Source: a virus
Length of the DNA: 64,000 bases
IMG/VR virus record: IMGVR_UViG_3300045988_033017
Coordinates: 54,699-118,698 of that record
Reading direction: 5' to 3' (one strand)
Shown: positions 1 through 64,000 of the stretch, piece after piece
How the letters are laid out: each line of letters opens with the position of its first letter
How positions within the stretch are numbered: position 1 is the first letter of the stretch
Notes under the pieces: generated by a model
Told to the model about the DNA's origin: nothing
What the model saw: the letters and a program-made list of their open reading frames with translations, nothing else
The model's database searches: none
Translations under genes and position numbers: made by a program

Positions 1-486
1 TATCCAGCAGGATTGCAATACACATACAATGCTCCTTCATTCCCATTCTCTGGAAGATTTGGCGATGTGTCTTGGCATGAAGGTATTGGACACATGGTTG
101 GAGATAATAATCCGCAGATATTAAAGGCCAATCCTGGTATTAATAACAGAGTGGATTATGAATCCTCTACACCATTAGAGTCTCAAGTGTACAGCTCCCA
201 ACCTAATGAAAGACATGCGGACACGTGGGGATTTAGAGGAGCCAATGTAAATATGAAAGATGCGAATGGTAATTATTATATTGACCCTAATAGGCAATTA
301 AAAGGTACAGATATTCAGGAGATGAGAACTAAGGGAGCTAAAATACCTTCAGGGTTTAATACCCTTAGTGATGACGAGATAGCTAAACTGCATAATACCT
401 TCGCTAGTAATGCTAACAACAAAAGAAGTAATACTATGCTAATAGCTAAGAGAGGTGTGCAAATTAAACGTAGAATTATTAAATAA
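1..486 (+). CDS. hypothetical protein (5' partial, reading frame open to the window edge)
   Basis: ORF track 13..486; frame stays open upstream to position 1; TAA stop at 487-489. Confidence 0.5.
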   Translation, partial: YPAGLQYTYNAPSFPFSGRFGDVSWHEGIGHMVGDNNPQILKANPGINNRVDYESSTPLESQVYSSQPNERHADTWGFRGANVNMKDANGNYYIDPNRQLKGTDIQEMRTKGAKIPSGFNTLSDDEIAKLHNTFASNANNKRSNTMLIAKRGVQIKRRIIK

Positions 487-546
487 TAACAATCATGGCT
501 TTAATTCAAAATGAAGACAACAAATGCCCTACCACTAAACAAGTGA

Positions 547-885
547 ATGATGCACTCAAGTCTATGGGGGGGGGTTCAGACCCTAGTTTTAACAACACAA
601 GATTTGATATATCCAGGTAGAAGTAGTAATATAGAGGTTAACAGTGCTGATAGTGCTGTAATGGAGATTGTGAAGTCTAATATGACAGACATGGTCCCAT
701 TTCAGTTACTGTATTATGGAGTATCTAATGGTGCGCCAACATGTATTAGTGTGACAATAATCGGAATTCCAATAGCTAATTTGTTCACATTATACGTAAA
801 TGTAAGTCAAGGTGGTTTACAGCGCTTTAGCATTAACAAAGGCTCCAATCAAAAGTGGATTGCTTCTACACTTAGTAATTCTTAA
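547..885 (+). CDS. hypothetical protein carrying a G9 tract at its N-terminus
   Basis: ORF track; G9 run at 566-574 encodes WGG; upstream ATG at 495 would join in frame with one G fewer. Confidence 0.4.
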   Translation: MMHSSLWGGVQTLVLTTQDLIYPGRSSNIEVNSADSAVMEIVKSNMTDMVPFQLLYYGVSNGAPTCISVTIIGIPIANLFTLYVNVSQGGLQRFSINKGSNQKWIASTLSNS

Positions 886-916
886 CATTTAAGAATTAAA
901 GTACATTAATCGCAGT

Positions 917-1120
917 ATGAGAAATTTTATATTTGACGTCTGGGTTTGGTCTAAAGCTAAACACTCCAGACTACTTAAGCAAATAAGGGTAAAGGCACTA
1001 TCGTTTCCTTCAGATATATTCTGTTTGAATAAAGCTGCTAAAGATGCAGATGTATCACCCTATATGAAATCAGATGAATTTGAAGTAACAATCGGTAATT
1101 TAAGAGAATATCAAGAATAA
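917..1120 (+). CDS. hypothetical small protein
   Basis: ORF track, 67 aa. Confidence 0.3.
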   Translation: MRNFIFDVWVWSKAKHSRLLKQIRVKALSFPSDIFCLNKAAKDADVSPYMKSDEFEVTIGNLREYQE

Positions 1121-1614
1121 TGGAAAGTACTAATGAATTAGTAACAGCAGCTGAAGCCAGAGCAGAAGGCTTGAGCTTAGACGGAGTTGCGAACAATAGA
1201 TGCATTACTAAGCAACAGTTCAATGATAAACTACCGTCGGGGGGGGGTATTGCTGACGCTATAGATTTATTAAACGGTTCACTAAGCGGCAGCACCCTAA
1301 TATTCTTTAATAACACTACTACAGACACTACAATGGGTATATCAATCATAAGTATGTATGGTCAAGAAACATCGGCTACACCAGATATTCCTGCTTCATC
1401 TATGGTGGTATACCCTATAGCAGGTGTTATAAGAAATGTAGTTTTGTTTGGCAATAGTGTGATTGGAAGTAATATTTACGTAGCACTCCTATTAAATAAT
1501 GTAAAGAATATGAATCACTATTCTAATTATGAAACAGATAGACTTATTATAGGAACTAATCAGAATCTACCAGTACAGGGTCTACTTGCCGTTATGTGTA
1601 TAAACAATACATAG
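1120..1614 (+). CDS. hypothetical protein (possible virion component) with in-frame G9 tract
   Basis: ORF track 164 aa; G9 at 1239-1247 encodes GGG; start codon overlaps the previous stop. Confidence 0.5.
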   Translation: MESTNELVTAAEARAEGLSLDGVANNRCITKQQFNDKLPSGGGIADAIDLLNGSLSGSTLIFFNNTTTDTTMGISIISMYGQETSATPDIPASSMVVYPIAGVIRNVVLFGNSVIGSNIYVALLLNNVKNMNHYSNYETDRLIIGTNQNLPVQGLLAVMCINNT

Positions 1615-1787
1615 CAAGTATTTAAAATGACAAATAAAATTGCAACAGAACAATATTTAATTAATTTAGCTGGTGGAGGTACAAATACTCAACCAAGTGT
1701 GCCACTAGAGATAGAGTAGAGTTCTTCGGACTTGAAACTAACGATAATTACGCTAATAATCAGTTAGTTAAGGAAGAGGATATACAG

Positions 1788-2168
1788 TTGTCAACATTCC
1801 AGTATGACTTCAATATACATGTTTCAATAACTAACTCTGGGCTTACGTCTAAATCCTATGACTTTGTAGCAGATGTTTACATAGATGGAGTTCTAGATGG
1901 GTTTATAACAATTCCTAGGTCTGGAACTCTAGACTATCAAGGGGCAACTTTCTTTGACAGAAACTTCCACTTTAATTTACCAACTGATTTAACTAATGTC
2001 TCTAAATTATTGTTCACTGGATATTTCAGTACATACAGGGTGACTGTAGATGCAGATAGTGTAACAAATAACGCAGTATGCCAATCTGGGGTAACTACTG
2101 AAATACCAATAAATCAGGCATATATAGGAGGTGACACAGCTAATATTTCTATAAATGTAATTATATAA
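1788..2168 (+). CDS. hypothetical protein
   Basis: ORF track 126 aa, beta-rich composition. Confidence 0.5.
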   Translation: MSTFQYDFNIHVSITNSGLTSKSYDFVADVYIDGVLDGFITIPRSGTLDYQGATFFDRNFHFNLPTDLTNVSKLLFTGYFSTYRVTVDADSVTNNAVCQSGVTTEIPINQAYIGGDTANISINVII

Positions 2169-2410
2169 TGAAGTTTGTAACATTCTTAAAGCAAGTATTC
2201 ACATCCCACTCTGGCATATCATCTAAGAGACTCTGCGGAGTAGTAGGGTGGTTTGTCTGCTTGGGAGTGTTAATATACTGTGCAGTAAACGTAATTCAAG
2301 CCCCATTAATGATAGACACAGTCCTGTTGTGTTGTATGGGATTGCTTGGCATAGATTCAGTAACAGGAATATGGAAGAGATTCACCAATAACGATAAATC
2401 GAATAAATAA
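2168..2410 (+). CDS. small two-TM membrane protein
   Basis: 80 aa; two hydrophobic helices (VVGWFVCLGVLIYCAV, LLCCMGLLGI); stop/start overlaps the hydrolase-domain gene. Confidence 0.5.
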   Translation: MKFVTFLKQVFTSHSGISSKRLCGVVGWFVCLGVLIYCAVNVIQAPLMIDTVLLCCMGLLGIDSVTGIWKRFTNNDKSNK

Positions 2411-5400
2411 TGAAAGTAATACCTAAACTACAACAAGGAAACACCATAGAGTCCGATAATACTAAAGTAGTTAGGCCAGAAATTCATGAACCTATTAAAG
2501 CTAAACCTAAACAGTATTCCATTGTAGATTTAGGTGGAGAACCTTCTAATGATACCAGGTCAGCTGCTGAAAGAAATAGAGACTATTGGCATCCTATTAA
2601 AGGAGCTAAAGCCAGATTCAGGGCTTCTATGTCCAATGAGACTAATCCTCTAGTTGGAATAGAAAGAACTATACTTCCTTCAGCAGCTGGTGCTGCATTA
2701 GTAACAACTCCAGCCGCTGTTGTAGGAGGAGCTTTAGGTAATATGACTGTGGATAAGCTTACCGGGGGCTGGGGTAATTGGTTAGAAGATAAGACTGGCA
2801 TTCCGTCTGAAATTGGAGTTTATACTAATCCAGGAGCTTGGTATGGTGGTGCTAAAGGATATAAGATTGGAAAGGACAAGTTAATAACTAAATCAATTAA
2901 AGGTGACGCTGACTTAGCTTGGAATCCTATTAACAAGAATCATTGGATATTTAATAAGGAAGCAAGGACTCCTTCTAATATAGCAATGGCAACAGCTAAC
3001 AGAATTACTCCATTTCTATCTAAGGTAGAGAAATTACCATTAAAAGTGGCTGCTTATAAAGCTGCCAAGAGAACTAACGGTAATGCATCAGTAAGTTTGC
3101 AAGATATAAAAACAATGCCAGCCGACTACACAGGTTCTTCAATACTAGATGGAGGAAATTTAGAAGGCAGGAATCTATTAGCTAAATATATATTTGATGA
3201 GAATCCAGTAGTTAAAAGAATGTTCTTTAATAAAGCTACTAGTAATATCAAACCTATTAGCCGTAATGAAGCAAGGAGAGGATTTAGTCATGGGGATAGA
3301 TATGAGCAGCTTTATCCTGGAGTTCATAACAGAAGATACGAAATGAGTGCAGTAGTACCCTCTGGTAGACCTCTTAAGTTTGAGAATGTTACAAAGTTTA
3401 CTGATTATGCTGGAAAGAATCCAATCAGCAAGGTTGTTGGTAAGGAGACTGAACCAGTAATGCGTATGGGAGATAAAGAGTTCATGACCTTTAGGCAGCC
3501 AGGAACTGATTATATAGGTCCTATTGATGACGTTGCCGGACACTTGGTTAAGTTTCAAATGAACAAAGGTAAATTAAGACAGACTTCTCAAGATATGTGG
3601 AAATTTAATCCTGCTGACTATGCTAAGAGGTGGAATGATTCTCCTAATACCGCTAACCAAGTCAGGCTTATTAAACAAGCTGCATTAATGGATAAAGTAG
3701 GTCGTCCTTTCATATTACAGCAATCTAATCCTATATGGATTGAAGGTAAGTCTGTTAGAAATCCGGAATTGGTAACTATGGCACATGGTGGAAGATTTGA
3801 TTTTAAGAAGTCCCCTCTGCTAAAGAAACAAGAAGAGATTAACGGTAAGAGGGACATGCGCAAGAAGTTCATCAAATCAAGTCGCCCAACCTATAAGAAG
3901 CGAATCAAGAAAGCTCAACAAGGAATGAAGTTCGTAAGTTATAATCCAGTAAGTAATCCTACAATAGATTACACTGATATTACTAATCCTATTAATCCAT
4001 TCAGCGAATATAACTTTAATACAGTTTACGATAAACCAGAGGCTTTAGTAGTACCAGTAAGAGATACTGATGAAACTGATGTAGTAGCTAATAATCCTAT
4101 AGCAGAGCCAGTAATTAATAAGTCAGTAGCTAGTAAACCTGTTACCGATAAACCTGTTACTGCCAACTCAACTTGGAAGAGTCCATATACTAACAGAAAG
4201 CAATGGTCTACAGAACTTATTAATGCCTATAAGAAGGCAGGTATTACTAATGATAATGCAATTAGAATGTTATTAGCACAAGACGCATTAGAATCTAGTT
4301 GGGGTAAGTCTGCACAAGGTAAGTACAACTTTGGCAATTTAACTACTGGTAGTTCATGGAAAGGTGATTATGTAACTGGTAATGATAAGAATGCTAAAGG
4401 TGAAGCTATTAAGCAGAAGTTTAGGTCTTATAATTCTATGGATGAGTATGCAGCAGATAAGATACAATTCTTAAAGAGACTATATGACTTTGATGAGAAT
4501 GATGATATTAATAAGTTTGTAGCTAAGCTTACTGGTTCTAATAAAGGTAAGAGAAGATATGCAGAAGCTACTAATTATGCTAAAGTACTTACTGGAGTAT
4601 ATAATGGTATTCCTAAAGGTGAGAATGGTATGATTATTAAGTATCAGAATCCAGCTCAACCTATTAAATATATGGGAGGTTACGATAAGAGAGGTAACAT
4701 AGTATTGCCAGTTACTAATGAGAATGGTATGAATAATGTAACTTTACCAGAAGTAACAGTTACTCCTAGAAATATTAATCTAGCAGGAGCTGTAGATAGA
4801 GGAAGGAGAGAAGCCGCACCTTATGTTAGTACATTATTAACAGGTGCAATATTTGGACCATTATCAGTAGCAGGTGGATATGCAGGTAATGAAGCAGTTA
4901 ATAAGATAACTAATGTAGCTAGTAATGACAAATATAAAGACTGGGCTGATATGCTCTCTAAGACTACAGGAATGAATCCGGTAGTTGCAGATTTCTTTAA
5001 CATAGGTAATTTGGCAGGTGGATTTGGAATGCGTAACTTTGGACCTAGGTTAAAGCCAGTAAAAGATATGGCTGTTGGTGGTAATAAATGGGCTAGAGCT
5101 AGAGTAATTAGTAAGGCTATAGATAAAGGGACTCCTTCAGTTGAGCCATTGCCCAATAATGTAGGTTGGGGACCTAGACAATCCATACATGTAGTACATG
5201 ATAAGAATAGTGCTAGACTCCCGAAATTATACTTTCCAGAAAGGTGGGATGCTATTCATGAAGGCGCTCCTGAAGCTGGTATATGGTATCAAGGTAAATT
5301 TGGCAATCCAAGAACAGCAGCTAATCACTCTGTTCCAGGTAAGGCAGAGAAAGCGGCTAAGGCTAGAGAGAGATTTGCCAAGAGACCTTACAGAGTAGAA

Positions 5401-6168
5401 GGTGATTTAGAGTTAGAGAGACCAATAGTTACTGTAGGTGATGTACCTAACAGAGCAGCATTAGAACGAGCAGCTGATAAGATGAGTGCTGACGGGGTAA
5501 TCTTTAATAATGTATATGATAATGGATATTCTAATAACCAAGTAATCTTTAGTCTTAGAGATAACTTGAAGAATAGCACTATGACCCATAAGCCAACTGG
5601 TAAAATAGTTACTCCGACCGAGAACAATCCATATCCTAAGATAGGAACAGCTACTATAGTAAATGGTAAGTTTGAGCCTACTGGAGATATCTTTGGAGAA
5701 ATTCTCCCCACACAGGGAACTAAGCAGGCTGTGTTTCATCATAAAACTGACCCTACTAAGGTAGTCAAAGTGTCTAAAGTTCCAGAGGAAGGATATAGAA
5801 CTGTAGATGAGTTACGTAAAGCTATTAAGATGTCTAGAGCTAGGGATGAAGTGCCTAGTGCTGTACCCACAGAACTTCAAGGTTACTTACAAGGAGAAAA
5901 GGGAATGTATCCGGTGTTTACTCAGACCAAAGTAGGGCCTATTGAAAAGGAGAATGTGCTTGACGAGTTAGCAAAGATATTTGAGTCTAAAGGATGGACT
6001 AGGATTAATGATTCGTCCTATAAGAACTCTAAAATTACAGTCGGAGACATTACTACAGAGAATGTAGGTATGCTTAACGGTAAACCAGTCATCTTTGACC
6101 CAGAAGCTGCTTACAATAAAGACATTATTAGGGTATCTAACGCTAAATTTAAGAATAAGAACAATTAA
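2410..6168 (+). CDS. large virion-associated protein with glucosaminidase (FlgJ-like) peptidoglycan hydrolase domain; tape-measure or tail lysin candidate
   Basis: 1252 aa; motif LLAQDALESSWGKSAQGKYNFGNLTTG matches the glucosaminidase family signature (E-S-x-W-G ... N-x-F-G); size and lytic domain are typical of tail-associated lysins. Confidence 0.7.
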   Translation: MKVIPKLQQGNTIESDNTKVVRPEIHEPIKAKPKQYSIVDLGGEPSNDTRSAAERNRDYWHPIKGAKARFRASMSNETNPLVGIERTILPSAAGAALVTTPAAVVGGALGNMTVDKLTGGWGNWLEDKTGIPSEIGVYTNPGAWYGGAKGYKIGKDKLITKSIKGDADLAWNPINKNHWIFNKEARTPSNIAMATANRITPFLSKVEKLPLKVAAYKAAKRTNGNASVSLQDIKTMPADYTGSSILDGGNLEGRNLLAKYIFDENPVVKRMFFNKATSNIKPISRNEARRGFSHGDRYEQLYPGVHNRRYEMSAVVPSGRPLKFENVTKFTDYAGKNPISKVVGKETEPVMRMGDKEFMTFRQPGTDYIGPIDDVAGHLVKFQMNKGKLRQTSQDMWKFNPADYAKRWNDSPNTANQVRLIKQAALMDKVGRPFILQQSNPIWIEGKSVRNPELVTMAHGGRFDFKKSPLLKKQEEINGKRDMRKKFIKSSRPTYKKRIKKAQQGMKFVSYNPVSNPTIDYTDITNPINPFSEYNFNTVYDKPEALVVPVRDTDETDVVANNPIAEPVINKSVASKPVTDKPVTANSTWKSPYTNRKQWSTELINAYKKAGITNDNAIRMLLAQDALESSWGKSAQGKYNFGNLTTGSSWKGDYVTGNDKNAKGEAIKQKFRSYNSMDEYAADKIQFLKRLYDFDENDDINKFVAKLTGSNKGKRRYAEATNYAKVLTGVYNGIPKGENGMIIKYQNPAQPIKYMGGYDKRGNIVLPVTNENGMNNVTLPEVTVTPRNINLAGAVDRGRREAAPYVSTLLTGAIFGPLSVAGGYAGNEAVNKITNVASNDKYKDWADMLSKTTGMNPVVADFFNIGNLAGGFGMRNFGPRLKPVKDMAVGGNKWARARVISKAIDKGTPSVEPLPNNVGWGPRQSIHVVHDKNSARLPKLYFPERWDAIHEGAPEAGIWYQGKFGNPRTAANHSVPGKAEKAAKARERFAKRPYRVEGDLELERPIVTVGDVPNRAALERAADKMSADGVIFNNVYDNGYSNNQVIFSLRDNLKNSTMTHKPTGKIVTPTENNPYPKIGTATIVNGKFEPTGDIFGEILPTQGTKQAVFHHKTDPTKVVKVSKVPEEGYRTVDELRKAIKMSRARDEVPSAVPTELQGYLQGEKGMYPVFTQTKVGPIEKENVLDELAKIFESKGWTRINDSSYKNSKITVGDITTENVGMLNGKPVIFDPEAAYNKDIIRVSNAKFKNKNN

Positions 6169-6227
6169 CTTTAGGCTAACATCTATTAACTAATATCACT
6201 TGGATAGTATATTTAGATGTAGTAAAT

Positions 6228-6899
6228 TTGCAATGTAAAAGAATTAACAACATGAGTAAAATAGCAACAGAATTAGAAGCTAAGACTATGGGGGGGGGGA
6301 CTCTCTCGGTAATTGATAATAAGTGCTGTACTAAAGCTAGAGCACTTGAATTAGGATGTCAGATTAAAAGTGGATTTAGTTATACTGATAATCAGTTAGT
6401 GGAGTTAGAAGGTATAGAGGCAGCTATAACTGCTCCAAATGTAATCCTTCATTATGGTTGGCAGGATATGCCAATTAATAATATACAGCAATTTAGAGTA
6501 CGTTTCTCATTTGTTAATGAGAGTTCAGTGAATGGAGAGCCATTTAAGTATTCTGACAATACTATGTACTTTACAATTACTCCAAGATTAGAGCAAGGAG
6601 AACAAACGTACACTAAGACTTTAGCAAATCCTCTTAAATATTACTTAGAGAAATTAGCACCTTCTAACCAAGACCCATATAATACACCTGTTTGGATACG
6701 TTTTGAGGGATACATGATGCTTAGGCAAGTATCTCAAATTACATTAGCAGTAGATTCTCAATCTGAGAATTGGGCAGAAGGAGTAACATTTCCTTCATCT
6801 GGAAAGTGGGTCAAAATGAATAATTCTGGTAGAGTATTTAGATTTACTGGTGGGGAAATAGACCTAAACATAGAACTGTATACAGCGTCAGCGCAATGA
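6228..6899 (+). CDS. hypothetical protein with in-frame G10 tract
   Basis: ORF track 223 aa; G10 at 6290-6299 encodes MGGG. Confidence 0.5.
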   Translation: MQCKRINNMSKIATELEAKTMGGGTLSVIDNKCCTKARALELGCQIKSGFSYTDNQLVELEGIEAAITAPNVILHYGWQDMPINNIQQFRVRFSFVNESSVNGEPFKYSDNTMYFTITPRLEQGEQTYTKTLANPLKYYLEKLAPSNQDPYNTPVWIRFEGYMMLRQVSQITLAVDSQSENWAEGVTFPSSGKWVKMNNSGRVFRFTGGEIDLNIELYTASAQ

Positions 6900-7093
6900 T
6901 TAAAGTAACTGATAATAAAGAAGTAAAGGAAACAGTCCTAGCAGGACTTAAAAGGAATAAAGAGAAGTATGGTAAGAAGTACTGCCCATGCTCCTTAGTA
7001 AGAGATGAAAATACAGTATGTATGTGTAAAGAGTTTAGGGAAATGGAAGAAGGGACTTGCCATTGCCAACTTTATGTTAAAACTAAAGACTAA
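6896..7093 (+). CDS. Cys-rich protein resembling ferredoxin-thioredoxin reductase catalytic subunit (CPC...CxC...CHC)
   Basis: 65 aa; spacing CPC-X9-CMC-X11-CHC matches the FTR beta-subunit Fe-S/disulfide motif. Confidence 0.45.
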   Translation: MIKVTDNKEVKETVLAGLKRNKEKYGKKYCPCSLVRDENTVCMCKEFREMEEGTCHCQLYVKTKD

Positions 7094-7259
7094 TAATTAT
7101 GGATGAATTAAAGAACCAATTAGCACAGTATTTATGTAGCCAAATTCATAATGGCACTAAAGATTTGATTGAATTAATTGAATCGGAAGACCTTATTAAT
7201 GAACAGTGGTATAAGAACTGGAAGGAAGAGATGAGAATCTTACTACAGGAGAAGTAATT

Positions 7260-7499
7260 ATGATAATACTTAGTGGAAATTGTCCTAGGCATCATAATGC
7301 CATTATGTTGGAACTTACAGACTTTGATGACAGTAAAATTTCCTATCTAGCTAGAATATCTAGAGGACATCATGTTGATACTCTGTTAGTTCCTAGGGAA
7401 TATAAAGATACATTTGAATCTACAGAACTATATAAAGTATTACTGCCTAATATTAGTATAGGTGATGTACAATTTGCTAAAATATACTATTATGATTGA
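7260..7499 (+). CDS. hypothetical small protein
   Basis: ORF track 79 aa. Confidence 0.3.
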   Translation: MIILSGNCPRHHNAIMLELTDFDDSKISYLARISRGHHVDTLLVPREYKDTFESTELYKVLLPNISIGDVQFAKIYYYD

Positions 7500-7722
7500 C
7501 GTTAGAAAGACATTAGAGAATTTACATCAGATACTTCCAAACTTATCAATAGAGGACTTATTTAGAGTTCTTGATAACATAGTAGAGATTCCACAATTTA
7601 ACGTAGGACAGACAACTACTATACGTAGAGATAATAGTGGCTGGAGACCATATGACACAGGTACATTTATATCTTATGCTAGTAATGGAATAACACTTAG
7701 TGATGAAGGAACTTGTAAATAA
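7462..7722 (+). CDS. hypothetical small protein
   Basis: ORF track 86 aa; overlaps its neighbour by 38 nt. Confidence 0.3.
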   Translation: MMYNLLKYTIMIDVRKTLENLHQILPNLSIEDLFRVLDNIVEIPQFNVGQTTTIRRDNSGWRPYDTGTFISYASNGITLSDEGTCK

Positions 7723-7909
7723 CTGGAATGAGAAACATCCCGAATACGTATTGGTACACGGGATGTATTCTTATGTAGACAATGGACAATCTAAGGATAT
7801 GCACATGCTTACTATCTTTAATAAGGATAATGAATGTGTATGTGAATATAAAGGAGAAGATTTTATTAAATTATATAATACATTAGAAGAAGAATGGGAA
7901 AGCGATTAA
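7700..7909 (+). CDS. hypothetical small protein
   Basis: ORF track 69 aa. Confidence 0.3.
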   Translation: MMKELVNNWNEKHPEYVLVHGMYSYVDNGQSKDMHMLTIFNKDNECVCEYKGEDFIKLYNTLEEEWESD

Positions 7910-8076
7910 TTAATGTTGATGAAGTGGAGGAGATAGTACCTGTCCTAGTAGGCAAATTACTAGAGAACAATTTGATAACAGAGGAACAAGCAAACCAAAT
8001 CATCTGTGCAATCTTTAATGATAACTATCTAGGAGAATATAGTGAGGGAGATGTATTAGTTCACACTTGTATGTAA
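7894..8076 (+). CDS. hypothetical small acidic protein
   Basis: ORF track 60 aa. Confidence 0.3.
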   Translation: MGKRLINVDEVEEIVPVLVGKLLENNLITEEQANQIICAIFNDNYLGEYSEGDVLVHTCM

Positions 8077-8086
8077 TTAATGAGTT

Positions 8087-8644
8087 ATGGAGAATGATAG
8101 GCTAAATGAAATTAGGGAATTAAATCCAGATTATGATATTAGTATGCATGAGCTAGATGTTTGTGTAGGAGACAATCAATATAGGCTAATGTATTATGTG
8201 TATGTTCAGCATAAAGAATCTGGAATAGGTGTATATGGTGACAAGGACTTTGATATGCAGGAAGTAATAAATAGGCTTCCTATTAAGTTCACAATAGAGA
8301 AAGAACATAGTATAATACCTAAGGGAGTGCATATAAAAATCTGCGACTTCTCCAGTAGCCGAGGAGTCTTTCTCTTTAGTGACGTTGATAACTATTTTAA
8401 AAACCATACAGTAAGTGTGACTATTGACTATCCACTAAAGAATCCATACACATTCACTGTTAAATGTATCGTTTTGAATGATTTGATAAATGAAATAGTT
8501 CTTGCATATAGAAGGATTTACGAAGAAGAGAAGGAGAATCCAGGTAAGTATGGAATATGGGGACACCGTATAGAAGATTTATGGCTTGAGAAAGCTACTC
8601 TCGATATAGAGACTGGTAATGTTAAAATACTTGTAGGTAGTTAA
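8087..8644 (+). CDS. hypothetical protein
   Basis: ORF track 185 aa. Confidence 0.5.
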   Translation: MENDRLNEIRELNPDYDISMHELDVCVGDNQYRLMYYVYVQHKESGIGVYGDKDFDMQEVINRLPIKFTIEKEHSIIPKGVHIKICDFSSSRGVFLFSDVDNYFKNHTVSVTIDYPLKNPYTFTVKCIVLNDLINEIVLAYRRIYEEEKENPGKYGIWGHRIEDLWLEKATLDIETGNVKILVGS

Positions 8645-8645
8645 T

Positions 8646-8927
8646 ATGGATAATAAATTAAATGTACAGAAACTAGGATATGAAGTAGGAGAACCTATGT
8701 GGGTTCGTTGGGATAATAGATACGTATTGCGTGGAGGACATATACTAGGAAAATGCCCAGATGAGAATTTGATAACCACAGTGGGCTACTTGGCATATAT
8801 GGACGACAAATCAATAATATTGGGAAGAGGCATTGAGAATCATTGTGATGAGGACGGTACTCGCAGAGTAAAAGATACAATACACATACCAATGAGCTTA
8901 GTAGCTAGTTTTGGAAGTTTTGATTGA
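8646..8927 (+). CDS. hypothetical protein
   Basis: ORF track 93 aa, close-packed with neighbours. Confidence 0.45.
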   Translation: MDNKLNVQKLGYEVGEPMWVRWDNRYVLRGGHILGKCPDENLITTVGYLAYMDDKSIILGRGIENHCDEDGTRRVKDTIHIPMSLVASFGSFD

Positions 8928-8933
8928 TGAACT

Positions 8934-9788
8934 ATGACAAATGAGGAGTATAATAAATGGCTAATCCTTTACTTTGATATGCAATCTATAAATTTACAGT
9001 TCAATTGTAATGATATAGCATCATCATTAAAGGCACAAAGAGATAAGATAAAACAATTCTGTATTGACTGTCTAACAGGAGTAAAACATCAGGCTGACAG
9101 CTTTCTATTTGACACAAATGCCTGCATATTTTCTACTTCCGAAACTAGAGGACTGTTGTTCTCATATGAAGAATATCCCATTCTTGATACTGATACTACT
9201 AAAGTAGTTGACGGAAAGTATCCCTTAGACTATGCTACTGAAATAGTAGAATCTAATTTGGATGATATCATTGACTATATAGTACAATCGGGAACAGAAA
9301 CATACAATGATAGAACCAGTAGAGGATTTGGGAATAGGTGGAGTCCTTATAATGAGGAGGAACGTAAACAAGTAATTAAACTGTTTAACTCTGGAACTTG
9401 GTATGATACATTTGGAGCTTTAAAGAATTTATATTATGAAAGAACTCCCAAAGGCTTAAGAATGTGTAACCTTACTGGTAAATCTTTACAAGATAATGTT
9501 CTAGGATATATAGAAGATATTATTTTGAATATAAAAGACCATTATGAAACATTTGCTGTTATTCCTAGAGGTAAATCTAAATTACAAGTTTATATGACAA
9601 TAAGCAATGGAACAAATGGAGCTGAAGGATGTATTATTAATTCTATGGAAGATGTTCTAAATGTGCTTAAAAACTTAAGGAAATATAAAGGAGTAAATTG
9701 GTCACAGCTACTGGAAGTTGGGATAGATAATGCAGATGATTTATATTGGTGGTACGTGACATTCTCTATAGACACTACAGCTATATAA
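8934..9788 (+). CDS. hypothetical protein
   Basis: ORF track 284 aa. Confidence 0.55.
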   Translation: MTNEEYNKWLILYFDMQSINLQFNCNDIASSLKAQRDKIKQFCIDCLTGVKHQADSFLFDTNACIFSTSETRGLLFSYEEYPILDTDTTKVVDGKYPLDYATEIVESNLDDIIDYIVQSGTETYNDRTSRGFGNRWSPYNEEERKQVIKLFNSGTWYDTFGALKNLYYERTPKGLRMCNLTGKSLQDNVLGYIEDIILNIKDHYETFAVIPRGKSKLQVYMTISNGTNGAEGCIINSMEDVLNVLKNLRKYKGVNWSQLLEVGIDNADDLYWWYVTFSIDTTAI

Positions 9789-9919
9789 TAAAATTGATAC
9801 CAGCCAGTAGATGCTAGGCACAAAGCCTAAGATAGTTTTTACATCTTCGTCTTGGTGGTCTACGCCAGTGCGCTCTGACGTATTCCCACTTACCGAGACG
9901 GAATCTTATTATAAACAAC

Positions 9920-9960
9920 AAAGCCCGAACTTAGTTTAATTACTAGGCTCGGGCTTTATT
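9920..9960. terminator. bidirectional rho-independent terminator between convergent genes
   Basis: Perfect 9-bp stem AAAGCCCGA/TCGGGCTTT with AT-rich flanks, between a + gene and a - gene. Confidence 0.6.
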
Positions 9961-9971
9961 ATATCAACCTG

Positions 9972-11056
9972 TTATGTATTAATTTTAATTACTTGTCTAG
10001 AATAGTCAGGCAAGTCAAGTATTTTATTACTTTGGTCAAATGTAGAAGCTGTATTCTGCAATAGGAGTCTTTTAGTTCCATTCGAACCAATTGCATACCA
10101 ATTTGAATCTACATATATTAAATCAGTAAGAGTATATTCACCTAGTGTAGATGTAGTCCAATTATTACCCCTATCTGTAGACACACTCTTCATATTATTT
10201 CCTATAAGCATAAATGTATTAGTCCCAGCTTCATTTACATACAATCCTTTAGTCAAACCTGTTAGTTGTGGTCTAGTGGTTGCAGCAGTCCATTGAGTTC
10301 CAGTTGGGTTAGTACTAACGTATGTATAATTACTTGTAGTGCTATATACTACACTTCTTGGTGAAGAATGAAACCCTTGTATTACTGCACTTGGTGTAAA
10401 CATTCCAGGAGTATAATAAGTAAGAGAATCTGGTACAGATGTAGCCAAGAAGGTATATATTCTAGCTCCTCCCTGATATGATGCCCCAACACAGCAGTAA
10501 TCATAAGGCCCAGTTGATATGCTACTGACTGGACCTACAACACTACGCTCCTTTACTGTACCGTCATCATACACTATAATAACATAGTTCTTATTGTCTC
10601 CTGCTGCTCCTTTATAAAATACCCAGCCAGTAGAGAATCTAGCCAAGTGAACATAAGCATAAGCTTTTACAGTATCTTTGTATTTTAATTCCCACTGTTT
10701 GGTAGACTGATTAACTACATACAATCCTCCAAGTATAGACAATGCTCCAATTGCTTCACCTTCTCCAGCTATGTATATAAAATCCTCATGGCCGTCTATA
10801 GCTGGAATTTGAGCATAGGTCCCACCGCCAGCAAAGTATAAACTACCTGTCTCCGTATTAATAAGGAATAAGTCTTTATTTACAACTATATCTTCTTCTT
10901 TAACTAATTGATTTGGCTGGTAGTTACTAGACGCAACTACGCTACCCCAGAGACTAACTATGGTTTGGTAGTGAGGACAATACCCCCCCCCTTCCCGTAA
11001 TCTATATTCTTACCTGTTAATTCGTTTAATTTACTTTGTGTTACTATTCTACTCAT
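9972..11056 (-). CDS. BNR/Asp-box repeat protein (putative receptor-binding or glycosidase-like); N-terminal 25 codons separated by a frameshift in a C9 tract
   Basis: ORF track body 9972..10742 contains the Asp-box STDRGNNWT and S/T/G/Y-rich beta-propeller composition. An ATG at 11056 with a 25-codon leader lies in a different frame; one extra C in the C9 run 10983-10991 fuses the leader and body into one protein of about 360 aa. Confidence 0.5.
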
Positions 11057-11318
11057 GATTCTTGTATCGTTCTGTAATATTAACTAAATCTTTGTTGTCA
11101 TGTAATAACTCTAGGAAAGCCTTGTCTACTGCTATATCAAATGCAGTATTAGTAATGATTGGTTCTTTATGCACTCTCTCAATCTCTTCTCTAATCATTT
11201 GTTCAGATAATTGAGTGTATAATCGTCTGGTATAATCATTATACCAAGGCTCTTTAAATGTTACTATAATTTCTTCTCCTGTCATAAATATATTGTCTTT
11301 AGTAATCCAGGTAGGCAA
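11049..11318 (-). CDS. hypothetical protein
   Basis: ORF track 89 aa. Confidence 0.45.
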   Translation of the reverse strand: MPTWITKDNIFMTGEEIIVTFKEPWYNDYTRRLYTQLSEQMIREEIERVHKEPIITNTAFDIAVDKAFLELLHDNKDLVNITERYKNHE

Positions 11319-11388
11319 TACTTCCAGCCTGGATATATGTACGCATTCCTATATAATGCTTCTTCTACTAATTCTACTTCTTGTGTTA

Positions 11389-11700
11389 TCATTGATTAGC
11401 CTTTGCTCTTGCTAAATAGTCTCTAGTTTGCCATCTGCCATCATATTCCATATCCCATGGAGCTACCTTATTTAGTATTTGTAGTAGCTCCTCACCACTT
11501 ATAGAGTCTCTATGTTTGAGTGTATGAAGTATTTCATCCTTAAGGTTTCTAATATAGAAGTCTCTCATATGTATGTTAGCATATAATTCCTTTATATAAT
11601 CCCTCATATACTCTGCTAATTCATAGTCATTAGTCTTTAATAATTCTAGAGCTCTCTGGTCTACATTATCATAATCACCTGGTATCTGTTCTAGTTTCAT
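11389..11700 (-). CDS. hypothetical protein
   Basis: ORF track 103 aa. Confidence 0.45.
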   Translation of the reverse strand: MKLEQIPGDYDNVDQRALELLKTNDYELAEYMRDYIKELYANIHMRDFYIRNLKDEILHTLKHRDSISGEELLQILNKVAPWDMEYDGRWQTRDYLARAKANQ

Positions 11701-12071
11701 TGAAGTTTCTCTAAGTTCTTTACTATCGTGAATAGCTCATCTGGTTCGAATGATGTGATATCATTAATAACATCAACCATATACTCTTTAACTTCATCTA
11801 GAGTCATTATTTTAAATTCGTCCTTAGATAGACCTTTAGTTTTGATAAATTTACTAAATATATCTACAATCTGGGCTAAGTTGTGCTTATCTTGTAAATA
11901 GAACTCACCCCTCTCGGGATGAGATGCTAATTTAAATATATCTGCATTATCTGTAATTACTTGTTCATATTCCTCATCACTAAGAAGATTCATTAACGCT
12001 ACAGCTTTATCATATAGCAATTTAACTTCCTTCTCTTCATACTGCTTATTAATTCTATCAATATGTCTCAT
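11697..12071 (-). CDS. hypothetical acidic protein
   Basis: ORF track 124 aa; overlapping stop/start. Confidence 0.45.
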   Translation of the reverse strand: MRHIDRINKQYEEKEVKLLYDKAVALMNLLSDEEYEQVITDNADIFKLASHPERGEFYLQDKHNLAQIVDIFSKFIKTKGLSKDEFKIMTLDEVKEYMVDVINDITSFEPDELFTIVKNLEKLQ

Positions 12072-12073
12072 TA

Positions 12074-12328
12074 TTAGCGAATGTTATTATAAATGCAAGA
12101 TAGTTGCATTAAATATTCAATACCAGCTCCATTAGCTAGTCCGTCTTGCAATTTATTTAATAATTCTAATTTTACATCTGTTGTTTTATTGTCTAACTTC
12201 ACCCAATTAGTTGCCTTTGATTCATTACATCCTAAATCAGTATTTACTGGACATTCTGACAAACTAGTCTTTAATATTTTTACTTCATCTACTTCTTTAC
12301 TTGTTAAGTCTTTAACTTCTTTAGCCAT
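12074..12328 (-). CDS. hypothetical protein
   Basis: ORF track 84 aa; first gene of the minus-strand unit, diverging from the repeat region. Confidence 0.45.
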   Translation of the reverse strand: MAKEVKDLTSKEVDEVKILKTSLSECPVNTDLGCNESKATNWVKLDNKTTDVKLELLNKLQDGLANGAGIEYLMQLSCIYNNIR

Positions 12329-12460
12329 TGTTATAAATTTTAATTGTTATTAAATTCTGCGATTTAAGTTCGCAAATATATTACTATTTAATTTGACAAT
12401 ACAAAATTAGTTATATATTTCAATATTACCAAATGGTAATATAATTATTAATATATATTA

Positions 12461-12674
12461 TATATTGCCAACTCAAATTCACAGTTAATATTAAGTATAT
12501 TGCCAACTCGGAACTTCATGACGTGCTGTGGCAATCTGCGCCCCTTCGGGGCTTGCTTGCAATTAGTAAGATGAATAGAAATTAATATATATTGCCAACT
12601 CACAAGTACGGGTGCTCAAAATCACACCCCCTCCCACCCCGGGAGTGGGTCATCATATTATATATTGCCAACTC
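12461..12674. repeat. array of four direct repeats TATATTGCCAACTC (12461, 12496, 12588, 12661) interleaved with GC-rich hairpins
   Basis: Exact 14-nt motif repeated 4 times at irregular spacing in a 630-bp non-coding divergent intergenic region; hairpins GCCCC-UUCG-GGGGC and CCCAC...GTGGG lie between copies. Confidence 0.7.
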
Positions 12675-12985
12675 GGATGCTAGGTGAATATTGCAAGATT
12701 TGTGTATATTGCGGATACGACAGTCGTGTTACCCTTCACACCCCTCACCCATGTTTGGAGAAAATCAAAAGATTTATATCATTTGGTTTTGCTTTATAAT
12801 ATTCATTTTAAAATTATTAGAGTTATGTTTACTTATCTTTCAAACGGTTATGTTTTAGTTAATGCTACGCGTTGTATAATCACACGTGAAGAATGTGAAG
12901 AAATTAAAGCAAATCTAATTTAAAAGCTAATCAGAACGGACAAATAAGTCCGTTCTATATTGTTTCACTAATAAATTATTAAACT

Positions 12986-13468
12986 ATGAATTTAGCAGAA
13001 TTACAAGAAGTTAACAAGAAGTTACCGAAAGCAAGCAAAAACGAAATTGCGGCGGCTTTAAACCGTTTGGGTGTGAATCCTGATTCTATCAAGGTAGGCG
13101 ACAAATTGAAATTTCCCGCTGAAATTAACGAATTCAACGGAACAATCACAAAGGGTGTTGTAAATGGCAATACGTTCTTTCAAGTTGCCGTTGAGGTCAA
13201 TGGAGTGGCAAGAAACGTATCTATAAACTCTTTGTTCCGGTCTTTCAACGACCGTGAAAACAACAAGCGTATTACACCGGTTGACATTCTTCCAGAGGCG
13301 GACAAAGACAAATGTATTTTCAATATGTTTGAAAATAAGACAATAGCGGAATGTCTTGCAGATTTACAAGGTACGGAAGTAACCGCAAAGGCAATAGAAA
13401 CGTTTGAAAGCGTAGCAAGGGACGGCAGCCAAATGAACGTAAATGTTATTGCATATTGTAAGGAATAA
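12986..13468 (+). CDS. hypothetical protein (higher GC than neighbours)
   Basis: ORF track 160 aa; uses GCG/CCG/CGT codons that are rare elsewhere in the window. Confidence 0.5.
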   Translation: MNLAELQEVNKKLPKASKNEIAAALNRLGVNPDSIKVGDKLKFPAEINEFNGTITKGVVNGNTFFQVAVEVNGVARNVSINSLFRSFNDRENNKRITPVDILPEADKDKCIFNMFENKTIAECLADLQGTEVTAKAIETFESVARDGSQMNVNVIAYCKE

Positions 13469-13575
13469 CAAAGTACTTCTTATTGAAAGGCACATTTAGA
13501 AAGTCTATTTGTGTCTTTCTTTTTATCATGCTTATTCAGATATATTTGTTAGTATGTAGTTAGCTGAATAGTGAA

Positions 13576-13773
13576 ATGAAAGCGAAGAAATCAAAATTAA
13601 GAACTGTATTTGGACGTAATCGGAACGATGCAATTCATGCAAATAATGGTATAATGTATAAACTGACAAATCCTCTGTTTGAGGAAGCAGTAGGCTATTA
13701 TTTGCTTGAACAAATCTCCACTTGGAGTGGGACGAGATATAAAGTACTAAAGTACGTAGTTCAGACCGTTTGA
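13576..13773 (+). CDS. hypothetical small protein
   Basis: ORF track 65 aa. Confidence 0.35.
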   Translation: MKAKKSKLRTVFGRNRNDAIHANNGIMYKLTNPLFEEAVGYYLLEQISTWSGTRYKVLKYVVQTV

Positions 13774-13865
13774 ATGTGTAAAATGAATATTATTAAGAGT
13801 ATGTAGGTCTGTGATAGATATACATGCTCACCTTTTATTCGAGTTGACAATAATACTATATATTT

Positions 13866-14120
13866 ATGGACTACATCGAAGACGATTTCACAGATGCTCT
13901 GATTGATGCAATTTGTGAGAAATCACCAAGAAACTGGTACACCTTGGTGGGAGAGAACTTTGACCCAGATGAAGAAACAATAGTTAAGGAATCTGACAAT
14001 AAGAAGGACATTGAAGATGCATTTAATGAAAGTAAAGACGACTTTGATTTATTATATGTAGTACTTAATGATGAATCTTATGCGGCATGTTCCAAAGGCT
14101 CTAAACTTATTTGGAAGTAA
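13866..14120 (+). CDS. hypothetical acidic protein
   Basis: ORF track 84 aa. Confidence 0.45.
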   Translation: MDYIEDDFTDALIDAICEKSPRNWYTLVGENFDPDEETIVKESDNKKDIEDAFNESKDDFDLLYVVLNDESYAACSKGSKLIWK

Positions 14121-14137
14121 ATAACGATTAAAACCTC

Positions 14138-14455
14138 ATGGTGTATAGGTTAACCATGCGCACATTTATGGTATTCGAATACGTTCATTCAAGCGGAATT
14201 AAACTACGTCCGGCTAGACCTTTAACTAACAGCATATTATACATTTACAATCCAATTGGCAACGAATGGATGCATTTGTGTAAAGAGGACATACATGGAC
14301 ATCTAGAGCTATTGACATGCTTTAGTAATGGTGCTACTATGTATCAAGTAATTGAAGGTCTTAAGAAGGTAGTAGAGTATTGGGGAGATGACTATCTCGT
14401 AGGTCGTAGAGACTTTTACAAAGAGATTATAGACATCTATTCCTCACACCGATAA
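14138..14455 (+). CDS. hypothetical protein (true start probably the ATG near 14157, after the conserved hairpin)
   Basis: ORF track 105 aa; the annotated start lies inside the conserved TTAAAACCT hairpin motif. Confidence 0.45.
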   Translation: MVYRLTMRTFMVFEYVHSSGIKLRPARPLTNSILYIYNPIGNEWMHLCKEDIHGHLELLTCFSNGATMYQVIEGLKKVVEYWGDDYLVGRRDFYKEIIDIYSSHR

Positions 14456-14716
14456 CATCACAGGGTTTAGCTCTTCTAAGTAGTTGCAAATGCTTAGAAT
14501 CCTTTACATGCAAAACGGACATAATGCATGTATTGCCCAAATTAAGACGTTCCTGTTTCACGCGTTAAAGCAGGAGTCCATTATGGTTGTTTTAATTACA
14601 TTAATCTTTAAGTTTTAAACAGCGTCCTACATTGTTTGTGGGTTTTGGTATGGCTCCTCTGCCAAGTAATGCGTACAAAGAGCCACTAATCAAAAACCTC
14701 ACACTGAATAGGTAAA

Positions 14717-15016
14717 GTGTACATAGTTATGAGTAAATACGATGATTGTCATAGAGTTGACAATAGATATACCACAGCTATAGGAATGAGCGTGTGGAGA
14801 TTCTTCAATGTTGGCAAATATAAGAATCAGAAAGTGAAAGACGTCTGTTACTTCAATCCATTCTATGTAGCATGGTGTCTGGAGAACTGGCAGGGATTCA
14901 GTCTTACTAGCTACGAACGTTCCAATTACATGAAAGGACTGGAACGTCAGTTAGAGAAAGACCCTGAAGACCAAGAACTCATCTTAAAGGTGAGTAGATA
15001 TAAAACCATTGTTTGA
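14717..15016 (+). CDS. hypothetical protein
   Basis: ORF track 99 aa. Confidence 0.45.
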   Translation: MYIVMSKYDDCHRVDNRYTTAIGMSVWRFFNVGKYKNQKVKDVCYFNPFYVAWCLENWQGFSLTSYERSNYMKGLERQLEKDPEDQELILKVSRYKTIV

Positions 15017-15335
15017 TATTTTTACAGAAATGATATAATCTTCCACCATAATGGGTACGCCCGGAGACTAATGCAGAGTATCTTCCTTTAATACTGGAGA
15101 GATGTCTTATCGTGAGATAAGGCAAAGGAGTGTGGCACAGGAAGGTGGATTCCTTTACTTGTAATAATATTTTTGTTCATTTTATTACAGCATATCCTCC
15201 CGTGACGGGAGTGGCATCATGACTAAGCCTTTACGTGGCGATGCTATAAGTAAGTCAATAGACTGAAACTAATTAGTTCTTTATTAACGTTTCACTAAAA
15301 CCTCGTGAGTGTATAGGTAACTCATTAGATTAATT

Positions 15336-16142
15336 ATGAAGACATTAAAATCATCTCTCAAGTTCAGTGTAGTAGAAATCACACCGAAAGATGCAGAAGT
15401 ACTATTGTCAAAGTATTTGCACAATCGGCCTATTTCTAGAGACAATATCAACAAGTATGCTATTCAAATGTCTGAAGGTAAATGGCATTTGAACGGTGAA
15501 GCAATCATTATAAATGATAAAGGTCTTACTGATAACGGCTATCATCGTCTAGCAGCGTGCATACAGGCAGGTGTTCCATTTCAAACTGTGCTCATAGAAG
15601 GTGTTAAACACGAAACTTGGACTACCATAGATACTGGTAAAACAAGAAGTGTAGGTGATGTGTTTGGAATCATGGGCATTACTAATCCTACCCAGAAAGC
15701 TTCCATTGTGGCTAAATATTACGCTTTGACCAAGGGCTTGAAAGGTTTGGCTGATGCTGGCGCTCTTCACAGACTTAGAGGGACTGGTCTGACTCGTCAA
15801 GATTTGTTGAACATGTATAGAAAGCATGAAACTACCTTTGATGAGGTTACAGGACTTGCACTCAAGTACAAGAAGTACACTAAAGGATTACTCCATGCAT
15901 CTATGATTGGTGGTGTAACAGCTTATCTTGTTCTTGATAAGAAGCATAAATTAGATACTCTTGACGACTTCTGGAACAAAGTATCTACAAGCACACTTCC
16001 GTTGTATACGAGTGGTCGTAATCGTTTGCTGTCTGTGCGTGGTCAGGACAAACAAAAGGTTGTGACTGACCTGTGGAATAAATATATCTCTTCTAAAGAG
16101 AACATCCGCGTTAATATCACGTCTGCAATAATCTTTAAGTAA
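15336..16142 (+). CDS. ParB/Srx-like N-terminal domain protein
   Basis: 268 aa; segment KGLTDNGYHRLAACIQAG resembles the ParB-like nuclease / Srx fold GxxRxxA arginine motif. Confidence 0.5.
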   Translation: MKTLKSSLKFSVVEITPKDAEVLLSKYLHNRPISRDNINKYAIQMSEGKWHLNGEAIIINDKGLTDNGYHRLAACIQAGVPFQTVLIEGVKHETWTTIDTGKTRSVGDVFGIMGITNPTQKASIVAKYYALTKGLKGLADAGALHRLRGTGLTRQDLLNMYRKHETTFDEVTGLALKYKKYTKGLLHASMIGGVTAYLVLDKKHKLDTLDDFWNKVSTSTLPLYTSGRNRLLSVRGQDKQKVVTDLWNKYISSKENIRVNITSAIIFK

Positions 16143-16181
16143 CCAAAGGAGTGTGAGATTTCCATATTTTAAAACCTGGCA

Positions 16182-16721
16182 GTGAGTAGGTTAACTGCCA
16201 ACTTATCTATGACTAATGAATTAGCAGAGGAATACAGAGAGCTTAAACGTAACTTAATACCCATATTGTTACAGACATGTGGTAAAGAGCGTTTATGTGA
16301 TGCTGTAGACAAATGGTTATTAGTAAAATCCGGTATCAAAGTAATATCTAAATCATGGTATGAAGGTGGATTGCCTGGTAAAGAGTATGTGGTAATTAAG
16401 GATACTTCAGTACTTGCCAGCTATCCCTCTAAAGGTGCTAATTATGAACATCGTCTTGCGAGGTATAGAGCCTACACTAAGGCATTTAACCATGTAAGAG
16501 AAGAAGGAATACCTTTGGCTCCTATACAGGTTGATAAATTTACCAAAGTACTTGTCAATGGAGTAACACTATGCCTTATCGGAACTTTTGAAGGTAAATC
16601 AGAGAATGACTTTATCAAAGAGATATCTGGTAAGGTTTACGTAAAGGCAGGTACTGATTCGGTAGATGTTATTAATCTACAAACTAGAAGAACTAAAAGA
16701 TATAAAGTTCAGTACACATGA
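16182..16721 (+). CDS. hypothetical protein (start probably the ATG near 16209)
   Basis: ORF track 179 aa; the annotated start lies inside the conserved hairpin motif. Confidence 0.45.
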   Translation: MSRLTANLSMTNELAEEYRELKRNLIPILLQTCGKERLCDAVDKWLLVKSGIKVISKSWYEGGLPGKEYVVIKDTSVLASYPSKGANYEHRLARYRAYTKAFNHVREEGIPLAPIQVDKFTKVLVNGVTLCLIGTFEGKSENDFIKEISGKVYVKAGTDSVDVINLQTRRTKRYKVQYT

Positions 16722-17062
16722 AACTATACTTTAACTATACACAGAACTTCATCCTTGCAGATTGTGAGGGTGAGGTTATTGATATGAGAACTGGCCAGCC
16801 TTCTGATGCCAAACTACAATCTCATCTTAATAGCTACAAAGATGAAACTACATCTAAGTGGATTCCTATTAAGGACTTAGGAGATTTGTATGATATGTCA
16901 GATAGTGATGTGACAGTTTCTGGCAGCTTAATCACGATGTCCATTGACGGACATAAGGTTACAGCTAGACATAAGGTGTCAGCAGGAGTTAATTATGTAC
17001 AACTGACTGGACACTTCCCTCGCTACTTCTGGAAAGGATTTGCTAACTTATTAACTAAGTAA
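16718..17062 (+). CDS. hypothetical protein
   Basis: ORF track 114 aa. Confidence 0.45.
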   Translation: MKLYFNYTQNFILADCEGEVIDMRTGQPSDAKLQSHLNSYKDETTSKWIPIKDLGDLYDMSDSDVTVSGSLITMSIDGHKVTARHKVSAGVNYVQLTGHFPRYFWKGFANLLTK

Positions 17063-17064
17063 CA

Positions 17065-17298
17065 ATGTTATCGCAGATACAATTTAGGAAACAGAGAATA
17101 CCATGTACTCTCAATCATCAATCTGTTACTTCTCGTGAAGGTAAATTGCTTCTTGGGTTTGGAACTAACCAGCCCATGATGCAGCAAGCCGAAAGACAAA
17201 TTGCTAAACATCAGGTTCCTTATGAGACATCTGATTTAAACGGCATGCTTTCAATCATTATCGATTATTCTATTATCAGCAGTGTAACAACAATCTAA
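17065..17298 (+). CDS. hypothetical protein
   Basis: ORF track 77 aa. Confidence 0.35.
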   Translation: MLSQIQFRKQRIPCTLNHQSVTSREGKLLLGFGTNQPMMQQAERQIAKHQVPYETSDLNGMLSIIIDYSIISSVTTI

Positions 17299-17308
17299 CC
17301 TTTAAACA

Positions 17309-17551
17309 ATGGATATAAAGAACAGCCCTATAGTTAAACATGCAATTAACAATGACAAATCTCTTCTTCCCGGAATCATCGCTTACAGCTGCAAAGAAGC
17401 TATGGTAATGGCTAAGAGAGAATGCGGTGATTTTATAGACTTCGCCAAGGAGTGGATACAGTCCTCCAAACAGCTTTGCGAAGAAGAGAACATTCCATGG
17501 GAACAGATTAGGACAGCAACTGGAGATTCTATTGATAATTATATATCATAA
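17309..17551 (+). CDS. hypothetical protein
   Basis: ORF track 80 aa. Confidence 0.4.
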   Translation: MDIKNSPIVKHAINNDKSLLPGIIAYSCKEAMVMAKRECGDFIDFAKEWIQSSKQLCEEENIPWEQIRTATGDSIDNYIS

Positions 17552-17568
17552 TCTCCTTTCCGTCTAAA

Positions 17569-17643
17569 AGAGAGTCTGATGAGTCGTTGAAAATTACGAC
17601 GAAACTTCACTGTGATTTGGCACGTCACGGTGGAGTCACTCTT
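17569..17643 (+). ncRNA. type I hammerhead self-cleaving ribozyme (predicted cleavage between 17637 and 17638, GUC|A)
   Basis: Stem I GAGAGU/ACUCUU; CUGAUGA core; stem II GUCGU-UGAAAAUU-ACGAC (G10.1-C11.1); GAAA; stem III CUUCAC...GUGGAG closing with the A15.1-U16.1 pair; all invariant core nucleotides present. Confidence 0.8.
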
Positions 17644-17661
17644 AACCAATATTAGTAATTA

Positions 17662-17832
17662 TGAAACTCACTAAGAATAAGAAAGACAATATAATAATTA
17701 GTTCTGCCATTGGAGCATTAGTAATTATTAATATCATGTTACCCACAGCTGGCGATTTTACATATGTAATCGGAGCTATAGGTATTGTTGCGGCCATAGG
17801 AGTCTGGTTCTTACCAGATTAATCAAATAATT
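17662..17832 (+). CDS. small hydrophobic membrane peptide (56 aa), not in ORF track
   Basis: ATG at 17662; MKLTKNKKDNIIISSAIGALVIINIMLPTAGDFTYVIGAIGIVAAIGVWFLPD; two TM-like segments; immediately downstream of the ribozyme. Confidence 0.4.
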
Positions 17833-17863
17833 AATAAATCAAACTCTTTAAATTTAGAAGGAA

Positions 17864-18487
17864 ATGAAGAAATTACAAGAACGCCTGAAAGCTGGTATTG
17901 ATTTCAATCCAAAGAAAGACCCATGCTATGATTCTATCGTAGAAGAAGCTGAAACTATTCTTGGGCATGTGCTCGATGCCGCTGAAGGCAAAGAAGTTCC
18001 TTACAAGAATTTCACTGTTGGTGGCGGTTATGACGAAAGGGAAGACCGTGAAATCGTCATTGTTCGTGGCGACGGTGAAGACTTGCTCGTTATGGAAGTT
18101 AAAGACGAATCTATTCGTGTTCAACCTCATGAACGTCATGCTGTCACTCTGAATGAGGATGACGAAGCTTCTGCCCGTGAAATCTTTGACATTCTTATGA
18201 AAATGAGAGACCAAAGACAAGGCTCTACATTTAAAGTCGAAGAAGGCAAAAAAGCTTTGTTTGAGTTTCTGAAGGATATATCTAAGGCTATCGGTGCTGA
18301 TGTTGAAGGTGTTGAAACGCCAGAAGAGCTATTAAAAGCTCTCAAGGCTAGAGAAGAAGGCAATGAAGGAGCCATAGAAGATTTGATGCGTGAACAACGC
18401 ATTCATCTTACTATGCACATGCTTGACTGTTCCCGTGAGAAGGCAGAGAAGATTGTAAAGAACTTTGAAGAAGCTGTGAAGCGTTAA
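17864..18487 (+). CDS. hypothetical acidic protein (locally higher GC)
   Basis: ORF track 207 aa; strongly acidic. Confidence 0.5.
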   Translation: MKKLQERLKAGIDFNPKKDPCYDSIVEEAETILGHVLDAAEGKEVPYKNFTVGGGYDEREDREIVIVRGDGEDLLVMEVKDESIRVQPHERHAVTLNEDDEASAREIFDILMKMRDQRQGSTFKVEEGKKALFEFLKDISKAIGADVEGVETPEELLKALKAREEGNEGAIEDLMREQRIHLTMHMLDCSREKAEKIVKNFEEAVKR

Positions 18488-18497
18488 TAATGCCAAG

Positions 18498-18571
18498 AGA
18501 GGATTAGTTTAATGGTAGAAGGCTAGTTGCGAACTGGCGGAGGGAGTTCGAATCTCCCATCCTCTCCAATC
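18498..18571 (+). tRNA. tRNA, anticodon loop UUGCGAA (GCG, Arg?), non-canonical D-arm
   Basis: Acceptor AGAGGAT/ATCCTCT, T-arm GGGAG-TTCGAAT-CTCCC, anticodon stem GCTAG/CTGGC; only 69-70 nt. Confidence 0.45.
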
Positions 18572-18649
18572 ATTTTAAAGTTTTGTTTTGTATTTTGAGT
18601 TTGCCCAGCCATGTTGTGAAACACACTTGGGCTTTTAATTAATAAGTGT

Positions 18650-19003
18650 ATGAATCAGAATGCAGTTAATTCTTTAAGGAATGCCAAGAGGCATATTCTT
18701 ATTAGCGATGTTGATAAGTTCAATAGCCATTTATTGTATTACATATTAAATGTTATATATGGAACACATGACCATATTAAATTAAATACGATACGTGAAA
18801 GACTTGAACGTGAGCTTAAATGGTCATTGGACGAGCATATTCCTGATAAGGATGTAATTAGAGAATGGCTTGACAATGATTACCCTCTTATATGCATAAC
18901 AGAGTTATCGTTTGACAGTTGTATTAAACTTGCCAACGATTTCCCAGATTATGAAATTGTAGTTTATAGTTGGATGAAACATGAAGGAAACTTACCATTT
19001 TAA
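18650..19003 (+). CDS. hypothetical protein
   Basis: ORF track 117 aa. Confidence 0.45.
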   Translation: MNQNAVNSLRNAKRHILISDVDKFNSHLLYYILNVIYGTHDHIKLNTIRERLERELKWSLDEHIPDKDVIREWLDNDYPLICITELSFDSCIKLANDFPDYEIVVYSWMKHEGNLPF

Positions 19004-19685
19004 ATGGAACAAATAACTCGTAAGCTGCCAAGTCCATAATGGGTACGCCACTTAATGTGGCACAGGAGGATACTGGCTGCTATATTCATTATTTTAAATG
19101 AGACTCCTGGCATGAGAGTATAATCATGCCACTTATGGGCCATACATGGAATTGATTCATGATGACTGGGTAGTAAGACGTGTAGAGTTCGTACCAACTC
19201 TTTAATAATGATACGGCAATTTAAGTGGAAACACTACTTACAGAATGGCAGCCTAAGCTGCTGGCTTAATTAGTGGACGTCATTGATTAAGTCGGGTTAA
19301 TTGGAGAGACCTAGAAACAGAAGAGGTGTGGGAAGAAGCATATAGGGCAGTCCACTTAACTTGAAAGCCAAAGGTTAGTAAAGCTGAAATCTCCACTACC
19401 TATCTATGGGTTACAAATAGAAACGTTCTCCAACGTAAATGGAGTGGTGGAGCGACCGTTCGGTCAAGCCCAGTTTGGTAGTTTATGAACAACTAAGTCG
19501 TAGCCCTACGAGGGAGACGTAATTGGTGAATTAACACTCGGCTTCTTAGTAAAACTACCTACATGCTGAACTCAACAGCTGATGTAATAAAATAGAGACA
19601 CACGTAATCTTATTGTTTAGAGTTGTGAAGACCGCGGTTCGAGTCCGCGATGGTCCACTATTATTAACGTTTAAATATCAATTTT
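19004..19685 (+). other. 680-bp non-coding structured region ending in a tRNA T-arm plus acceptor-like minihelix (19626-19661)
   Basis: No ORF; 3' end CGCGG-TTCGAGT-CCGCG then GTCCACTA, which pairs with TAGTGGAC at 19268-19275 about 390 nt upstream; shares the motif CCATAATGGGTACGCC...TGTGGCACAGGA with 15046-15170. Confidence 0.4.
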
Positions 19686-20039
19686 ATGGGATTATTTATT
19701 ATTGCAGTGATTGTTTTACTTATTTGTGTATGTCTTTCGCGAGTAGGGTCTGAAGACCTAAGAGGAGTTGCAGTGGCAGTTGAGGTTGTATTCTCAATAG
19801 CAACAGTTGGGGCAGCGATTTCATTACCATTCGCTATTACAAGGAATATTCAAATTATTGGCAAGCACGCAGTGCTCAAAGAAACATTAGAAGCTACTAA
19901 TAGGAAGAATTATTATCTTATATCTAGTGATGTCTTAAGGCTTAATTATACTATCATGAATCATAGGAACTTTGTAGACAACTTCTGGATTGGGATATGG
20001 TATGATAAGGACGTAGCTAAATTGGAACTATTAAAATGA
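19686..20039 (+). CDS. hypothetical membrane protein
   Basis: ORF track 117 aa; hydrophobic N-terminal helices. Confidence 0.45.
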   Translation: MGLFIIAVIVLLICVCLSRVGSEDLRGVAVAVEVVFSIATVGAAISLPFAITRNIQIIGKHAVLKETLEATNRKNYYLISSDVLRLNYTIMNHRNFVDNFWIGIWYDKDVAKLELLK

Positions 20040-20317
20040 AAGCAAGGTTATTAAAGAAACTTCGCAAGGAGTCAAAGAAGCTGAAATTAATAAGAGGTGA
20101 GGATTATCAATACATAGTTACTGATAGTCCTCATGACATATTAAGACCAAAGCTTGATACTTACTACAGTGGCACATACTACTGTGGTCAAGAATTATTA
20201 TTTGACGAAGATGTAATTGCATGGTTACATCAATGCAGACGTGATTGGATTCTGTCCGAGGTTAAACGAATGCGTGTACATCTGCGTAAATCTCGAATTA
20301 GAATATATAAAGAGTAA
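20036..20317 (+). CDS. hypothetical basic protein
   Basis: ORF track 93 aa. Confidence 0.4.
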   Translation: MKARLLKKLRKESKKLKLIRGEDYQYIVTDSPHDILRPKLDTYYSGTYYCGQELLFDEDVIAWLHQCRRDWILSEVKRMRVHLRKSRIRIYKE

Positions 20318-20343
20318 TTGTTTCACTAAAAGTTATTGAAATT

Positions 20344-20841
20344 ATGGGAAAGAGGTCAATATCCGACGATGACATCGTTCGGATTTTTAACACGGTAAAG
20401 GCAATGAATCCTGGGCCTTTTAAGATTACAGATGTAGTCAGGGATTTAAAGAAGAATGGCTTCCCAAGGCCAGAGAACTTCATGGCTGTTTTGCGTAAGC
20501 AGGGAGTGATTGAACCTGACGGTGCTATCTATACTAAAGGATTTATGTGGAAAGAACATGGCCCTTTGTATAAGACTAGAGTCATTGAATTGATAACTAT
20601 CAGCAGGAAAGAAATGGCTAAGATACAGAGAGATGCATATGCTAAGAGAATGGCTATTAAAGCTGGCACTTACGTAGCACCTCCTAAACCTAAGCCACAA
20701 GCTGAAATGGAAGCTGTTACAGAAGCGGAAGAAGACAAACATCTGATTCCTATTACACAGGCTGAAATGGAAGCAATCAAATTCCTGAAATCGAGAGGTT
20801 ATAGAATCACTAAATTAATAACAGTTGAACAGATAGTATGA
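20344..20841 (+). CDS. hypothetical protein
   Basis: ORF track 165 aa. Confidence 0.5.
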   Translation: MGKRSISDDDIVRIFNTVKAMNPGPFKITDVVRDLKKNGFPRPENFMAVLRKQGVIEPDGAIYTKGFMWKEHGPLYKTRVIELITISRKEMAKIQRDAYAKRMAIKAGTYVAPPKPKPQAEMEAVTEAEEDKHLIPITQAEMEAIKFLKSRGYRITKLITVEQIV

Positions 20842-21533
20842 AGTTTACAGTACAAGGGAACACGCCATTCAGTGCACATATTTGCCAATATCTATATGAT
20901 TTGGAAAGCAACTTTGCTAAGGAGAAATTGTCATTGCCACTTAGTCAGATTATAGCTCATATCTTATATGGGACTAAGAGAATCAGACTTGGTAATGAAG
21001 CTATTCCGTCCGAAGCAATCACTATTTTGGAAGAATGTATTGAAGCTAATCAGCCAATACCAGTCAATTGTATCTTCGGCAGTTCTGAATCGGAGAAAGA
21101 CTATGTTGACATTGCTGAATTTCAATCTCTTCAAACGTTGAAGGATATAAGCAGGAGAGTTGCTAAATTCTACTATCCAGGCTTGAACATAAGACTAGAT
21201 GTAGTAGGCGATTCAAAATATGTTAGTAAGGTGATGAGACTAGCAACAGTCCTAGGTGGTTTTACCATAGGCACACACCAATCAGCTATTAATGTATCAT
21301 TCGCTCACTACCGGCCAGCACACTATTATTATAAGTCTATTCCGTCTCGAAACATTCTACGAGGTGGATATGTTCCAGCTTGGGATGGTAGAGGTTATTT
21401 ATACTTAGAATCCCCACATGATATTGTGAGTATGATAACTACAGCTGACAATCCTGACATTCTTTCGACGACTGTGGTGTTAGAAGCAAACGAAGAGACG
21501 GTAGACCTTCGTGTGGACTATCTAATACCGTAA
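20838..21533 (+). CDS. hypothetical protein
   Basis: ORF track 231 aa. Confidence 0.5.
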   Translation: MKFTVQGNTPFSAHICQYLYDLESNFAKEKLSLPLSQIIAHILYGTKRIRLGNEAIPSEAITILEECIEANQPIPVNCIFGSSESEKDYVDIAEFQSLQTLKDISRRVAKFYYPGLNIRLDVVGDSKYVSKVMRLATVLGGFTIGTHQSAINVSFAHYRPAHYYYKSIPSRNILRGGYVPAWDGRGYLYLESPHDIVSMITTADNPDILSTTVVLEANEETVDLRVDYLIP

Positions 21534-21913
21534 ATCCACTATTGACGAATGGTGGTAGCAAAACTTGGTCTGAAGAACCAGTAGACATATTCCGGAGTAT
21601 GTCTATGACTTAAAGGCTATATCAAAGAGTTGAAACCTGTATCTATTCGAACAGTAGAAGTTCACCTGATTAAGCATCAGAAAACAGTAGTGCAAATCTA
21701 CTATAGATATTGTGTAAGAGAGAATCTACACGGTCTGCATTATATAATCAGCATGCAGATAGGTCACCAAGCAAACCTCTTTCCTGCCTGGTCAAGTGTG
21801 CATTACGGTCTGTAAGTGGCGAGCGGGTTAACGTATGTCCGATTGCCGTAATGCCGCTTGTTTATTGTTTAGAATAAAGAAAGACTCTCATAACAATAAA
21901 TTTAAACAAAGAG

Positions 21914-23608
21914 ATGGAAATGAAAGGAGCACAAAGGCCAAGGAGGCCTTACCCTAATGCCGCACGTCAAAGGCGGGATGAGAATAAACCTAAGTTTGTG
22001 GATAATAATCAGTTATTCATAGACCAGTTTGTTAATCTTAAGAAATGTCTTCAGCCACGTACCTACGTGCAAGTGGCTAAAGATATGTATCCTTTATGGA
22101 AAGCTAATCCATTACTATGTACTAAGTTTACTGCATATACGAGAATGATAACTCGTAAATGTAGAATAACTACCCCGGAAGGAGTTATACAACTTGATAC
22201 ACAGCAAGGAGAAGGTTTGAAGAATGAAGGTATAATGAGAATGTTGTGGTTGGCAATCTATCACAAACCCACATTCCATGCCAACATTGTTTATTTTGCA
22301 GCAGCTGGATGCTGGAAAGATTTCATTACTATGATGGCTTTAGATGTTCAACTCCATGGCTTTAAGCACAGATTGGATTGGGACTTCTTCAAGAAAGTCA
22401 TATTCGCAGGTCTTGCCAACGGTCAGACATGTGATTTAGTAAAGAAGTATCTTCCTCGTGTTCGTTCCAGTGTTGCATGTAAGACAGATGAGGCAAAAGC
22501 ACGTAACACAGTAGCCAAATTCTTGGCGGAAGGCCTTTATGGTAAACCTAAGGACGAAGGAGACTATTCAACCTATCGTAAATATAGGAAGATGAAGAAT
22601 AGCGGGAAAGCAGCCCAATGGCAGCAGTTAATCAGTCAAAAGAAATTCTTGGAAATTGATTTTGACACTGTTACTGGAAAGGCGCTGGCACAGCTAGTAG
22701 GCTCTAAATTCCTCAAACATCAAGGTCTTAAAGAGAAGTATCAGAACTGGTTGAAGAACCGTAAGAAGCCCTCTAATAGCGGATTTCTACATACTCTGTT
22801 CAAACCATACGGATTGGATAAAATTGCCGAAGAGATTCCAGAATTTATGGAAACTTCTATTAATGCAAGTTTCAATGTATTTGTTGATAATGCTAAACGC
22901 AATAGAGTAGCTCCGTTGTTGGTAGTAAGAGATATAAGTCATTCTGCTAATGGTGAGATAGAGAATAGCGAAACATCTGCTTACAGTTTGGGTAAAGCAT
23001 ATGCTTTATATCATTCTGAATTACTTCCTACAATATTCAAGAACTCCTATGCCGTGTTAGAGGATAACATGGTTCTACGTAAGTTCAAAGGTCAGAATGT
23101 CATTGAGAAATGGAAATCTGACAAAGAAGAAGCATTATGCCAGAATCCTTCTATTATTAATATAGCAGAAATGCTGTGTAAAATGAAAGAAGATTATGGT
23201 GTGGATGAAGGAGAGTTCCCTAGAGGCTGTGTGGTAATTACTAACCATACATATTTTACCAAGTTGAACAACCAAGCATTCGTGGAATTTAAGCAGAGAT
23301 TGCTTAAAGCAAATTTCAGTAAGGAATTTGTAAGAGCATTCAAAGTTATCATTTGGAGAGTTCCTTTAGCATATAAGGGAAGACCTAATGTGGCTTTGGT
23401 TCCAGGAGTGTCAAATTGCTTCTTAGTAAATGGACTTAATAATTCAACATCCTCATTTATTACTGGAGAGAAGAGGTTCCAGGTGCCTAAAACCACTAGA
23501 GACATTTTTAAGCATGCTATGAATCAAGAGTTGCTTAATATGATGATTCTAGAGAAGGATGTTGTCAAGAAGAATGCAAGCGTGCAGAAGAAGCCTGTGA
23601 AGGCCTAA
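21914..23608 (+). CDS. Ro60/TROVE-like protein with C-terminal vWA domain (Rsr-like candidate)
   Basis: 564 aa; vWA MIDAS motif in APLLVVRDISHSANG (compare human Ro60 KRFLLAVDVSASM); upstream blocks MLWLAIY and LHTLFKPY resemble Ro60 PMLFALAI and LLRLSHLKP; architecture is an N-terminal alpha region of about 330 aa followed by vWA, as in TROVE proteins. Confidence 0.5.
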   Translation: MEMKGAQRPRRPYPNAARQRRDENKPKFVDNNQLFIDQFVNLKKCLQPRTYVQVAKDMYPLWKANPLLCTKFTAYTRMITRKCRITTPEGVIQLDTQQGEGLKNEGIMRMLWLAIYHKPTFHANIVYFAAAGCWKDFITMMALDVQLHGFKHRLDWDFFKKVIFAGLANGQTCDLVKKYLPRVRSSVACKTDEAKARNTVAKFLAEGLYGKPKDEGDYSTYRKYRKMKNSGKAAQWQQLISQKKFLEIDFDTVTGKALAQLVGSKFLKHQGLKEKYQNWLKNRKKPSNSGFLHTLFKPYGLDKIAEEIPEFMETSINASFNVFVDNAKRNRVAPLLVVRDISHSANGEIENSETSAYSLGKAYALYHSELLPTIFKNSYAVLEDNMVLRKFKGQNVIEKWKSDKEEALCQNPSIINIAEMLCKMKEDYGVDEGEFPRGCVVITNHTYFTKLNNQAFVEFKQRLLKANFSKEFVRAFKVIIWRVPLAYKGRPNVALVPGVSNCFLVNGLNNSTSSFITGEKRFQVPKTTRDIFKHAMNQELLNMMILEKDVVKKNASVQKKPVKA

Positions 23609-23779
23609 GTATTTCGCGCACCGTTTATTTAATAGTTGAATTAATGTTCTGATTGGATAGAAGATAGATTTCATTATGCATGGAGAAGAGCGCATATTTG
23701 GTATAGTAATCTTTGTGCATATCTAGTAACACTAGGTGGGAATTTATTGGATGATTCCATAGGGACTGGATAGAGATAT

Positions 23780-23853
23780 AGTTCAGTGGTAGAACAGCTA
23801 AAGTCAATCTTTAGAAGAACATCAGTTCGAATCTGGTTATCTCTACACCATTT
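23780..23853 (+). tRNA. tRNA, anticodon loop GUCAAUC (CAA?) with short variable arm; identity uncertain
   Basis: Acceptor AGAGATA/TATCTCT, D-arm GTTC-AGTGGTA-GAAC, T-arm ATCAG-TTCGAAT-CTGGT; a degenerate copy of its 5' end (TGGATAGAAGATA) lies about 110 nt upstream. Confidence 0.5.
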
Positions 23854-23947
23854 TATTAATATGATTCTTTCAACATATGCAGTGTCATTTCTATCTCGAC
23901 TCATAGTCATTATTACGAGTTAAAGTATCTGCAATTGTTGAATAACT

Positions 23948-23985
23948 ACTAAGCTCATCGGTTCGAGAGAATATGTGAGCTTAGT
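23948..23985 (+). ncRNA. hairpin with T-loop-like loop CGGTTCGAGAGAATAT (tRNA T-arm mimic, copy 1)
   Basis: 11-bp stem ACTAAGCTCAT/GTGAGCTTAGT; the loop shares GGTTCGAGAGAATA with the hairpin at 24243-24270. Confidence 0.5.
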
Positions 23986-24105
23986 TTAATACCGAGCAAA
24001 CTTCTATCGTATTTAATACATATTAACTTTTACATGTGGGGAAGATTCATTACCTTTGCACTCACAATTCACAGTTAATATGGATTGTGTGATTCGGGCA
24101 CGTAA

Positions 24106-24189
24106 CCGGTAATTGGTAGCCGCGTAGACTGTAAATCTACTCCTTAATTGGACTGGAGGTTCGAGTCCTCCCGGGCCCACTCACACTGC
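24106..24189 (+). tRNA. tRNA-Tyr(GTA), type II with long variable arm
   Basis: Anticodon stem GTAGA/TCTAC, loop CTGTAAA; 14-nt variable arm; T-arm GGAGG-TTCGAGT-CCTCC; one mismatch in the acceptor stem. Confidence 0.55.
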
Positions 24190-24242
24190 GATAATTAAAT
24201 ACAATATCTGTTGAGGTCAAACTCGACAAACCCTTCTATGGT

Positions 24243-24270
24243 TCGAGAGAATAGTAGAAGTAAACTGCGG
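24243..24270 (+). ncRNA. hairpin with loop GGTTCGAGAGAATA (tRNA T-arm mimic, copy 2)
   Basis: Stem CTTCTAT/GTAGAAG; loop identical to copy 1. Confidence 0.45.
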
Positions 24271-24280
24271 GATTCGTATA

Positions 24281-24619
24281 ATGGTTATTATAACAGCCTT
24301 CCAAGCTGAAGATGACAGTTCAATTCTGTTATCCCGCTCATTATTAATAATAGATGAGATTATGAAAGAGACATCATTTAAGGCAGGTGTTATTGGTGGA
24401 TTATGTGGAGTATTTACCTTCTTGGCATTATTTGCAACCACAAGTAAAGTATCAATTAATGAGTCTGCTGCTACTAATGGAGATTATAAAATCAACAGAG
24501 TGCAGTATGAATTTATTAACGAACTAACCATTTATAAGGTATCAGGTCCTGGTATTCCAGGTATTAAGTATGTGCTTAGAGATTCCGAGAAAGGTGGTTT
24601 ATGTGTATTAAATCCATGA
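24281..24619 (+). CDS. hypothetical membrane protein
   Basis: ORF track 112 aa; TM segment VIGGLCGVFTFLALFATT. Confidence 0.4.
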   Translation: MVIITAFQAEDDSSILLSRSLLIIDEIMKETSFKAGVIGGLCGVFTFLALFATTSKVSINESAATNGDYKINRVQYEFINELTIYKVSGPGIPGIKYVLRDSEKGGLCVLNP

Positions 24620-24897
24620 GTGAACACTGTCTTATTAAGAAGAATACTCCAGAACTTCGTAAGAAACTAGAGGATGCTGGGTTAAGTGTGTGTATATGTA
24701 CTACATTTGAGGATGCTGATTGGCTTAGTTGCTGGGGTTCTCATATGTCATATGATGTACATGGTGTGTATCCGGATGACGTGGACGATTTGTCTAAAGA
24801 AGCCTATCTGGAGATGTATCTCAAGGAAACGAATCCGATTATATGTGAATCGGATGATGAGTTTATTAACATGTGTAAACAAATTAAAGGGAAATGA
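24601..24897 (+). CDS. hypothetical acidic protein
   Basis: ORF track 98 aa. Confidence 0.4.
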   Translation: MCIKSMSEHCLIKKNTPELRKKLEDAGLSVCICTTFEDADWLSCWGSHMSYDVHGVYPDDVDDLSKEAYLEMYLKETNPIICESDDEFINMCKQIKGK

Positions 24898-24986
24898 TTA
24901 TGCGGTAGATTACTTACAAGCCACCATAAGATAGTTGATTATTAATTAAGGCAATTTATTTATTAACTTATTAACAATTAACTATC

Positions 24987-25325
24987 ATGGCAACAATTAA
25001 ACAATTTAAACAAGAAATCGCGAATTTAGTAAAAGCACAGAAAGCAGCTAAGAATATTAATGACTGCTCATCAGTTTATTACAACAGAGGAAGATTACAT
25101 GCAATGTATGTAGCTTATTACATATTAAAGCATAAACTAATCGGAGAAGCTATGAATGAGTATCTAGCTAAAGTTATCAAAGAATGGAAATCACTTGAAA
25201 CTCAAGGTTGGTGTGGTTATTCTAAGATGTATAGTGGAGAGAAGTATTTCCGAGAAAGAGTTGATTCACTGATTGATACATATTCTGATGAAGAGATTGT
25301 ATGTGCTGATAGACCAGAAGCTTGA
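24987..25325 (+). CDS. hypothetical protein
   Basis: ORF track 112 aa. Confidence 0.45.
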   Translation: MATIKQFKQEIANLVKAQKAAKNINDCSSVYYNRGRLHAMYVAYYILKHKLIGEAMNEYLAKVIKEWKSLETQGWCGYSKMYSGEKYFRERVDSLIDTYSDEEIVCADRPEA

Positions 25326-25575
25326 TGCAGTTTATGGTTGTGTACAAGGAGGTCATGCAGTAGCGCAGTGGTTATTAGAACATCCTAAGCAGGATTGGAA
25401 TAATAACTATTTAATCTACTTATATGCAGACTTAGACAAATGGAAAGTAAGATTAGACTTAGTAAATAAGGACTATTCTTCATTCTATGAACCAGACCTT
25501 GGCAATCAATTAACAGCAATCGCATTACAAGATGACGGTCGCATGTTCAAGAAACTTAAATTAGTAAGAGAATGA
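25273..25575 (+). CDS. hypothetical protein (start uncertain)
   Basis: ORF track 100 aa; 53-nt overlap with the upstream gene. Confidence 0.4.
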   Translation: MIHILMKRLYVLIDQKLDAVYGCVQGGHAVAQWLLEHPKQDWNNNYLIYLYADLDKWKVRLDLVNKDYSSFYEPDLGNQLTAIALQDDGRMFKKLKLVRE

Positions 25576-25889
25576 TATACAATCGAGATTATTATGTTAG
25601 TGTAGGAGATGACCATGTAGTTATCACTAAGAACCCTAATCCTCATTTAACCACATTAGAGGATTTAAAAGACCTCAACAAGAGGTATCTTTACAGAGAA
25701 GGGCAGAAGATTCTAACTCCTTTTGGCATCGAAACCATTAAGGAGATTATTAGAACTCATAGCAAGCAACGTGGCTACGAATGGTTAATCCTTGTAGAAG
25801 AGAATGGAAACCAATATACTCCATTTGAACTAAATGGCATAGTAGTCAAGGAACTTACACTTGAACAGTGGAATCAAATTATCGAATAG
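25572..25889 (+). CDS. hypothetical protein
   Basis: ORF track 105 aa. Confidence 0.45.
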   Translation: MIYNRDYYVSVGDDHVVITKNPNPHLTTLEDLKDLNKRYLYREGQKILTPFGIETIKEIIRTHSKQRGYEWLILVEENGNQYTPFELNGIVVKELTLEQWNQIIE

Positions 25890-25926
25890 TTGATGAGTTG
25901 TGGGTAATCTCGTAAAACCCTCTGTC

Positions 25927-25998
25927 GCCCCATTACTTCAGTGGTAGAAGAGCAAATTCTAAACTTGTATGGCGTTGGTTCGAGTCCAACATGGGGCA
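25927..25998 (+). tRNA. tRNA with CTA anticodon (amber suppressor-like)
   Basis: Acceptor GCCCCAT/ATGGGGC, D-arm CTTC-AGTGGTA-GAAG, anticodon stem GCAAA/CTTGT, loop TTCTAAA gives CUA; T-arm GTTGG-TTCGAGT-CCAAC. Confidence 0.5.
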
Positions 25999-26000
25999 CT

Positions 26001-26071
26001 TGCGGTGGTGGAGCAATGGTAGCTTACTGGGCTCATAACCCAGAGACGACGTTCGAATCGTCCGACCGCAA
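26001..26071 (+). tRNA. tRNA-Met(CAT)
   Basis: Anticodon stem CTGGG/CCCAG, loop CTCATAA; T-loop TTCGAAT; one acceptor mismatch. Confidence 0.55.
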
Positions 26072-26106
26072 CTACAGTCATTGTGCATTTGCATTTTCAG
26101 AATGCT

Positions 26107-26171
26107 AAGAAGACAAACAGCAATTTCCTGTATGTTGGCATAAGTAAATGAATCTATTGTCTTCTGATGAT
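26107..26171 (+). repeat. tRNA-leader stem-loop element, copy a (AAGAAGAC...ACAGCA...GTCTTCTG)
   Basis: 8-bp inverted ends enclosing about 45 nt, immediately 5' of tRNA-Ile. Confidence 0.6.
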
Positions 26172-26245
26172 GGGTGTGTAGCTCAGTCGGTTAGAGCACA
26201 TCTCTGATAAGGATGAGGTCCCTGGTTCAATTCCAGGCACACCCA
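26172..26245 (+). tRNA. tRNA-Ile(GAT)
   Basis: Acceptor GGGTGTG/CACACCC, D-arm AGCTCAGTCGGTTAGAGC, anticodon loop CTGATAA, T-arm CCTGG-TTCAATT-CCAGG. Confidence 0.75.
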
Positions 26246-26274
26246 CAATACAACAATTTTCAATAGCTTTGAAT

Positions 26275-26347
26275 AAGAAGTCTTACAGCACGAAAGAAAG
26301 TGTTTCATATTTTATGATTTTAATTAAACTAAGAGACTTCTGTAGTT
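26275..26347 (+). repeat. tRNA-leader stem-loop element, copy b (AAGAAGTC...ACAGCAC...GACTTCTG)
   Basis: Inverted ends, 5' of tRNA-Pro. Confidence 0.55.
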
Positions 26348-26420
26348 ATGGGTGTAATTCAGTAGGTAGAATGCTAGGTTTGGGACCTAGTTGTCGCCAG
26401 TTCGAGTCTGGCTACCCATA
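26348..26420 (+). tRNA. tRNA-Pro(TGG)
   Basis: Anticodon stem CTAGG/CCTAG, loop TTTGGGA; T-arm GCCAG-TTCGAGT-CTGGC. Confidence 0.7.
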
Positions 26421-26645
26421 CTCCCCGTGGTATCCAAGAGAGGATGCTGATAATCCCATAATAGCAAATATGGACAACTACTCAGTTCGTGAGAATAGAG
26501 TAGTTTTAATAAGAACCATAATTAACACAATAATATATAGTTTCACTAAACAATCATCAAATCAACTCAACAATCAACCCAACAACTTTTAATTTATGAT
26601 TTGATTAACCTGTTTCATAGTTAAGCCCATAAGTCGTATTGATAT

Positions 26646-26717
26646 GTGGGCTTGCCCGAGAGGTTTAGGGGCTGGTCCGCAAAACCAGTTAGGACGGTTC
26701 GATTCCGTCAGCCCACT
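26646..26717 (+). tRNA. tRNA-Cys(GCA) (unusual C33)
   Basis: Acceptor GTGGGCT/AGCCCAC, anticodon stem CTGGT/ACCAG, loop CCGCAAA; T-arm GACGG-TTCGATT-CCGTC. Confidence 0.5.
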
Positions 26718-26735
26718 CTCGATTTAGTGAAACAT

Positions 26736-26800
26736 AAGAAGGCGTACAGCACTAATCATTGTACAGTTTACATGTTTTTGATAACGCGCCTTCTGTGGAT
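26736..26800 (+). repeat. tRNA-leader stem-loop element, copy c (AAGAAGGC...ACAGCAC...GCCTTCTG)
   Basis: Inverted ends, 5' of tRNA-Lys. Confidence 0.55.
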
Positions 26801-26872
26801 GATTCCGGAGCATGTATGGATATGCTATAGACTTTTAATCTATAGAACAGGGTTCAAGTCCCTGCGGAATCA
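26801..26872 (+). tRNA. tRNA-Lys(TTT)
   Basis: Acceptor GATTCCG/CGGAATC, anticodon stem ATAGA/TCTAT, loop CTTTTAA; T-arm CAGGG-TTCAAGT-CCCTG. Confidence 0.65.
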
Positions 26873-26977
26873 CATATGTACTAAGATTGTACATGATGTC
26901 AAAGAACGAGTTTAACCACTCAGTCTGTGAAGATAGAGTGGTTTATTTAGATTATTAATTTAAAATCAGATACATTT

Positions 26978-27121
26978 ATGAGTAAGATTATTGGAGTATT
27001 GTTAGTAATTGGTTCTGTTATAGGAACAGTTGCTTGTATAGCTCAACATCAATTTAATCCATTCACTGGAGTATTGTTGTTGCTAGTATTTTGCTTTGGT
27101 TGCTGTTTAGTGATGAGCTAG
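26978..27121 (+). CDS. small hydrophobic peptide (47 aa) within the tRNA island
   Basis: ATG at 26978; MSKIIGVLLVIGSVIGTVACIAQHQFNPFTGVLLLLVFCFGCCLVMS; not in ORF track. Confidence 0.35.
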   Translation: MSKIIGVLLVIGSVIGTVACIAQHQFNPFTGVLLLLVFCFGCCLVMS

Positions 27122-27297
27122 ATTATTTATTTATTGACTAAAACTGATGTATTATGAGACTATTTAAGTTAATTAAGAAAGCAGTTCGTTGGTATTTCAA
27201 AGTGTCAGCTGATAGCTACACGTGGTATCCAACAGGAGTAGTTCCTTACCATAGGGATTAACTCCGATGCAATCGGGATAGGTCAATTAAACATTTG

Positions 27298-27372
27298 GGA
27301 AGGAAGCTTAAGTGGTATACAGCTGCGGCCTGTTAAGCCGAAGATAGCGAGTTCGAGTCTCGCCCTTCCCGC
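27298..27372 (+). tRNA. tRNA-Asn(GTT)
   Basis: Acceptor GGGAAGG/CCTTCCC, anticodon loop CTGTTAA, T-arm GCGAG-TTCGAGT-CTCGC. Confidence 0.6.
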
Positions 27373-27485
27373 ATTATTAACATTAAATTATAAGATTATG
27401 CATAGTTTTGGTGCTTACATTGTGGGAGCTATAGTGCTAGTAGTACTGTATTATATCTTTAAAGATTCCACAATCTAAAATTGAT

Positions 27486-27560
27486 GCGTCCTTAGCTCAA
27501 TCGGTAGAGCCCCTGTCTCCAAAACTGGGTGTGTTGCATGTTCGAGTCGTGCAGGGCGTG
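27486..27560 (+). tRNA. tRNA-Trp(CCA)
   Basis: Anticodon arm CCTGT-CTCCAAA-ACTGG resembles E. coli tRNA-Trp (CCGGU-CUCCAAA-ACCGG); D-arm AGCTCAATCGGTAGAGC. Confidence 0.6.
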
Positions 27561-27570
27561 CTTATTAATT

Positions 27571-27656
27571 GGAAGTATGGCAGAGTTGGTCGATTGCACT
27601 GGTCTTGAAAACCAGAGGTCCTTCGGGGTCCGGGGGTTCGAATCCCTCTGCTTCCT
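27571..27656 (+). tRNA. tRNA-Ser(TGA), type II
   Basis: Anticodon stem CTGGT/ACCAG, loop CTTGAAA; long variable arm AGGTCCTTCGGGGTCC; T-arm GGGGG-TTCGAAT-CCCTC. Confidence 0.75.
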
Positions 27657-27675
27657 CAACTAATTTGAATGTACT

Positions 27676-27999
27676 ATGAAGTTTAAAGTGAAATTAAGGA
27701 GAGTGTCTACGTTAAGTAGAAACCAAATTTGTAGAGTGTACGAATCTGGAATGCGAGTAATGGTGAAACGTCCCACATTAGTTAGAGTCCTTCTTAAGGA
27801 TTACAAAACTAAAGAAGATGTTAATGCTTTACTTGAGCAATTAAGCGAAGCAAGTAGAGCCGCTGAACAGGATTTATATGCAGAGTACCCAAAGTTGCCC
27901 AGAAAGGCTAAGAAGGAACTCAAGAAAAGGTTGAATGCAGTCAATAATGCCTATTGTGTTGGTATTACTTTATTGCTGGCTGAATCAGATGGCTTATAA
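27676..27999 (+). CDS. hypothetical basic protein
   Basis: ORF track 107 aa. Confidence 0.45.
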   Translation: MKFKVKLRRVSTLSRNQICRVYESGMRVMVKRPTLVRVLLKDYKTKEDVNALLEQLSEASRAAEQDLYAEYPKLPRKAKKELKKRLNAVNNAYCVGITLLLAESDGL

Positions 28000-36795: not shown

Positions 36796-37863
36796 ATGAT
36801 TAGTATTGTATTAGGAACATTCTTTGGAGACGAAGGTAAGGGACAGACAGTTCACAACTTATGTAACAAGTACATAGGTAAGCGAGAGTCTGTATTAGTA
36901 GTCAGGTTTAGTGGTGGACATCAAGTAGGACATACTGTAAAGCATGGAGACATGATGCACACCTTTAGTAACTTTGGCAGCGGAACCTTACTTGGAGTGC
37001 CGACGTATTGGTCCGAATACTGTACTGTAGACCCAATTACCTCTATGTTAGAGGGTGCAGACTTAGCTAAAATGGGAGTTCGTCCCATTGTTCAGTATCA
37101 CCCTCACTGCCAAGTTGTAATTCCCTTCGATGTCTATTCCCAAGTTAATAACGAAGAGAACTTACGACATGGTACTGTAGGTACAGGGTTTAAAGCTTGT
37201 TTGGACCGAGTTAAGGCAGGATACAGCTTAACAGTTGTAGATTGTATGAATCCTTACATACTACGTGAGAAATTAAATGCCATAGTGGATAACTATTACA
37301 ACATGTCTAGTAAATATCCCTCGATAGACCTAGACAACTGGTGTAGGTTAGCACATGCTTATTTCTTACATACAGGTGCGGTTAATGAAGATTGCTTGTT
37401 AAACTATGACAACCTAGTGTTTGAAGGTTCACAGGGAATATTGCTTGACCAAAGATTCGGCATAATGCCTTATTGCACTCCGTCTAATACAACTTCACAA
37501 AACGCTTACGAGCTGTTGCGGAAAGCAGGCATACGTAAAGAAATCCAAACTTGTTATGTAACTCGTCCTTATATAACAAGGCATGGTAACGGCCCATTTC
37601 CTTCTGGAATGTCTGTTAGGGATGTCGATGACCCTAATAATAAGTTCAACGATTTCCAGAAGACGCTTAGGGCTATTGATTTCGACAAAGACCTATTCGC
37701 ACACAGTGTACGCATTAACCGTTCATTTAAAGTTCCTTATAGGAATGAACGAACGGAGAAATTGTACGTATCACATTGGGATGAAGCATCTGACGCAGAG
37801 CAAGAAATGCTAGCGAATTTATGGATGTCAATACAACCCATGATATTCGATAAGTTAGTTTAG
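36796..37863 (+). CDS. adenylosuccinate synthetase family protein, short archaeal-type (PurA/PurZ-like)
   Basis: 355 aa; P-loop VLGTFFGDEGKGQTV and FSGGHQVGHTV match PurA GDEGKGK and GGHNAGHT; FEGSQGILLD...PSNTT matches FEGAQGTLLD...SSNTT; about 80 aa shorter than bacterial PurA, as in archaeal PurA and phage PurZ. Confidence 0.7.
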   Translation: MISIVLGTFFGDEGKGQTVHNLCNKYIGKRESVLVVRFSGGHQVGHTVKHGDMMHTFSNFGSGTLLGVPTYWSEYCTVDPITSMLEGADLAKMGVRPIVQYHPHCQVVIPFDVYSQVNNEENLRHGTVGTGFKACLDRVKAGYSLTVVDCMNPYILREKLNAIVDNYYNMSSKYPSIDLDNWCRLAHAYFLHTGAVNEDCLLNYDNLVFEGSQGILLDQRFGIMPYCTPSNTTSQNAYELLRKAGIRKEIQTCYVTRPYITRHGNGPFPSGMSVRDVDDPNNKFNDFQKTLRAIDFDKDLFAHSVRINRSFKVPYRNERTEKLYVSHWDEASDAEQEMLANLWMSIQPMIFDKLV

Positions 37864-37884
37864 GAGTCTTCGGACTCCTTTTAC
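37863..37884 (+). terminator. rho-independent terminator after the PurA-like gene
   Basis: Hairpin GGAGTC-TTCG-GACTCC followed by TTTT. Confidence 0.65.
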
Positions 37885-37956
37885 TGGGCTATGGTGTAGT
37901 GGTAGTCACACAAGGTTTTGGCTCTTGTAGCCCAGGTTCGAATCCTGGTAGCCCAA
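37885..37956 (+). tRNA. tRNA-Gln(TTG)
   Basis: Acceptor TGGGCTA/TAGCCCA, anticodon stem CAAGG/TCTTG, loop TTTTGGC; T-arm CCAGG-TTCGAAT-CCTGG. Confidence 0.65.
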
Positions 37957-38052
37957 CTACTAATTATTTCAGTTTAAAATAGGATTTATCATGAAGTCAC
38001 TAACAACACTACTCTTTGAGAACTGTTAATTGTGAGTAAACATGGGCGTTCG

Positions 38053-38126
38053 GGGCCCGTATCTCAATCGGTTAGAGAAACTGACTCATAATCAGGAGGT
38101 TGTCGGTTCAAGTCCGGCCGGGCCCA
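38053..38126 (+). tRNA. tRNA with CAT anticodon (Met or Ile2)
   Basis: Acceptor GGGCCCG/CGGGCCC, D-arm TCTC-AATCGGTTAG-AGA, anticodon loop CTCATAA; T-arm GTCGG-TTCAAGT-CCGGC. Confidence 0.6.
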
Positions 38127-38138
38127 CACAGTTAATAG

Positions 38139-38411
38139 TTGAATCGAATGAGTAAGGTAGTAGGTAGCATTGACGGCTACGATGTCATTTATGTGGAAGG
38201 CAAGAATATGATATTCTGTAAGAATACTATATTACCCTTTCCACTCATTAAAAGAATTATCAGAGGAGGTCTATGTAGGGAAACAATCGAAGAGAAGAAC
38301 CTGACTATCACTCAAGACGGTTCTATTATTCAACTTGGTTGTTTAACTACAACAAGAGAGAATTGTGAGGCAATCATTAAAGAAGTAAATAAGATTAATA
38401 AACCTAATTAA
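38139..38411 (+). CDS. hypothetical protein
   Basis: ORF track 90 aa. Confidence 0.4.
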   Translation: MNRMSKVVGSIDGYDVIYVEGKNMIFCKNTILPFPLIKRIIRGGLCRETIEEKNLTITQDGSIIQLGCLTTTRENCEAIIKEVNKINKPN

Positions 38412-38414
38412 GTA

Positions 38415-39872
38415 ATGGCAAAGAACATTATTCCGCAAGGAACTACAGCTGCTATTAAGCAGAGAGTTAACAAGTACGAGGAAACTCAGAAACAGAGAAT
38501 GATTGAAGTGCTCCAAAGCAACGTGAAGTATGCTGATGCTCTGGGATTCATCGAAGGTGAAATCAAACAGTCCAAGAAAATGGCAAGTTTCAAATACTCG
38601 CTGCTTTGTTGGAAACCGGACGGTGTATATCAGTTGAACAGAGCAATCAATGAAATCTTCGGTTCTGCCGTTAGTAAGGAGGATAACAGTCCTTCTGGAA
38701 ACAGCAATATTGATACCGTAGACGTTGTTCTGGCAGACGGTTCTCGTACCAAGGTTCCGTTTGGTAAAATCAGCCTTGAAGAATTGGGAGAAGATTCTGA
38801 AATCAACATCAACTATGACAATGACCGTCATTTGCTCCTTATTAAAGGACAATGCCAGTTCAAATACCAGTCATTGATTGATGATATTGTTGACAGAACT
38901 AAAGAGCTGTTAGCATCGGAGTCTATCTACAAGAATCAAGCACTGGAAATCAGCAATCTGTCTGAACCTACTATCATGACACTTGCCGGCATTGAGAAAC
39001 AATTCATGGTTCTTTCTAAGAAGACTGAATTTGAATTGCAACCGCTACGTTCAAGAATCTTGTATCCGGAGAAATGTCTGGCTAAAGGTATTCCATTGAA
39101 GTACGGTTGTTTGCTGGAAGGTAAATATGGTACAGGTAAGACCTTGCTGGCATTTAAGCTGGCTAAAGATGCTGTGACAAACGGCTGGTCATTCGTGTAT
39201 TTGAAGAATCCTTCTCTTCTTGCAGAAACTCTGCGCATGTGTAAAGTTGTTGACCGTTCGGGCCATGGTGTTGTCGTATTTGTTGAAGATATTGACCAAG
39301 TAACTAGAGGTAACAGAGATGCTGCTATGCAAGACATCCTGAATACTCTGGACGGTGGTGATACCAAAGACATGAACGTAATCACCTTGTTCACTACTAA
39401 TCACATTGAATTGATTGAACCTACCTTCTTGAGAGGTAAGAGAATCGGCTCTGTGATTACTATGGACTGCCTGGACGCTGAAACTGCGGAGAAATTCATC
39501 CGTTCTACCTTCACCGCTGAAGAAGGATATACAATCGACGATGATTTGAGTGAAGTATGTAACTACATTCAAGAAGCTGAAATTGCTCCGGCATTTATGG
39601 CTGAAATCGTTGAATCAACCAAATCCAAACTTATCTTTACAGAAGAAACCCATGTAACATCGTTCCATATCAAAGCTAGCGTTGAATCTTATCAACGTCA
39701 ACTTGGACTCGCATCCAAGAAAGCTGTTGTGGAAACTCCGGCTGAAAGATTGGTAAATGCTCTCAAACTCGTTCTGGGTACAGAGAAGCTTGAAGCAATC
39801 ACTCAGATGTGTGAGTATCAGTGGGAACTCGACCGTAAGGACTATTCTACGGAGAAGAAAGACAACAAATAA
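38415..39872 (+). CDS. AAA+ ATPase
   Basis: 485 aa; Walker A LLEGKYGTGKTLLA, Walker B VVVFVEDID, sensor-1 LFTTN, arginine-finger region LRGKRIG. Confidence 0.7.
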   Translation: MAKNIIPQGTTAAIKQRVNKYEETQKQRMIEVLQSNVKYADALGFIEGEIKQSKKMASFKYSLLCWKPDGVYQLNRAINEIFGSAVSKEDNSPSGNSNIDTVDVVLADGSRTKVPFGKISLEELGEDSEININYDNDRHLLLIKGQCQFKYQSLIDDIVDRTKELLASESIYKNQALEISNLSEPTIMTLAGIEKQFMVLSKKTEFELQPLRSRILYPEKCLAKGIPLKYGCLLEGKYGTGKTLLAFKLAKDAVTNGWSFVYLKNPSLLAETLRMCKVVDRSGHGVVVFVEDIDQVTRGNRDAAMQDILNTLDGGDTKDMNVITLFTTNHIELIEPTFLRGKRIGSVITMDCLDAETAEKFIRSTFTAEEGYTIDDDLSEVCNYIQEAEIAPAFMAEIVESTKSKLIFTEETHVTSFHIKASVESYQRQLGLASKKAVVETPAERLVNALKLVLGTEKLEAITQMCEYQWELDRKDYSTEKKDNK

Positions 39873-39877
39873 ACCTT

Positions 39878-39910
39878 GGAGGGCGAGAGCAATCTCGCTC
39901 TCCTTTTATT
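39878..39910 (+). terminator. rho-independent terminator after the AAA+ gene
   Basis: 10-bp stem GGAGGGCGAG/CTCGCTCTCC followed by TTTTATT. Confidence 0.6.
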
Positions 39911-39919
39911 AACAACTAA

Positions 39920-40138
39920 ATGAAACATTTATTGATATTCCTATTAGTCTTATTAATGTCTGCAACTAAGGTGGATAACACACCTAGAGACTTTCATGTA
40001 AGTATAGTAGGAGAAGAGAAAGTAGAACAATTTGAATCCAAATTCCCTCAAATAGTTAAGGACGAAGCCGTGTATATTGCATATCTTCAGCGATACTATA
40101 GAGGACATGAAGATGAATTTATCAATTTGATGAAGTAA
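39920..40138 (+). CDS. hypothetical secreted protein
   Basis: ORF track 72 aa; N-terminal signal-like helix. Confidence 0.4.
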   Translation: MKHLLIFLLVLLMSATKVDNTPRDFHVSIVGEEKVEQFESKFPQIVKDEAVYIAYLQRYYRGHEDEFINLMK

Positions 40139-40141
40139 CAA

Positions 40142-40223
40142 TGGGGTAGTGGCGTAACGGTAGCCGCGTTGGTCTTAGGAACCAATGAGCTAAGCTCGTG
40201 TGAGTTCGAGTCTCACCTACCCT
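40142..40223 (+). tRNA. tRNA-Leu(TAG), type II
   Basis: Acceptor GGGGTAG/CTACCCT, anticodon stem TTGGT/ACCAA, loop CTTAGGA; long variable arm; T-arm GTGAG-TTCGAGT-CTCAC. Confidence 0.7.
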
Positions 40224-40403
40224 ACTAGATTATTAACTATTAAATGTATTTAATTATGGTAGAAACTTTAAGTGAGCTGCTTGAAAATGCAGCTAACGTA
40301 GCAGAGGACAACGGTGGTAAGCTTTCTATAGCAAGTGCGGCAGTATTAATTGCTGAAGCTTACGAGTTAGGAATGGATAAGGCAACTAAATTATTGACAG
40401 AAG

Positions 40404-40862
40404 ATGCCGACAATTGTTGATATGAGACCACCAGCTAACACTTTCAGACATGCAACTTTGATAGTAATATGGCTGGTGGTGTGCTTAGTAGGACTAGGAG
40501 GATGTAAATCTAACTTAGTTAAAGAAACCTGTATTGACAAACCTGTGTGGACTACAGTAGTTGCTAAGGACTGTTATACCGAAACAGTTAATCAACAGAC
40601 GCATACTGTATATGAGCTTACACTAATAGCTGACGGTAGAGACAATCAGTTTAAACTACGTGTAGACAAACCAACCTATGATAGAGCTTTTATTAATAAC
40701 AAGCCTAATAGGCTTAGCTTTAATCTTAATAGAAGTGATTATGGGACTGGTTGGGAACCACTAATTGTTGCATTATACTTCATTATGCTCGTTGGCGGGC
40801 TAGCATGTGTGATAATTGAAGGTATAAAATACATGATTGATATTAAAGAACATTTATCATAG
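40404..40862 (+). CDS. lipoprotein with C-terminal TM helix (u-spanin-like topology)
   Basis: 152 aa; signal peptide with lipobox LGGC; C-terminal hydrophobic helix LIVALYFIMLVGGLACVII. Confidence 0.4.
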   Translation: MPTIVDMRPPANTFRHATLIVIWLVVCLVGLGGCKSNLVKETCIDKPVWTTVVAKDCYTETVNQQTHTVYELTLIADGRDNQFKLRVDKPTYDRAFINNKPNRLSFNLNRSDYGTGWEPLIVALYFIMLVGGLACVIIEGIKYMIDIKEHLS

Positions 40863-41688
40863 TATGGAGAAATTGAGTGCAGATGCGTTACGTTTAGCCT
40901 TAGTAACAGCATCTATGGAGTACTATAAGAAGTACGTAGAAGGCAATCAAGACTTTGACAATTCCGAGCAAATCAAAGAGGAGCTTGATAAGTTGGAAGC
41001 AGCAGGTTTAGGTAGAACTAAGAATGCAGATACCCTTAGGACTATTCTCGAGTCTAAGAAGTATAAGTCAGCTTTAGGTCCAGAGAAATTAGACCTGAAG
41101 AAGGTTAACGAAATAACATCCTGGATTAAAGAATCGTATCCTGATGCACTGGTTGTAACTTACGAGGATTTCTTTGCAATCCTGAAGAAGTACAATTTGT
41201 ATTGTGGTCCAATATCGACCTTCAGCGGATTCATTCCAAGTGAGAATGTGTCACAAATAGCAAAGGCTTCTAACGCTTTGAACTCTTTAAATCTTAACTA
41301 CGTCAGTTGGGTTGAAGCTGCGAGAATAGATTCAAGAATGTCTAAGGACATGACCAAACGGCTTGTTGAGTATTTCTCTAGATTCCCATTTGTATTCAAA
41401 GGTATTGACCGTGGTTATCAGTACATGAGGTCTATAGGTGGAAGTTATAAGGAGGAAGATTACCTACATCTTGGCACCTCATATCTAGACCATAGTGCTT
41501 GGTTAATTGCCGCGCCTTATGATACTATGGAGAATAATATTCGCATAGAAATCTTCTCTAAAGCTGAAGAAGACCGTAAAAGAAGGTTAGAAGACCCAAT
41601 AGTATTTAGGGCTACCAAAGTAGGTATTGTTATCGTGTCTATGTGGGGAGAAGAAGCATCAGACAGCATGTTCGATAAATACCGATAA
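40837..41688 (+). CDS. paralog family member A (conserved C-terminal LIAAP...IVSMWGEEASD motif), unknown function
   Basis: 283 aa; shares AGLGRTKNA, KKYNLYCG, SGFIPSEN and C-terminal blocks with the proteins at 46428 and 49311. Confidence 0.55.
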   Translation: MILKNIYHSMEKLSADALRLALVTASMEYYKKYVEGNQDFDNSEQIKEELDKLEAAGLGRTKNADTLRTILESKKYKSALGPEKLDLKKVNEITSWIKESYPDALVVTYEDFFAILKKYNLYCGPISTFSGFIPSENVSQIAKASNALNSLNLNYVSWVEAARIDSRMSKDMTKRLVEYFSRFPFVFKGIDRGYQYMRSIGGSYKEEDYLHLGTSYLDHSAWLIAAPYDTMENNIRIEIFSKAEEDRKRRLEDPIVFRATKVGIVIVSMWGEEASDSMFDKYR

Positions 41689-41832
41689 ACATGTAATCCA
41701 CCACTTAAATGTGAGCAGGTGTAGAAATGACTATAGGGCTATTTCGGTTTAGCAGACGTGCTATTCCATAGATTAGCTGACGTCAATAATTGGTAAGGCA
41801 GCTCGCAGCCCTGCCAGGCGGATTATTCATAT

Positions 41833-41938
41833 ATAAGAACATAAGGAGACAAAGCCAGACTAGCCGGCAGTGAAGCAAACGGGAGGTATTAAGGTTGCAT
41901 TGGTAACGATGTAGACACGATGAGCTTTATGTTCTTAT
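41833..41938 (+). repeat. perfect 12-bp inverted repeat (ATAAGAACATAA/TTATGTTCTTAT) enclosing 82 nt, 5' of tRNA-Met
   Basis: Arms at 41833-41844 and 41927-41938; ends 4 nt before the tRNA. Confidence 0.55.
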
Positions 41939-41942
41939 TAAT

Positions 41943-42016
41943 GGCGAGATAGCTCAACTGGTTAGAGCGTAATACTCATAATATTAAGGTTGGGTGTTCG
42001 AGTCACCTTCTCGCCA
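41943..42016 (+). tRNA. tRNA-Met(CAT)
   Basis: Acceptor GGCGAGA/TCTCGCC, D-arm AGCTCAACTGGTTAGAGC, anticodon stem TAATA/TATTA, loop CTCATAA; T-arm GGGTG-TTCGAGT-CACCT. Confidence 0.7.
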
Positions 42017-42041
42017 CATTACTAATTAATACTTAAAGATT

Positions 42042-42437
42042 ATGTTTGTAAAATTTGTAAAAGACGATAAAGTAATACAAGAGGTATCAATCTCGCCAGA
42101 GATGATTCCATTCCCTACAGACACAGTAGCGTTAGAAGTTGGTAAGTTTACTGTAGAGTCTAGAGAGTATGATATACTTGACGGAACTTGTTCAGTTATT
42201 TTAGACAAGCAAATCATCTGGACAGAAGCTTCTGGAGAGTATGATGATGCAATGCTTGCATATAAGAAGCACTATGATAACACAATCGATTTGTTAGTTG
42301 AGGATTTCTTTAAAATGAAGGAACTTTTACAAGACGATTCTAAATTACAAGCAGTTAAACATGTAAAGGATTCTGCTAAATGTAGTTTGAGGGAAGCTAA
42401 AGATTTTGTGGACACTTATTGTGATTATATTCTATGA
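42042..42437 (+). CDS. hypothetical protein
   Basis: ORF track 131 aa. Confidence 0.5.
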   Translation: MFVKFVKDDKVIQEVSISPEMIPFPTDTVALEVGKFTVESREYDILDGTCSVILDKQIIWTEASGEYDDAMLAYKKHYDNTIDLLVEDFFKMKELLQDDSKLQAVKHVKDSAKCSLREAKDFVDTYCDYIL

Positions 42438-42671
42438 GATGGTTATATCATATCCTAATTAATTGGATAGACTTAGTAAGAGATTGATATGGAAACAGCA
42501 TTAATGATTACTGTAGTCATTGCATTTGTGGCTGCATTAATAGCTATGTTACTAACTATATGGGATTGTGACTTTAAATGGGTTAAGATATTCTTAAGTA
42601 TAGCTGCTATAAGTACTATAGGAATGATAATTGTAGTTACAATCAAGGTCATGATGTCAGTATAAGGGTAT

Positions 42672-42757
42672 GGCTTGATGGCGAAATTGGTAGACGCCCC
42701 AGATTTAAGCTCTGGTGTCCAGAAATGGACGTGTGGGTTCGAATCCCACTCAAGCTA
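42672..42757 (+). tRNA. tRNA-Leu(TAA), type II
   Basis: Acceptor GGCTTGA/TCAAGCT, anticodon stem CCAGA/TCTGG, loop TTTAAGC; long variable arm; T-arm GTGGG-TTCGAAT-CCCAC. Confidence 0.75.
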
Positions 42758-42960
42758 CTAATAATTAAAGGAAGGAGGATTTATGAAAGAACTATTAGAA
42801 GAATTAAAGAAACAGTATGAGGGCAATAGCGTCATGGAAGCTGTTGCTGTATCTATAGAGAAGGCATATAAAATCGGGTATTCTGAAGGTTTTGCTGCTG
42901 GTGAAGAAGCAATGAAGAATCTAATTGACAAGTTAACATCACCTACAATATCTAATTAAT

Positions 42961-43452
42961 ATGACTATAGAAGAGTTCCTGCGCAAAATAGTTGAGATTG
43001 ATTTAACTCAAGCTCAACACGTGTTCCATGATTGGGATGCTGCTCTGGAGAATTATGCTATTAGGTACAAGAAACACGGTTCACCCAATGTAGTTAGGTT
43101 ATTAAAGATTGCCAACTCATTGGGTGAACTTGTTGATTTATATAGGGGAGTAGTGCTAAGAAGATATCCAATGACTATAGCTTCGTTGAATAGTAAAACT
43201 GTCAGATATAATGAGTTGATATCTTACTATAACTACAAGAATGGGCAAGAGTTAACCTTGTTTGAAAGGGTAAGTAATGGCTCTACCATGGAAGAGAGAT
43301 TAAACTTTGTATATTTAATGTCTAAAGCCGATGCATTACAAGGAGAGACTATTGACCGAAGGAAAATCCTTCAGAACCTCAGAGAAGGGAAACTCTATGA
43401 CTCCTCTAATCAAATCTGGCCAAGAGCATGTCTTGAGTCCTATAAATCTTAG
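42961..43452 (+). CDS. hypothetical protein
   Basis: ORF track 163 aa. Confidence 0.5.
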   Translation: MTIEEFLRKIVEIDLTQAQHVFHDWDAALENYAIRYKKHGSPNVVRLLKIANSLGELVDLYRGVVLRRYPMTIASLNSKTVRYNELISYYNYKNGQELTLFERVSNGSTMEERLNFVYLMSKADALQGETIDRRKILQNLREGKLYDSSNQIWPRACLESYKS

Positions 43453-43615
43453 CGATGTAGAGGTAGGTGATATAGTATTCTGCAAAGTTAAAGGTAGATA
43501 CTATACTCACTTAGTCAAAGCTAAGGGAGACAGAGGAGTTCTTATAGGCAACAATCATGGTAAGATTAATGGGTGGACCAAATCCGTATTTGGTAAAGTA
43601 ACTAAAATACTATAA
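43397..43615 (+). CDS. hypothetical small beta-rich protein (start moved to internal ATG)
   Basis: ORF track 43331..43615; the ATG at 43397 reduces overlap with the upstream gene to 56 nt. Confidence 0.4.
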   Translation: MTPLIKSGQEHVLSPINLSDVEVGDIVFCKVKGRYYTHLVKAKGDRGVLIGNNHGKINGWTKSVFGKVTKIL

Positions 43616-43616
43616 C

Positions 43617-44810
43617 ATGAGTGAACGAAGACTTAAACTTGGTCATAGGAAAGAGTATAAACGTAAAAGCAAGCATACTCGTAATCCAAGCTACTATCCT
43701 AGACACCTTACTAAAGTGACGCTAGCTGATTTTGATGCTGATTTCAATTTGAGAGTATCTAAAGAAGTGGCAGCGCAGAGAGGATATGGTAGAAAGGTAT
43801 TAGACAAAAGTTGTCATATAGCTTGGGACCACGGCTATGGATACGTTAAAGAATCTAGGATTGTGAAATTCATAGCCAAGTATGTAGGTAAGCCTTATAA
43901 AGAGCTAGCCAAAGCCTGGAATGAGTGGATTAAGCCAATTAAGAATACTGACAAAACTGAATACCTAGACGACTACTTCACTGATTATAGGTGGAGACAG
44001 GCGTTCTTTAGAGTTGATGATAATGGATTAGTACAATCTGTTGAGCAGACTCCTAGAGGTCGTCGATACAACATTAGTACTAAGCAATGGAAGGAGAACA
44101 GGAATCATGCTTTGCCCAAGTTTGGTAAGATTGCTAAACCTCATAAAGCAGCAGACTATTATGATTACTGTTATGGATTTGCCAATTCTAATCCTGACTC
44201 CAATGGAACAGACTCTGACTTTTATAGACCGAGGTTGCTAGGTCATTATTGGTGTATGGTTAATGGTACTCCAGTTGAGTTGCCAGTATATCATGTGCGT
44301 GATGCTCGTGACTATATAAGGTGGTGGTTAGACGGCAAGCAAGGCAGACTTCCTGGGACTAGAGAAGTAGTTAAAGTCGATACGTACCAGCAACTCTTTA
44401 GACCTGGAACTCATGCTTATGAACAAGCTGTTAAGTTTGATAACAACTGGGTTTATCTTCCGATTCCATGTAGCAAAGGAGGTTATATAGGTGAAACATC
44501 TAAGCATTTTATGCATTTAGAGACGGAGCAGATTCCTAATCCTAGATATGCAGAAATTCAAAGTAGCTTAGATGCTCTTACTAAGAGTGTAGAAGATATA
44601 GAAGCAGGCATAACTGTTACATTTAGTGACGGAGTAACTCCTGTAACTATGGAGTATCTTACTAACGAAATTAACAATGCTCACTATCGTCTGTCTATAA
44701 CATCTAGGTATATAACAGTTAATCACGGCTATGGACAACTATATCCATTAGTAAAACGAATTGATTATGAAAGAACTATTCAAGAAATGGCTAGAGAAAC
44801 TGGCATGTAG
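43617..44810 (+). CDS. hypothetical protein with basic N-terminus
   Basis: ORF track 397 aa. Confidence 0.55.
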   Translation: MSERRLKLGHRKEYKRKSKHTRNPSYYPRHLTKVTLADFDADFNLRVSKEVAAQRGYGRKVLDKSCHIAWDHGYGYVKESRIVKFIAKYVGKPYKELAKAWNEWIKPIKNTDKTEYLDDYFTDYRWRQAFFRVDDNGLVQSVEQTPRGRRYNISTKQWKENRNHALPKFGKIAKPHKAADYYDYCYGFANSNPDSNGTDSDFYRPRLLGHYWCMVNGTPVELPVYHVRDARDYIRWWLDGKQGRLPGTREVVKVDTYQQLFRPGTHAYEQAVKFDNNWVYLPIPCSKGGYIGETSKHFMHLETEQIPNPRYAEIQSSLDALTKSVEDIEAGITVTFSDGVTPVTMEYLTNEINNAHYRLSITSRYITVNHGYGQLYPLVKRIDYERTIQEMARETGM

Positions 44811-45077
44811 GCATGAATGGACTATAATAGCAAAAACTAGCTATACTGATTGTAACAGATACTTACTAGTATGTTCCAAGTGTGGTAAGCTTAAAAGGAA
44901 ACGAGTATAGACCAGGCTGGAACCTGGGTTAAATAAAGTCCAGCGATGACAACTAAAGCAGAGTTGAGCGTATGTAATAAGACGTGCAGTTTAGCGCTGA
45001 CTGTGGGGTGGTTGCAGAACACCTCTTTAGGAATGACTATTAGTGTTTGACTATTAGTATTCTAACCACTGCTCCAT

Positions 45078-45160
45078 GCGGTTGTAGTGTAAAGGAGGGC
45101 ACATCACTAATTTTAGTATGCGCACAAGTGATAGATTGGGTTCGATTCCCGACAGCCGCT
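45078..45160 (+). tRNA. tRNA-like gene (83 nt) with enlarged anticodon region; identity undetermined
   Basis: Acceptor GCGGTTG/CAGCCGC, D-arm GTGT-AAAGGAGG-GCAC, T-arm TTGGG-TTCGATT-CCCGA; TCACT/AGTGA stem encloses 18 nt containing palindromic TGCGCA. Confidence 0.35.
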
Positions 45161-45192
45161 CACCCTGAACCCTGTAATTCTAATCCTATAAG

Positions 45193-45444
45193 ATGTTTGG
45201 AAAGAAACAATCAGCCAAACCGGCTAAAGTAACAAGTACCTCACTAGCCGAAGAATCAGCTAAGACTATTGATGTATTTGAGAAAGCTGTTACCAATCTT
45301 AAAGAGGTAGCATCTAAAGCTCAAGCAGAGAAAGAGGTTAGAGAACAAGAGATTATCGAATTACAAACTGAAGCTGCAAACCTTGAAGCAGTTTCTAACA
45401 AAGCAACAGCCATGGCCGAGAAGATTGGTGGGTTGCTATCATAA
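45193..45444 (+). CDS. hypothetical coiled-coil protein
   Basis: ORF track 83 aa. Confidence 0.45.
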   Translation: MFGKKQSAKPAKVTSTSLAEESAKTIDVFEKAVTNLKEVASKAQAEKEVREQEIIELQTEAANLEAVSNKATAMAEKIGGLLS

Positions 45445-45913
45445 CATTATGGACAAAATCAGAGACGTATCAGAAATTGATTTCAAAGTAGAAGAAGTAA
45501 TGAAAGCTAAATCTTTCAATGACTTCGTGAACAGAAATGTAGAGAAAGCTTTCTATTTGGGCTTCTTTAGAAATGAATTGCAACAACCTCTATCTGTTGC
45601 TATGCAAATTAGAGGTGATGAAGGCATAGCCTTAGTAAAGAGTTTTGACGAAGCAATGCAGAAGGCTAGACCTTATGTAGAAGAAATGTCTGCTATAGCT
45701 GACGATGCTATGGCTAAAGAGGAGTTCACAATGTTAGATGTAGTTAATGAAGTCTCTGACAAGGTTAACTACAAACAGGAGGAAGACAAATTCTATGTCA
45801 TCTTTATCTTAGGTATGTGGGTTAAGCATCTTATTGATGAGGATGTCATATCCGAAACCGAAGAAGATGAGGATGATGAGGATTTTGTTGAGAATCCTAA
45901 TGCCGACGCATAA
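45383..45913 (+). CDS. hypothetical acidic protein
   Basis: ORF track 176 aa; acidic C-terminal tail. Confidence 0.45.
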   Translation: MKQFLTKQQPWPRRLVGCYHNIMDKIRDVSEIDFKVEEVMKAKSFNDFVNRNVEKAFYLGFFRNELQQPLSVAMQIRGDEGIALVKSFDEAMQKARPYVEEMSAIADDAMAKEEFTMLDVVNEVSDKVNYKQEEDKFYVIFILGMWVKHLIDEDVISETEEDEDDEDFVENPNADA

Positions 45914-46307
45914 GTACAGAATATACTGTGATGGTGCCTATTCTCCTGCGAGAAATCAAGGGGGAATAGGCTTTGTCATTTTAGAGGATGACAAGAAGAT
46001 ATTCCAATACAGTAAGATGTATAAGAACAGCACCAATCAGCGAATGGAACAAATGGCTGCCATAGTTGCCCTGGAATCCATAAAGGAACCTTCTGAAATT
46101 ACAATAGTAACAGATTCTATGTATATTGTAGGAACTCTTACTAAAGGGTGGAAGAGGAAAGCCAATACTGATTTGTGGGAACGTCTTGATAAGGCTGTGA
46201 ACAGGCATAAAGTAGTGTCTGTTGAGTGGTGTAAAGGTCACGCAAGTGATGAACATAATAAGGAAGCCGACAAGCTTGCTTATAATGCTAGTAACGAAAT
46301 AGGATAA
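45900..46307 (+). CDS. rnhA: ribonuclease HI
   Basis: IYCDGAY..RMEQMAAIVALE..IVTDSMYI..WCKGHASDEHNKEAD aligns with E. coli RnhA FTDGSC..RMELMAAIVALE..STDSQYV..WVKGHAGHPENERCD; start set at the ATG at 45900, overlapping the upstream stop. Confidence 0.8.
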   Translation: MPTHKYRIYCDGAYSPARNQGGIGFVILEDDKKIFQYSKMYKNSTNQRMEQMAAIVALESIKEPSEITIVTDSMYIVGTLTKGWKRKANTDLWERLDKAVNRHKVVSVEWCKGHASDEHNKEADKLAYNASNEIG

Positions 46308-46427
46308 ACCTATGAAATACAAGAAGAAAGTACAACGTCTTAAAGACCGACAGGCTTGGTGGGATAAGCAATCTGATTCATTTAAGAGAGCTACTACCAG
46401 ACCAGGTTCAGTTAAACAAAAGTAATT

Positions 46428-47294
46428 ATGAACAATTTTAGTCCTTCTACAGATACGTCTGTAGGCACAAAGAGATTCACAGCCCAAGAAGTGCAATTAG
46501 CTTATACTCTAATGGCTGTAGAGTACATGAAGACTATTAAGGGTCTGAATCCGAATCATCAACTAGTTGATAAGGCTGTCAAACTGAAAGCTTTAGGATT
46601 TACTAATTCTAAAGAAGTAGGTGATGCTATCACTTCGGAAGAGGACCTTAAAGTCTTAAAATGTTATAGCTTTTTGCAAAGACATTTCCCTGGCTCATTG
46701 ATACTTAAGGAGGAGGATTTCATTAATCTGAATGTTAAGTATGGATTAGTTGTTGGAAGACTATCAGCTTATAAAGGTTCTGTGCCTGACGAGAACATTG
46801 ATGAAATCTCTAAGGTAATGGCCACTGCTCAAGCACTTGAAGCAAATGAGTATGTTAACTATAGCGGAAACGGTTCACCTTTACGGTATGTTACTGGTAT
46901 GCAAGTTGCTACTCACCCTATGCCTATTGATAGCATGTCCTATCCGGTTGGAAGGTACTTCATTAGGCAGGAACCTTCCCATATTGGACTTATGTATTTG
47001 AGTAGAAATAAGGCTAGAATGAATGCATATCCATTCTTTCATATCCTTAATAAAGCCAAGGCACATGATGTGAACATTGCTGATTCAAAAGAATGTAGCA
47101 GTGCTGACTTATTCATTGCCGCTCCTATTGAAGAAATGAATGAAACGATGCAGTTTACAGTTCCGGAAAGGAAGATTATTCCTATCAATAATGACCCATT
47201 TGTATTTCAAGTAACTCCAATAGGGGTAATGATTCACTCTAAATGGGGAGTAGAAGCCGAAGACAATATATTCGACAATATTAAACCTTTATAA
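46428..47294 (+). CDS. paralog family member B (C-terminal LFIAAP...IHSKWGVEAED), unknown function
   Basis: 288 aa; shares N-terminal and C-terminal conserved blocks with 40837 and 49311. Confidence 0.55.
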   Translation: MNNFSPSTDTSVGTKRFTAQEVQLAYTLMAVEYMKTIKGLNPNHQLVDKAVKLKALGFTNSKEVGDAITSEEDLKVLKCYSFLQRHFPGSLILKEEDFINLNVKYGLVVGRLSAYKGSVPDENIDEISKVMATAQALEANEYVNYSGNGSPLRYVTGMQVATHPMPIDSMSYPVGRYFIRQEPSHIGLMYLSRNKARMNAYPFFHILNKAKAHDVNIADSKECSSADLFIAAPIEEMNETMQFTVPERKIIPINNDPFVFQVTPIGVMIHSKWGVEAEDNIFDNIKPL

Positions 47295-47298
47295 GATT

Positions 47299-49311
47299 AT
47301 GGAATTTGTCAAGTTTAAAAGAGCAGTCCATGCGCAGTTTAATCGACTAGCTGCTGGTGCAGACATGCTCTTTCTGACTAATGTAGACAAGGATGCATTA
47401 TGGGATTGTTATCTTAATTCCTTTCCGGAGGAAGAGAGACAATCTCATAATTGCAACAATTGTAAACATTATATCAGACATTATGGTAGAGTTGTCGCCA
47501 TTAAAGACAATAAAGTAGTAACCATGTGGGAGAACCTACAGTTGGATGAACCTTATGCTACTGTAGCTAGAAATCTCGATGCATTAGTGAAATCAAAACC
47601 AGTTGTAGATGTTTTTATCACTCGTGATTATGAACTAGGAATTGATAGAAACAATGCCTATATTGACAGTTTGCAAGGTCCTAAAGTAATTACCTGGAAT
47701 CATCTTTACTATCATATGCCAAATCAATTGGTGTATACAGGAACTGAATCCGTATCTGCTGTAATGGGGACTTTACGCACAACTAAGGAAGTGTTCAAAC
47801 GTGCACTGGAGGAATTAACTATCGATTCTATAGAAACAGTTCTGGACTTAATAGGTCAGAATGCTTTATATAGAGGAGAACAGTTTAAAAATGACTTAAG
47901 TGTATTCCTGGGTCATAAAAGACACTATGATTCATTACCTGATGAAGAGAAAGACAACTGGTGTTGGGCAAACTTCAATCGTGTAGGATGTGCACGCATT
48001 CGTAATACGGCAATTGGTACATTGTTGGTAAATATATCATCAGGACTTGAATTGGACGATTGTATGACTGCATACGAACGTATCATGGCTCCAGAGAACT
48101 ATCAAAGACCTAAGTCAATTGTTACTAAAAGAATGATTGAGGAAGCACAGAAGAAAGTGCAGGAACTAGGTCTTATGGATTCTCTACCTCGTAGACATGC
48201 TGCCTTAGAGGATATAACAGTCAACAATGTTATATTCGCTAACCGTGATGCCAAGAAGGTAATGGCTGGAAATATATTCGAAGAACTAGCCGCAGACACT
48301 AAAGTCAATCCTAAGAAGTTTGACAAGTTAACTGAAATTAGCATTGATGATTTCATTGCTAATGTAGTACCTACTGCCACTAACATAGAAGTGTTAATGG
48401 AAAGTAGACTGTCTAATAACTTAGTAACTCTTACAGCTCCTGTTAATAAGGATGCTAAGAATCTATTTAAATGGCCGAACAACTTTGCTTGGACATATAA
48501 TGGAGGAGTAGCTGATTCTATTAAAGAGAAAGTAAGAGCTGCTGGCGGTCAGACTGAAGGGTTCTTAAGATGTTCGTTGGCATGGTCTAACTATGATGAC
48601 TTGGATTTGCATGTCGTTGAACCTTCATACAACGAAATCTACTATTCTAACAGAACTGGTAAAAGTGGCGGTAAGCTAGACGTGGATGAAAATGCTGGAT
48701 ATTGCAAAACTCGTAAACCCGTTGAGAACATCATATGGGTTGACGAACGTAAGATGCTTGAAGGCAATTACACCGTATATGTTAATAACTTCTGTTGTAG
48801 AGAATCTGTTGACACAGGCTTTACATTGGAAATAGAATATAACGGAGAAGTTCGACAATTTGTCTATGACAAACCCGTTAAACATAAAGAGAATGTCATG
48901 GTTGCCGAGATTACTTACAGTAAATCTAAAGGCATCCAAATAAGAGAGCTAATACCCAGTACTAGCCATTCGTCAGTAAGCCTATGGAATATTGATACTA
49001 ACAAGTTCCATAAGGTGAACGTGATGATGCTGTCCCCCAATTATTGGGATGAGCAGGGTATTGGCAATAAACATTACTTCTTTATGTTGGATGATTGCAA
49101 GAATCCGGAGCCTGTTCGTGGATTCTTTAACGAATATCTTAACAGTGAGCTAACTCCTCACCGTAAGGTATTTGAGGTTCTAGCTGATAAGATGAAGACT
49201 CCTTACCAAGAACATCAATTGAGTGGATTAGGGTTCTCATCTACTATGCGTAATTCCGTTATTGTTAAAGTGGACGGAACATTTAGTAGAACTTTAAAAG
49301 TCAATTTCTGA
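47299..49311 (+). CDS. large hypothetical protein (670 aa) flanked by paralogs B and C
   Basis: ORF track; CNNCKHY Cys/His cluster near the N-terminus; no recognisable catalytic motif. Confidence 0.55.
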   Translation: MEFVKFKRAVHAQFNRLAAGADMLFLTNVDKDALWDCYLNSFPEEERQSHNCNNCKHYIRHYGRVVAIKDNKVVTMWENLQLDEPYATVARNLDALVKSKPVVDVFITRDYELGIDRNNAYIDSLQGPKVITWNHLYYHMPNQLVYTGTESVSAVMGTLRTTKEVFKRALEELTIDSIETVLDLIGQNALYRGEQFKNDLSVFLGHKRHYDSLPDEEKDNWCWANFNRVGCARIRNTAIGTLLVNISSGLELDDCMTAYERIMAPENYQRPKSIVTKRMIEEAQKKVQELGLMDSLPRRHAALEDITVNNVIFANRDAKKVMAGNIFEELAADTKVNPKKFDKLTEISIDDFIANVVPTATNIEVLMESRLSNNLVTLTAPVNKDAKNLFKWPNNFAWTYNGGVADSIKEKVRAAGGQTEGFLRCSLAWSNYDDLDLHVVEPSYNEIYYSNRTGKSGGKLDVDENAGYCKTRKPVENIIWVDERKMLEGNYTVYVNNFCCRESVDTGFTLEIEYNGEVRQFVYDKPVKHKENVMVAEITYSKSKGIQIRELIPSTSHSSVSLWNIDTNKFHKVNVMMLSPNYWDEQGIGNKHYFFMLDDCKNPEPVRGFFNEYLNSELTPHRKVFEVLADKMKTPYQEHQLSGLGFSSTMRNSVIVKVDGTFSRTLKVNF

Positions 49312-50249
49312 TGTTTAGATTTCTAAAACGCAATGATTCTGAAGTTATAACTCCAGAAGTGGTTGACGTGCCGGTGATGACTATTCAGTCCAGCATAGCT
49401 ATGGCTCTTGCTTTATGTATGGAGGAATATCTACGTTCTGTTTCCAAGACATCAGTTGATATTCCTAATAGAGATACATTAGTAAGAGAATACAACACGT
49501 TGGTTGATGCTGGGCTAGGTAGCTCAAAGAATGCCAGGCTATTACAAGCTAAAATATCTGAATATAATCAGATAGCTCTGGATGCCATGCGCGCTAAGAA
49601 CCTATTTAATTTCGTAAAGCGTGCAAGAGAGGTGTTCGGAGAGAGTACTCTTTTGGTTGGCTCTAAACAATTTGATGAAGTTTGTAAGAAATATAAACTT
49701 GTCAAAGGTCTACTAAAACAATACACTGGAGTAATTCCTGACCGCAACATCAGAGAAATCATAAAAGTTAAGCGCAAGCTTAATGGTGAAGGACCAATGT
49801 TCTCTGATTTGGGGTTGGAGTGTACTAATGGAGCATATTATTATGTTACAGGTATCAACTATGGATATAATGACAGCGAAACTATGTTGAACAATCTGAA
49901 GAAATACATAGAATCACATAATCATATAGTTGTTGGTCCTGATATAGAAGGCACACTCAGGCTGTCCAGTATAGTTAACAAGAATCCTGGTCTTCCTGCT
50001 GATGTAAAGGGTTTTAGCTATCCTAACATAGTTTCCTTTGATGCTGTTAAGATAGGTAGAAATGAGCTATTTGTAGCTTGCCCTCCTAGTCAATTAAACA
50101 ATCCAGAGGTTACAATCACTAAGAAGGCAGTAGACCCTATTGTGTACCAGCCTTGTGCTTATGGTATTCTCATTCACAGTATGTGGGGAGAAGAGTCAGA
50201 GGACAAAGTGTTTGAAGAATATAAACGTATTAACAATTTAATGCTATAA
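49311..50249 (+). CDS. paralog family member C (C-terminal LFVACP...IHSMWGEESED), unknown function
   Basis: 312 aa; shares blocks with 40837 and 46428. Confidence 0.55.
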   Translation: MFRFLKRNDSEVITPEVVDVPVMTIQSSIAMALALCMEEYLRSVSKTSVDIPNRDTLVREYNTLVDAGLGSSKNARLLQAKISEYNQIALDAMRAKNLFNFVKRAREVFGESTLLVGSKQFDEVCKKYKLVKGLLKQYTGVIPDRNIREIIKVKRKLNGEGPMFSDLGLECTNGAYYYVTGINYGYNDSETMLNNLKKYIESHNHIVVGPDIEGTLRLSSIVNKNPGLPADVKGFSYPNIVSFDAVKIGRNELFVACPPSQLNNPEVTITKKAVDPIVYQPCAYGILIHSMWGEESEDKVFEEYKRINNLML

Positions 50250-50251
50250 TT

Positions 50252-50626
50252 ATGTTTGAGAAAGCATCTAGAATGAAATTGCGTTTTAACACGCAACGTG
50301 GAGTTCTTTCTGTTGAAGACTTGTGGGATTTACCCTTAATTCAACTTGACAATATTGCAATTGCTCTTAACAAGAAATTGCAAGAGTCTAAAACTGAAAG
50401 CTTCATCAAAACCCGGACTAAAGACACTACCGAACTTGAACTGAAATTCAATATTGCAAAACACATTATTGATGTTAAGTTGCAAGAACAGGAAGACCGT
50501 CTACTTGAAAGTGAGAAGAAAGCTAAGCGTCAGAAGATTCTTGACCTTATGGCTAAGAAACAAGACGCTGAGCTCGAAGGCAAATCTCTGGAAGAATTAG
50601 CTAAAGAACTTGAAGCACTTAATTGA
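50252..50626 (+). CDS. hypothetical coiled-coil protein
   Basis: ORF track 124 aa. Confidence 0.45.
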   Translation: MFEKASRMKLRFNTQRGVLSVEDLWDLPLIQLDNIAIALNKKLQESKTESFIKTRTKDTTELELKFNIAKHIIDVKLQEQEDRLLESEKKAKRQKILDLMAKKQDAELEGKSLEELAKELEALN

Positions 50627-50889
50627 TTATGGACTTTGAGAAAGAAATAAAGAAATGGCAGAAGGTGAACAGCTCTGAAACTAAAGCCCAGCTCTTTGAA
50701 GCAGTAGATTACATCTGCGCTGATGAGCCTAATGGATTAGTAGGAGTGACTGGTTTGCTATTTGATGCCGATAAACTCAAGAGGAGTATCAATGCTGCGC
50801 TTTCCAGGAGAGCGGAAGCTAACGTGGTTACACGTAGATATGGTTTGCGTCAGCAAGTACTATACTTGATGTACTATGGCGAAGAGTGA
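50623..50889 (+). CDS. hypothetical protein
   Basis: ORF track 88 aa. Confidence 0.4.
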   Translation: MIMDFEKEIKKWQKVNSSETKAQLFEAVDYICADEPNGLVGVTGLLFDADKLKRSINAALSRRAEANVVTRRYGLRQQVLYLMYYGEE

Positions 50890-51035
50890 CTATAAGTGCT
50901 CTTGCGCTGGAAGAGGCTAAAATTAAAGGAAGCATGTAAGTAATACTGTGAGTTATGCTGACAGACCGTCCACGTGAAAAGCCCAGTACGTGATACTGGC
51001 AAGGGCGGCCGTTAAATCGGAATTGCTTCCTGTAT

Positions 51036-51107
51036 GGTCCCATAGTTCAATGGATAGAACGCTGGTCTACGGAACCTGAAATGGCAGTTCGACTCTGCCT
51101 GGGACTA
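51036..51107 (+). tRNA. tRNA-Arg(ACG)
   Basis: Acceptor GGTCCCA/TGGGACT, D-arm GTTC-AATGGATA-GAAC, anticodon loop CTACGGA, T-arm GGCAG-TTCGACT-CTGCC. Confidence 0.65.
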
Positions 51108-51127
51108 CTAACTTAATAAGGAAAGAG

Positions 51128-51730
51128 ATGACTAACTTAGAAATTATTAAAAGATTAAAGACTGCTAAAGACTTGTACGATAAAGATACAAAGCCAGGTA
51201 GTGATAAGAATGGTGGTATGTGCCACTATATGAAGCAAGCATTCAACGGAGTGTTTAAAGAAGGAATACCTCCCTCTTATAATGAATTAGTGGCATTAAT
51301 TCCGGAGTTTAACCCAGAGTTTCTAGGAGGTAATGTCAAACAAGAAGAAGTAGCTAGGCTGGTCTTTTGGTGGCCCGTAGATGAGAAGAAACACAGGCTT
51401 ATAGCCTTCGATAAACTCATCCATTGGTACACAGAAAGAATCAATAAGCACACTATCTTACTAAAAGCTAAGAAGCTGTTTGAAGACCATTCAGAATACT
51501 GGGGAATGTGTTTCTGCATTGAACATGCTATGGCTGGCACAGAAAGAGGAATCAACATCTACGATGAACGTGATGTAGTTGCTATGTTTCCAGAGTTCAA
51601 TAGAGAGTTCTTAGGCGCACCTAAAGACAGGTATGGTAAGGCATTTTGGTGGACTCCCGATGACGAGAAGGGTCACAATGCTAGGATTGAAGCATTTGAT
51701 AAACTGATTAAGTATTACGAAGGAAGATGA
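51128..51730 (+). CDS. hypothetical protein with internal tandem domain duplication
   Basis: 200 aa; EFNPEFLGG...FWWPVDEKKHRLIAFDKLIHWY repeated as EFNREFLGA...FWWTPDDEKGHNARIEAFDKLIKYY. Confidence 0.5.
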   Translation: MTNLEIIKRLKTAKDLYDKDTKPGSDKNGGMCHYMKQAFNGVFKEGIPPSYNELVALIPEFNPEFLGGNVKQEEVARLVFWWPVDEKKHRLIAFDKLIHWYTERINKHTILLKAKKLFEDHSEYWGMCFCIEHAMAGTERGINIYDERDVVAMFPEFNREFLGAPKDRYGKAFWWTPDDEKGHNARIEAFDKLIKYYEGR

Positions 51731-52092
51731 ACTGGATAAAAAGAATCATGAATAAGTTATTTATTGATAATGAGTCCTATAACATTGAAGAGGACAATAT
51801 CACTATCTCACAAATCAAGCGTAAAATTTACGTAAATGGCAAATTAATATCTGAAACTAATAAGGATAGTGTACATATCAGTTTTACTGGTAACGTAAAA
51901 GAGCTTAACTGCAACACATGTGATATTGACGGAGACGCATTTGCTGTACATGGTAATAGTGTTAAAGTTAAAGGCAATGTGGGAGGTTCTATAGAAGCTA
52001 ACAGTATTGAGGTTGGTGGTAATGTACAAGGAGACATTGATGCTAACTCTGTTAAAGTAAAAGGCAGACACACTGGGAGTATTAACGTATAG
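51727..52092 (+). CDS. bactofilin-like / beta-helix repeat protein
   Basis: 121 aa; C-terminal half made of GNV..G.I.ANS..V.G repeats as in bactofilin (polymer-forming cytoskeletal) domains. Confidence 0.4.
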   Translation: MNWIKRIMNKLFIDNESYNIEEDNITISQIKRKIYVNGKLISETNKDSVHISFTGNVKELNCNTCDIDGDAFAVHGNSVKVKGNVGGSIEANSIEVGGNVQGDIDANSVKVKGRHTGSINV

Positions 52093-52099
52093 CTTTCAA

Positions 52100-52173
52100 G
52101 GCTCAGTAGCTCAATAGTATAGAGCATCTCCGTCCTAAGGAGAGGGTTGTGGGTTAGAGCCCCACCTGAGTCA
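52100..52173 (+). tRNA. tRNA-Arg(CCT) with non-canonical T-loop
   Basis: Acceptor GGCTCAG/CTGAGTC, D-arm AGCTCAATAGTATAGAGC, anticodon stem TCTCC/GGAGA, loop GTCCTAA; T-arm GTGGG-TTAGAGC-CCCAC. Confidence 0.55.
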
Positions 52174-52193
52174 CAAACCAATTATTAGTTATT

Positions 52194-52517
52194 ATGAAGA
52201 ATATCTTTAATTTTGGTAAATTGTTGGAAGGTGAATCTATGAATGCGGACGAGGCATATTCAGTTGCCACTTACAATGAAGTGGTGACACAAGAAACTCT
52301 AATTAAGAGGTTTCTAGATACTACTGACCAACTTATTAAGGCTAAGAGTGAGAACAATTACTTTAGTCTTGTTATGGATTTGAATGATGATGTAGCTAAA
52401 GCCAAGGATGAAATCCTTAAATACTACGAAGATAAACGATTCTTCGTTAAGGTTATTGATAAAGAAGGATATCCTGGCTTAGTTGGAGAATATCTATTCA
52501 TATCCTGGAAGAAGTGA
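52194..52517 (+). CDS. hypothetical protein
   Basis: ORF track 107 aa. Confidence 0.45.
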   Translation: MKNIFNFGKLLEGESMNADEAYSVATYNEVVTQETLIKRFLDTTDQLIKAKSENNYFSLVMDLNDDVAKAKDEILKYYEDKRFFVKVIDKEGYPGLVGEYLFISWKK

Positions 52518-52670
52518 ATTTCTTTATTCTAACATAACCACAGGCATAATTGAGAGTGAAATGCCTGTTTAAGCAGTCCCCACTGCTGTAATGGTGATTT
52601 GATTACCATACATTATCTTAAGCCCTTGAGGGTTGGTGTGAATAGACTATTCACATGTTCTTAACATTAA

Positions 52671-53039
52671 TTGTTAACAACAATGACATTCGATGAACAA
52701 GACTCTCTTATAGAGTCATTGAACGCGGCTTATGATAAAGCCGGAACTATTACAGATGAAGACATCAAAGAACTGTTTGCCAAGAAGAATGCAATCGCTG
52801 ATGAAGACGAGCAAACTTCTTATGAGTTCGATGAATTCTTTGCAGAAGTAGTAAGTAAATGGGCGCAAGACGGGCTGACTGATGAGAAAGCTCAATTACT
52901 GCTCAATCTTATTGATAGCGCTGACGGTAGTGTGGACGATTCTGAAGACGCAATGTTGGAAGAATTATCTATGGCTGAACTGACTGGCGTGGACATATCT
53001 GAAATATTAAAAGATAAGTTCCCAGACTACTTTGAATAG
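52671..53039 (+). CDS. hypothetical acidic protein
   Basis: ORF track 122 aa. Confidence 0.45.
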   Translation: MLTTMTFDEQDSLIESLNAAYDKAGTITDEDIKELFAKKNAIADEDEQTSYEFDEFFAEVVSKWAQDGLTDEKAQLLLNLIDSADGSVDDSEDAMLEELSMAELTGVDISEILKDKFPDYFE

Positions 53040-53312
53040 TTCTTATGTATGGTGATAGGTTATGGAATAGACATTCCAGCCAAAATATCACTAGGGGGGG
53101 GGGTGTAGGCTCTTCTTCGTTGCTCCTAGCAACACACCTAATGCCAATCCTTGGTATTATTGTTATCATCTATGATAACGGACTTTAGGCTACGTTATAT
53201 TTAATGTAGTGCTAATCGCGCAGAACGATATTCGTACTGCCGTTTAGGGTCAAATTCAGATTAGTTATTAGATTATTCTTTACTTCTAATGAGGTAAGGT
53301 CTACTCTAGTGA

Positions 53313-53618
53313 TTGTCTGGGTTTGGCCCTTCTTTTTTAACTTTAGATATGCAGAAATTTAAGTACGAAGACAATGAATTAATACCCATTTTACAGGTAG
53401 GAGACCTTATCACTGTAAACGGCAGTCCGGTAGAAATCGTTGACAGTGGTTGCGCGTGCTTTGGCTGTTACTTTAAAGCCAGTGACTGTACTATGGAGTG
53501 TAGATGTCCACTTGACGAAGACTTGATATTTCGAAAGGTGGAAAAGAAGATTAAACAAGATGAGAGGGTTGAGCAAACTAAAAGCGTGGCTGAAGAGGAA
53601 GGGATTTACTTCTACTAA
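53313..53618 (+). CDS. hypothetical Cys-rich protein
   Basis: ORF track 101 aa; CACFGCYFKASDCTMECRC. Confidence 0.4.
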   Translation: MSGFGPSFLTLDMQKFKYEDNELIPILQVGDLITVNGSPVEIVDSGCACFGCYFKASDCTMECRCPLDEDLIFRKVEKKIKQDERVEQTKSVAEEEGIYFY

Positions 53619-54036
53619 TTATAAGGGAGATTCGGAGTACTACACATTAAATGGATTCTCTGCTACTGTGAGGTTAGCAGACCATGTAGGAAGAGAAGGA
53701 ACTGAAACTGATAAATATATAAATATCATTCCAGACGGAGTTGATAGATATGTATTTATTTATGACAGAATATCTACTTCTATGAGCCATAAGGAACTTA
53801 TTAAGGCATTAGATGCTTTAATATATCTGCATGGTAAAATTCCCAAGTATTTCGAGAATAGAGACCTTATTAAGAAGAGATACGAAGATGCTGTTTCCAG
53901 CGTCCAATCTCATTTAGCTAGAAGGACGGTAGACCAACGAGCAGTGTTGGTTAAGGGTGTTAGTACCTTAGAACCCGTCATACTCGAGTTGCAGAAACTA
54001 TGTTGTCAATTTAGAGTAGAGAAAGAGAAATTGTGA
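53560..54036 (+). CDS. hypothetical protein
   Basis: ORF track 158 aa. Confidence 0.45.
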   Translation: MRGLSKLKAWLKRKGFTSTNYKGDSEYYTLNGFSATVRLADHVGREGTETDKYINIIPDGVDRYVFIYDRISTSMSHKELIKALDALIYLHGKIPKYFENRDLIKKRYEDAVSSVQSHLARRTVDQRAVLVKGVSTLEPVILELQKLCCQFRVEKEKL

Positions 54037-54245
54037 TTGTAATATTAATAGTGCTCGCACTGTATGGTGTGTCTTACTTACTAAACATTGTACTGAACTA
54101 CATGCTTGCATACTACGACTTGGATGAAGAATACTTCTGGGAAGTCGTAGAGGAGGATGTAGGTTGGTGGATGACATGTCCAGTCATATCACCATTCTTA
54201 TACTTATGGCTAATAGGTAAGGTATTAGAAGAACAATCAGATTAA
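54033..54245 (+). CDS. small membrane protein
   Basis: ORF track 70 aa; two hydrophobic helices. Confidence 0.4.
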   Translation: MIVILIVLALYGVSYLLNIVLNYMLAYYDLDEEYFWEVVEEDVGWWMTCPVISPFLYLWLIGKVLEEQSD

Positions 54246-54274
54246 ACTAATACTAACTTTACGGATAATCAAGT

Positions 54275-54547
54275 ATGATTATTGAAGAAGCTGACTTTAG
54301 AATGGAATCTGTAGGTGACAATTTACACTTCTGGGACCTATCTATACTAAAGACTATTAAATCTAAGGACGGAGAACGTCAGGAGTTTAAAGTAATTGGT
54401 TATGGACTTCCCATATCTGCATGTCTTCAAAGAATAGCAGATTACAGAATAGAGTGTAAGCACCCAGATGCCATGTCTCTGAAAGAATATATTCAAGATT
54501 ACAAACAAGAAGTAACTAGATTAGAAGAGTTAACTAAAGGAATTTAA
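54275..54547 (+). CDS. hypothetical protein
   Basis: ORF track 90 aa. Confidence 0.4.
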   Translation: MIIEEADFRMESVGDNLHFWDLSILKTIKSKDGERQEFKVIGYGLPISACLQRIADYRIECKHPDAMSLKEYIQDYKQEVTRLEELTKGI

Positions 54548-54550
54548 GCT

Positions 54551-54727
54551 ATGGCTTCACGTAAGAAAGGTACGGCACCTCATAAGCCGAAGAAGGTGTA
54601 TGAATTTGTTAAGTTAATGAATTGTGCAAGGTGTGGTAGAGATACTACTCACACGCTGTTCGATTATGACAACAGGCTTTATAAATGTAATGTCTGTGGG
54701 GCAGTTTATACCAAACGTGGTAAATAA
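54551..54727 (+). CDS. zinc-ribbon small protein (58 aa), not in ORF track
   Basis: ATG at 54551; MASRKKGTAPHKPKKVYEFVKLMNCARCGRDTTHTLFDYDNRLYKCNVCGAVYTKRGK; two CxxC pairs. Confidence 0.4.
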   Translation: MASRKKGTAPHKPKKVYEFVKLMNCARCGRDTTHTLFDYDNRLYKCNVCGAVYTKRGK

Positions 54728-54757
54728 CTAATATTTAACTCATTAAACTTATCAGTA

Positions 54758-55216
54758 ATGAAGAAGGAAACTATCAAAGAGACTCCAGAGGAGAGATTCA
54801 AAAGACTAAGAATCAAGGATTTGACCGATGATGCTTTCATGGTAGCAGAGCATTTAAGACAGCCGTCTGTAACACCACGTGACCCAAGTGTGTGGAGTAA
54901 AACTCCTAAAGAACGTAAGTTGTGGAAACGCTATAGACGATTCCCCGCTCCAAGTTATCAATGGCCGGCTCCTGCCAAATCTATTCCTATTCCTGGAACT
55001 CTGGTCGTGTATGTAAAGGGTGGTAACTTTACTACTGGTAAAATGAATCCAAAGACCAACAAACCTATACCAAAGAACACATTTAGCCATAAATGTATTC
55101 AATCTGACATCCCTTTCTTATTAAGTAAATATAAGACAGAGAAGTCCCAGGTTACTAAATATTCTTGGAATGGCAAAACCTACGCCCCCGACTGTCTACC
55201 ATTCTGGGGACGTTAA
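54758..55216 (+). CDS. hypothetical basic protein
   Basis: ORF track 152 aa. Confidence 0.45.
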   Translation: MKKETIKETPEERFKRLRIKDLTDDAFMVAEHLRQPSVTPRDPSVWSKTPKERKLWKRYRRFPAPSYQWPAPAKSIPIPGTLVVYVKGGNFTTGKMNPKTNKPIPKNTFSHKCIQSDIPFLLSKYKTEKSQVTKYSWNGKTYAPDCLPFWGR

Positions 55217-55514
55217 ACTAACAGTATATCCTTCCTTTCTATATGAAGTACAACTATACCTCATTAGGAAGGATAGGGTAGAATGTGTAGGTTCTAAGTT
55301 CTATACTACTGATAAGCCTATTAAGGTAAGGGAATCGCAGTTTATTAAAGTCGACGATGAGATTACATGTGCTAAGTATATTACTTGGCTAGCAGCTCCC
55401 CTAGATTATTTAATGAACAACAATTTTAAAGTGTTAGAACGTGAGAATGCTAGACAAAGACGGAAATCCAATACAGGAGAAGACAAGCGAAGGAGTTCAA
55501 ACCGTAGGCGCTGA
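55170..55514 (+). CDS. hypothetical protein with basic C-terminus
   Basis: ORF track 114 aa; overlaps the upstream gene by 47 nt. Confidence 0.35.
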   Translation: MAKPTPPTVYHSGDVKLTVYPSFLYEVQLYLIRKDRVECVGSKFYTTDKPIKVRESQFIKVDDEITCAKYITWLAAPLDYLMNNNFKVLERENARQRRKSNTGEDKRRSSNRRR

Positions 55515-55521
55515 ACCTACT

Positions 55522-56082
55522 ATGAAGTATACAGAGCAGGTGATTGATAAGTCTAGACGTGTTTGCCCACTATCAACTGTAATGGTTGAGATGTTGGTAA
55601 AACAGATGTCAGCCGAACTTGCCAACCATGCTCTGTATATGACCTTTGCCAATTACTTTGAAGTAGAGGGTTTGCCAAAGCTAGGTATTTACTGGAGAGG
55701 TCGTGCTAAGGAAGAATATTTGCATCATTCTTGGATATTTGAATATCTAACCACTAACGATGCTCTGTTCCAATATCCGCCTGTTCCAGCCATTAATGTT
55801 GAAATCACTGATAGAGTCATGCCCTTTGCTGCCACAGTAGATAGGGAGATTGAGACTACTCGTGGTATTAATAAGATTGTAGACCAAGCTCAAAAAGAGA
55901 GTGATTGGGCTACATTCCAATGGTTGAATGGAGAGGATGAGGATGAAGGTATGTTAGTTAAAGAGCAAGTAGAAGAAGAATCTATTAGTCGTACTATTCT
56001 TGATATGGCTAAAGAACAGGCTACTTGGCTTCGTAAAGAGAATGCAATACTTGATTTCTATAATGGTCTAGGTCGCAAGTAA
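55522..56082 (+). CDS. ferritin-like / four-helix-bundle diiron protein
   Basis: Start set at the ATG at 55522; ELANHALYMTFANYFEVEGLPKLGIYWRGRAKEEYLHHSWIFEYL matches the ferritin/Dps helix pattern E...H..Y...A...G.......A.EE..H. Confidence 0.5.
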   Translation: MKYTEQVIDKSRRVCPLSTVMVEMLVKQMSAELANHALYMTFANYFEVEGLPKLGIYWRGRAKEEYLHHSWIFEYLTTNDALFQYPPVPAINVEITDRVMPFAATVDREIETTRGINKIVDQAQKESDWATFQWLNGEDEDEGMLVKEQVEEESISRTILDMAKEQATWLRKENAILDFYNGLGRK

Positions 56083-56146
56083 TTGCCTATAATCAGATTA
56101 ACTTATCTAAAGAGATTACATTTGGAAACATTTAATCTACAAGTTT

Positions 56147-56674
56147 ATGAAAGAAAGAGTTGAGTATAGAGTTGACAGTTTTGTTGATTTTACTGGCATG
56201 GAACGTAAGTTCGTAATGGTTGCATTGTCACAAGAAGTATGTGCTGAAATTGACCCAGATACAGAGAACTGGGATGAAGATGCACTCTTAAGTGATAAAT
56301 GTCTGTCTATTGGCGTATCTGTATGTCAACCAGAAGATGAGTTTGATGAGAATATGGGAGTTCAAATAGCTCTTGGTAAAGCTCGTAAACTACATAATCA
56401 TGCTCTGTACAGTACTGACCCCGGATTGATTAACCGTGGTGTAGTTAATGCTCTTCTTGACCAGGAAGTAGCATTCTTCAAACAATGCCCTGGCAAGTAT
56501 CTGAAAGGATATGATACAGCTAAGGCTATCTATGAAGAAGGACGTAAAATGGTTGAACTAGAAGCATCACTATCTGATGAAGAACGTACATGCTTGGATA
56601 CCTTATTAACTTCTAAGAATGATAGAGTGGATGTTATCTATGATATCTATAACTACTATCAGTCTCAGAAATGA
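56147..56674 (+). CDS. hypothetical acidic protein
   Basis: ORF track 175 aa. Confidence 0.45.
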   Translation: MKERVEYRVDSFVDFTGMERKFVMVALSQEVCAEIDPDTENWDEDALLSDKCLSIGVSVCQPEDEFDENMGVQIALGKARKLHNHALYSTDPGLINRGVVNALLDQEVAFFKQCPGKYLKGYDTAKAIYEEGRKMVELEASLSDEERTCLDTLLTSKNDRVDVIYDIYNYYQSQK

Positions 56675-56988
56675 AATTTAAGGATGCTTTCGTTGGAGGT
56701 GTGATTGCTGCTGCTATATGCCTTGGTATAGCATGGGCTTGCAAGGATAGAAACACAGTAGTTATTCCTGACAACACTAAATATGAGCAAGCTATAGACT
56801 CGCTCAATAAGGAAGTAAGGAAGTTAGAAATTACTAACGACAGTCTAATTAGTGTCATTACCAATTCTAAAGGTAAGATAGACACTATTAATAATTGGTA
56901 TGAAAAGGAGCTTATTGATATTACTAATCAGTCTATTGCCGCTGATGCATCTTTCTTCGCAGAATATGTATCCCAAGCTGGTAGATGA
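56671..56988 (+). CDS. membrane-anchored coiled-coil protein (N-terminal TM; i-spanin-like topology)
   Basis: 105 aa; TM VGGVIAAAICLGIAWA followed by coiled coil. Confidence 0.4.
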   Translation: MKFKDAFVGGVIAAAICLGIAWACKDRNTVVIPDNTKYEQAIDSLNKEVRKLEITNDSLISVITNSKGKIDTINNWYEKELIDITNQSIAADASFFAEYVSQAGR

Positions 56989-57313
56989 CTCTTTAGTTGT
57001 GATTACTCCACAGCAATTAAAGGCTAGTAACCTTATATTTCTGGAGCATAAGAAGCTTAAGCTAGAGAGGTTTGAACTCAATAAACAGCTTACATCTTAT
57101 GAATTACTAACTGCTAACTATGCTAAAACTGATAGTATAAGACTTCAACAACTAGCACGAGCAGAATTGCAAATGCAGATGTATGATGAAGCTATTAGTA
57201 AGCAACGGGAGCAGATAGCTAAGATGAACAAAAAGAACAAGAGATTAACTACATTGTCAATAGGAGGATTTGCTATCAGTGTAGGCTTATTATTAGCCTT
57301 ACTGATTAAATAG
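56900..57313 (+). CDS. secreted coiled-coil protein with C-terminal TM, overlapping the previous gene in another frame
   Basis: 137 aa; signal-like N-terminus without lipobox Cys; C-terminal helix LSIGGFAISVGLLLALLI. Confidence 0.35.
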   Translation: MKRSLLILLISLLPLMHLSSQNMYPKLVDDSLVVITPQQLKASNLIFLEHKKLKLERFELNKQLTSYELLTANYAKTDSIRLQQLARAELQMQMYDEAISKQREQIAKMNKKNKRLTTLSIGGFAISVGLLLALLIK

Positions 57314-57342
57314 CAAATTCTTGGCAAACTACTATTCGGAAC

Positions 57343-57549
57343 ATGGCGAACAAACTATCTGACAGTTTTGATAAGGACAGAGATGGAGTAAAGTACAAAT
57401 ACCCCGAGAGAACTTGCAAAGACTGTTCTAGATATCCCTGTTTCAGAGGTATTGAGCGCAGTGTTTGTGATTTCGCCAAGTATGGTTGTGTGCATTATAA
57501 AGACGGTGGGGTTAATAAACGACAAAATGAGCTGGTGGGCTCGGAATGA
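57343..57549 (+). CDS. small Cys-rich protein
   Basis: ORF track 68 aa; CKDCSRYPC..C...C. Confidence 0.35.
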   Translation: MANKLSDSFDKDRDGVKYKYPERTCKDCSRYPCFRGIERSVCDFAKYGCVHYKDGGVNKRQNELVGSE

Positions 57550-57851
57550 TGATTCAATATACCATACGCGTTGAATTACTAGCTAGTAAGGAAGATGCTG
57601 GTGGTTATATAGTCTATGCATTCAAAGATTTGTCAAACGGCACATATAAAATGTGTACCCGATGTCCTAACTGGGAAGGTCCATTCTTAAGAGTTGGTGA
57701 CATCGGGTATTTGAAATGTAAGGAAGTATATGCAGGGGAAGACACATGGTATAATCCCATCACTGACTCCTTTGAGAAGTATAAATATACCGATATATAT
57801 TTCGAAGACTTTGTTTATGAGAAACCACCAGAAGGTGAGATTATACTGTAA
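57546..57851 (+). CDS. hypothetical protein
   Basis: ORF track 101 aa. Confidence 0.4.
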   Translation: MMIQYTIRVELLASKEDAGGYIVYAFKDLSNGTYKMCTRCPNWEGPFLRVGDIGYLKCKEVYAGEDTWYNPITDSFEKYKYTDIYFEDFVYEKPPEGEIIL

Positions 57852-57907
57852 AAGATTATCTAAATTAACGAGATTAGACCATTATCTAAAATTAATATGA
57901 TATATCT

Positions 57908-58750
57908 ATGTTCAGAGAGAAATTGGCATCAGCTATCGATAGAAAGAATAATGACATCAACTCTTTCATTTGGAAGGGTCGTAAGCAAGAAGTAAATGGA
58001 GCTTTAGTACAAGAGGAGAAACGCTTGGTTGATTGTACTGAAGAAGAACTTCGTAATTTCTATGCACATTGTGATTCTATGCTCTATAATACTAACAAGG
58101 ACTATCCTGGTCGTTATGTTCTATTGGACATTATTAAAGACCAGCGTCAGCGTTGTAACGCAGAATTGTTCTTGCGCTGGTTAGAACAGGAGCAGCATAT
58201 GCCAAGGTTTAAGTTCCTAGAGGCGTTAGTCTCTTTCTTGGATATTAATAAGGACGGTATAGACCCGAAAGAGTATCCAATTGAAGGAACTATGTGCGGC
58301 TGTCCTAAAGAGTTTGGAGACATTCCAACAGAGACAGTACGCGAAGGTTGTTTGGACAGACTGGGAAAGTTCAACAAACAACACATTACTCTTACATTTA
58401 TTCTCAAGCAAGGTCTATGGTTCACTGCTCAAGAGAGCAAGGACTTAGTGGAGAAAGACCCTAAGACAGGTCAGATAAGAGATAAGATTGAAGTGGCGAA
58501 GGAAAGACTAGGTCTGAAGCCCACAATGCCTCTTTATGTTACTCCTAAAGGACTTAGCTATTCACAGCTTCGTTCTATGGTTAATTTGAAGAGTAAGAAG
58601 TATACAGAACTAACTACTGACCAATTAAAGGTTCTTAGAAATAGAATCTTGTATTCTTTGGAAGATGAAGTGAAGTTCCATATATCTCAGTGGGAAACTC
58701 GCAAGAACCAAATTAAATTAGTATGTGATGCTAAAGGCTATACTTTATAA
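57908..58750 (+). CDS. hypothetical protein
   Basis: ORF track 280 aa. Confidence 0.5.
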   Translation: MFREKLASAIDRKNNDINSFIWKGRKQEVNGALVQEEKRLVDCTEEELRNFYAHCDSMLYNTNKDYPGRYVLLDIIKDQRQRCNAELFLRWLEQEQHMPRFKFLEALVSFLDINKDGIDPKEYPIEGTMCGCPKEFGDIPTETVREGCLDRLGKFNKQHITLTFILKQGLWFTAQESKDLVEKDPKTGQIRDKIEVAKERLGLKPTMPLYVTPKGLSYSQLRSMVNLKSKKYTELTTDQLKVLRNRILYSLEDEVKFHISQWETRKNQIKLVCDAKGYTL

Positions 58751-58903
58751 TGTACTCTGGATGCTGACCACAGTTAATCCAGATTACTATGTAGTAGGTA
58801 TAAGCTGCTTAACGTAACTTGTGAGAATTTACTAATATTAAATAACAGGGTTCAAGGTAATAGATTCAAATGAGTTATTAATTAAGGGCTTAGCCTATAA
58901 CAA

Positions 58904-60178
58904 GTGGCAGACTTATTCGGAAACGTAAGCAGAGATGAACGCCAAGCAATTGGTGTTCAACGTTGGGTAGATAATAAGTTGCGTGGTTCTTTAGTCTATT
59001 GTACCGGTTTCGGTAAGACTAGAACTGCCATTATGTGTATGAAAAGATTCTTGGCTAAGAATCCTGGTAGAAGAATTATAATAGTAGTACCTACTGATGC
59101 ACTACAGAGACAATGGCTTAGTGATTTAACAGAGCAGCAAGTCCCAATGGTGTACGAGGTACTAATAATAAACTCTGTTGTGAAACATGAGTGGACATGT
59201 GATTTGCTAGTACTTGATGAATGTCATAAATATGCTTCCGACCTGTTTGGAAAGGTATTTGAAGTAGTCAAGTATAAAATAATTCTAGGTTTAACTGCAA
59301 CTATGGAACGACTAGACGGTAAGGATAGTTATATCAAGAAGTATTGTCCAGTAGTTGATAGAGTAGATGTTAGTGAAGCTACTGCTAGAGGCTGGCTATC
59401 TCCTTACAGAGAATACAAAGTCATGGTAGAAGTAGACAATCTAGACAAATACTATGAGTTAAATAGAGAGTTTTATGAGCATTTTGCTTTCTTCGGTCAT
59501 GATTTTACACTTGCTATGGCTTGTGCTACTAAATGGCAGAAGAGAATTGAGCTAGCTAAAACTATGCTTCCCGACTTTGACAAGAAACCAGATGAATGGA
59601 AAGCTCTTAATAAGACCATTCTAATTCATGCTATGGGTTTCAATAGGACTTTACAGGCAAGGAAGAAGTTCATTTATGAACATCCTAAAAAGATAGAACT
59701 TACAAATATGATACTTGAGCATAGGCAAGACAAGAAATGTATTACTTTTAGTAAGACAATCAAGATTGCCGAACAAATCAAGTATGGTAAGGTACTATCT
59801 AGTAAGGAAACTAAGAAGAAGGGAAGGATGACTTTAGAGGAGTTTAAATCAGCATCTGTGGGAGTACTTAATACTTCTAAGATGTTAGATGAAGGAGCTG
59901 ACATACCAGGACTGTCAGTAGCCGTTATTCTTGGATATGATTCCAGTCCTACGTCTAAGACGCAGAGAATAGGTAGAGTTATTAGAAAGGCAGAGAATAA
60001 AGTAGCGGAAGTCTTTACTTTAGTAATCAAGGGAACTGTTGAAGAAGAATGGTTTCGCAAGAGTACTGGTAGTAAGGATTATATCACTATAGCCGATTCT
60101 GATTTATTAAATCTACTAGAAGGGCGAGAATTTACTCCTAAGAAGAACAAAGAAACTAAAATGATATTTAGGTTCTAA
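58904..60178 (+). CDS. uvsW: SF2 DNA helicase, UvsW-like
   Basis: 424 aa; motif I YCTGFGKTRTA, motif II LVLDECHKY, motif III GLTATMER, C-terminal helicase domain. Confidence 0.7.
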   Translation: MADLFGNVSRDERQAIGVQRWVDNKLRGSLVYCTGFGKTRTAIMCMKRFLAKNPGRRIIIVVPTDALQRQWLSDLTEQQVPMVYEVLIINSVVKHEWTCDLLVLDECHKYASDLFGKVFEVVKYKIILGLTATMERLDGKDSYIKKYCPVVDRVDVSEATARGWLSPYREYKVMVEVDNLDKYYELNREFYEHFAFFGHDFTLAMACATKWQKRIELAKTMLPDFDKKPDEWKALNKTILIHAMGFNRTLQARKKFIYEHPKKIELTNMILEHRQDKKCITFSKTIKIAEQIKYGKVLSSKETKKKGRMTLEEFKSASVGVLNTSKMLDEGADIPGLSVAVILGYDSSPTSKTQRIGRVIRKAENKVAEVFTLVIKGTVEEEWFRKSTGSKDYITIADSDLLNLLEGREFTPKKNKETKMIFRF

Positions 60179-60439
60179 TGTTTAGAGTGTTATATTGCAA
60201 CATAGGTGCTGAAGGGGCAGCCTGATAGAACTTCAACAGTATCTACTGATGTTGATGCTGTTAAGCTATTAGAGCTGTTAGAGAAGCATTCAGAGCATCG
60301 TATTTGCATGATGTCTGTGCATTTAGAGCGTAGCCCTCTAGATGTGCAGAGTCTTATTACGAGCCTGAAATTTAAGTAGATTCGTTTTGAAATGTAACAA
60401 GATTATCGTATCTTTGTAATCCTTAACGGTCAAAATTAC

Positions 60440-60664
60440 ATGACAACTGAAAGATTGCTTGAACTTGTAATGCTTACTAACACGTTTGATAGTATCATTC
60501 ATGCTAGTGGTGTCAACGAAAACGGTGAAATTGAATTTGAAGGTGGAATCTATGACGTCAAGGCTATGGTAGCAAGGCAGACAGAACTCTTTAAAGAGTT
60601 TATAGCTCCTTACGAAGTAGCAGGCGAAGCTTATGTGATTGAGGACACTGAGAAATCAGAATAA
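60440..60664 (+). CDS. hypothetical small protein
   Basis: ORF track 74 aa. Confidence 0.4.
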   Translation: MTTERLLELVMLTNTFDSIIHASGVNENGEIEFEGGIYDVKAMVARQTELFKEFIAPYEVAGEAYVIEDTEKSE

Positions 60665-60717
60665 CAAAGTATCACAGCTGATAGATTAGTAAGTTATTTA
60701 CTTATTAATCAATACGC

Positions 60718-61341
60718 TTGGAGAAATTAAGTTTAACAATAGAGAATCAGTTGTTAATAATGGAGCAGTATAGGCTTACTGCTGAGGAGTTGTTAATGAT
60801 TGAGTTGCTATTCTTGGCACAACCAGAAGAGGGACATAAAGACTCCCTCATCCGATATCTGGGAATGCCAATAACTAAAACCCGCCTTAGAGACGTATTA
60901 TTAAGTCTACAGGTGAAGGGAGTCATTACTAAGAAGTATAAAATTCCCGCAGAGGGTCAGACGTTTGACCCTGAATCTGTAATCTTTAATGAAAACTTCA
61001 TTAAGAATTATAGAAAGTATTCCGGAGACCTGGGAGGAGAGTTCTGGGAAGCATACCCAGATATTGTCATTATTAATGGTAGGGAGTATAGTTTAAAGAA
61101 CTGGTCTAAGAAGTTTAACACTTTAGAAGACATGTTCTTTAGATATGGCAAAAATATAGGGTGGAAACTTGAGAATCATAAAAGGGTGATAGAGTTAGTC
61201 AATTGGGCTAAACAGAACAAATGTAATCTGATAAACGTCAATATTGCTGACTTTATAATGTCTAAGGCTTGGGAAGGCATCGAGAAGTTTAAAGATGGAA
61301 CATATGAAGAATTAGTGTTTGATACTATGACGGAACTATGA
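60718..61341 (+). CDS. hypothetical protein
   Basis: ORF track 207 aa. Confidence 0.45.
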   Translation: MEKLSLTIENQLLIMEQYRLTAEELLMIELLFLAQPEEGHKDSLIRYLGMPITKTRLRDVLLSLQVKGVITKKYKIPAEGQTFDPESVIFNENFIKNYRKYSGDLGGEFWEAYPDIVIINGREYSLKNWSKKFNTLEDMFFRYGKNIGWKLENHKRVIELVNWAKQNKCNLINVNIADFIMSKAWEGIEKFKDGTYEELVFDTMTEL

Positions 61342-62429
61342 CATATACTAGCAGACTAATCGAACTTATCAAAAGAGGCAGAGAAGGTGACAATCAAGGA
61401 TTATCACTTGGAATGCCTAAGCTGGAGCATATAATTGACGGATTAACTCAAGAGACCTATTACCTGATTGCCGCAGGAACTGGTAACGGTAAGACTAGTT
61501 TCGTGCTTCACTCCTTTATATATAAGGCTCTACTGGACTCTGATTCTGATAAGGATGTTCAGTTTATTATATTCTCTTTGGAGATGAGTGCTGAGCAGTT
61601 ACTTGCTAAATTGCTCTCTCTTCATATATATGAGACATATGGTAAACAAATATCTTTTAAAGAGTTATTGTCTAGAGGCAAGGACTCTACACTCTCTGAT
61701 GAGGATTATGAGTTAGTACAGGAATGTATTCCATGGCTAGAATCTATAGAGGACAGACTAATAATACATGACGGCACTCTCAATTCAGAGAAGTATAAGT
61801 CTCTAATCATAGAGGATTTAAGGAAATTTGGAACCTTTGTTGATGAAGATACTTATGAACTTAATAATCCGAAACAAATTATCGCAGTAATTACTGACCA
61901 CTTAGGCTTAGTGAGACCACAGTCGGGTCGTAGCAAGAAAGAGGAGATTGATACCATATCGGCATATGGTGTCTCATTTAGAAATAAATGTAAGATATCT
62001 CCAATCAATATTATGCAGTTCAATAGAAATGCTAATAATGCAGAACGACTAAAACAAGGCTTGCAAGAACCTGATTTGTCAGATTTAAAAGAGAGTGGTT
62101 CTCCGAGTGAGGATGCCAATGTAGTATTGGTATTATTTAATCCATTTAGAAGCAAATTGTCTACATATAGAGGATATTGCATTAAAGAGCTAAAGGATGG
62201 TTTCAGGTCATTATTGGTTCTTAAGAATAGATTTGGTGCGTCTGACGTAGCCATTGGTGTAGGATTTTATGGTAGGTGTGGTATCTTTAAAGAGCTTCCG
62301 TCTGCGTCTGAAATCAATGATTATGACAAGTATAAGAATCCAGATTGGACTATTATTGATTTCCCAGACAGGGAAGTCGAGATAGAACGAACTAAGAAAG
62401 ATGATTTACGCGTAACCATAACATTATGA
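61338..62429 (+). CDS. DnaB/gp41-family RecA-fold helicase (C-terminal ATPase domain type)
   Basis: 363 aa; LSLGMPKLEHIIDGLTQETYYLIAAGTGNGKTSF is a Walker A loop in the DnaB-C/RecA family context; Walker B IIAVITDHLG. Confidence 0.65.
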   Translation: MTYTSRLIELIKRGREGDNQGLSLGMPKLEHIIDGLTQETYYLIAAGTGNGKTSFVLHSFIYKALLDSDSDKDVQFIIFSLEMSAEQLLAKLLSLHIYETYGKQISFKELLSRGKDSTLSDEDYELVQECIPWLESIEDRLIIHDGTLNSEKYKSLIIEDLRKFGTFVDEDTYELNNPKQIIAVITDHLGLVRPQSGRSKKEEIDTISAYGVSFRNKCKISPINIMQFNRNANNAERLKQGLQEPDLSDLKESGSPSEDANVVLVLFNPFRSKLSTYRGYCIKELKDGFRSLLVLKNRFGASDVAIGVGFYGRCGIFKELPSASEINDYDKYKNPDWTIIDFPDREVEIERTKKDDLRVTITL

Positions 62430-62433
62430 TTTA

Positions 62434-63126
62434 ATGAGCCAAATTATAGGACTTGGAGGATTTTCGGGAAGTGGTAAGTCTAGTTCCCTACAGTATTTAA
62501 ACCCAAAGGAGACATTTATCATTAGCTGTACTCCTAAACAATTATCAATTCCAGGATTTAGGAAGAATTACAAGAAGCTAACTCAGGACAAAGACAAGAA
62601 CTATGTCGGAAATTGGTATTTCAGTAATGAATTTGCCAAAGTGATGAACATCATGAATGTAGTTAATGTTAAAATGCCGGAGATTAAGGTCTTAGTAATT
62701 GATGATAGTAATTATCTTCTTTCACAAGAGGTGATGTCTAGAAGTGCAGAGAAAGGATATGACAAGCATATTGACTTTGCAAAGCACTATTATGATTTAA
62801 TAATGAAAGCTATGACTCTTAGAGAGGATTTAATTGTAGTGTTCATATCTCATATTGTAAATGACGGTAACGACTATGACCCTAAATATAAGTTATTTAC
62901 TACTGGAAAGATGTTGGATAGGTCTGTTAATATAGATGGACTGTTTAATTATTTGCTGTATGCAGAGAAGATTGTAAATGATGAAGAGGTTGACTATAAA
63001 TTTAGAACAAGGTCACTTGGTCCAGATACTTGTAGAAGTACCGCAGGATGTTTCCCTGATTTATATGTTGAACCTAATATGAAGATGGTGATTGACACAA
63101 TCAATAAATTTGAATACGGAGAATGA
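62434..63126 (+). CDS. P-loop NTPase (possible nucleotide kinase or Sak4-like ATPase)
   Basis: 230 aa; IIGLGGFSGSGKSSSL Walker A; LVIDDSNY Walker B-like. Confidence 0.45.
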   Translation: MSQIIGLGGFSGSGKSSSLQYLNPKETFIISCTPKQLSIPGFRKNYKKLTQDKDKNYVGNWYFSNEFAKVMNIMNVVNVKMPEIKVLVIDDSNYLLSQEVMSRSAEKGYDKHIDFAKHYYDLIMKAMTLREDLIVVFISHIVNDGNDYDPKYKLFTTGKMLDRSVNIDGLFNYLLYAEKIVNDEEVDYKFRTRSLGPDTCRSTAGCFPDLYVEPNMKMVIDTINKFEYGE

Positions 63127-63683
63127 TAGTTAAAATGCTGTTAACTTTGGACTTTGACCCAGCTACTGGAGAGTATAAATCTCTAAAGCAGGAGATTGTC
63201 AAAGAAGAAGTAAAGACTAGAACAGTCAAGGAAGAGGTTCCAGAGACATCTGAACCGCAAATTACCCTAGACCCTAACAAGTACATACTTAATAAAGCAG
63301 CTGCCCAATTAATGGGAGTTGCTTGGGAAGATAGACTTAGTATTAAATATCAGAAAATTGACGGAATCACTTTCCCCGTTATAGGAACTGATGAAGCCTT
63401 TGGAACCAAAGGTGGAAACAAACTTACTAAGAGTCTGTCTGTCAGCTGTAGAGGTAAAGCTAATGACATGCTACGTCAGTATGGCGATACATTTACAGTA
63501 ACTACGATGAAAGGTCAAGACGACCTCTTCGTATTAGTTGGTAATGCTGAAAGGCCGGAAGAGCCTGAAGTAGATAACATAGAGGTATTAGAAGATGAAA
63601 GCGACAACATTGATTTGCCGTTAGACACAGAGATTGGATATGAGTCAGCTAAAGAGATTGACCCATTAACTTTTGAACTTTAA
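63123..63683 (+). CDS. hypothetical acidic protein
   Basis: ORF track 186 aa. Confidence 0.45.
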   Translation: MIVKMLLTLDFDPATGEYKSLKQEIVKEEVKTRTVKEEVPETSEPQITLDPNKYILNKAAAQLMGVAWEDRLSIKYQKIDGITFPVIGTDEAFGTKGGNKLTKSLSVSCRGKANDMLRQYGDTFTVTTMKGQDDLFVLVGNAERPEEPEVDNIEVLEDESDNIDLPLDTEIGYESAKEIDPLTFEL

Positions 63684-63696
63684 TACTTATAAACTA

Positions 63697-64000
63697 TGTC
63701 AATGAATTTCAACTTAACAAACACGAACGGTACATCATCTATTAAACCAAGACTGAAACCATGGGAAATCCACGATGTTATCTTCAAGGGAATAACATTT
63801 AATGAGTTTAAGGGTAAGAAAGACCCTGACGCAGTGTACAAAACCATGAGAATTTCATTCGAGAATGAGAATGGTGTTTATGAAGAAACAGTATTCTGTC
63901 CTAAAGAGGGAGATGATGTAAGACAAGTAAGCTCTAACAATGGAGTTGAACGTGAAAGTCCGTCCAACTTTGAGAAGTTTAAATTTATGTTAGCTCATAT
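63697..64000 (+). CDS. hypothetical protein (3' partial; possible ssDNA-binding protein)
   Basis: ATG at 63697; open to the window end; sits in the replication module. Confidence 0.35.

Follow-up and report, generated by a model that had tools for sequence, protein, structure and literature searches.

Organization of the T4 gene

The window analyzed here is a 64,000 nucleotide stretch of viral DNA (positions 54,699 to 118,698 of IMG/VR record IMGVR_UViG_3300045988_033017). On its minus strand, at 9972..11056, lies a gene, T4, that is split by a homopolymer into a leader and a body in different frames. An ATG at 11056 begins a 25-codon leader (MSRIVTQSKLNELTGKNIDYGKGGG) that runs into a tract of nine G's on the coding strand (C9 on the plus strand; 10983..10991, minus strand), and the leader frame ends at a TAG (10958–10960), giving in this OFF state a leader ORF of only 32 amino acids (MSRIVTQSKLNELTGKNIDYGKGGGIVLTTKP; 10958..11056, minus strand). 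The 336-codon body (9972..10982, minus strand) belongs to a frame that is open from about 11012 to a TAA at 9972–9974 and whose first listed start is a TTG at 10742 (256 aa). These two frames overlap solely around the tract, and one additional G there joins them into an ORF of 361 aa whose junction reads ...DYGKGGGYCPHYQ...; the tract is then codons 22–25 of a 361-codon gene, that is, it lies in the 5′ part of the coding region. In-frame tract lengths are 3n + 1 (G7, G10), and T4 in this window carries an OFF allele (G9). Just 3′ of the T4 stop, between convergent genes, is a putative intrinsic terminator (9915..9962, minus strand), a hairpin of −27.2 kcal/mol (z = −5.9; 0 of 200 shuffles fold equally well) with a U-rich stretch.

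An earlier note on this DNA had described a split-frame layout with its junction at the C9 tract, in which one more C would yield a protein of about 360 aa, and had placed a TTG start at 10742 and, in the other frame, an ATG at 11056 with a 25-codon leader. Both starts were located, and the layout held when the frames were recomputed and the fused protein was found to be matched across the junction. This protein has 337 database homologs, most of them 355–367 aa long and 84–95% identical to it with 100% query coverage; the intact homologs P0001–P0120 have the same DYGKGGGYCPHYQ junction, and the intact protein is present in hundreds of contigs from human-gut metagenomes. The DNA of the T4 locus gave no match when compared with GenBank phages. 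Recoding of the leader's TAG by the phage's Sup-CTA tRNA was considered and rejected; it cannot join leader and body because read-through soon meets other stops, a few codons on, without entering the body frame.

PolyG tracts elsewhere in the window

Four other long polyG tracts are present, all on the plus strand. T1 (495..885) has a leader that starts at ATG 495 and a G9 tract at 566–574; its leader and body frames differ in this window, and a separate ATG at 547 lies in the body frame. T2 (1120..1614; 164 aa) has G9 at 1239–1247, and the paralog T3 (6252..6899; 215 aa, MSKIATELEAKTMGGG...) has G10 at 6290–6299; both are ON in this window. The fifth tract, T5 (53094..53103), is a G10 run that is not within a long ORF. 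Four of the five tracts lie within a gene cluster whose products share an N-terminal motif; this motif, [NK][KR]C.T[KT] adjoining Gly3, is common to the proteins of at least four tract genes, and in T2, T3, and T4 it is the tract that encodes the Gly3 linker beside it. T2b, T3, and T4 have in common an entire N-module (about 58 aa), and their C-terminal domains are unrelated. T2b (1627..2168, plus strand) is a paralog that has this N-module and no tract, because its Gly3 is coded GGTGGAGGT; the loss of 1 nt, not in a homopolymer, shifts its frame here, and it is intact (180 aa) in GenBank MT835470.1, an unannotated relative that was reached through protein search.

Among relatives the tract length varies at T1, T2, T3, and T5 as well as at T4, and the bodies of T1–T3 remain intact. 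T1 ranges from G6 to G11 (11 in frame and nine out), T2 from G5 to G10 (eight ON and 12 OFF, with intact bodies in 20/20), and T3 from G6 to G10 (nine ON and 20 OFF); in IMG/VR relatives T5 has eight or nine G's, and one of them lacks it. The T3 N-module is nearly invariant, and its C-terminal beta-sandwich falls to 25–50% identity. Protein clusters of full-length T3 have 1150 and 1636 members, as against 1253, 526, and 1337 for clusters of the truncated forms.

These tracts stand out from the composition of the DNA around them. The window has five G/C runs of 9–10 where 0.05 are expected, no G/C runs of 6–8 where about 5.7 are expected (G and C together), and only three G5 runs where 17.8 are expected. 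Across 34 other ORFs, GGG accounts for 5.4% of glycine codons, and glycine runs elsewhere are built from GGT or GGA. In 117 kb of MT835470.1, including the TerL–portal block, G/C runs of at least 6 occur only at T1 and T2. The polyG run is maintained against both composition and codon bias, and in this respect T4 meets a criterion for a contingency locus.

The predicted T4 protein

According to the structure model, the T4 product is an N-terminal module followed by a seven-bladed beta-propeller. Residues 26–58, at the start of the body, finish the N-module (YCPHYQ...NQLVKEEDI), residues ∼90–350 are predicted to form a propeller of generic type, and the Gly-Gly-Gly linker that the tract encodes has pLDDT < 50 (residues 22–24). 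The beta-propeller-like body that had been suspected from the letters is thus supported by the model, but its description as a BNR protein is not: the fused protein has no match to BNR, or to anything else in Pfam, at E ≤ 1, there is a single canonical SxDxGxxW Asp-box (STDRGNNW), and the seven-bladed fold is generic. Membership in the BNR/sialidase group was therefore rejected. Searches of Pfam and PHROG with T4, T1, T2, T2b, and T3 gave nothing usable (T1–T4 are without a PHROG match), and Pfam and PHROG searches with the small genes neighboring T4 gave nothing.

The N-module is found joined to the propeller, to beta-sandwiches, and to other domains (P0145, P0148, P0159, and P0181). A conserved N-terminal module with exchangeable C-terminal domains is one criterion for receptor-binding or tail-fiber proteins, and it is fulfilled here. 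In addition, the T4 blades are weakly similar to the Asp-box-bearing blades of phage proteins P0161 and P0163, the C-terminus of P0163 matches PHROG 11393 (“tail fiber protein”), and the weak BFVD fold matches include tail-fiber and structural proteins. A second criterion, location, is not met, as both T4 and T1–T3 lie outside the tail/baseplate module. T4 lies in a minus-strand island, itself small, together with small genes of unknown function, and the T1–T3 cluster occupies the divergent junction next to the structural block, at its exonuclease/TerL end and away from the tail genes; the cluster adjoins a polyvalent glucosaminidase protein that we infer to be injected. The receptor-binding function claimed earlier can be kept only as a candidate label: the modular architecture and the weak fold and sequence links to tail-fiber proteins speak for it, and the position outside the tail module speaks against it. 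In the absence of virion or adsorption data such a role is inferred tentatively and is held with less than even confidence. For the T4 product the most likely identity is an optional accessory protein of the virion surface or of host recognition, which is also inferred without virion data.

Tract length in related phages

T4 was compared across 55 relatives, taken from IMG/VR and human-gut metagenomes, which are independent assemblies, mostly of Illumina data. The longest uninterrupted G run varies from 4 to 11 bases (G9 in 17, G8 in 13, G6 in nine, G10 in six, G7 in five, G5 and G4 in two each, and G11 in one), and by frame 30 of these copies are OFF and 25 ON. Some alleles are compensated by neighboring bases (AAAG9, AAAAG8, G9TT, and G8TG) and others are interrupted and so “locked”, GGGGGGAGGG in the ON state and GGGGGGTGG and GGGGGGGAG in the OFF state. 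The tract is kept across lineages down to 77–80% protein identity, and its length changes over very short distances: it is unequal in 6 of 13 pairs that are <1% divergent and in 32 of 41 pairs at 1–2%. Six genomes that are 99.1–99.9% identical over 6.8 kb have G8, G9, G10, or G11 at T3 and G8, G9, or G9 with one inserted base at T4, in varied combinations.

The OFF forms are also widespread in databases. The exact 32-aa T4 leader ORF of this window is found on 33 contigs, with sibling leader ORFs on 66, 193, and 385 (contig counts for OFF-state leader ORFs are 385, 193, 178, 82, 66, and 33), and its exact 256-aa body ORF is on three contigs, for which the sources given are MGnify, Logan, and ENA. 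Clusters at 90% identity contain both 361-aa and 254/256-aa forms of T4, and a profile search with the N-module returned mostly short OFF-state leader ORFs rather than annotated full-length proteins.

This variation could be an artifact of sequencing or assembly, in which case the tract would truly always be G10, the gene an ordinary ORF, and the recorded lengths homopolymer miscalls. PolyG is error-prone in sequencing and runs of G9–10 increase indel error; many of the relatives are low-coverage contigs (only 2–7×), and four contigs break at the T4 tract (Poisson p about 8e-4), one of them with an adapter remnant there, although such ends are compatible either with real heterogeneity or with poor reads. 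Miscalls do not account well, however, for more than half of the 55 assemblies being out of frame, with lengths that span 4–11 instead of lying within one base of a single value. Contigs of high coverage also disagree, L030 being OFF at 18.9× and L014 being ON through AAAG9 at 23.6×. Intact bodies also follow out-of-frame runs that are short, interrupted, and not prone to error (G6TGG, G7AG), and in other copies the neighboring bases compensate (AAAG9, G9TT, and, in L087, an inserted T). The recurrence of the exact OFF ORFs of this window in other contigs is also against error, and five G9–10 runs with none of 6–8 and with scarce GGG codons are a property of the sequence. We give very little credence to the artifact explanation. 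As the evidence comes from assemblies and not from reads, mixture within a population and reversibility of the changes are inferred, with the four contig breaks at the tract as the sole indirect hint of switching inside one clonal population.

A different possibility is programmed recoding, in which the tract would be stable at G9 and the long product would be made at a fixed low ratio to the short one, either through −1 ribosomal frameshifting at G GGG GGG or through slippage of RNA polymerase. G9 is in fact the commonest length (17/55), and its zero frame, AAG GGG GGG GGT, contains a perfect X XXY YYZ heptamer on which a −1 shift enters the body frame. The arrangement is not fixed, though; G7, G8, G9, G10, and G11 all occur, G8 would need a shift of +1 or −2, and in-frame alleles are common, some being locked through interruptions. 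No downstream stimulatory RNA structure was seen in a fold test (MFE z = −1.0), and efficient slippage by RNA polymerase is documented mainly for A/T runs. Recoding as the explanation for the locus seems quite improbable, but it may add leaky expression to a switch in the DNA. Slippage-dependent expression, which the earlier note had offered as an alternative to phase variation, is not needed and has no support; some −1 slippage at G GGG GGG, at a low level, is not excluded.

Integrity of the out-of-frame copies

If T4 were a dispensable and decaying gene, the tract would simply be a mutational weak point, the OFF copies would be young pseudogenes, and no adaptive switching would take place. 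OFF alleles are frequent, some of them are locked OFF by interruptions (L035, L043, L044, and L055), and the neighboring paralog T2b is frameshifted in this window outside any tract, all of which would fit decay. Against it, of the 28 OFF copies that are readable throughout, 27 are free of any further lesion over about 335 codons, and Nei-Gojobori dN/dS is about 0.35 whichever the state (0.34 for OFF–OFF pairs, 0.40 for ON–ON pairs, and 0.36 for mixed pairs). By these comparisons the out-of-frame bodies are under purifying selection, and the intact bodies and equal dN/dS counter their interpretation as pseudogenes. In addition, the tract is retained to 77–80% protein identity, is made of a rare codon (5.4%), and recurs in T1, T2, and T3, which argues for selection on the homopolymer itself. 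We find decay scarcely credible. The share of ON copies, pooled over four loci, is about 41%, where a random walk would give one third; its nearness to one third suggests little selection for either state, but noise could yield it equally well.

The phage and its host

The source of this DNA is, from its sequence features and with no phylogeny behind the assignment, a distant crAss-like phage of Zeta type with a genome of about 180 kb. The Zeta clade in Table 1 of PMC12386605 has genomes of 172–188 kb, 27–29 tRNAs, Sup-CTA, a GC content of about 36.8%, and no diversity-generating retroelement (DGR), and the present phage agrees with it in genome size, tRNA number (29, including Sup-CTA), GC content (about 37%), and scarcity of Shine-Dalgarno motifs (on 1 of 38 genes). 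Named matches of the MT835470.1 TerL and of the DnaB-like helicase in the window are among crAss-like phages, at about 30% identity, and an NCBI record labels the T4 leader ORF “Crassvirales sp.” The host is inferred and is probably Bacteroides.

Proposed on/off switch

As near-identical phages differ in the length of the run, the T4 tract is most likely a reversible switch. It seems quite likely that G9 is the present OFF setting of a slipped-strand contingency locus, with slippage as the cause, reversibility, and mixture within populations all inferred; the whole explanation, in which contingency locus, gene set, and accessory product are taken together, we consider likely. The earlier suggestion that a hypermutable homopolymer switches this gene is strongly supported by the length variation at 99.1–99.9% identity, by OFF bodies that are intact and selected, and by the similar behavior of the four other tracts. 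Besides maintenance of the run, the further criteria for a contingency locus, namely a run in the 5′ coding region, polymorphism in single-base steps, and toggling of the frame with an intact and selected body, are fulfilled by the alleles compared.

During replication the nascent and template strands would misalign within the run, and one G would be gained or lost. G10 and G7 (3n + 1) would fuse the 25-codon leader to the body to give about 360 aa, and with G8, G9, or G11 translation should end after 32–33 codons. The three glycines encoded by the run would form a flexible linker, because of which in-frame changes in length should be tolerated. The gene set would include at least four genes with a 5′ coding polyG tract, with the fifth tract outside long ORFs, and the tracts would switch independently of each other, so that many ON/OFF combinations could be present within one phage population. 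A bolder proposal, which we regard as rather doubtful at present, is that an abundant, DGR-lacking, Bacteroides-infecting clade of Zeta crAss-like phages has a combinatorial “phasotype” switchboard, in which leader-polyG-cassette genes toggle independently and the virions of each burst differ in their sets of accessory host-recognition proteins. Cassette swaps may also make use of the polyG tract and the conserved NQLVKEEDI joint as recombination points, and strains with TAT at codon 20 may have a third state (G8) in which a leaderless protein is made from an internal ATG.

Implications

Slippage at homopolymers is a classic means of phase variation in bacteria. For phages, experimental proof is known only for Campylobacter Fletchervirus, which a 2025 review calls “an exceptional case” (PMC11959909), and a 2025 preprint adds A runs in T-even phages (bioRxiv 10.1101/2025.10.21.683753). 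If the switch interpretation of T4 is correct, phage genes in a widespread human-gut crAss-like lineage are turned ON and OFF stochastically within the commensal gut virome, which would provide a mechanism for long coexistence with Bacteroides hosts whose surfaces themselves phase-vary; the switchboard, if true, would have no described precedent as a contingency-locus system among phages that infect commensal gut bacteria. The switch interpretation makes directly testable predictions in the form of read-level tract counts in existing deep viromes. There is also a warning for annotation, since in public databases these genes are routinely called either as truncated ORFs (254/256, 166, or 143 aa) or as ∼30-aa leader ORFs (29–33 aa).

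Comparison with known systems

The best reading of the T4 locus, by analogy, is that it resembles the known polyG switches of Campylobacter Fletchervirus phages, for which the primary work is reportedly Sorensen et al. 2021, Cell Rep 35:109214. As two other sources describe them, Campylobacter jejuni Fletchervirus genomes carry several polyG tracts each, whose length changes lead to phase-variable expression and mixed populations, and the pay-off proposed is coping with variable host surfaces (PMC10579305; PMC11959909). On these accounts, the two systems are alike in having polyG inside genes and multiple tracts per genome. They differ in the carrier, a Campylobacter myovirus there and a distant crAss-like phage of human-gut Bacteroidota with about 37% GC here, and in the evidence, switching and phenotype having been demonstrated experimentally there and only inferred from metagenomes here. 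In the present phage the Gly3-coding tracts of T2, T3, and T4 lie by a shared N-terminal motif, in a related gene cluster with swappable C-terminal cassettes; on this feature no comparison with Fletchervirus was made.

In phages T2 and T4 (not to be confused with the genes so named here), simple-sequence repeats in coding regions undergo reversible ±1 frameshifts at high frequency, which have been read as bet-hedging (Gomez, Barrick and Waters, bioRxiv 10.1101/2025.10.21.683753). Those loci share with ours coding-region repeats with frame-changing lengths, but they are mostly A runs of at least 6 that occur in every class of gene, and mutants arise at a frequency of around 1e-3. In the present phage, in contrast, there are five long G9–10 runs, concentrated in one gene cluster, in a background purged of G/C runs of 6–8, and ON/OFF at the consensus level is near 40:60 across samples.

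The polyG and polyC contingency loci of bacteria, in surface genes of Campylobacter, Neisseria, and Haemophilus, change by slipped-strand mispairing and generate “phasotypes” (PMC10877375; PMC6625227). The likeness lies in a homopolymer near the 5′ end of the ORF, in ON/OFF states set by frame, and in several independent loci; the difference is that the carrier here is a virus, presumably replicated by its own polymerase. We know of no link between phage tracts and a mismatch-repair-deficient host.

At the level of the protein, T4 is like the BNR/Asp-box sialidase-type propellers in being an all-beta propeller with SxDxGxxW in a blade. Within the same phage group, DGRs of other Zeta crAss-like phages target tail-fiber genes (PMC12386605). 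Both systems would be dedicated to diversification of accessory or host-recognition proteins, but DGRs rewrite residues of a variable region, whereas the polyG tracts would turn whole proteins on or off. Since the Zeta clade that matches this window is listed without a DGR, the tracts may, by inference, stand in for one.

The T4 gene and its tract

The T4 gene (bp 9972-11056, minus strand) is divided between two reading frames that meet at a homopolymeric run. Its leader starts at an ATG at bp 11056, opens MSRIVTQSKLNELTGKNIDYGKGGG and ends as a 32-aa ORF at a TAG (bp 10958-10960); the tract (bp 10983-10991), which is G9 on the coding strand and C9 on the plus strand, contains the leader's last codons. 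The body frame is open from about bp 11012 to a TAA at bp 9972-9974, and its first possible start is a TTG at bp 10742 (256 aa). Inspection of the ORFs finds the overlap of the two frames confined to the surroundings of the G9 run, and one added G fuses them. The earlier note had described this layout from the sequence (the ATG, a 25-codon leader, the TTG, the C9 run and fusion by one base into a protein of about 360 aa), and all of its elements are correct; the fused gene has 361 codons. Recoding of a stop codon is unable to join the leader and body frames. A highly stable hairpin with a U-rich tail (bp 9915-9962; -27 kcal/mol, z = -5.9) lies directly after the T4 stop, between the convergent genes at bp 8934-9788 (plus strand) and T4, and is likely a bidirectional terminator.

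T4 alleles in related phages

A protein search with the fused T4 sequence returned 337 proteins, most of which are 355-367 aa long, 84-95% identical, covered end to end and joined by the same ...DYGKGGGYCPHYQ... junction. It also returned matches of 337-345 aa that start within the tract (MGGGHCP..., MGRGGYCP...), which were called on contigs with an out-of-frame leader. In a collection of 15 billion proteins, the exact 32-aa leader ORF occurs on 33 contigs and its sibling leader ORFs on 66, 193 and 385, and 90%-identity clusters hold the 361-aa form of T4 together with 254/256-aa forms. The fused T4 protein is real, and the split is likewise real.

Among 12 IMG/VR and 65 human-gut metagenome T4 loci inspected, the tract site could be scored in 55, where the longest pure run is G9 (17 loci), G8 (13), G6 (9), G10 (6), G7 (5), G5 (2), G4 (2) or G11 (1); the leader is out of frame with the body in 30 and in frame in 25. 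Besides G10 and G7, the in-frame alleles include runs that neighboring bases compensate (AAAG9, AAAAG8, G9TT and G8TG) and the interrupted GGGGGGAGGG; interrupted runs also occur among the out-of-frame alleles (GGGGGGTGG and GGGGGGGAG). Sequencing or assembly artefacts are an unlikely source of such differences: run lengths span a wide range, some alleles are compensated or interrupted, high-coverage contigs are among the examples, different pipelines reproduce the result, and the tracts follow a design that extends across the genome. Four contigs (L029, L032, L037 and L052) end at or within the T4 tract, about 10 times the expectation. The tract is a spot where assemblers tend to break contigs; at the start of L032, a remnant of an Illumina adapter precedes sequence from immediately downstream of the run.

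The idea that the split T4 is a decaying pseudogene is contradicted by the state of the out-of-frame (OFF) copies. No further lesion is present over about 335 codons in 27 of the 28 that can be read to the end, and dN/dS (Nei-Gojobori) is 0.34 for OFF-OFF pairs, 0.40 for pairs with both leaders in frame (ON-ON) and 0.36 for mixed pairs; since the bodies are intact and these values are similar across states, the out-of-frame copies are not decaying.

Tract length changes quickly. It differs in 6 of 13 T4 gene pairs that are <1% divergent over 1,067 nt, and in 32 of 41 pairs that are 1-2% divergent. Over 6.8 kb, the window shares 99.1-99.9% identity with six contigs (L085-L090) that encode an identical 284-aa neighboring protein. 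The window has G10 in T3 (another tract-bearing gene) and G9 in T4, as does L085; L086 has G11 and G9, L087 has G9 in both, with one base inserted at T4 (in frame, 361 aa), L088 has G8 and G8, L089 has G8 in T4 (T3 not read), and L090 has G10 in T3 and ends before T4.

The best explanation is a slipped-strand switch at the T4 tract, although within-population heterogeneity, reversibility and phenotype have not been shown. Mispairing at the G run during replication would create heritable, reversible ON (3n+1 Gs) and OFF states, and the window allele is OFF. Programmed -1 frameshifting, by which ribosomes would join the frames, remains formally possible, as the G9 allele contains G GGG GGG; there is, however, no conserved fixed arrangement and no stimulatory structure after the tract (z = -1.0), and at most it would add leakiness to a slipped-strand switch.

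In relatives with GATTATGGGAAG (e.g., L003 and L026; protein P0118), TAT at codon 20 places an out-of-frame ATG 9 nt before the tract. With a G8 allele this reads ATG-GGA-AGG-GGG-GGG-TAT in the body frame, and a third state with a leaderless protein is possible. Codon 20 is TAC in the window, and the ATG is absent.

A genome-wide set of polyG tracts

The T4 tract belongs to a genome-wide set. The window has five G/C runs of 9-10 (bp 566-574, 1239-1247, 6290-6299, 10983-10991 and 53094-53103), where base composition predicts 0.05 runs of at least 9. Runs of 6-8 are absent for both G and C (about 5.7 expected from base composition), and G5 runs are depleted (3 versus 17.8 expected). On the coding strand the four tracts within genes (T1-T4) read as G; the fifth (T5) reads as G on the plus strand. 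Across 34 other ORFs, GGG accounts for 5.4% of the glycine codons, and glycine runs other than these tracts are encoded by GGT or GGA. MT835470.1, a relative in GenBank, has no G/C runs of at least 6 other than the T1 and T2 tracts in 117 kb that include the terminase-portal block.

In relatives the tracts range over G6-11 in T1 (11 in frame, 9 out), G5-10 in T2 (8 in, 12 out), G6-10 in T3 (9 in, 20 out) and G8-10 in T5, which is absent from one relative (L083) with unrelated sequence at the site. The T1-T3 bodies are nearly always intact, and ON/OFF combinations vary between contigs. Full-length (1150 and 1636 members) and truncated (1253, 526 and 1337) T3 clusters are about equally populous. 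The T1 body frame contains a separate ATG at bp 547, upstream of the tract, and with G9 a 112-aa ORF is open despite the bp 495 leader being out of frame; tract length here would set which of two alternative N-termini is used (bp 547-885 versus 495-620). The surroundings of T5 (bp 53045-53188) contain no long ORF, the three frames giving peptides of about 20, 42 or 47 aa, and this tract might act as a switch for regulation or for a small protein.

Protein architecture and possible module exchange

T3 (bp 6252-6899), T4 and T2b, a paralogue without a tract (bp 1627-2168), have the same N-terminal module, which is about 58 aa long (M-S-x-K-I-[AV]-T-[EQ]...L..G-G-G...KC.TK...G...Y..NQLVKEEDI); an NKC.TK motif also precedes the three glycines in T1 and T2. 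This Gly3 linker is encoded by the polyG run, and the structure model has pLDDT < 50 there. T2b lacks a slippery run because its Gly3 is encoded by GGTGGAGGT. It is intact in MT835470.1 (180-aa ORF) and frameshifted in the window near bp 1687 by a 1-nt deletion outside homopolymers (ACTCCAACC to ACTCAACC).

Across contigs the module is joined to differing C-terminal domains. P0148 combines the T4 module with the T2b C-domain, and P0145 and P0159 combine it with other domains, all joined at NQLVKEEDI; P0181 joins the T4 leader to the T3 body exactly at the GGG of the tract. Judged from sequence, these chimeras suggest cassette shuffling, although any single contig could still be an assembly chimera. 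The propeller homologues P0123 and P0125 carry a T2b-like module and no polyG. The T3 module is nearly invariant, but its C-domain drops to 25-50% identity; this domain is a beta-sandwich whose matches, to pilins or adhesins, are only weak.

T4 had been proposed to be a BNR/Asp-box beta-propeller. The propeller stands, and the T4 blades show weak sequence similarity to P0161 (912 aa, eight Asp-box blades) and P0163; assignment to the BNR family lacks support, as Pfam and PHROG searches of T4 gave no match and it has a single canonical Asp-box. The tail-fiber PHROG match in P0163 lies in its C-terminal region, not in the blades. A receptor-binding role for T4 is plausible but unproven.

Genomic context and lineage

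T4 is the terminal gene in a small island on the minus strand that otherwise holds short genes of unknown function. The T1-T3 cluster is outside the tail genes: it lies at a divergent junction, next to that end of the structural block where exonuclease, TerL and portal are encoded, and flanks a 1252-aa polyvalent protein (bp 2410-6168, between T2b and T3). This protein, probably an injected virion protein, contains a glucosaminidase domain (PF01832) and matches Kinase-PolyVal weakly. The genomic context gives no help with a receptor-binding role for T4. Directly after T3 is a 65-aa Cys-rich ORF (bp 6896-7093), relatives of which have a precomputed Pfam match to FeThRed_B (PF02943), and some gene calls merge it with truncated T3. 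A 355-aa ORF (bp 36796-37863) has an E 2e-46 match to PHROG 1211 (adenylosuccinate-synthetase-like, "2-aminooxy adenylosuccinate synthetase"). Its product may resemble PurZ, and that would be a hint of base modification through a 2-aminoadenine pathway.

The window has about 37% GC, a Shine-Dalgarno motif at 1 of 38 genes, and 29 tRNA genes including an amber-suppressor-type Sup-CTA (bp 25927-25999, anticodon CTA; called "Pyl" by ARAGORN), and its ORFs look normal under the standard code. Its relatives are human-gut contigs of about 175-188 kb; named matches of a relative's TerL and the window's DnaB-like helicase are crAss-like phages (about 30% identity), and an NCBI record labels the leader ORF "Crassvirales sp." These traits match one Zeta crAss-like clade (Table 1 of PMC12386605) of 172-188 kb, with 27-29 tRNAs, about 36.8% GC and Sup-CTA without suppression, its ORFs being normal under the standard code; its predicted host is Bacteroides, and it has no DGR.

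Comparison with known systems

In the literature we found polyG tracts reported neither for crAss-like phages nor for other phages of the commensal gut, and a Nature 2025 paper mentions them only as a possibility. The nearest parallel is in Campylobacter Fletchervirus phages, whose polyG tracts are hypermutable (Sorensen 2021, according to PMC10579305 and PMC11959909), and the next closest is a preprint on contingency loci in phages T2 and T4 (bioRxiv 10.1101/2025.10.21.683753). With these precedents and none found for crAss-like phages, this is a polyG system of known type in a further phage lineage. Its population-genomic support is unusually broad, and its own distinctive design is a tract placed inside the shared N-terminal region of related genes with exchangeable C-terminal domains.

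What the first reader, a model, noticed from the sequence alone, without database searches (positions are those of the whole stretch)
12354..12985. Divergent control region with a 4x TATATTGCCAACTC repeat array and GC-rich tetraloop hairpins
The 630-bp non-coding interval between the minus-strand unit (ends 12328) and the plus-strand unit (starts 12986) contains four exact 14-nt direct repeats at irregular spacings (35, 92 and 73 nt). Stable small hairpins (GCCCC-UUCG-GGGGC; CCCAC...GTGGG) sit between them. The motif AATTCACAGTTAATA here recurs at 24071 just upstream of tRNA-Tyr. This is a candidate origin of replication (iterons) or a bank of phage-specific promoters driving small RNAs.
Basis: seen in the sequence. 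Interest (0 to 1): 0.55.

Follow-up and report, generated by a model that had tools for sequence, protein, structure and literature searches.

The report
Phage early promoter and small-RNA array
The four identical 14-base repeats most likely mark a bank of near-identical early promoters in a large human-gut phage, each heading a short non-coding RNA unit; they do not look like a replication origin, so this is an uncharacterised example of a familiar kind of phage control region.

Summary
The repeat array is real: four exact copies at the stated spacings, far more than chance. About 70 related human-gut contigs carry it, including clades whose nearby ParB-like protein is only 60-65% identical.

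Each copy keeps a fixed distance to its own conserved downstream module. The distance to the upstream module changes through inserted units, tandem-repeat expansion, cassette replacement and a ~0.9-kb gene insertion.

A fifth, leftward copy carries a canonical Bacteroidota -7 promoter box (TATATTTG) 44 nt before the leftward gene. The tRNA-Tyr upstream region is a further relative.

The array ends in a conserved hairpin plus U-tract whose substitutions preserve pairing only in plus-strand RNA.

GC skew follows gene orientation only, and spacing is irregular.

Best reading (about 0.55): a divergent early promoter bank whose rightward copies drive three short non-coding RNAs with C-rich motifs, closed by an intrinsic terminator. 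No transcript data exist. Operators, iterons and a cis-acting leader remain possible.

- The interval holds a real 32-codon gene.
- The first hairpin has a 3-nt loop, not a tetraloop.
- The 15-mer recurs at 24066, not 24071.

The parts
12361..12380 (-). Leftward copy of the motif. It reads TATATTTGCGAACTTAAATC on the minus strand, a canonical TAnnTTTG -7 box, 44 nt upstream of the ATG (12328) of the leftward 84-aa gene. Proposed promoter of the leftward operon.
   Evidence: 16 of 19 positions identical to copy 1 plus its flank, with one 1-nt gap. The box and CGAA are conserved in clade A while the downstream part varies. Clade B has TATAATTGCGAACTCAAATC.
12381..12460 (.). AT-rich spacer (16-18% GC) between the divergent promoters. 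It contains the palindrome ATTACCAAATGGTAAT (12425-12440), made of two motif-like half-sites.
   Evidence: The palindrome is absent from clades B and C.
12461..12474 (+). Motif copy 1 (TATATTGCCAACTC), a -7-box-like TATATTGC plus CAACTC. Predicted start near 12470-12472. It heads only a 21-nt AT-rich stretch (12475-12495) and so acts as a tandem upstream promoter of copy 2.
   Evidence: The 16 nt that follow (12476-12491) are identical to 24066-24081 upstream of tRNA-Tyr, where a TACCTTTG box lies at the same 15-nt distance.
12496..12509 (+). Motif copy 2, proposed promoter of unit b.
   Evidence: Clades B and C have TTAATTGCCAACTC here.
12510..12570 (+). Unit b. A 17-nt weakly constrained segment of fixed length (12510-12526) is followed by an invariant scaffold: TGTGGCAAT (12527-12535, inverted half-copy of the motif), hairpin GCCCC-UUC-GGGGC (12540-12552), then UUGCUUGCAAUUAGUAAG.
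   Evidence: The scaffold is identical across clades A-C. There is one compensatory C-G to U-A change (L253, L280), and the loop's middle base varies U/G/C. About 9 variants of the 17-nt segment occur in 86 loci.
12588..12601 (+). Motif copy 3, proposed promoter of unit c.
   Evidence: Variants are TATATTGCCGACTC (L272) and TATATTACCAATTC (L275). The distance to AGTAYGGGT is fixed at 3 nt in all clades.
12602..12660 (+). Unit c. It comprises helix GGGU(G)/(C)ACCC (12610-12629), a C-rich tract CACACCCCCUCCCACCCC (12623-12640), hairpin CCCAC-N7-GUGGG (12633-12649), and an A/U-rich tail.
   Evidence: The hairpin is kept as CCCC-UAUAC-GGGG in clade C. The central 7 nt are reverse-complemented between strains. 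No significant covariation.
12661..12674 (+). Motif copy 4, distal promoter of unit d.
   Evidence: It is lost in strains with a gene inserted between units c and d (L304, L301, L280) and duplicated in L306.
12675..12725 (+). Variable 5' part of unit d. It includes an 18-nt tandem repeat (G/T)ATATTGCAAGATTTGTG, 1.5 copies in the window (12686-12712). The repeat ends in a proximal TATATTGC box (12705-12712) that lies 21 nt before GTGTTACCC.
   Evidence: 3-4 or more repeat copies in L309, L294 and L291. An alternative cassette occurs in L260, L276, L290, L302 and L319. Other cassettes occur in L253, L271, L272 and L275. A TAnn box at a fixed 21 nt is seen in every cassette.
12726..12760 (+). Conserved core of unit d: GUGUUACCC-N3-ACACCCCUCACC (C-rich, predicted single-stranded) plus a small hairpin (12748-12758).
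   Evidence: It is nearly invariant even where the neighbouring 160-aa protein is only 80% identical (L252) and in clades B and C. It is absent from 185,579 bacterial and archaeal species genomes.
12761..12795 (+). Intrinsic-terminator-like element that closes the array. Stem AAAAUCAAA(A)GAU / AUC(A)UUUGGUUUU is followed by GCUUU.
   Evidence: 97% of cells paired, 5 pairs changed on one side only (all to G.U or U-A), and 1 compensatory C-G to G-C pair; 163 of 168 cells pair on the + strand against 149 of 168 on the - strand.
12825..12923 (+). Small protein gene (32 aa, MFTYLSNGYVLVNATRCIITREECEEIKANLI). It is the first rightward coding gene and is not part of the non-coding array.
   Evidence: Several divergent alleles keep the reading frame and an NG...NG...E(Y/C)(K/E)E pattern. 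The gene is absent in clade C.
12933..12971 (+). Terminator hairpin (12933-12956) overlapping TATATTGTTTCACTAA (12956-12971), a further TATATTG box 30 nt upstream of the 160-aa gene (ATG at 12986).
   Evidence: TTGTTTCACTAA recurs exactly 26 nt upstream of the ATG at 20344.

Best explanation
This is the divergent early control region of a ~180-kb human-gut phage with a Bacteroidota-type host, probably related to the large crAss-like phages.

The 14-mer is a promoter core. TATATTGC is a variant of the Bacteroidota sigma-A -7 box (TAnnTTTG), preceded by the usual AT-rich spacer. CAACTC covers the start site, predicted 3-5 nt after the box. One copy with a perfect box fires leftward into the minus-strand operon. 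Four copies, plus one or two partial ones, fire rightward.

The rightward copies head short non-coding units:
- Unit b, about 55 nt: a GC hairpin scaffold.
- Unit c, about 55-60 nt: two hairpins and a C-rich tract.
- Unit d, about 80-125 nt: a variable 5' part, the C-rich core ACACCCCUCACC and an intrinsic terminator at 12761-12795.

The protein genes that follow have their own start signals.

Shown: the repeats, their conservation, the modular linkage, and the plus-strand RNA hairpin plus U-tract. Inferred: that the motif initiates transcription, the start sites, the RNA ends, and any function in trans of the C-rich RNAs.
For: 1. Four exact co-oriented copies, far above chance. They are kept with the same spacing in all close relatives (23 distinct sequences; 70 arrays). 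They are also kept, as TATTGCCAACTC, in clades whose ParB-like protein is 60-65% identical.
2. Each copy stays at a fixed distance from its downstream module: 17 nt to TGTGGCAAT, 3 nt to AGTAYGGGT, and 21 nt from the proximal box to GTGTTACCC. Upstream distances change through inserted units.
3. The units are autonomous. A 308-aa minus-strand gene is inserted between units c and d in L304, L301 and L280. It removes copy 4 but keeps a TAnn box 21 nt before the d core. L306 duplicates a unit.
4. A leftward copy, TATATTTGCGAACTTAAATC, has a canonical TAnnTTTG box 44 nt before the leftward ATG. The box is conserved and the sequence after it is variable.
5. The tRNA-Tyr upstream region has TACCTTTG at the same 15-nt distance from a 16-nt stretch identical to the flank of copy 1.
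6. The host type fits. Only 1 of 48 ORFs has a Shine-Dalgarno sequence, and upstream regions are A/T-rich and G-poor. The nearest DnaB relatives are gut, crAss-like, Bacteroides and Flavobacterium phages. The published consensus is a -7 TAnnTTTG box with an AT-rich spacer (PMC7366714).
7. The terminator helix is 97% paired, with 5 one-sided changes that all keep pairing and 1 compensatory change. It pairs better on the + strand (163 versus 149 of 168 cells).
8. There is a precedent. In the crAss-like phage phi14:2, two long early intergenic regions give very abundant rightward non-coding RNAs of unknown function (bioRxiv 10.1101/2020.03.07.982082).
Against: - There are no transcript data of any kind.
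- TATATTGC matches only 4 of the 6 specified positions of TAnnTTTG, and no -33 TTTG lies at the right distance (sequence).
- The 14-mer is confined to this locus within 64 kb, so it is not the phage's general promoter.
- With the loose pattern, the hits other than the four repeats (4, against 2.1 expected for the pattern as a whole) are no more than chance would give.
- Whole-region and per-unit folds are no more stable than shuffles (z from -0.3 to -1.3).
- The hairpins of units b and c lack a clear U-tract, and the terminator scan flagged none there.
- An inverted half-copy, a palindrome of motif-like half-sites, recurrent ~35-nt pairs of copies, and variable-number tandem repeats would also suit a DNA-binding protein.
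Confidence: 0.55

Rival explanations
1. The repeats are operator or activator sites. The 14-mer (core ATTRCCA) would be the binding site of a phage-encoded or host DNA-binding protein that switches the divergent early promoters on or off. The real promoter elements would lie in the AT-rich stretches beside the repeats.
For: - Exact 14-nt identity among copies, including bases downstream of the box, is more than host promoters usually share.
- There is an inverted half-copy, TGTGGCAAT, at 12527-12535.
- The palindrome ATTACCAAATGGTAAT lies at 12425-12440.
- Copies recur in pairs about 31-37 nt apart in several clades.
- TTGCCA plus an AT-rich hexamer 15-17 nt downstream resembles a -35/-10 pair at copies 1 and 4.
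Against: - No DNA-binding gene was identified next to the region. The 160-aa neighbour shows only a weak OB-fold/SSB-like resemblance.
- The palindrome is absent from clades B and C.
- All full copies point the same way as the downstream conserved modules, at fixed distances. That fits start-site positioning better than operators do.
- The leftward copy carries a canonical -7 box.
- This reading is compatible with the best explanation rather than exclusive of it.
Confidence: 0.15
2. The region is a replication origin. The direct repeats would be iterons bound by an initiator, the AT-rich stretch at 12350-12460 would be the unwinding element, and the promoters and hairpins would assist priming.
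For: - Direct repeats lie next to a 16-18% GC stretch.
- Tandem repeats vary in number in the same region.
- The location is a strand-switch point.
- In a zeta crAss-like phage, Ori-Finder placed an origin at the start of the forward tRNA and replication block. This is software only (PMC12386605).
- Several phage origins contain promoters (T7 and T4; established knowledge).
Against: - Spacings of 35, 92 and 73 nt are irregular and not in helical phase.
- In relatives, spacing and copy number change through inserted units and a 0.9-kb gene, and copy 4 can be lost.
- The sequences between the repeats are as conserved as the repeats and carry RNA-type constraints.
- GC skew is positive on both sides and negative only over the 2.3-kb minus-strand block, so it follows transcription.
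- No initiator is adjacent, and the DnaB-like helicase is 49 kb away.
- The motif is 14 nt, shorter than typical 17-22-bp iterons (established knowledge).
Confidence: 0.1
3. The region is a cis-acting leader rather than separate small RNAs. It would be one long 5' leader of the rightward early operon. Its hairpins would be binding sites or RNA elements for processive antitermination (nut/put-like), and the hairpin at 12761-12795 would be a regulated attenuator.
For: - A conserved terminator sits directly upstream of the first rightward genes.
- Small GC hairpins of boxB-like size lie downstream of the promoters.
- In clade C the terminator lies immediately before the 161-aa gene.
- Units b and c lack convincing terminators of their own.
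Against: - Independent promoter-like boxes precede each unit, and a further TATATTG box and a TATAAT lie after the terminator.
- A minus-strand gene can be inserted in the middle of the supposed leader.
- No N- or Q-like protein, and no put-like RNA family, was detected.
Confidence: 0.12
4. The motif is a promoter, but for a phage polymerase. It would be recognised by a virion-delivered or phage-encoded RNA polymerase or sigma-like factor (an immediate-early class, as in N4 or crAss-like phages), not by host sigma-A.
For: - The 12-14 nt around the start are conserved across copies and clades, as in T7-type promoters.
- The motif is restricted to one small immediate-early cluster, like the three N4 virion-polymerase promoters (established knowledge).
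- crAss-like phages transcribe early genes with a virion polymerase.
Against: - In phi14:2, early transcripts made by the virion polymerase had no common upstream motif.
- The leftward copy and the tRNA-Tyr relative carry perfect host-type TAnnTTTG boxes.
- No polymerase gene was identified in the window. The rest of the genome was not examined.
Confidence: 0.12

Closest known systems
Tandem early promoters of lytic phages (T7 A1/A2/A3; phi29 A2b/A2c/A3 divergent cluster)
   Same: Several strong co-oriented promoters are packed into 200-300 bp at the head of the early region. In phi29 they are arranged divergently with another promoter. (Established knowledge.)
   Different: Here the copies are identical over 14 nt, including the start region. 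They head distinct conserved non-coding modules that end at a terminator before the first gene. The box is Bacteroidota-type rather than -35/-10.
Bacteroidota sigma-ABfr promoter (-7 TAnnTTTG, -33 TTTG, AT-rich spacer; PMC7366714)
   Same: The motif has TA-nn-TT at the right positions with an AT-rich upstream spacer. The leftward copy (TATATTTG) and the tRNA-Tyr relative (TACCTTTG) match the box exactly.
   Different: The four repeats read TATATTGC, one T short, matching 4 of the 6 specified positions. No -33 TTTG is present. Seven further bases are conserved.
Abundant early non-coding RNAs from long intergenic regions of crAss-like phage phi14:2 (bioRxiv 10.1101/2020.03.07.982082)
   Same: The host is Bacteroidota, the intergenic regions are long and lie in the early module, and transcription runs rightward in the gene direction. 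Function is unknown.
   Different: The phi14:2 RNAs were seen by RNA-seq, whereas this array is only predicted. phi14:2 early transcripts had no shared upstream motif.
Iteron-type origins (lambda ori, plasmid oriV, T4 oriE)
   Same: Direct repeats lie beside an AT-rich stretch, and repeat number varies among relatives.
   Different: The spacing is irregular and unphased. The repeats are 14 nt. The spacers are conserved and structured. A gene insertion and the loss of a copy are tolerated. There is no skew switch and no adjacent initiator.
C-rich-seed small RNAs such as RsaE/RoxS of Firmicutes (established knowledge)
   Same: These are short RNAs with exposed C-rich tracts and a terminator hairpin. 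The C-rich tracts are the most conserved unpaired parts.
   Different: There is no sequence or Rfam relationship. The host phylum rarely uses Shine-Dalgarno sites, the usual targets of such seeds. No target was identified.

Membership tests
Bacteroidota sigma-A (sigma-ABfr) promoter | -7 box TAnnTTTG | tested here: inconclusive
   The four repeats read TATATTGC (TA and TT match, the last two positions do not). The leftward copy (TATATTTG) and the tRNA-Tyr relative (TACCTTTG) match fully.
Bacteroidota sigma-A (sigma-ABfr) promoter | -33 TTTG about 19-21 nt upstream of the -7 box | tested here: not met
   No TTTG lies at that distance upstream of any of the four copies (read directly). The element is reported as weak or undetectable in some Bacteroidota (PMC7366714).
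Bacteroidota sigma-A (sigma-ABfr) promoter | AT-rich spacer upstream of the -7 box | tested here: met
   Each copy is preceded by 10-40 nt of almost pure A/T (the consensus is described).
Bacteroidota sigma-A (sigma-ABfr) promoter | Transcription start a few nt downstream of the box | not testable with these tools
   No transcript data. The contig ends at AACTC in L256 and L257 are assembly breakpoints, because the other ends coincide in four contigs.
Iteron-containing replication origin | Three or more direct repeats of about 17-22 bp, regularly spaced or in helical phase | tested here: not met
   The repeats are 14 nt. Spacings are 35, 92 and 73 nt, and differ again in clades B and C.
Iteron-containing replication origin | Adjacent AT-rich unwinding region | tested here: met
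   12350-12460 is 16-18% GC.
Iteron-containing replication origin | Initiator gene adjacent, or the origin inside it | tested here: inconclusive
   Flanking proteins have no Pfam or PHROG function. The 160-aa protein model matches OB-fold/SSB proteins only weakly (E about 0.04, TM 0.2-0.35).
Iteron-containing replication origin | Strand-composition switch at the origin | tested here: not met
   GC skew is positive from 1-9.8 kb and from 13-64 kb, and negative only over the minus-strand genes. Only 64 of about 180 kb could be examined.
Intrinsic (Rho-independent) terminator | Stable hairpin immediately followed by a U-rich tract on the transcribed strand | tested here: met
   The 12761-12795 helix is 97% paired across 14 distinct sequences, with one compensatory and five wobble-preserving changes. 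It is followed by UUUUGCUUU, and pairing favours the + strand. For units b and c the feature is not met.
Any described RNA family (Rfam 15) | Match to a covariance model | tested here: not met
   There is no hit at gathering score. Only chance-level hits (E from 1 to 8) occur in the window region and in clades B and C.
CRISPR array, or solitary repeat units (RNA anti-CRISPR) | Repeats of about 23-50 nt with unique spacers of regular length, or a copy of a host CRISPR repeat | tested here: not met
   The repeats are 14 nt, the intervals are irregular, and the 'spacers' are conserved across strains. There is no CRISPR-DR hit in the array. The unit b and d scaffolds are absent from 185,579 species genomes.

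The most novel reading that the evidence does not exclude
The array would encode a phage-specific family of small trans-acting RNAs. Their conserved, exposed C-rich tracts (CACACCCCCUCCCAC, ACACCCCUCACC, and GACCCCCACCC in the alternative cassettes) would be the active part. Their 5' portions would be remodelled quickly by cassette exchange, tandem-repeat expansion and recombination between units.

One concrete possibility is that these tracts pair with the unusual G9-G10 runs found in the sense strand of at least five genes of the same phage, and so control those genes. Another is that they titrate a host C-binding or G-rich partner early in infection.
Probability: 0.15. Interest if true: 0.7.

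Novelty: new member of a known kind. Interest (0 to 1): 0.42.

Why it matters
Large crAss-related phages are among the most abundant viruses in the human gut, and almost nothing is known about how they start infection.

If this reading holds, it gives three things:
- A sequence-level early promoter class for an uncultured Bacteroidota phage lineage.
- Three candidate early non-coding RNAs with no described family.
- A defined locus in which to look for the abundant early non-coding transcripts so far seen only in phi14:2.

The start and end positions predicted here can be checked directly in existing gut metatranscriptomes. It also warns against calling origins from repeats plus AT-richness alone.

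Tried and rejected
1. Known RNA families: nothing was found in the window region or in the divergent relatives.
2. Similarity to deposited phages: blastn found no match. Only distant protein matches appeared.
3. General promoter idea: all seven TATATTGC sites are on the + strand, but the one at 40073 lies inside a plausible 72-aa gene, so this argument was dropped. Intergenic k-mer enrichment gave no shared promoter motif elsewhere in the window.
4. 'Guide-like hypervariable loop' in unit b: rejected. Only about 9 variants occur among 86 loci, so the segment is merely less constrained. No complementary target was found in the window.
5. Physical genome end near the array: rejected. The region lies at different distances from the contig ends in 171-185-kb contigs.
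6. Contig starts at AACTC as evidence for start sites: rejected as assembly breakpoints.
7. Gapped-motif scan of viral contigs: gave mostly chance hits.
8. Host copies of the unit b and d scaffolds: none found in 185,579 species genomes.
9. The ParB-like protein as binder: it has no Pfam hit, and the name comes from one source record only. TGTTTCAC at 12960 is only a half parS-like site. This was not pursued further.
10. Global RNA stability: not significant on either strand.
Full report
**Observation**

The 14-mer TATATTGCCAACTC occurs four times exactly, all on the + strand, at 12461, 12496, 12588 and 12661 (spacings 35, 92, 73). With up to two mismatches the window holds 7 matches against 0.79 expected, and none of 100 shuffles reached 7. 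The copies lie in a GC island (38-48% GC at 12450-12750) between stretches of 16-27% GC. Both hairpins exist.

Four details of the finding need correction.
- The interval contains a real 32-codon gene at 12825-12923, followed by a terminator at 12933-12956.
- The first hairpin is GCCCC-UUC-GGGGC, 5 bp with a 3-nt loop, not a UUCG tetraloop. The compensatory variant GCUCC-UUC-GGAGC and the free middle loop base (U/G/C) fit that register.
- The 15-mer recurs at 24066, not 24071, and the identity extends to 16 nt.
- Additional partial, inverted and leftward copies exist.

**Context**

The window belongs to a large phage.
- It carries 29 tRNA genes, including a CUA suppressor, plus a tmRNA and a RAGATH-34 RNA.
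- Contigs with the same locus are 171-185 kb long, and the locus lies at different distances from their ends. The map is therefore circular or permuted, and the array is not at a fixed end.
- All related contigs come from human-gut samples.
- Only 1 of 48 ORFs has a Shine-Dalgarno sequence, and start codons are preceded by A/T-rich, G-poor sequence.
- The DnaB-like helicase is closest to uncultured gut, crAss-like, Bacteroides and Flavobacterium phages.

Together these point to a Bacteroidota host. The genome size, the tRNA block and an unused amber suppressor resemble what is described for zeta crAss-like phages (PMC12386605). I did not test membership of that group.

**Comparative anatomy**

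Close relatives keep four copies with spacings of 35/92/72-73 (15 IMG/VR loci, then 41 metagenome loci). Three more distant clades were reached through homologues of the ParB-like protein, at 88%, 65% and 60% identity. In these clades the core TATTGCCAACTC persists. Variants occur: TTAATTGCCAACTC, TATATTGCCGACTC, TATATTACCAATTC, and the degenerate TATGCC(A/G)TTTC and TATATTACCATTTA. Extra short or long units are inserted.

The decisive pattern is linkage. Each copy keeps a fixed distance to its downstream module:
- 17 nt to TGTGGCAAT in unit b;
- 3 nt to AGTAYGGGT in unit c;
- 21 nt from the proximal TAnn box to GTGTTACCC in unit d.

The distance to the upstream module is free.

The units behave as autonomous cassettes.
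- In L304, L301 and L280 a 308-aa minus-strand gene is inserted between units c and d. It deletes copy 4 but leaves a TAnn box 21 nt before the d core.
- L306 duplicates a unit by recombination between the C-rich tracts of units c and d.
- The 5' part of unit d carries an 18-nt tandem repeat, with 1.5 to at least 4 copies, or is replaced by other cassettes.

**Promoter reading**

On the minus strand at 12380->12361 lies TATATTTGCGAACTTAAATC. This is a copy of the motif with one extra T. The extra T makes it a perfect Bacteroidota -7 box (TAnnTTTG), 44 nt upstream of the ATG of the leftward 84-aa gene. In relatives the box is conserved while the sequence after it varies. Clade B has TATAATTGCGAACTCAAATC.

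Upstream of tRNA-Tyr, TACCTTTG lies at the same 15-nt distance from a 16-nt stretch identical to the flank of copy 1. The published consensus is a -7 box and a weaker -33 box separated by an AT-rich spacer (PMC7366714). Every copy here is preceded by an AT-rich stretch.

I therefore read TATATTGC as a -7-box variant and CAACTC as the start region, with predicted starts 3-5 nt after the box. This is inference.

Several points weaken it.
- The four repeats match only 4 of the 6 specified box positions.
- There is no -33 TTTG.
- The motif is not used elsewhere in the 64 kb.
- A loose pattern finds 8 sites against 2.1 expected. The hits other than the four repeats (4, against 2.1 expected for the pattern as a whole) are no more than chance would give.

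**RNA-level evidence**

The array ends in a hairpin plus U-tract at 12761-12795. Across 14 distinct sequences:
- 97% of cells in the helix are paired;
- five pairs change on one side only, always to G.U or U-A;
- one pair shows a compensatory C-G to G-C change.

Read on the minus strand, the same substitutions give C.A mismatches: 149 of 168 cells pair, against 163 of 168 on the plus strand. Plus-strand RNA therefore runs through unit d and is selected to fold there. Because the genes to the left point away, that RNA must start inside the array.

The core of unit d (GUGUUACCC-N3-ACACCCCUCACC) and the unit b scaffold are nearly invariant, even where the neighbouring proteins are 60-80% identical.

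The other RNA evidence is weak.
- Folding energies are not better than shuffles.
- Unit c shows no covariation.
- Units b and c lack clear U-tracts.

Neither scaffold occurs in 185,579 bacterial and archaeal species genomes. No Rfam family matches.

**Origin reading**

Against an origin:
- GC skew is positive on both sides of the locus and negative only over the 2.3-kb minus-strand block, so it tracks transcription.
- The spacing is irregular, and relatives tolerate insertions and the loss of a copy.
- The neighbours have no initiator-like domain.
- A model of the 160-aa protein (pLDDT 79) resembles OB-fold/SSB proteins only weakly.

In favour:
- the AT-rich stretch beside the repeats;
- the variable tandem repeats;
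- a software origin call at a comparable place in a zeta crAss-like phage.

I put the origin reading at about 0.1.

**Other rivals**

Three further readings remain open and are partly compatible with the best explanation.
- A DNA-binding protein recognising ATTRCCA. The inverted half-copy, the palindrome at 12425-12440 and the copy pairs about 35 nt apart point this way.
- A single cis-acting leader with an attenuator.
- Recognition of the motif by a phage polymerase.

**Comparison and verdict**

The closest parallels are:
- the tandem early promoters of T7 and phi29;
- the Bacteroidota -7-box promoter;
- the abundant early non-coding RNAs from long intergenic regions of the crAss-like phage phi14:2, whose function is unknown.

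The locus is a new member of these known kinds: a new promoter variant and three undescribed candidate RNAs. It is not a new kind of system. Confidence in the promoter-plus-small-RNA reading is about 0.55, and interest is moderate (0.42). The most novel reading still open is that these are trans-acting C-rich RNAs, possibly paired with the G9-G10 tracts found in the sense strand of several genes of the same phage. I rate that at about 0.15.

Noticed in passing
window 12825-12923 (terminator 12933-12956): A 32-aa gene sits inside the supposedly non-coding interval. At least four divergent allele groups keep the frame and a shared pattern (M-x-T-x-x-x-NG...NG/NA...E-Y/C-K/E-E). The gene is absent in the most distant clade (L275).
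   Followed up: partly
window 26103-26171, 26276-26347, 26737-26800, 28697-28752, 33013-33079, 35261-35302: At least six tRNA genes (Ile, Pro, Lys, Arg-UCU, Ser-GCU, Thr) are directly preceded by a shared leader: AGAAG-N4-ACAGCAC...N4-CUUCUG(N2)GAU. Its 9-bp closing helix shows compensatory changes in 4 pairs. There is no Rfam match. The leader lies upstream of the tRNA, unlike the published theta ribozymes, which sit at the tRNA 3' end. It may be a processing element or ribozyme.
   Followed up: partly
window 566-574, 1239-1247, 6290-6299, 53094-53103 (+) and 10983-10991 (C run, so G on the minus, sense strand): There are five G9-G10 homopolymer runs, about 0.05 expected, all in the sense strand of genes and all encoding Gly-Gly-Gly. 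Relatives show length polymorphism (8, 9 or 10) at homologous sites. They may be slippage or phase-variation sites.
   Followed up: partly
window 12638-12644: The central 7 nt of the unit c hairpin (CCCGGGA) are the exact reverse complement of the version in most relatives (TCCCGGG). This is a hairpin-loop inversion of the kind produced by template switching at quasi-palindromes.
   Followed up: partly
L304 7244-8170 (also L301, L280): Some strains carry a 308-aa minus-strand gene inserted between units c and d. It has weak winged-helix hits at its N-terminus and a C-terminal '...SIDRI-x3-GY...' region. It looks like a mobile, homing-endonuclease-like insertion.
   Followed up: partly
window 21536-21643 and 21914-23608: A RAGATH-34 RNA (119 bits) lies just upstream of a 564-aa protein that matches PHROG 850, 'RNA-binding protein'. 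They may form an RNA-protein pair.
   Followed up: no
window 12960-12971 and 20318-20329 (variants at 15287, 26538): TTGTTTCACTAA occurs exactly 26 nt upstream of the ATG of two genes (12986, 20344), each time preceded by TA(T)ATTG. A 2-mismatch variant precedes the ParB-like gene. It may be a promoter or leader element. TGTTTCAC is also half of a canonical parS site.
   Followed up: partly
window 38025-38140: tRNA-Met at 38053-38127 is flanked by CTGTTAATTGTG upstream and CACAGTTAATAG downstream. These can form a 12-bp leader-trailer helix including two G.U pairs. CACAGTTAATA is also part of the 16-mer shared by copy 1 and the tRNA-Tyr leader.
   Followed up: no
window 12986-13468: The first large rightward gene (160 aa) has no family match. 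Its predicted structure (pLDDT 79, pTM 0.73) weakly resembles OB-fold single-strand-binding proteins and DUF669 phage proteins. The best viral match has E 4e-6 and TM 0.53 and is uncharacterised.
   Followed up: partly
window 25927-25999; 19137-19660: An amber-suppressor tRNA (anticodon CUA) and a 524-nt tmRNA gene lie in a window whose ORFs read through normally in the standard code. [quoted passage not shown]
   Followed up: no
L306 (array region): One strain carries five motif copies. Recombination between the C-rich tracts of units c and d (CACACCCCTC) duplicated the segment from the unit c hairpin to the d core. This supports the paralogy of the two tracts.
   Followed up: partly

Follow-up and report, generated by a model that had tools for sequence, protein, structure and literature searches.

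The RNA gene and its borders

What RNA, if any, is encoded in the interval 19004-19685 of the phage DNA analysed here (64,000 nucleotides in all, referred to below as the window), and what is the nature of a string that this interval shares with a second site upstream? A preliminary description made from the letters alone had reported the interval to be free of ORFs, which holds apart from short mechanical ones, and had suggested a tmRNA-like or intron-containing tRNA-like RNA of about 390 nt. The region from 19137 to 19660 (+) is very probably a phage-encoded one-piece tmRNA (ssrA) gene, 524 nt in length, and the shared 16 + 14-nt string part of a separate structured RNA, here termed motif A. 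The gene lies in a phage-like region with 29 tRNA genes.

The Rfam tmRNA covariance model, RF00023, matches 19137-19660 on the + strand over its full length (model positions 1-374) with 60 bits, 13 bits over the cut-off of 47 and with an E value of about 1e-21 to 1e-23, which places the gene in the tmRNA family; the earlier guess of a tmRNA-like RNA with a T-arm and a frame ending ...AA-stop was thus right in kind, though not in its borders, and the tmRNA model scan proposed along with it gave a match above the cut-off. Sixteen homologues of 522-604 nt have been identified in contigs from related gut phages, where RF00023 scores reach 68-82 bits. The gene thus persists in lineages with tmRNA regions no more than 72-81% identical to the window, and the acceptor stem, T-arm and long helix are maintained in all 16 homologues with many compensatory changes. 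ARAGORN called no tmRNA in the window, nor at any of 10 related loci. At 524 nt the RNA is about 150 nt over the Rfam consensus length, with the surplus in the predicted PK2-PK4 region.

No Rfam family besides tmRNA matches either of the two regions searched, at E<=1 or E<=10, and there is therefore no match for the group I intron, intron-containing tRNA or Y RNA that had also been put forward. Specifically, the Intron_gpI model, run at E<=10 on 14950-15350 and on positions 2040-2810 of the related contig L009 and at E<=1 on 18950-19750, gave no match; no Y_RNA or YrlA match reaches the gathering threshold anywhere in the window, nor does one appear in the two regions when the limit is relaxed to E<=1 to 10; and ARAGORN called no interrupted tRNA at the locus. 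A group I intron or intron-containing tRNA was set aside, there being no model match and the genes that flank the RNA differing between relatives, so that no consistent exons can be drawn.

Structure of the tmRNA

The two ends of the RNA are joined by a 7-bp acceptor stem, in which GGGCCAU at 19137-19143 (+) pairs with AUGGUCC at 19650-19656; it includes G2:C71 and G3:U70 and is followed by the discriminator A at 19657. All seven pairs form in each of the 10 distinct variants (among them GGGCCAU/AUGGUCC, GGGCCUA/UAGGUCC and GGGCUUG/CAAGUCC), with both sides changed in three pairs and the G:U at position 3 invariant. The T-arm at 19633-19649 (+), said earlier to be perfect, is so on direct reading of the sequence -- CGCGG (19633-37), TTCGAGT (UUCGAGU in the RNA) and CCGCG (19645-49) -- and four of its five pairs show compensatory changes among the relatives. 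Taken together, the acceptor stem and T-arm have 100% of cells paired over the 10 distinct variants, and 7 of the 12 pairs have compensatory changes. The long helix H2, with its 5' strand at 19156-19182 (+) and its partner at 19601-19629, was placed by the Rfam alignment and is also predicted by RNAalifold from the 16 sequences, with compensatory changes at seven positions (alignment columns 21-48 with 622-651). The Rfam alignment puts the pseudoknot PK1 region at 19183-19217 (+), where the loop CGUA of a hairpin UAGAGU/ACUCUU pairs with a downstream UACG. Stem 1 is invariant among the relatives, while stem 2 has 3-5 bp, a C-A mismatch in several relatives and one compensatory case (GCA/UGC in L027); with stem 2 this short and a single such case, PK1 taken by itself is weakly supported.

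The preliminary description had instead closed its tRNA-like or intron-containing RNA (19271-19660, about 390 nt) by pairing TAGTGGAC with GTCCACTA at 19653-19660, leaving the tag-like frame outside and upstream. The 8-nt complementarity is present in the window, with TAGTGGAC at 19271-19278 rather than 19268, but over the 16 homologues only 46.5% of cells are paired, no better than the slid controls (19-45%), and six of the eight pairs depart by unpaired cells only. The tip of the internal hairpin that holds TAGTGGAC is variable and is replaced in L008, L018 and L032; the 3' strand is already taken by the covarying acceptor stem that starts at 19137; and both the tag frame and PK1 would fall outside such an RNA. 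Judged by these comparative data, the shorter model is to be regarded as already refuted, and its chances as vanishingly small.

Tag frame and proposed function of the tmRNA

Direct reading of the sequence gives the tag frame as GGA AAC ACU ACU UAC AGA AUG GCA GCC UAA at 19227-19256 (+), specifying the tag (A)GNTTYRMAA; the frame ending in YRMAA-stop that had been noticed before is thus real, with its TAA at 19254-19256 and not at 19262. The relatives retain the stop codon and an (R/K)MAA end, and the wobble positions show synonymous variation (Ala GCC/GCG/GCU, Gly GGA/GGC). The context 5' of the tag, UAAGU before GGA (UAGUU before GCU in L008), resembles the UAGUC before GCA of E. coli, and the resume codon is most likely the GGA at 19227.

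Of the features that mark the family, a score above the RF00023 threshold, a tRNA-like domain, a tag frame with a stop codon and a hydrophobic ...AA end of the degradation-signal type, and PK1 with H2 are all present; a 3' CCA end is not. The gene ends in A-CUA (ACAA, ACAU or ACUU in relatives), so that CCA is not encoded and would need to be added post-transcriptionally, a common situation among the tRNA and tmRNA genes of bacteria; this does not disqualify it as a tmRNA. A tblastn search with the E. coli SmpB as query found no SmpB in the 64-kb window, and the tmRNA would therefore rely on that of the host.

The missing CCA and SmpB gene, and the fact that phages integrating into ssrA often carry pieces of it (a point also taken up in PMC9004378), are what one would cite for the phage having acquired from a host ssrA no more than a dead fragment or an attP-type remnant, rather than a working gene. 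This seems highly improbable: the gene is of full length, from the acceptor 5' strand through the discriminator, it persists in lineages whose tmRNA regions differ to the extent given above, compensatory changes are seen in three of its helices, and the changes within the tag frame are synonymous. This persistence and these two kinds of change indicate purifying selection on a functional RNA.

As a working tmRNA, the RNA would have its 5' end processed and CCA added by the host and would then probably be charged with alanine, for which it carries the AlaRS identity elements G3:U70, G2:C71 and discriminator A73. Together with SmpB it would enter stalled ribosomes, where translation would resume on the internal frame, with GGA 19227 as its most likely first codon; the growing polypeptide would thereby gain the (A)GNTTYRMAA tag, and the ribosome would be freed at UAA 19254-56. 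A tag of this kind, with RMAA as its end and, in most variants, apparently a Gly codon as its resume point, could, if working, mark proteins for a host protease by means of a signal chosen by the phage.

Relation to known tmRNAs

The window gene shares with the bacterial one-piece tmRNAs (RF00023) the 7-bp acceptor with G3:U70, the discriminator A, the UUCGAxU T-loop, a long H2, a PK1 that precedes a short tag ending in ...AA-UAA, and a hairpin around the stop codon. It differs from them in being phage-borne, in its length (524 nt, and 522-604 in the clade, against a consensus of 374 positions, including a stretch of about 200 nt that corresponds to 93 in the model), in a resume codon that appears to be Gly (GGA or GGC) in most variants, in having no encoded CCA and in being invisible to ARAGORN. 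Its tag ends in RMAA, whereas the common ending of bacterial tmRNA tags is ALAA.

Phage tmRNAs as a kind are known already, having been documented in huge phages (PMC7162821) and in 402 of 18,146 phage genomes (PMC9004378), and their presumed role is the upkeep of the hijacked translation apparatus (PMC7162821, PMC9004378). Like these, the present gene is an ssrA without missing parts, carried by a large phage genome rich in tRNAs (PMC7162821, PMC9004378), though huge phages often carry SmpB as well (PMC7162821) and none was found in the window. Both surveys relied on ARAGORN (PMC7162821, PMC9004378). In the clade described here an entire group of long phage tmRNAs (522-604 nt) is missed by the program, and the published counts are therefore lower bounds.

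The OM43 phage Melnitz, whose two-piece tmRNA gene is accompanied by a glutamine riboswitch, provides a precedent, with a small structured cis-RNA adjoining the tmRNA gene of a phage (PMC9004378). In Melnitz this is a known glnA-type riboswitch beside a permuted tmRNA, whereas in the window it is motif A, which matches no riboswitch family, beside a one-piece tmRNA; unlike the Melnitz element, motif A is also found away from the tmRNA.

Motif A and element B

The two related elements noted in the preliminary description are real, extend over 15043-15148 and 19023-19081, and have in common an RNA fold beyond the common string. A search of the window for the block CCATAATGGGTACGCC, with 0.2 matches expected at <=3 mismatches, gave exactly two occurrences (15046-15061 and 19034-19049), and TGTGGCACAGGARG lies at 15131-15144 and 19056-19069. 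The insertion described for the first copy is present as well, at 63 nt rather than 65, since 69 nt (15062-15130) separate the blocks in that copy and 6 nt in the second.

Motif A is made up of two or three covarying helices (P1 and P2, joined in the short form by P0) that flank an asymmetric internal loop of invariant sequence, 5' AAUGGGUAC / 3' ACAGGA. In the short form (19023-19081, +), P0 pairs 19023-30 with 19074-81, P1 19032-35 with 19068-71 and P2 19047-51 with 19057-61, the joins being J5, AUAAUGGGUAC, at 19036-46 and J3, ACAGGA, at 19062-67. Over the nine distinct variants 97.3% of cells are paired, as against 31-62% in slid controls; both sides have changed in four pairs, and many pairs are G:U, which indicates an RNA of the + strand. 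It scores 93 bits with a covariance model built in this analysis. The long form (15043-15148, +) has P1 as CCACC 15043-47 / GGUGG 15144-48 and the base of P2 as GCC 15059-61 / GGC 15134-36, with J5 at 15048-58, a multi-helix insert of 72 nt at 15062-15133 and J3, ACAGGAA, at 15137-43. In the 19 distinct long forms the inner five pairs of P1 are kept, with compensatory changes at three positions (variants include CCACC/GGUGG, GACC/GGUC, CAUC/GAUG and UAGCAUC/GAUGCUA). The insert measures about 17 nt in L133 and reaches about 190 nt in L011, and the P2 hairpin as a whole may hold as little as a 3-5-nt loop or as much as this last, multi-helix insert. Across the contigs with tmRNA regions only 72-81% identical to the window, the core does not vary.

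True copies of motif A are restricted to the gut-phage clade in the viral, genome and metagenome collections scanned, with one or two per genome, and the motif has no Rfam match. Its sites are two intergenic leaders, 20-25 nt past a stop codon, of which one precedes the tmRNA and the other a further structured stretch, element B. The tmRNA occurs without motif A in L009, L011, L017, L029, L030 and L027, and motif A without the tmRNA in L073; since each can thus occur without the other, motif A is not needed for the tmRNA. The long copy is disrupted by deletions in L032 and L140. Element B (15196-15280, +) is conserved 3' of every intact long-form motif A and consists, in order, of a hairpin, a helix GGCAUC/GAUGCU around an invariant CCUUUACGUGG, the segment AUAAGUAA, another hairpin and UGAAAC; its helices covary (GGCACC/GGUGCU, CUCUCAA/UUGAGGG and variants of the hairpins), and it too has no Rfam match. 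Both motif A and element B are RNA structures backed by covariation, and the part of the phage genome that holds them is densely populated with tRNAs and ribozymes.

The two copies form direct repeats, with about 4 kb between them, in an interval prone to rearrangement (L032 has a 1-kb deletion between 12-nt repeats, L140 and L189 have fusions, and L133 has a minimal form), as might be expected of elements that act at the DNA level, for instance as recombination sites or protein operators, and whose similarity is upheld by gene conversion and not by RNA function. The helices, however, are retained through compensatory changes and G:U pairs (C-A mismatches on the opposite strand), and the core is invariant among distant clades that hold one copy, where gene conversion cannot act; we consider a DNA-level role very unlikely.

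Our best guess for the role of motif A as an RNA, offered with some reserve, is that it may be a protein or small-ligand recognition module governing processing or read-through of the transcript that runs into the RNA genes downstream. Lambda nut and HK022 put are likewise small conserved structured RNA sites, one or two per phage genome, in intergenic leaders and on the strand of the genes that follow; the resemblance is one of layout only, with no similarity in sequence or structure, and serves as a working analogy, not a claim of membership. No clear terminator or expression platform was found 3' of motif A, and the riboswitch aptamer models, including glnA/glutamine, have no match at E<=10 in the long form and element B or at E<=1 in the short form. 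As a tentative possibility, motif A could represent a new cis-acting functional RNA class, either a minimal self-cleaving ribozyme or a switch operated by a ligand or protein, controlling how the tmRNA and element B mature or are read through, in a gut-phage clade with a large complement of translation-related RNAs.

A new class of small self-cleaving ribozyme, which by cutting a polycistronic transcript would part the structured RNA that follows (tmRNA precursor or element B) from the mRNA ahead of it, would fit the invariant unpaired core of about 15 nt between freely varying helices, with P2 inserts of 3 to 190 nt, which is the usual pattern for small ribozymes. It would also fit the position of motif A at gene boundaries beside RNA genes, in a clade rich in ribozymes (a hammerhead core at 17550-17642, and pistol and RAGATH-1 hammerhead ribozymes in relatives). 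Such a ribozyme nevertheless appears doubtful: the known families have no match even at E<=10 (hammerhead, twister, twister-sister, pistol, hatchet, hairpin and HDV-like, at E<=10 in the long form and element B and at E<=1 in the short form), no conserved cleavage dinucleotide can be identified, and the minimal motif, in which one internal loop makes up about 36 nt and neither a pseudoknot nor a second loop is evident, is simpler than known natural self-cleavers.

A leader hairpin at 19109-19130 (+), GGCAUGA and UCAUGCC around a loop GAGUAUAA, ends 6 nt 5' of the tmRNA. Its stem covaries, being GGCACGA/UCGUGCC in L008 and AGUGCAG/CUGCACU in L009, L011 and L029, and its loop is conserved. The same loop can also be read as a TATAAT-like box.

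The tmRNA gene

Using the Rfam tmRNA model, an ssrA gene of 524 nt was identified at 19137-19660 (+) in the window; the model spans this stretch from end to end and scores 60 bits, where the gathering score is 47. The call is secure, and the gene is ordinary in kind. The preliminary description had proposed an RNA of about 390 nt with a different acceptor pairing. Its T-arm, CGCGG-TTCGAGT-CCGCG, is present at 19633-19649, as is the following GTCCACTA at 19653-19660, and the complementary string TAGTGGAC also exists, at 19271-19278, three bases from the coordinate first assigned to it. The RNA boundaries and the acceptor pairing drawn from these strings were nevertheless wrong: the proposed pairing is only 46.5% paired across 16 homologues, which is within the control range, and TAGTGGAC sits in a hairpin tip that differs among relatives.

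The acceptor stem is instead formed by the 5' end GGGCCAU and by AUGGUCC (19650-56), giving G2:C71 and G3:U70, with discriminator A coming next. These three features make up the alanine identity set recognized by AlaRS. Homologues were collected by locating the T-arm as an anchor in the fetched loci and then seeking, 300-700 nt 5' of it, a 7-bp partner for the acceptor, which yielded 16 tmRNAs of 522-604 nt from several lineages, with acceptor stems GGGCCAU/AUGGUCC, GGGCCUA/UAGGUCC and GGGCUUG/CAAGUCC. In the joined ends, 120 of 120 cells (a cell being one base pair in one sequence) are paired, 7 of the 12 pairs are changed on both sides and G3:U70 is invariant, as compared with 26-55% paired in slid controls, where the strands are shifted; the 5' ends of the homologues were picked by demanding pairing, but they still coincide with a homologous GGGC...UGG..UUGA start in the alignment. 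From the full alignment, RNAalifold predicts the T-arm as well as the long helix H2, with many compensatory changes. The Rfam alignment includes PK1, whose second stem is just 3-5 bp. The PK2-PK4 region occupies about 200 nt where the model has 93 nucleotides and includes three segments that differ in length among relatives. CCA is encoded in no variant among the homologues.

The short frame ending in YRMAA-stop that had been noticed is real, with its TAA at 19254-19256, and it belongs to a conserved tag frame, GGA AAC ACU ACU UAC AGA AUG GCA GCC UAA. The tags of relatives include GNTEVRMAA and GNTEVKMAA; L008 and L027, two related loci of the same gut-phage clade, have the frame GCU GAA AUC GAC UAC AAC AGA AUG GCA GCC UAA, or AEIDYNRMAA. 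The last Ala codon varies as GCC/GCG/GCU and the first Gly codon as GGA/GGC, the wobble pattern that selection on a coding frame would be expected to produce. In E. coli, the resume context is UAGUC|GCA; by analogy, the resume codon would lie at UAAGU|GGA in the window and at UAGUU|GCU in L008.

Genes for tmRNAs have already been reported in phages, so the window's gene belongs to a known kind: huge phages have been described with tmRNA and SmpB genes (PMC7162821), and in a survey of 18,146 phage genomes ARAGORN detected tmRNAs in 402, among them phage Melnitz, whose two-piece tmRNA comes with an associated glutamine riboswitch (PMC9004378). The present one stands out among them by its length, by the RMAA end of its tag and by its invisibility to ARAGORN, which detects no tmRNA in the window or in ten related loci. 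A tblastn search with E. coli SmpB found none in the window, which is less than half of a genome. About 570 nt 5' of the tmRNA lies a tRNA-Arg gene (anticodon GCG, 18498-18567, +), with a score of 43 bits, low for a tRNA.

A repeated structured RNA, motif A

The strings reported as shared between two non-coding places are exact and unique to them (CCATAATGGGTACGCC at 15046 and 19034; TGTGGCACAGGARG at 15131 and 19056), and the repeated element proved to be a real structured RNA; the two related elements are one RNA motif, here termed A, with no Rfam family match for either form. The short form (19023-19081, +) consists of an 8-bp helix P0, a 4-bp helix P1, an internal loop with an 11-nt 5' strand, within which AAUGGGUAC is invariant, and a 6-nt 3' strand, ACAGGA, and a hairpin, P2. 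Across nine distinct variants 97.3% of cells are paired, versus 31-62% in slid controls, with four pairs changed on both sides; the many G:U pairs indicate that the folded strand is the + strand. The long form (15043-15148, +) has CCACC/GGUGG as its P1, and its P2 widens into an insert of several helices. Among 19 distinct long forms P1 reads CCACC/GGUGG, GACC/GGUC, CAUC/GAUG or UAGCAUC/GAUGCUA. The insert is shortest in L133, at about 17 nt, and longest in L011, at about 190 nt; compared with most relatives, the copy in the window is 19 nt shorter through loss. Our own covariance model, run with filters off, found no further diverged copies in the window beyond these two.

Pattern scans of IMG/VR, GTDB genomes and JGI/ENA metagenomes place all true copies in the gut-phage clade, other matches being due to chance. 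The bacterial genome scan gave 58 stretches, nearly all of them chance matches in coding sequence or in tRNA-Leu and its leader in Clostridia MAGs; the sole true copy comes from a contig of 163 kb that was assigned to the bin of a Bacteroides MAG, which gives a weak hint as to the host. The metagenome scan added copies from the same clade, the remainder again being chance matches. Six tmRNA lineages have no motif A upstream and keep only a covarying hairpin, with loop GAGUAUAA, right before the tmRNA 5' end. Conversely, the related contig L073 has a short form directly 5' of a membrane-protein ORF, with no tmRNA. Since each of the two thus occurs without the other, the genes farther downstream of the long form vary and half of that form is deleted in the variants L032 and L140, motif A is a free-standing module of intergenic leaders, where a stop codon precedes it by some 20-25 nt.

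The architecture of motif A, in which variable helices flank one invariant asymmetric internal loop and P2 accepts any insert, suggests, if tentatively, a recognition module or surface for a protein or ligand. Its GGUAC and GGAA strands could form a bulged-G (sarcin-ricin-like) turn, a candidate read from the sequence. That the motif is instead a new minimal self-cleaving ribozyme is a live alternative given the abundance of such ribozymes in this phage clade, though we consider it unlikely; a role at the DNA level seems very improbable. Roles as an intrinsic terminator or sigma-70 promoter were rejected, as the U-tracts and -10-like boxes on its flanks lack conservation from clade to clade. 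An 8-nt complementarity between ACAGGAGG of motif A and CCUUCUGU of the tRNA-leader repeat was judged compositional.

A conserved hairpin-in-hairpin, CGUAAUGGGUG-CUAG..CUAG-CACC..CACCCAU, is found at 2072-2150 of L009 and also in L011, L020, L026, L029, L030 and L033; it has the string UAAUGGGU in common with motif A in a different fold (AUGGGUG/CACCCAU), and in the L009 clade it follows the ParB-like ORF.

Element B and the rearrangement hotspot

Every intact long-form A is followed on its 3' side by a conserved structured stretch, element B (15196-15280, +), in which a covarying helix encloses an invariant CCUUUACGUGG and is followed by AUAAGUAA, a hairpin that also covaries, and UGAAAC. It has no Rfam match, and the idea that it arose by decay from a copy of the 5' half of the tmRNA was dropped when local alignment did no better than with shuffles. 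After element B, gene content differs from clade to clade. In the window it is followed by a 268-aa ORF (15336-16142, +) that matches phrog_5931 (function unassigned there; E=2e-39) and has, by eye, a ParB-like DNGYHRLAA motif, with no Pfam or NCBIfam match; this ORF is downstream of A and B in the window's clade and upstream of both in the L009 clade. A group I intron at 15046-15335, prompted by GAGACUAAUG-like strings and the adjoining ORF, was rejected: there is no Rfam match, the flanking genes vary among relatives, and the ORF adjoins the motif in some clades only.

A deletion in L032 has removed the equivalent of window 15135-16146, and with it the 268-aa ORF, element B and motif A's 3' half; it is flanked on each side by a copy of a 12-nt repeat, CAAAGGAGTGTG (15124-15135 and 16145-16156 in the window). 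Other fusions or deletions in the same interval are seen in further contigs (L140, L133, L189, L222); the interval is a rearrangement hotspot.

Other RNA elements and genome setting

The window appears to come from a large phage genome; its large ORFs match phage protein families and ARAGORN finds 29 tRNA genes, all on the + strand. Around the finding, IMG/VR contig IMGVR_UViG_3300045988_037023 (L001, 147 kb) is 99.5-99.8% identical, and many further contigs of 83-190 kb, from IMG/VR and from human-gut metagenomes, show 72-98% identity; in GenBank, the only phage matches come from human faeces and are two records named "Bacteriophage sp.", neither of them annotated.

Directly 5' of at least 5 tRNA genes is a repeat of 60-75 nt (26100-26171, 26275-26347, 26730-26800, 28685-28752 and 33010-33079), with weaker copies at 35240-35302 and 50970-51035. 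It reads uAAGAAG..UACAGCAC ... CUUCUG(A/U)(U/G)GAU, then the tRNA, and its stem AGAAGnnn/nnnCUUCU covaries among copies; it may be a processing structure of the tRNA leader. A search of 26080-28780 against Rfam gave no match at E<=1.

A RAGATH-34 RNA (21536-21643, +; 119 bits, Rfam) lies 270 nt upstream of a 564-aa ORF (21914-23608, +); in L009, L011, L030 and L037 this RNA also occurs downstream of the tmRNA, at a distance of 1.3-1.9 kb. The ORF is similar to phrog_850, "RNA-binding protein", and to Bacillus-phage proteins whose annotation is DUF2828 or RNA-binding (Pfam DUF2828 weak, E=0.027), with no PDB match. The two could form an RNA-protein pair. For the protein as a tentative candidate Ro/TROVE partner of a Y-like RNA, the support consists of the phrog_850 match and the weak DUF2828 similarity. 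Between the two copies of motif A, a hammerhead core complete by eye is seen at 17550-17642 (+), AGAGU-CUGAUGA-stem II-GAAAC-stem III-GUC-ACUCU; it does not reach the Rfam cut-offs, scoring 23.8 bits with RAGATH-1-hammerhead (cut-off 56.3) and 21.3 bits with Hammerhead_3.

One of the tRNA genes encodes a suppressor with anticodon CUA (25927-25999, +; also L037 1687-1760), labelled "Pyl" by ARAGORN, which hints at TAG recoding in part of the phage group; the tmRNA tag, with UAA as its stop, would be unaffected. The tRNA array also contains genes for an SPFH/Band-7 protein (31031-32992, +) and an AAA ATPase (38415-39872, +).

Follow-up and report, generated by a model that had tools for sequence, protein, structure and literature searches.

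In the 64-kb stretch of phage DNA analyzed here (64,000 nt, hereafter the window), a 109-nt intergenic gap (17552–17660) is filled for the most part by a plus-strand sequence in which all invariant elements of a hammerhead ribozyme can be read in type I order (17570–17643). The gap is preceded by an ORF of 80 aa (17309–17551) and followed by an ORF encoding a hydrophobic peptide of 53 aa (17661–17822), whose start codon lies 23 nt after the predicted cleavage site, and by an ORF encoding an acidic protein of 207 aa (17864–18487). A tRNA-Arg(GCG) gene, identified by both ARAGORN and Rfam (18498–18567), begins 11 nt past the stop codon of the latter. All nearby ORFs, like the tRNA gene, are on the plus strand. 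No ORF of at least 40 aa covers the element on either strand, and an ORF on the minus strand (17642–17797) overlaps it by 2 nt. The original prediction had located the ribozyme between ORF 17309–17551 and a small membrane peptide, an arrangement that holds, but the boundaries and length it assigned to the peptide (17662–17832, 56 aa) must be replaced with those given above.

Pfam searches on the 10 ORFs around the site returned no family, a 268-aa ORF matched one PHROGs family of which the function is not known, and a sequence search of the PDB with a 564-aa ORF yielded no match. Scans for sigma-70 promoters and for terminators remained at background level, with no intrinsic terminator predicted in the gap. 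The earlier designation of the flanking ORFs as early genes thus finds no support in either the Pfam searches or the promoter and terminator scans. The gap itself was considered as a terminator or promoter region, and this reading was discarded in view of the background-level scans and of a stem III hairpin that has no trailing U-run.

In public assemblies, gene calls yield a protein identical to the 53-aa peptide in 263 blocks. Among the longest contigs with this gene, several measure about 180–185 kb; a contig of 337,704 nt is known as well. The members of the two lineages harboring the locus that were retrieved in a metagenome scan all come from human gut samples, and the source of the window is a large (about 180 kb) human-gut phage. 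When the phage collection was searched by megablast, a faecal phage fragment lacking annotation was the only match, over 303 nt of the tmRNA region. Shine-Dalgarno-like motifs are found upstream of only 1 of its 71 ORFs, and this scarcity, considered alongside the human-gut origin, suggests that the host, perhaps a member of the Bacteroidota, does not rely on such motifs for translation.

Architecture of the element and chance expectation

The element is laid out as stem I 5′ strand, CUGAUGA, stem II hairpin, GAAA, stem III hairpin, UC and stem I 3′ strand, with stem I open and stems II and III capped by loops, as in the type I topology. Stem I is a 6-bp helix between GAGAGU (17570–17575) and ACUCUU (17638–17643), composed of five Watson-Crick pairs and a terminal G-U pair. 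It is preceded by an A-rich 5′ flank, UAAAA (17565–17569), the last nucleotide of which (A17569, at position -7 from CUGAUGA) is a candidate for a tertiary contact. The catalytic core strand CUGAUGA (17576–17582), spanning C3 to A9 and invariant in all relatives, leads into the stem II hairpin (17583–17600), a 5-bp GUCGU/ACGAC helix (17583–17587 with 17596–17600) that starts with the G10.1-C11.1 pair (G17583-C17600) and is capped by the 8-nt loop UGAAAAUU. The second core strand, GAAA (17601–17604), provides G12, A13, A14 and A15.1, and is continuous with stem III (17604–17636), which extends over 13 bp in the minimum-free-energy fold (17604–17616 with 17624–17636), is closed by the A15.1-U16.1 pair (A17604-U17636) and ends in the 7-nt apical loop UUGGCAC. 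According to the hammerhead consensus, cleavage is predicted at a GUC triplet, between C17 (17637) and A1.1 (17638).

The element therefore contains the general hammerhead core (C3 U4 G5 A6 N7 G8 A9, G12 A13 A14, the A15.1-U16.1 pair and a nucleotide other than G at position 17), and its three helices of 6, 5 and 13 bp around the junction are confirmed both by folding and by a descriptor scan. The unconstrained minimum-free-energy fold of 17560–17655 recovers the same three-way junction, at -27.4 kcal/mol (z = -2.9). Sequence and fold hence agree with the original prediction of a canonical type I hammerhead with all invariant elements in order, and the GUC triplet with a predicted cut after C17637 is likewise read from the sequence. 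The 5-bp stem II starting at G10.1-C11.1 was also described accurately, but stem III, which had been given as 7 bp, is actually 13 bp long.

Chance occurrence was assessed with a descriptor consisting of CUGANGA, stem II, GAAA, stem III with its A-U pair, UH and stem I, applied to both strands for types I, II and III. Across the 64 kb of the window it matches 17570–17643 alone. In 3189 simulated windows, generated with a first-order Markov process that preserves the dinucleotide statistics of the window, a relaxed version of the descriptor yielded 41 matches, or 0.013 per window. None of these reached at least 5, 4 and 5 bp in stems I, II and III, and the best of them totaled 17 bp, as against 24 bp in the real site.

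A phage subclass of type I hammerheads and its detection

The stem II module GUCNUUGAAAAUUANGAC defines, for the purposes of this work, a subclass of phage type I hammerheads. The 30-mer of the window that comprises CUGAUGA, stem II and GAAAC occurs exactly in 26 IMG/VR contigs. About 17 of these come from close relatives of the phage, and a divergent relative is represented by L040, a contig also designated L171. The remaining contigs belong to unrelated phages in which stems I and III are wholly different and a hammerhead is still formed, mostly of type I and in three instances of type III (L020, L024 and L028). Loop II and the proximal pairs in the window follow GUCUUUGAAAAUUAAGAC, the module that dominates in phages, apart from a compensatory change from U-A to G-C. 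A generic pattern, TAAAA-N4-9-CTGATGAG-N8-30-CGAAAC, was also searched in IMG/VR; a complete type I architecture is present in 60 of the 97 distinct sequences among the matches listed, as against 2 of 97 after shuffling of the 130 nt downstream. The commonest 30-mer of the module, CTGATGAGTCTTTGAAAATTAAGACGAAAC, is found in more than 120 IMG/VR stretches, a figure that constitutes a lower bound.

Among the matches listed for this commonest 30-mer, 109 distinct sites with enough flanking sequence were sampled, and nothing beyond this 30-mer of core and stem II was required of them; 101 form type I hammerheads, six type III and two neither. In the 101 type I members listed, an unbiased sample, stem I has 5 bp and an optional sixth pair, an A is present at position -7 from CUGAUGA without exception (101/101), and 97 have a purine at -6. 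Cleavage triplets in this sample are GUC (82 members), GUU (16) and GUA (three), and the modal length of stem III is 6 bp, with 10 bp or more in five. In the same set, the distance from the cut to the next ATG opening an ORF of at least 40 codons has a median of 39 nt and an interquartile range of 26–44 nt. The window conforms to this pattern in having A17569 at -7, G17570 at -6, a GUC triplet and a 6-bp stem I, with its spacing of 23 nt to the start codon inside the observed range and its 13-bp stem III at the extreme of the subclass. Judged by its sequence, the element is thus a member of an abundant phage type I subclass. The invariant A at -7 and the fixed length of stem I point to a specific tertiary contact in this subclass. 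Loop II of the window agrees with the subclass consensus, no covariation ties stem I to the stem II/loop II side, and a putative stem I-loop II contact would provide for fast cleavage at physiological Mg2+.

The established Rfam families do not report this element. A search of the whole window with Rfam 15 at gathering thresholds returned tRNAs, a tmRNA and RAGATH-34 and no hammerhead, and no hammerhead appeared at E ≤ 1 either. In a local scan (E ≤ 10), the best match was to the RAGATH-1 hammerhead, at 23.8 bits against a cut-off of 56.3, and a partial match to Hammerhead_3 (model positions 6–49) scored 21.3 bits against a cut-off of 48.5, which is also the best score within clan CL00010 (Hammerhead_1, Hammerhead_3 and related families), so that no member of the clan reaches its gathering threshold. 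It had been proposed beforehand that a covariance model score below threshold would refute the hammerhead. The scores do fall below threshold, but this yardstick is not valid, since 15 other phage loci, for which a descriptor of the same kind identifies many clear type I hammerheads (about 15 in locus L118 alone), likewise gave no hammerhead in this search, which did detect one pistol ribozyme, two twister-P5 ribozymes and RAGATH-14 RNAs there. The Rfam result was accordingly dropped as a refutation; it reflects how insensitive short models of low information content are when their cut-offs are high. The overlooking by gathering thresholds of an abundant subclass, with a single exact 30-mer at so many IMG/VR sites, amounts to an annotation gap.

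The two Rfam families with the highest local scores resemble the element in different ways. Its parts follow the type I order also seen in RAGATH-1 (RF03152), a GUC site and A-rich sequence immediately before stem I (consensus UAUAAAAU) are likewise common to both, and stem I of the model is similar, at 5 bp. The RAGATH-1 model, however, includes a hairpin upstream and only a minimal stem II, whereas the element has a 5-bp stem II with an 8-nt loop. A hairpin can be read by eye upstream of the ribozyme in the window (GGAGAUU...AAUCUCC, about 17523–17557), and its interpretation as a RAGATH-1-type component of the ribozyme was abandoned, as it is not conserved in L040. The element thus does not belong to RAGATH-1, given its full-length stem II, the lack of a conserved upstream hairpin and the score of 23.8 bits. 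In the case of Hammerhead_3 (RF00008), the core and the consensus of stem II and loop II (GuCccUGAaA..uAgGaC) are similar to GUCGUUGAAAAUUACGAC in the window, and phage hammerheads of type III occasionally carry this 30-mer module (the three noted above and six of the 109 sites listed). The match is only partial, however, and the open helix is stem I in the element and stem III in that family.

An independent covariance model, R1, was built from an alignment (A1) of 31 subclass hammerheads from unrelated phage contigs, with L040 and the lineage of the window left out. In A1, 96% of the cells pair according to the hammerhead structure and 11 of the 16 pairs present double changes, as opposed to 30–49% of cells paired in slid controls; these counts are inflated because the members were chosen by the pairing descriptor, eight of them having been found via the 30-mer of the window itself. 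Covariation in the helices is hence observed, and less circular checks are offered by the 60/97 versus 2/97 comparison and by the 101 type I architectures among 109 listed sites. With filters off, R1 detects 17564–17643 in the window with 62.3 bits (E about 1e-15). The runner-up, at 12.6 bits (63376–63445, E 0.42), was rejected as a second hammerhead: it has no stem I, is located inside an ORF and scores at chance level. No further copies were found in the 64-kb window either by the descriptor, for types I, II and III, or by R1 with filters off.

Conservation at the orthologous site

The gene order is the same in the divergent relative L040: an ORF of 82 aa precedes the hammerhead, and ORFs for a hydrophobic product of 55 aa and an acidic one of 213 aa come after it. 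Protein identity between the window and L040 is 43% for the 80-aa ORF, 36% for the 53-aa ORF and 34% for the 207-aa ORF, and nucleotide identity in the flanking coding sequence and in the rest of the gap ranges from 46 to 53%. Against this background, the segment encompassing the 5′ flank, stem I 5′ strand, core, stem II, GAAA and proximal stem III (17565–17611) is 96% identical, with GAGAGU unchanged in the L040 lineage, and the segment containing the 3′ strand of proximal stem III, C17 and the stem I 3′ strand (17630–17643) is 100% identical. Identity drops to 50% in distal stem III and its loop. At the level of nucleotide alignment between these two lineages, such differences demonstrate purifying selection on the element.

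Stem III was compared by means of single-sequence folds instead of RNAalifold, which found no double changes among the lineage variants, MAFFT having placed the gaps of L040 in the 3′ strand. In L040, stem III folds into 11 bp, and both partners are changed in three of its distal pairs relative to the window (G-C to A-U, U-A to C-G and G-C to U-A), a covariation that stems from one comparison between two lineages, and the UUGGCA core of the loop is kept. Among close relatives, substitutions are mostly compatible with pairing (e.g., U-G to U-A or U-A to U-G), and the commonest variant carries one A-C mismatch in distal stem III. As read from these alignments, the pattern of conservation follows ribozyme requirements, with core and helices maintained, distal stem III varying while retaining its pairing, and flanks diverging. 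An IMG/VR scan and a metagenome scan, both run with a protein alignment of the two lineages, revealed no orthologous locus beyond them. In the metagenome scan, short R1 matches of 51 nt are filter and envelope artefacts, and the corresponding sequences contain the full hammerhead. The anatomy of the element, the chance statistics, the independent covariance model and the conservation in a divergent relative all back the hammerhead reading put forward in the original prediction.

Putative role in transcript processing

On this evidence, 17570–17643 is very probably a functional type I hammerhead, most likely processing a polycistronic phage mRNA in cis, and constitutive cis-cleavage of such a transcript is the best-supported mode of action. 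We infer that the ribozyme is catalytic in vivo, that its flanking genes are co-transcribed and that cleavage affects the stability and translation of the products. During transcription, stems I, II and III would fold locally and the core would catalyze transesterification after C17637. The upstream RNA, ending with the 80-aa ORF as its last cistron, would keep nearly the whole ribozyme at its 3′ end, including stem II and the 13-bp stem III, along with a 2′,3′-cyclic phosphate, because in the type I topology the bulk of the ribozyme stays on the upstream side. The downstream RNA would start with a 5′-hydroxyl at A17638 and carry only six nucleotides of the ribozyme (ACUCUU), followed by an unstructured, A/U-rich leader of 23 nt, the 53-aa peptide ORF and, as second cistron, the 207-aa ORF. 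The start of this RNA reads ACUCUUAACCAAUAUUAGUAAUUAUG, and the predicted folding energy of the leader (-2.2 kcal/mol) is not better than that of shuffled sequences. With the ribozyme left upstream and an open leader downstream, cleavage would uncouple the fates of the upstream and downstream cistrons and endow the downstream message with a defined, open 5′ end, which could aid translation in a phage nearly devoid of Shine-Dalgarno motifs. The position of the element in the gap and the evidence for a ribozyme support the earlier proposal that cleavage would separate the upstream cistron from those of the peptide and the acidic protein.

Hammerheads in phages and prophages have been known since 2011, and the element is of this already well-known kind. 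Prophage hammerheads flank genes and cleave polycistronic RNAs of roughly 2 kb in vitro and also in E. coli, and the processing of long phage transcripts has been proposed as their role (PMC3088659; PMC6765202). What they do biologically is regarded as still unproven (PMC6765202). The element shares with the type I hammerheads of that set (Perreault et al., 2011; PMC3088659) the core, the three-way junction, the open stem I, a placement between genes within same-strand phage gene blocks and a proposed function in cutting long phage transcripts into gene-length mRNAs. It departs from them in being present as one copy in 64 kb, rather than as several copies flanking genes, in its unusually long 13-bp stem III with no evident loop-loop pseudoknot, in its short, fixed stem I of 5–6 bp with an invariant A at -7, and in not being recovered by Rfam gathering thresholds.

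It is conceivable, but in our view improbable, that the ribozyme is conditional, with cleavage being switched by a phage or host protein acting on stem III and its UUGGCA loop, or by sequestration of the stem I 3′ strand, and processing then being limited to a certain stage of infection. The extreme length of stem III within the subclass and the persistence of the UUGGCA loop core in the divergent lineage, despite the changed pairs beneath it, are both consistent with such a switch. The loop conservation, however, concerns six nucleotides in two lineages and could arise by chance at roughly the 5% level, and the element includes no extra, aptamer-like domain. Sequestration is suggested by the fold of a 251-nt context, in which CUCUU of the stem I 3′ strand pairs with AAGAG (17484–17488) and not with its ribozyme partner, so that misfolding is possible in this modeled context; yet the structure has an ensemble frequency of only 0.0001, and the competing strand lies within a coding region where identity to L040 is only about 46%. 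Furthermore, stem III is a short, plain hairpin in most members of the subclass, which argues for a basic design that is constitutive. The earlier notion of regulated processing is hence unsupported, the conserved stem III loop and the possible competing pairing being all that could be adduced in its favor.

Less probable still is a main role in forming or protecting the 3′ end of the upstream transcript, in which the element would substitute for a terminator, the folded ribozyme and the cyclic phosphate would act as a cap against exonucleases, and any downstream effect would be incidental or negative. The type I topology does put stems II and III, with the 13-bp hairpin, on the upstream fragment, and the gap has no predicted intrinsic terminator. 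Nonetheless, the tight and consistent spacing between cut and start codon across the subclass indicates that the downstream gene is the constrained partner, and in some phages (L118) AGGAGG sites follow immediately after the cut. This role is moreover compatible with the processing of the downstream message, and the two are not mutually exclusive. Finally, an inactive or chance motif, or a structure conserved for another reason (for example as a DNA-level signal or as a cluster of hairpins bound by a protein) and incapable of self-cleavage, is highly improbable: it could draw on the low Rfam scores and on the inactivity of some published hammerhead-like sequences, as recorded in the legend of Figure S7 of PMC3088659, but the inactive examples in the literature mostly had core deviations, whereas here all core nucleotides are canonical, the chance expectation is below one in 3189 windows, the R1 score is high and the conservation matches the needs of a ribozyme in its core, its helices and its variable but paired distal stem III.

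Within the preferred reading of constitutive processing, the tRNA-Arg(GCG) gene may provide an RNase P processing site bounding the 3′ end of the released mRNA. A more elaborate version, which we deem improbable, would have the hammerhead and the tRNA act jointly as ribozyme punctuation. Cleavage at 17637/17638 and by RNase P at 18498 would free a two-gene mRNA for the 53-aa membrane peptide and the acidic protein, the 5′-hydroxyl and the open, Shine-Dalgarno-less leader would be needed for its efficient translation in a Bacteroidota-type host, and the long stem III with UUGGCA would be bound by a protein so as to time the cut. If true, this would assign a concrete function to a hammerhead of bacteria or phages, something the field has yet to settle. 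A single-copy, strongly conserved site in a widespread gut phage is in any case a good locus at which to address the effect of a hammerhead on its neighbors.

A similar way of working is exploited in the RiboJ insulator, in which a cis-cleaving hammerhead placed before a coding region strips the upstream RNA context and yields a defined leader with a 5′-hydroxyl. RiboJ was engineered from a satellite-RNA hammerhead, and its ribozyme sequence and a hairpin stay on the mRNA, whereas the natural type I layout proposed to operate here would leave six nucleotides only. The theta ribozymes of human-gut phages, minimal HDV-like ribozymes (PMC10879173), are likewise small self-cleaving RNAs with a presumed part in RNA processing, and occur in genomes rich in tRNA genes. 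They belong to another class and are adjacent to tRNAs, whereas the hammerhead of the window precedes protein-coding genes and its nearest tRNA lies about 860 nt downstream.

Stem III of the window hammerhead and a second match to the model

At 13 bp, stem III of the window hammerhead (17570-17643, plus strand) is the longest among the matches listed for its subclass, the phage type I hammerheads that share a stem II module and carry an A at -7 of CUGAUGA. The core of its apical loop (window 17617-17623), UUGGCA, is kept in both the window and L040, a divergent relative with the same gene order, though the underlying stem pairs have changed. Two assembled contigs stop at the hammerhead: the end of the L036/L013 contig falls at window position ~17568, and L179 opens (positions 1-45) with the remnant of a Nextera adapter, joined at window position 17639, which is 2 nt past the predicted cut. 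Rather than RNA ends, these are probably points where the assembly of DNA libraries broke off at the polymorphic stem III.

The second-best match of the hammerhead model, a covariance model built from 31 hammerheads of unrelated phage contigs, lies at window 63376-63445 on the plus strand (12.6 bits, E 0.42) and contains CUGAUGA, a 7-bp hairpin and GAAAC. It has no stem I, falls within an ORF (63123-63683) and looks like a chance match.

Hammerheads and other ribozymes in other phage contigs

Type I hammerheads occur serially in some other phage contigs of IMG/VR, with ~15 copies in L118, six in L078 and four in L149, none of which is reported by Rfam at gathering thresholds. Many of the L118 hammerheads are followed, within a few nucleotides on their 3' side, by an AGGAGG-like ribosome-binding site. 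Among the loci found via the hammerhead module, L025 encodes two twister-P5 ribozymes (2300-2362 and 3306-3384) and L099 a pistol ribozyme (11753-11820), while RAGATH-14 RNAs adjoin tRNA arrays in both L046 (270-441) and L047 (8752-8924).

In several unrelated type I hammerheads (L025, L035, L037, L099, L116, L121 and L148), inspection by eye suggests that the complement of the stem I 3' strand is repeated just 3' of that strand, as in CGGCUU-AAA-AAGCCG. In these hammerheads, the 3' product could therefore refold after cleavage into a 5'-terminal hairpin; the window hammerhead has no such repeat 3' of stem I. The hammerhead of L087, also of the subclass, is followed ~60-150 nt downstream by a tRNA-like sequence containing GGTTCGAATCC, instead of an ORF start, and hence some subclass members may precede tRNAs.

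Structured RNAs downstream of the window hammerhead

The window encodes ~30 tRNA genes, all on the plus strand and spread with intervening ORFs over ~34 kb (18498-52173). The first of the array, tRNA-Arg(GCG) at 18498, lies 11 nt past the stop codon of the 207-aa acidic protein ORF, the second cistron 3' of the hammerhead. A phage-encoded tmRNA is detected at 19137-19660 on the plus strand (Rfam, 60 bits versus a cut-off of 47). Its length of 524 nt against a 374-position model, together with the lack of an ARAGORN call in a scan of window 17000-24500, indicates that it may hold a large insertion.

A full-length RAGATH-34 RNA (21536-21643, plus strand; 119 bits versus a cut-off of 60.7) is located ~3.9 kb 3' of the hammerhead. 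The RAGATH name reflects the link between these motifs and genes that also occur in the neighbourhood of twister and hammerhead ribozymes. Right after this RNA comes a 564-aa ORF (21914-23608, plus strand) that yields no match in Pfam and PDB sequence searches, its sole match being phrog_850, annotated as 'RNA-binding protein'.

Other protein-coding genes and a possible type of host

A 355-aa ORF (36796-37863, plus strand) has a Pfam match to Adenylsucc_synt (E 9e-35) that covers no more than the first ~277 of the profile's 416 positions. Being short, PurA-like and phage-borne, its product could be PurZ, the enzyme of the 2-aminoadenine genome pathway. In the product of a 1252-aa ORF (2410-6168, plus strand), Pfam-type matches comprise a glucosaminidase domain (E 2e-9) and, weakly, Kinase-PolyVal; the protein resembles the polyvalent proteins of phages. 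Shine-Dalgarno-like motifs precede just one of the 71 plus-strand ORFs of at least 90 aa in the whole window. This scarcity and the A/U-rich leaders of the window ORFs, taken with the finding that all related contigs come from the human gut, suggest a host of Bacteroidota type.
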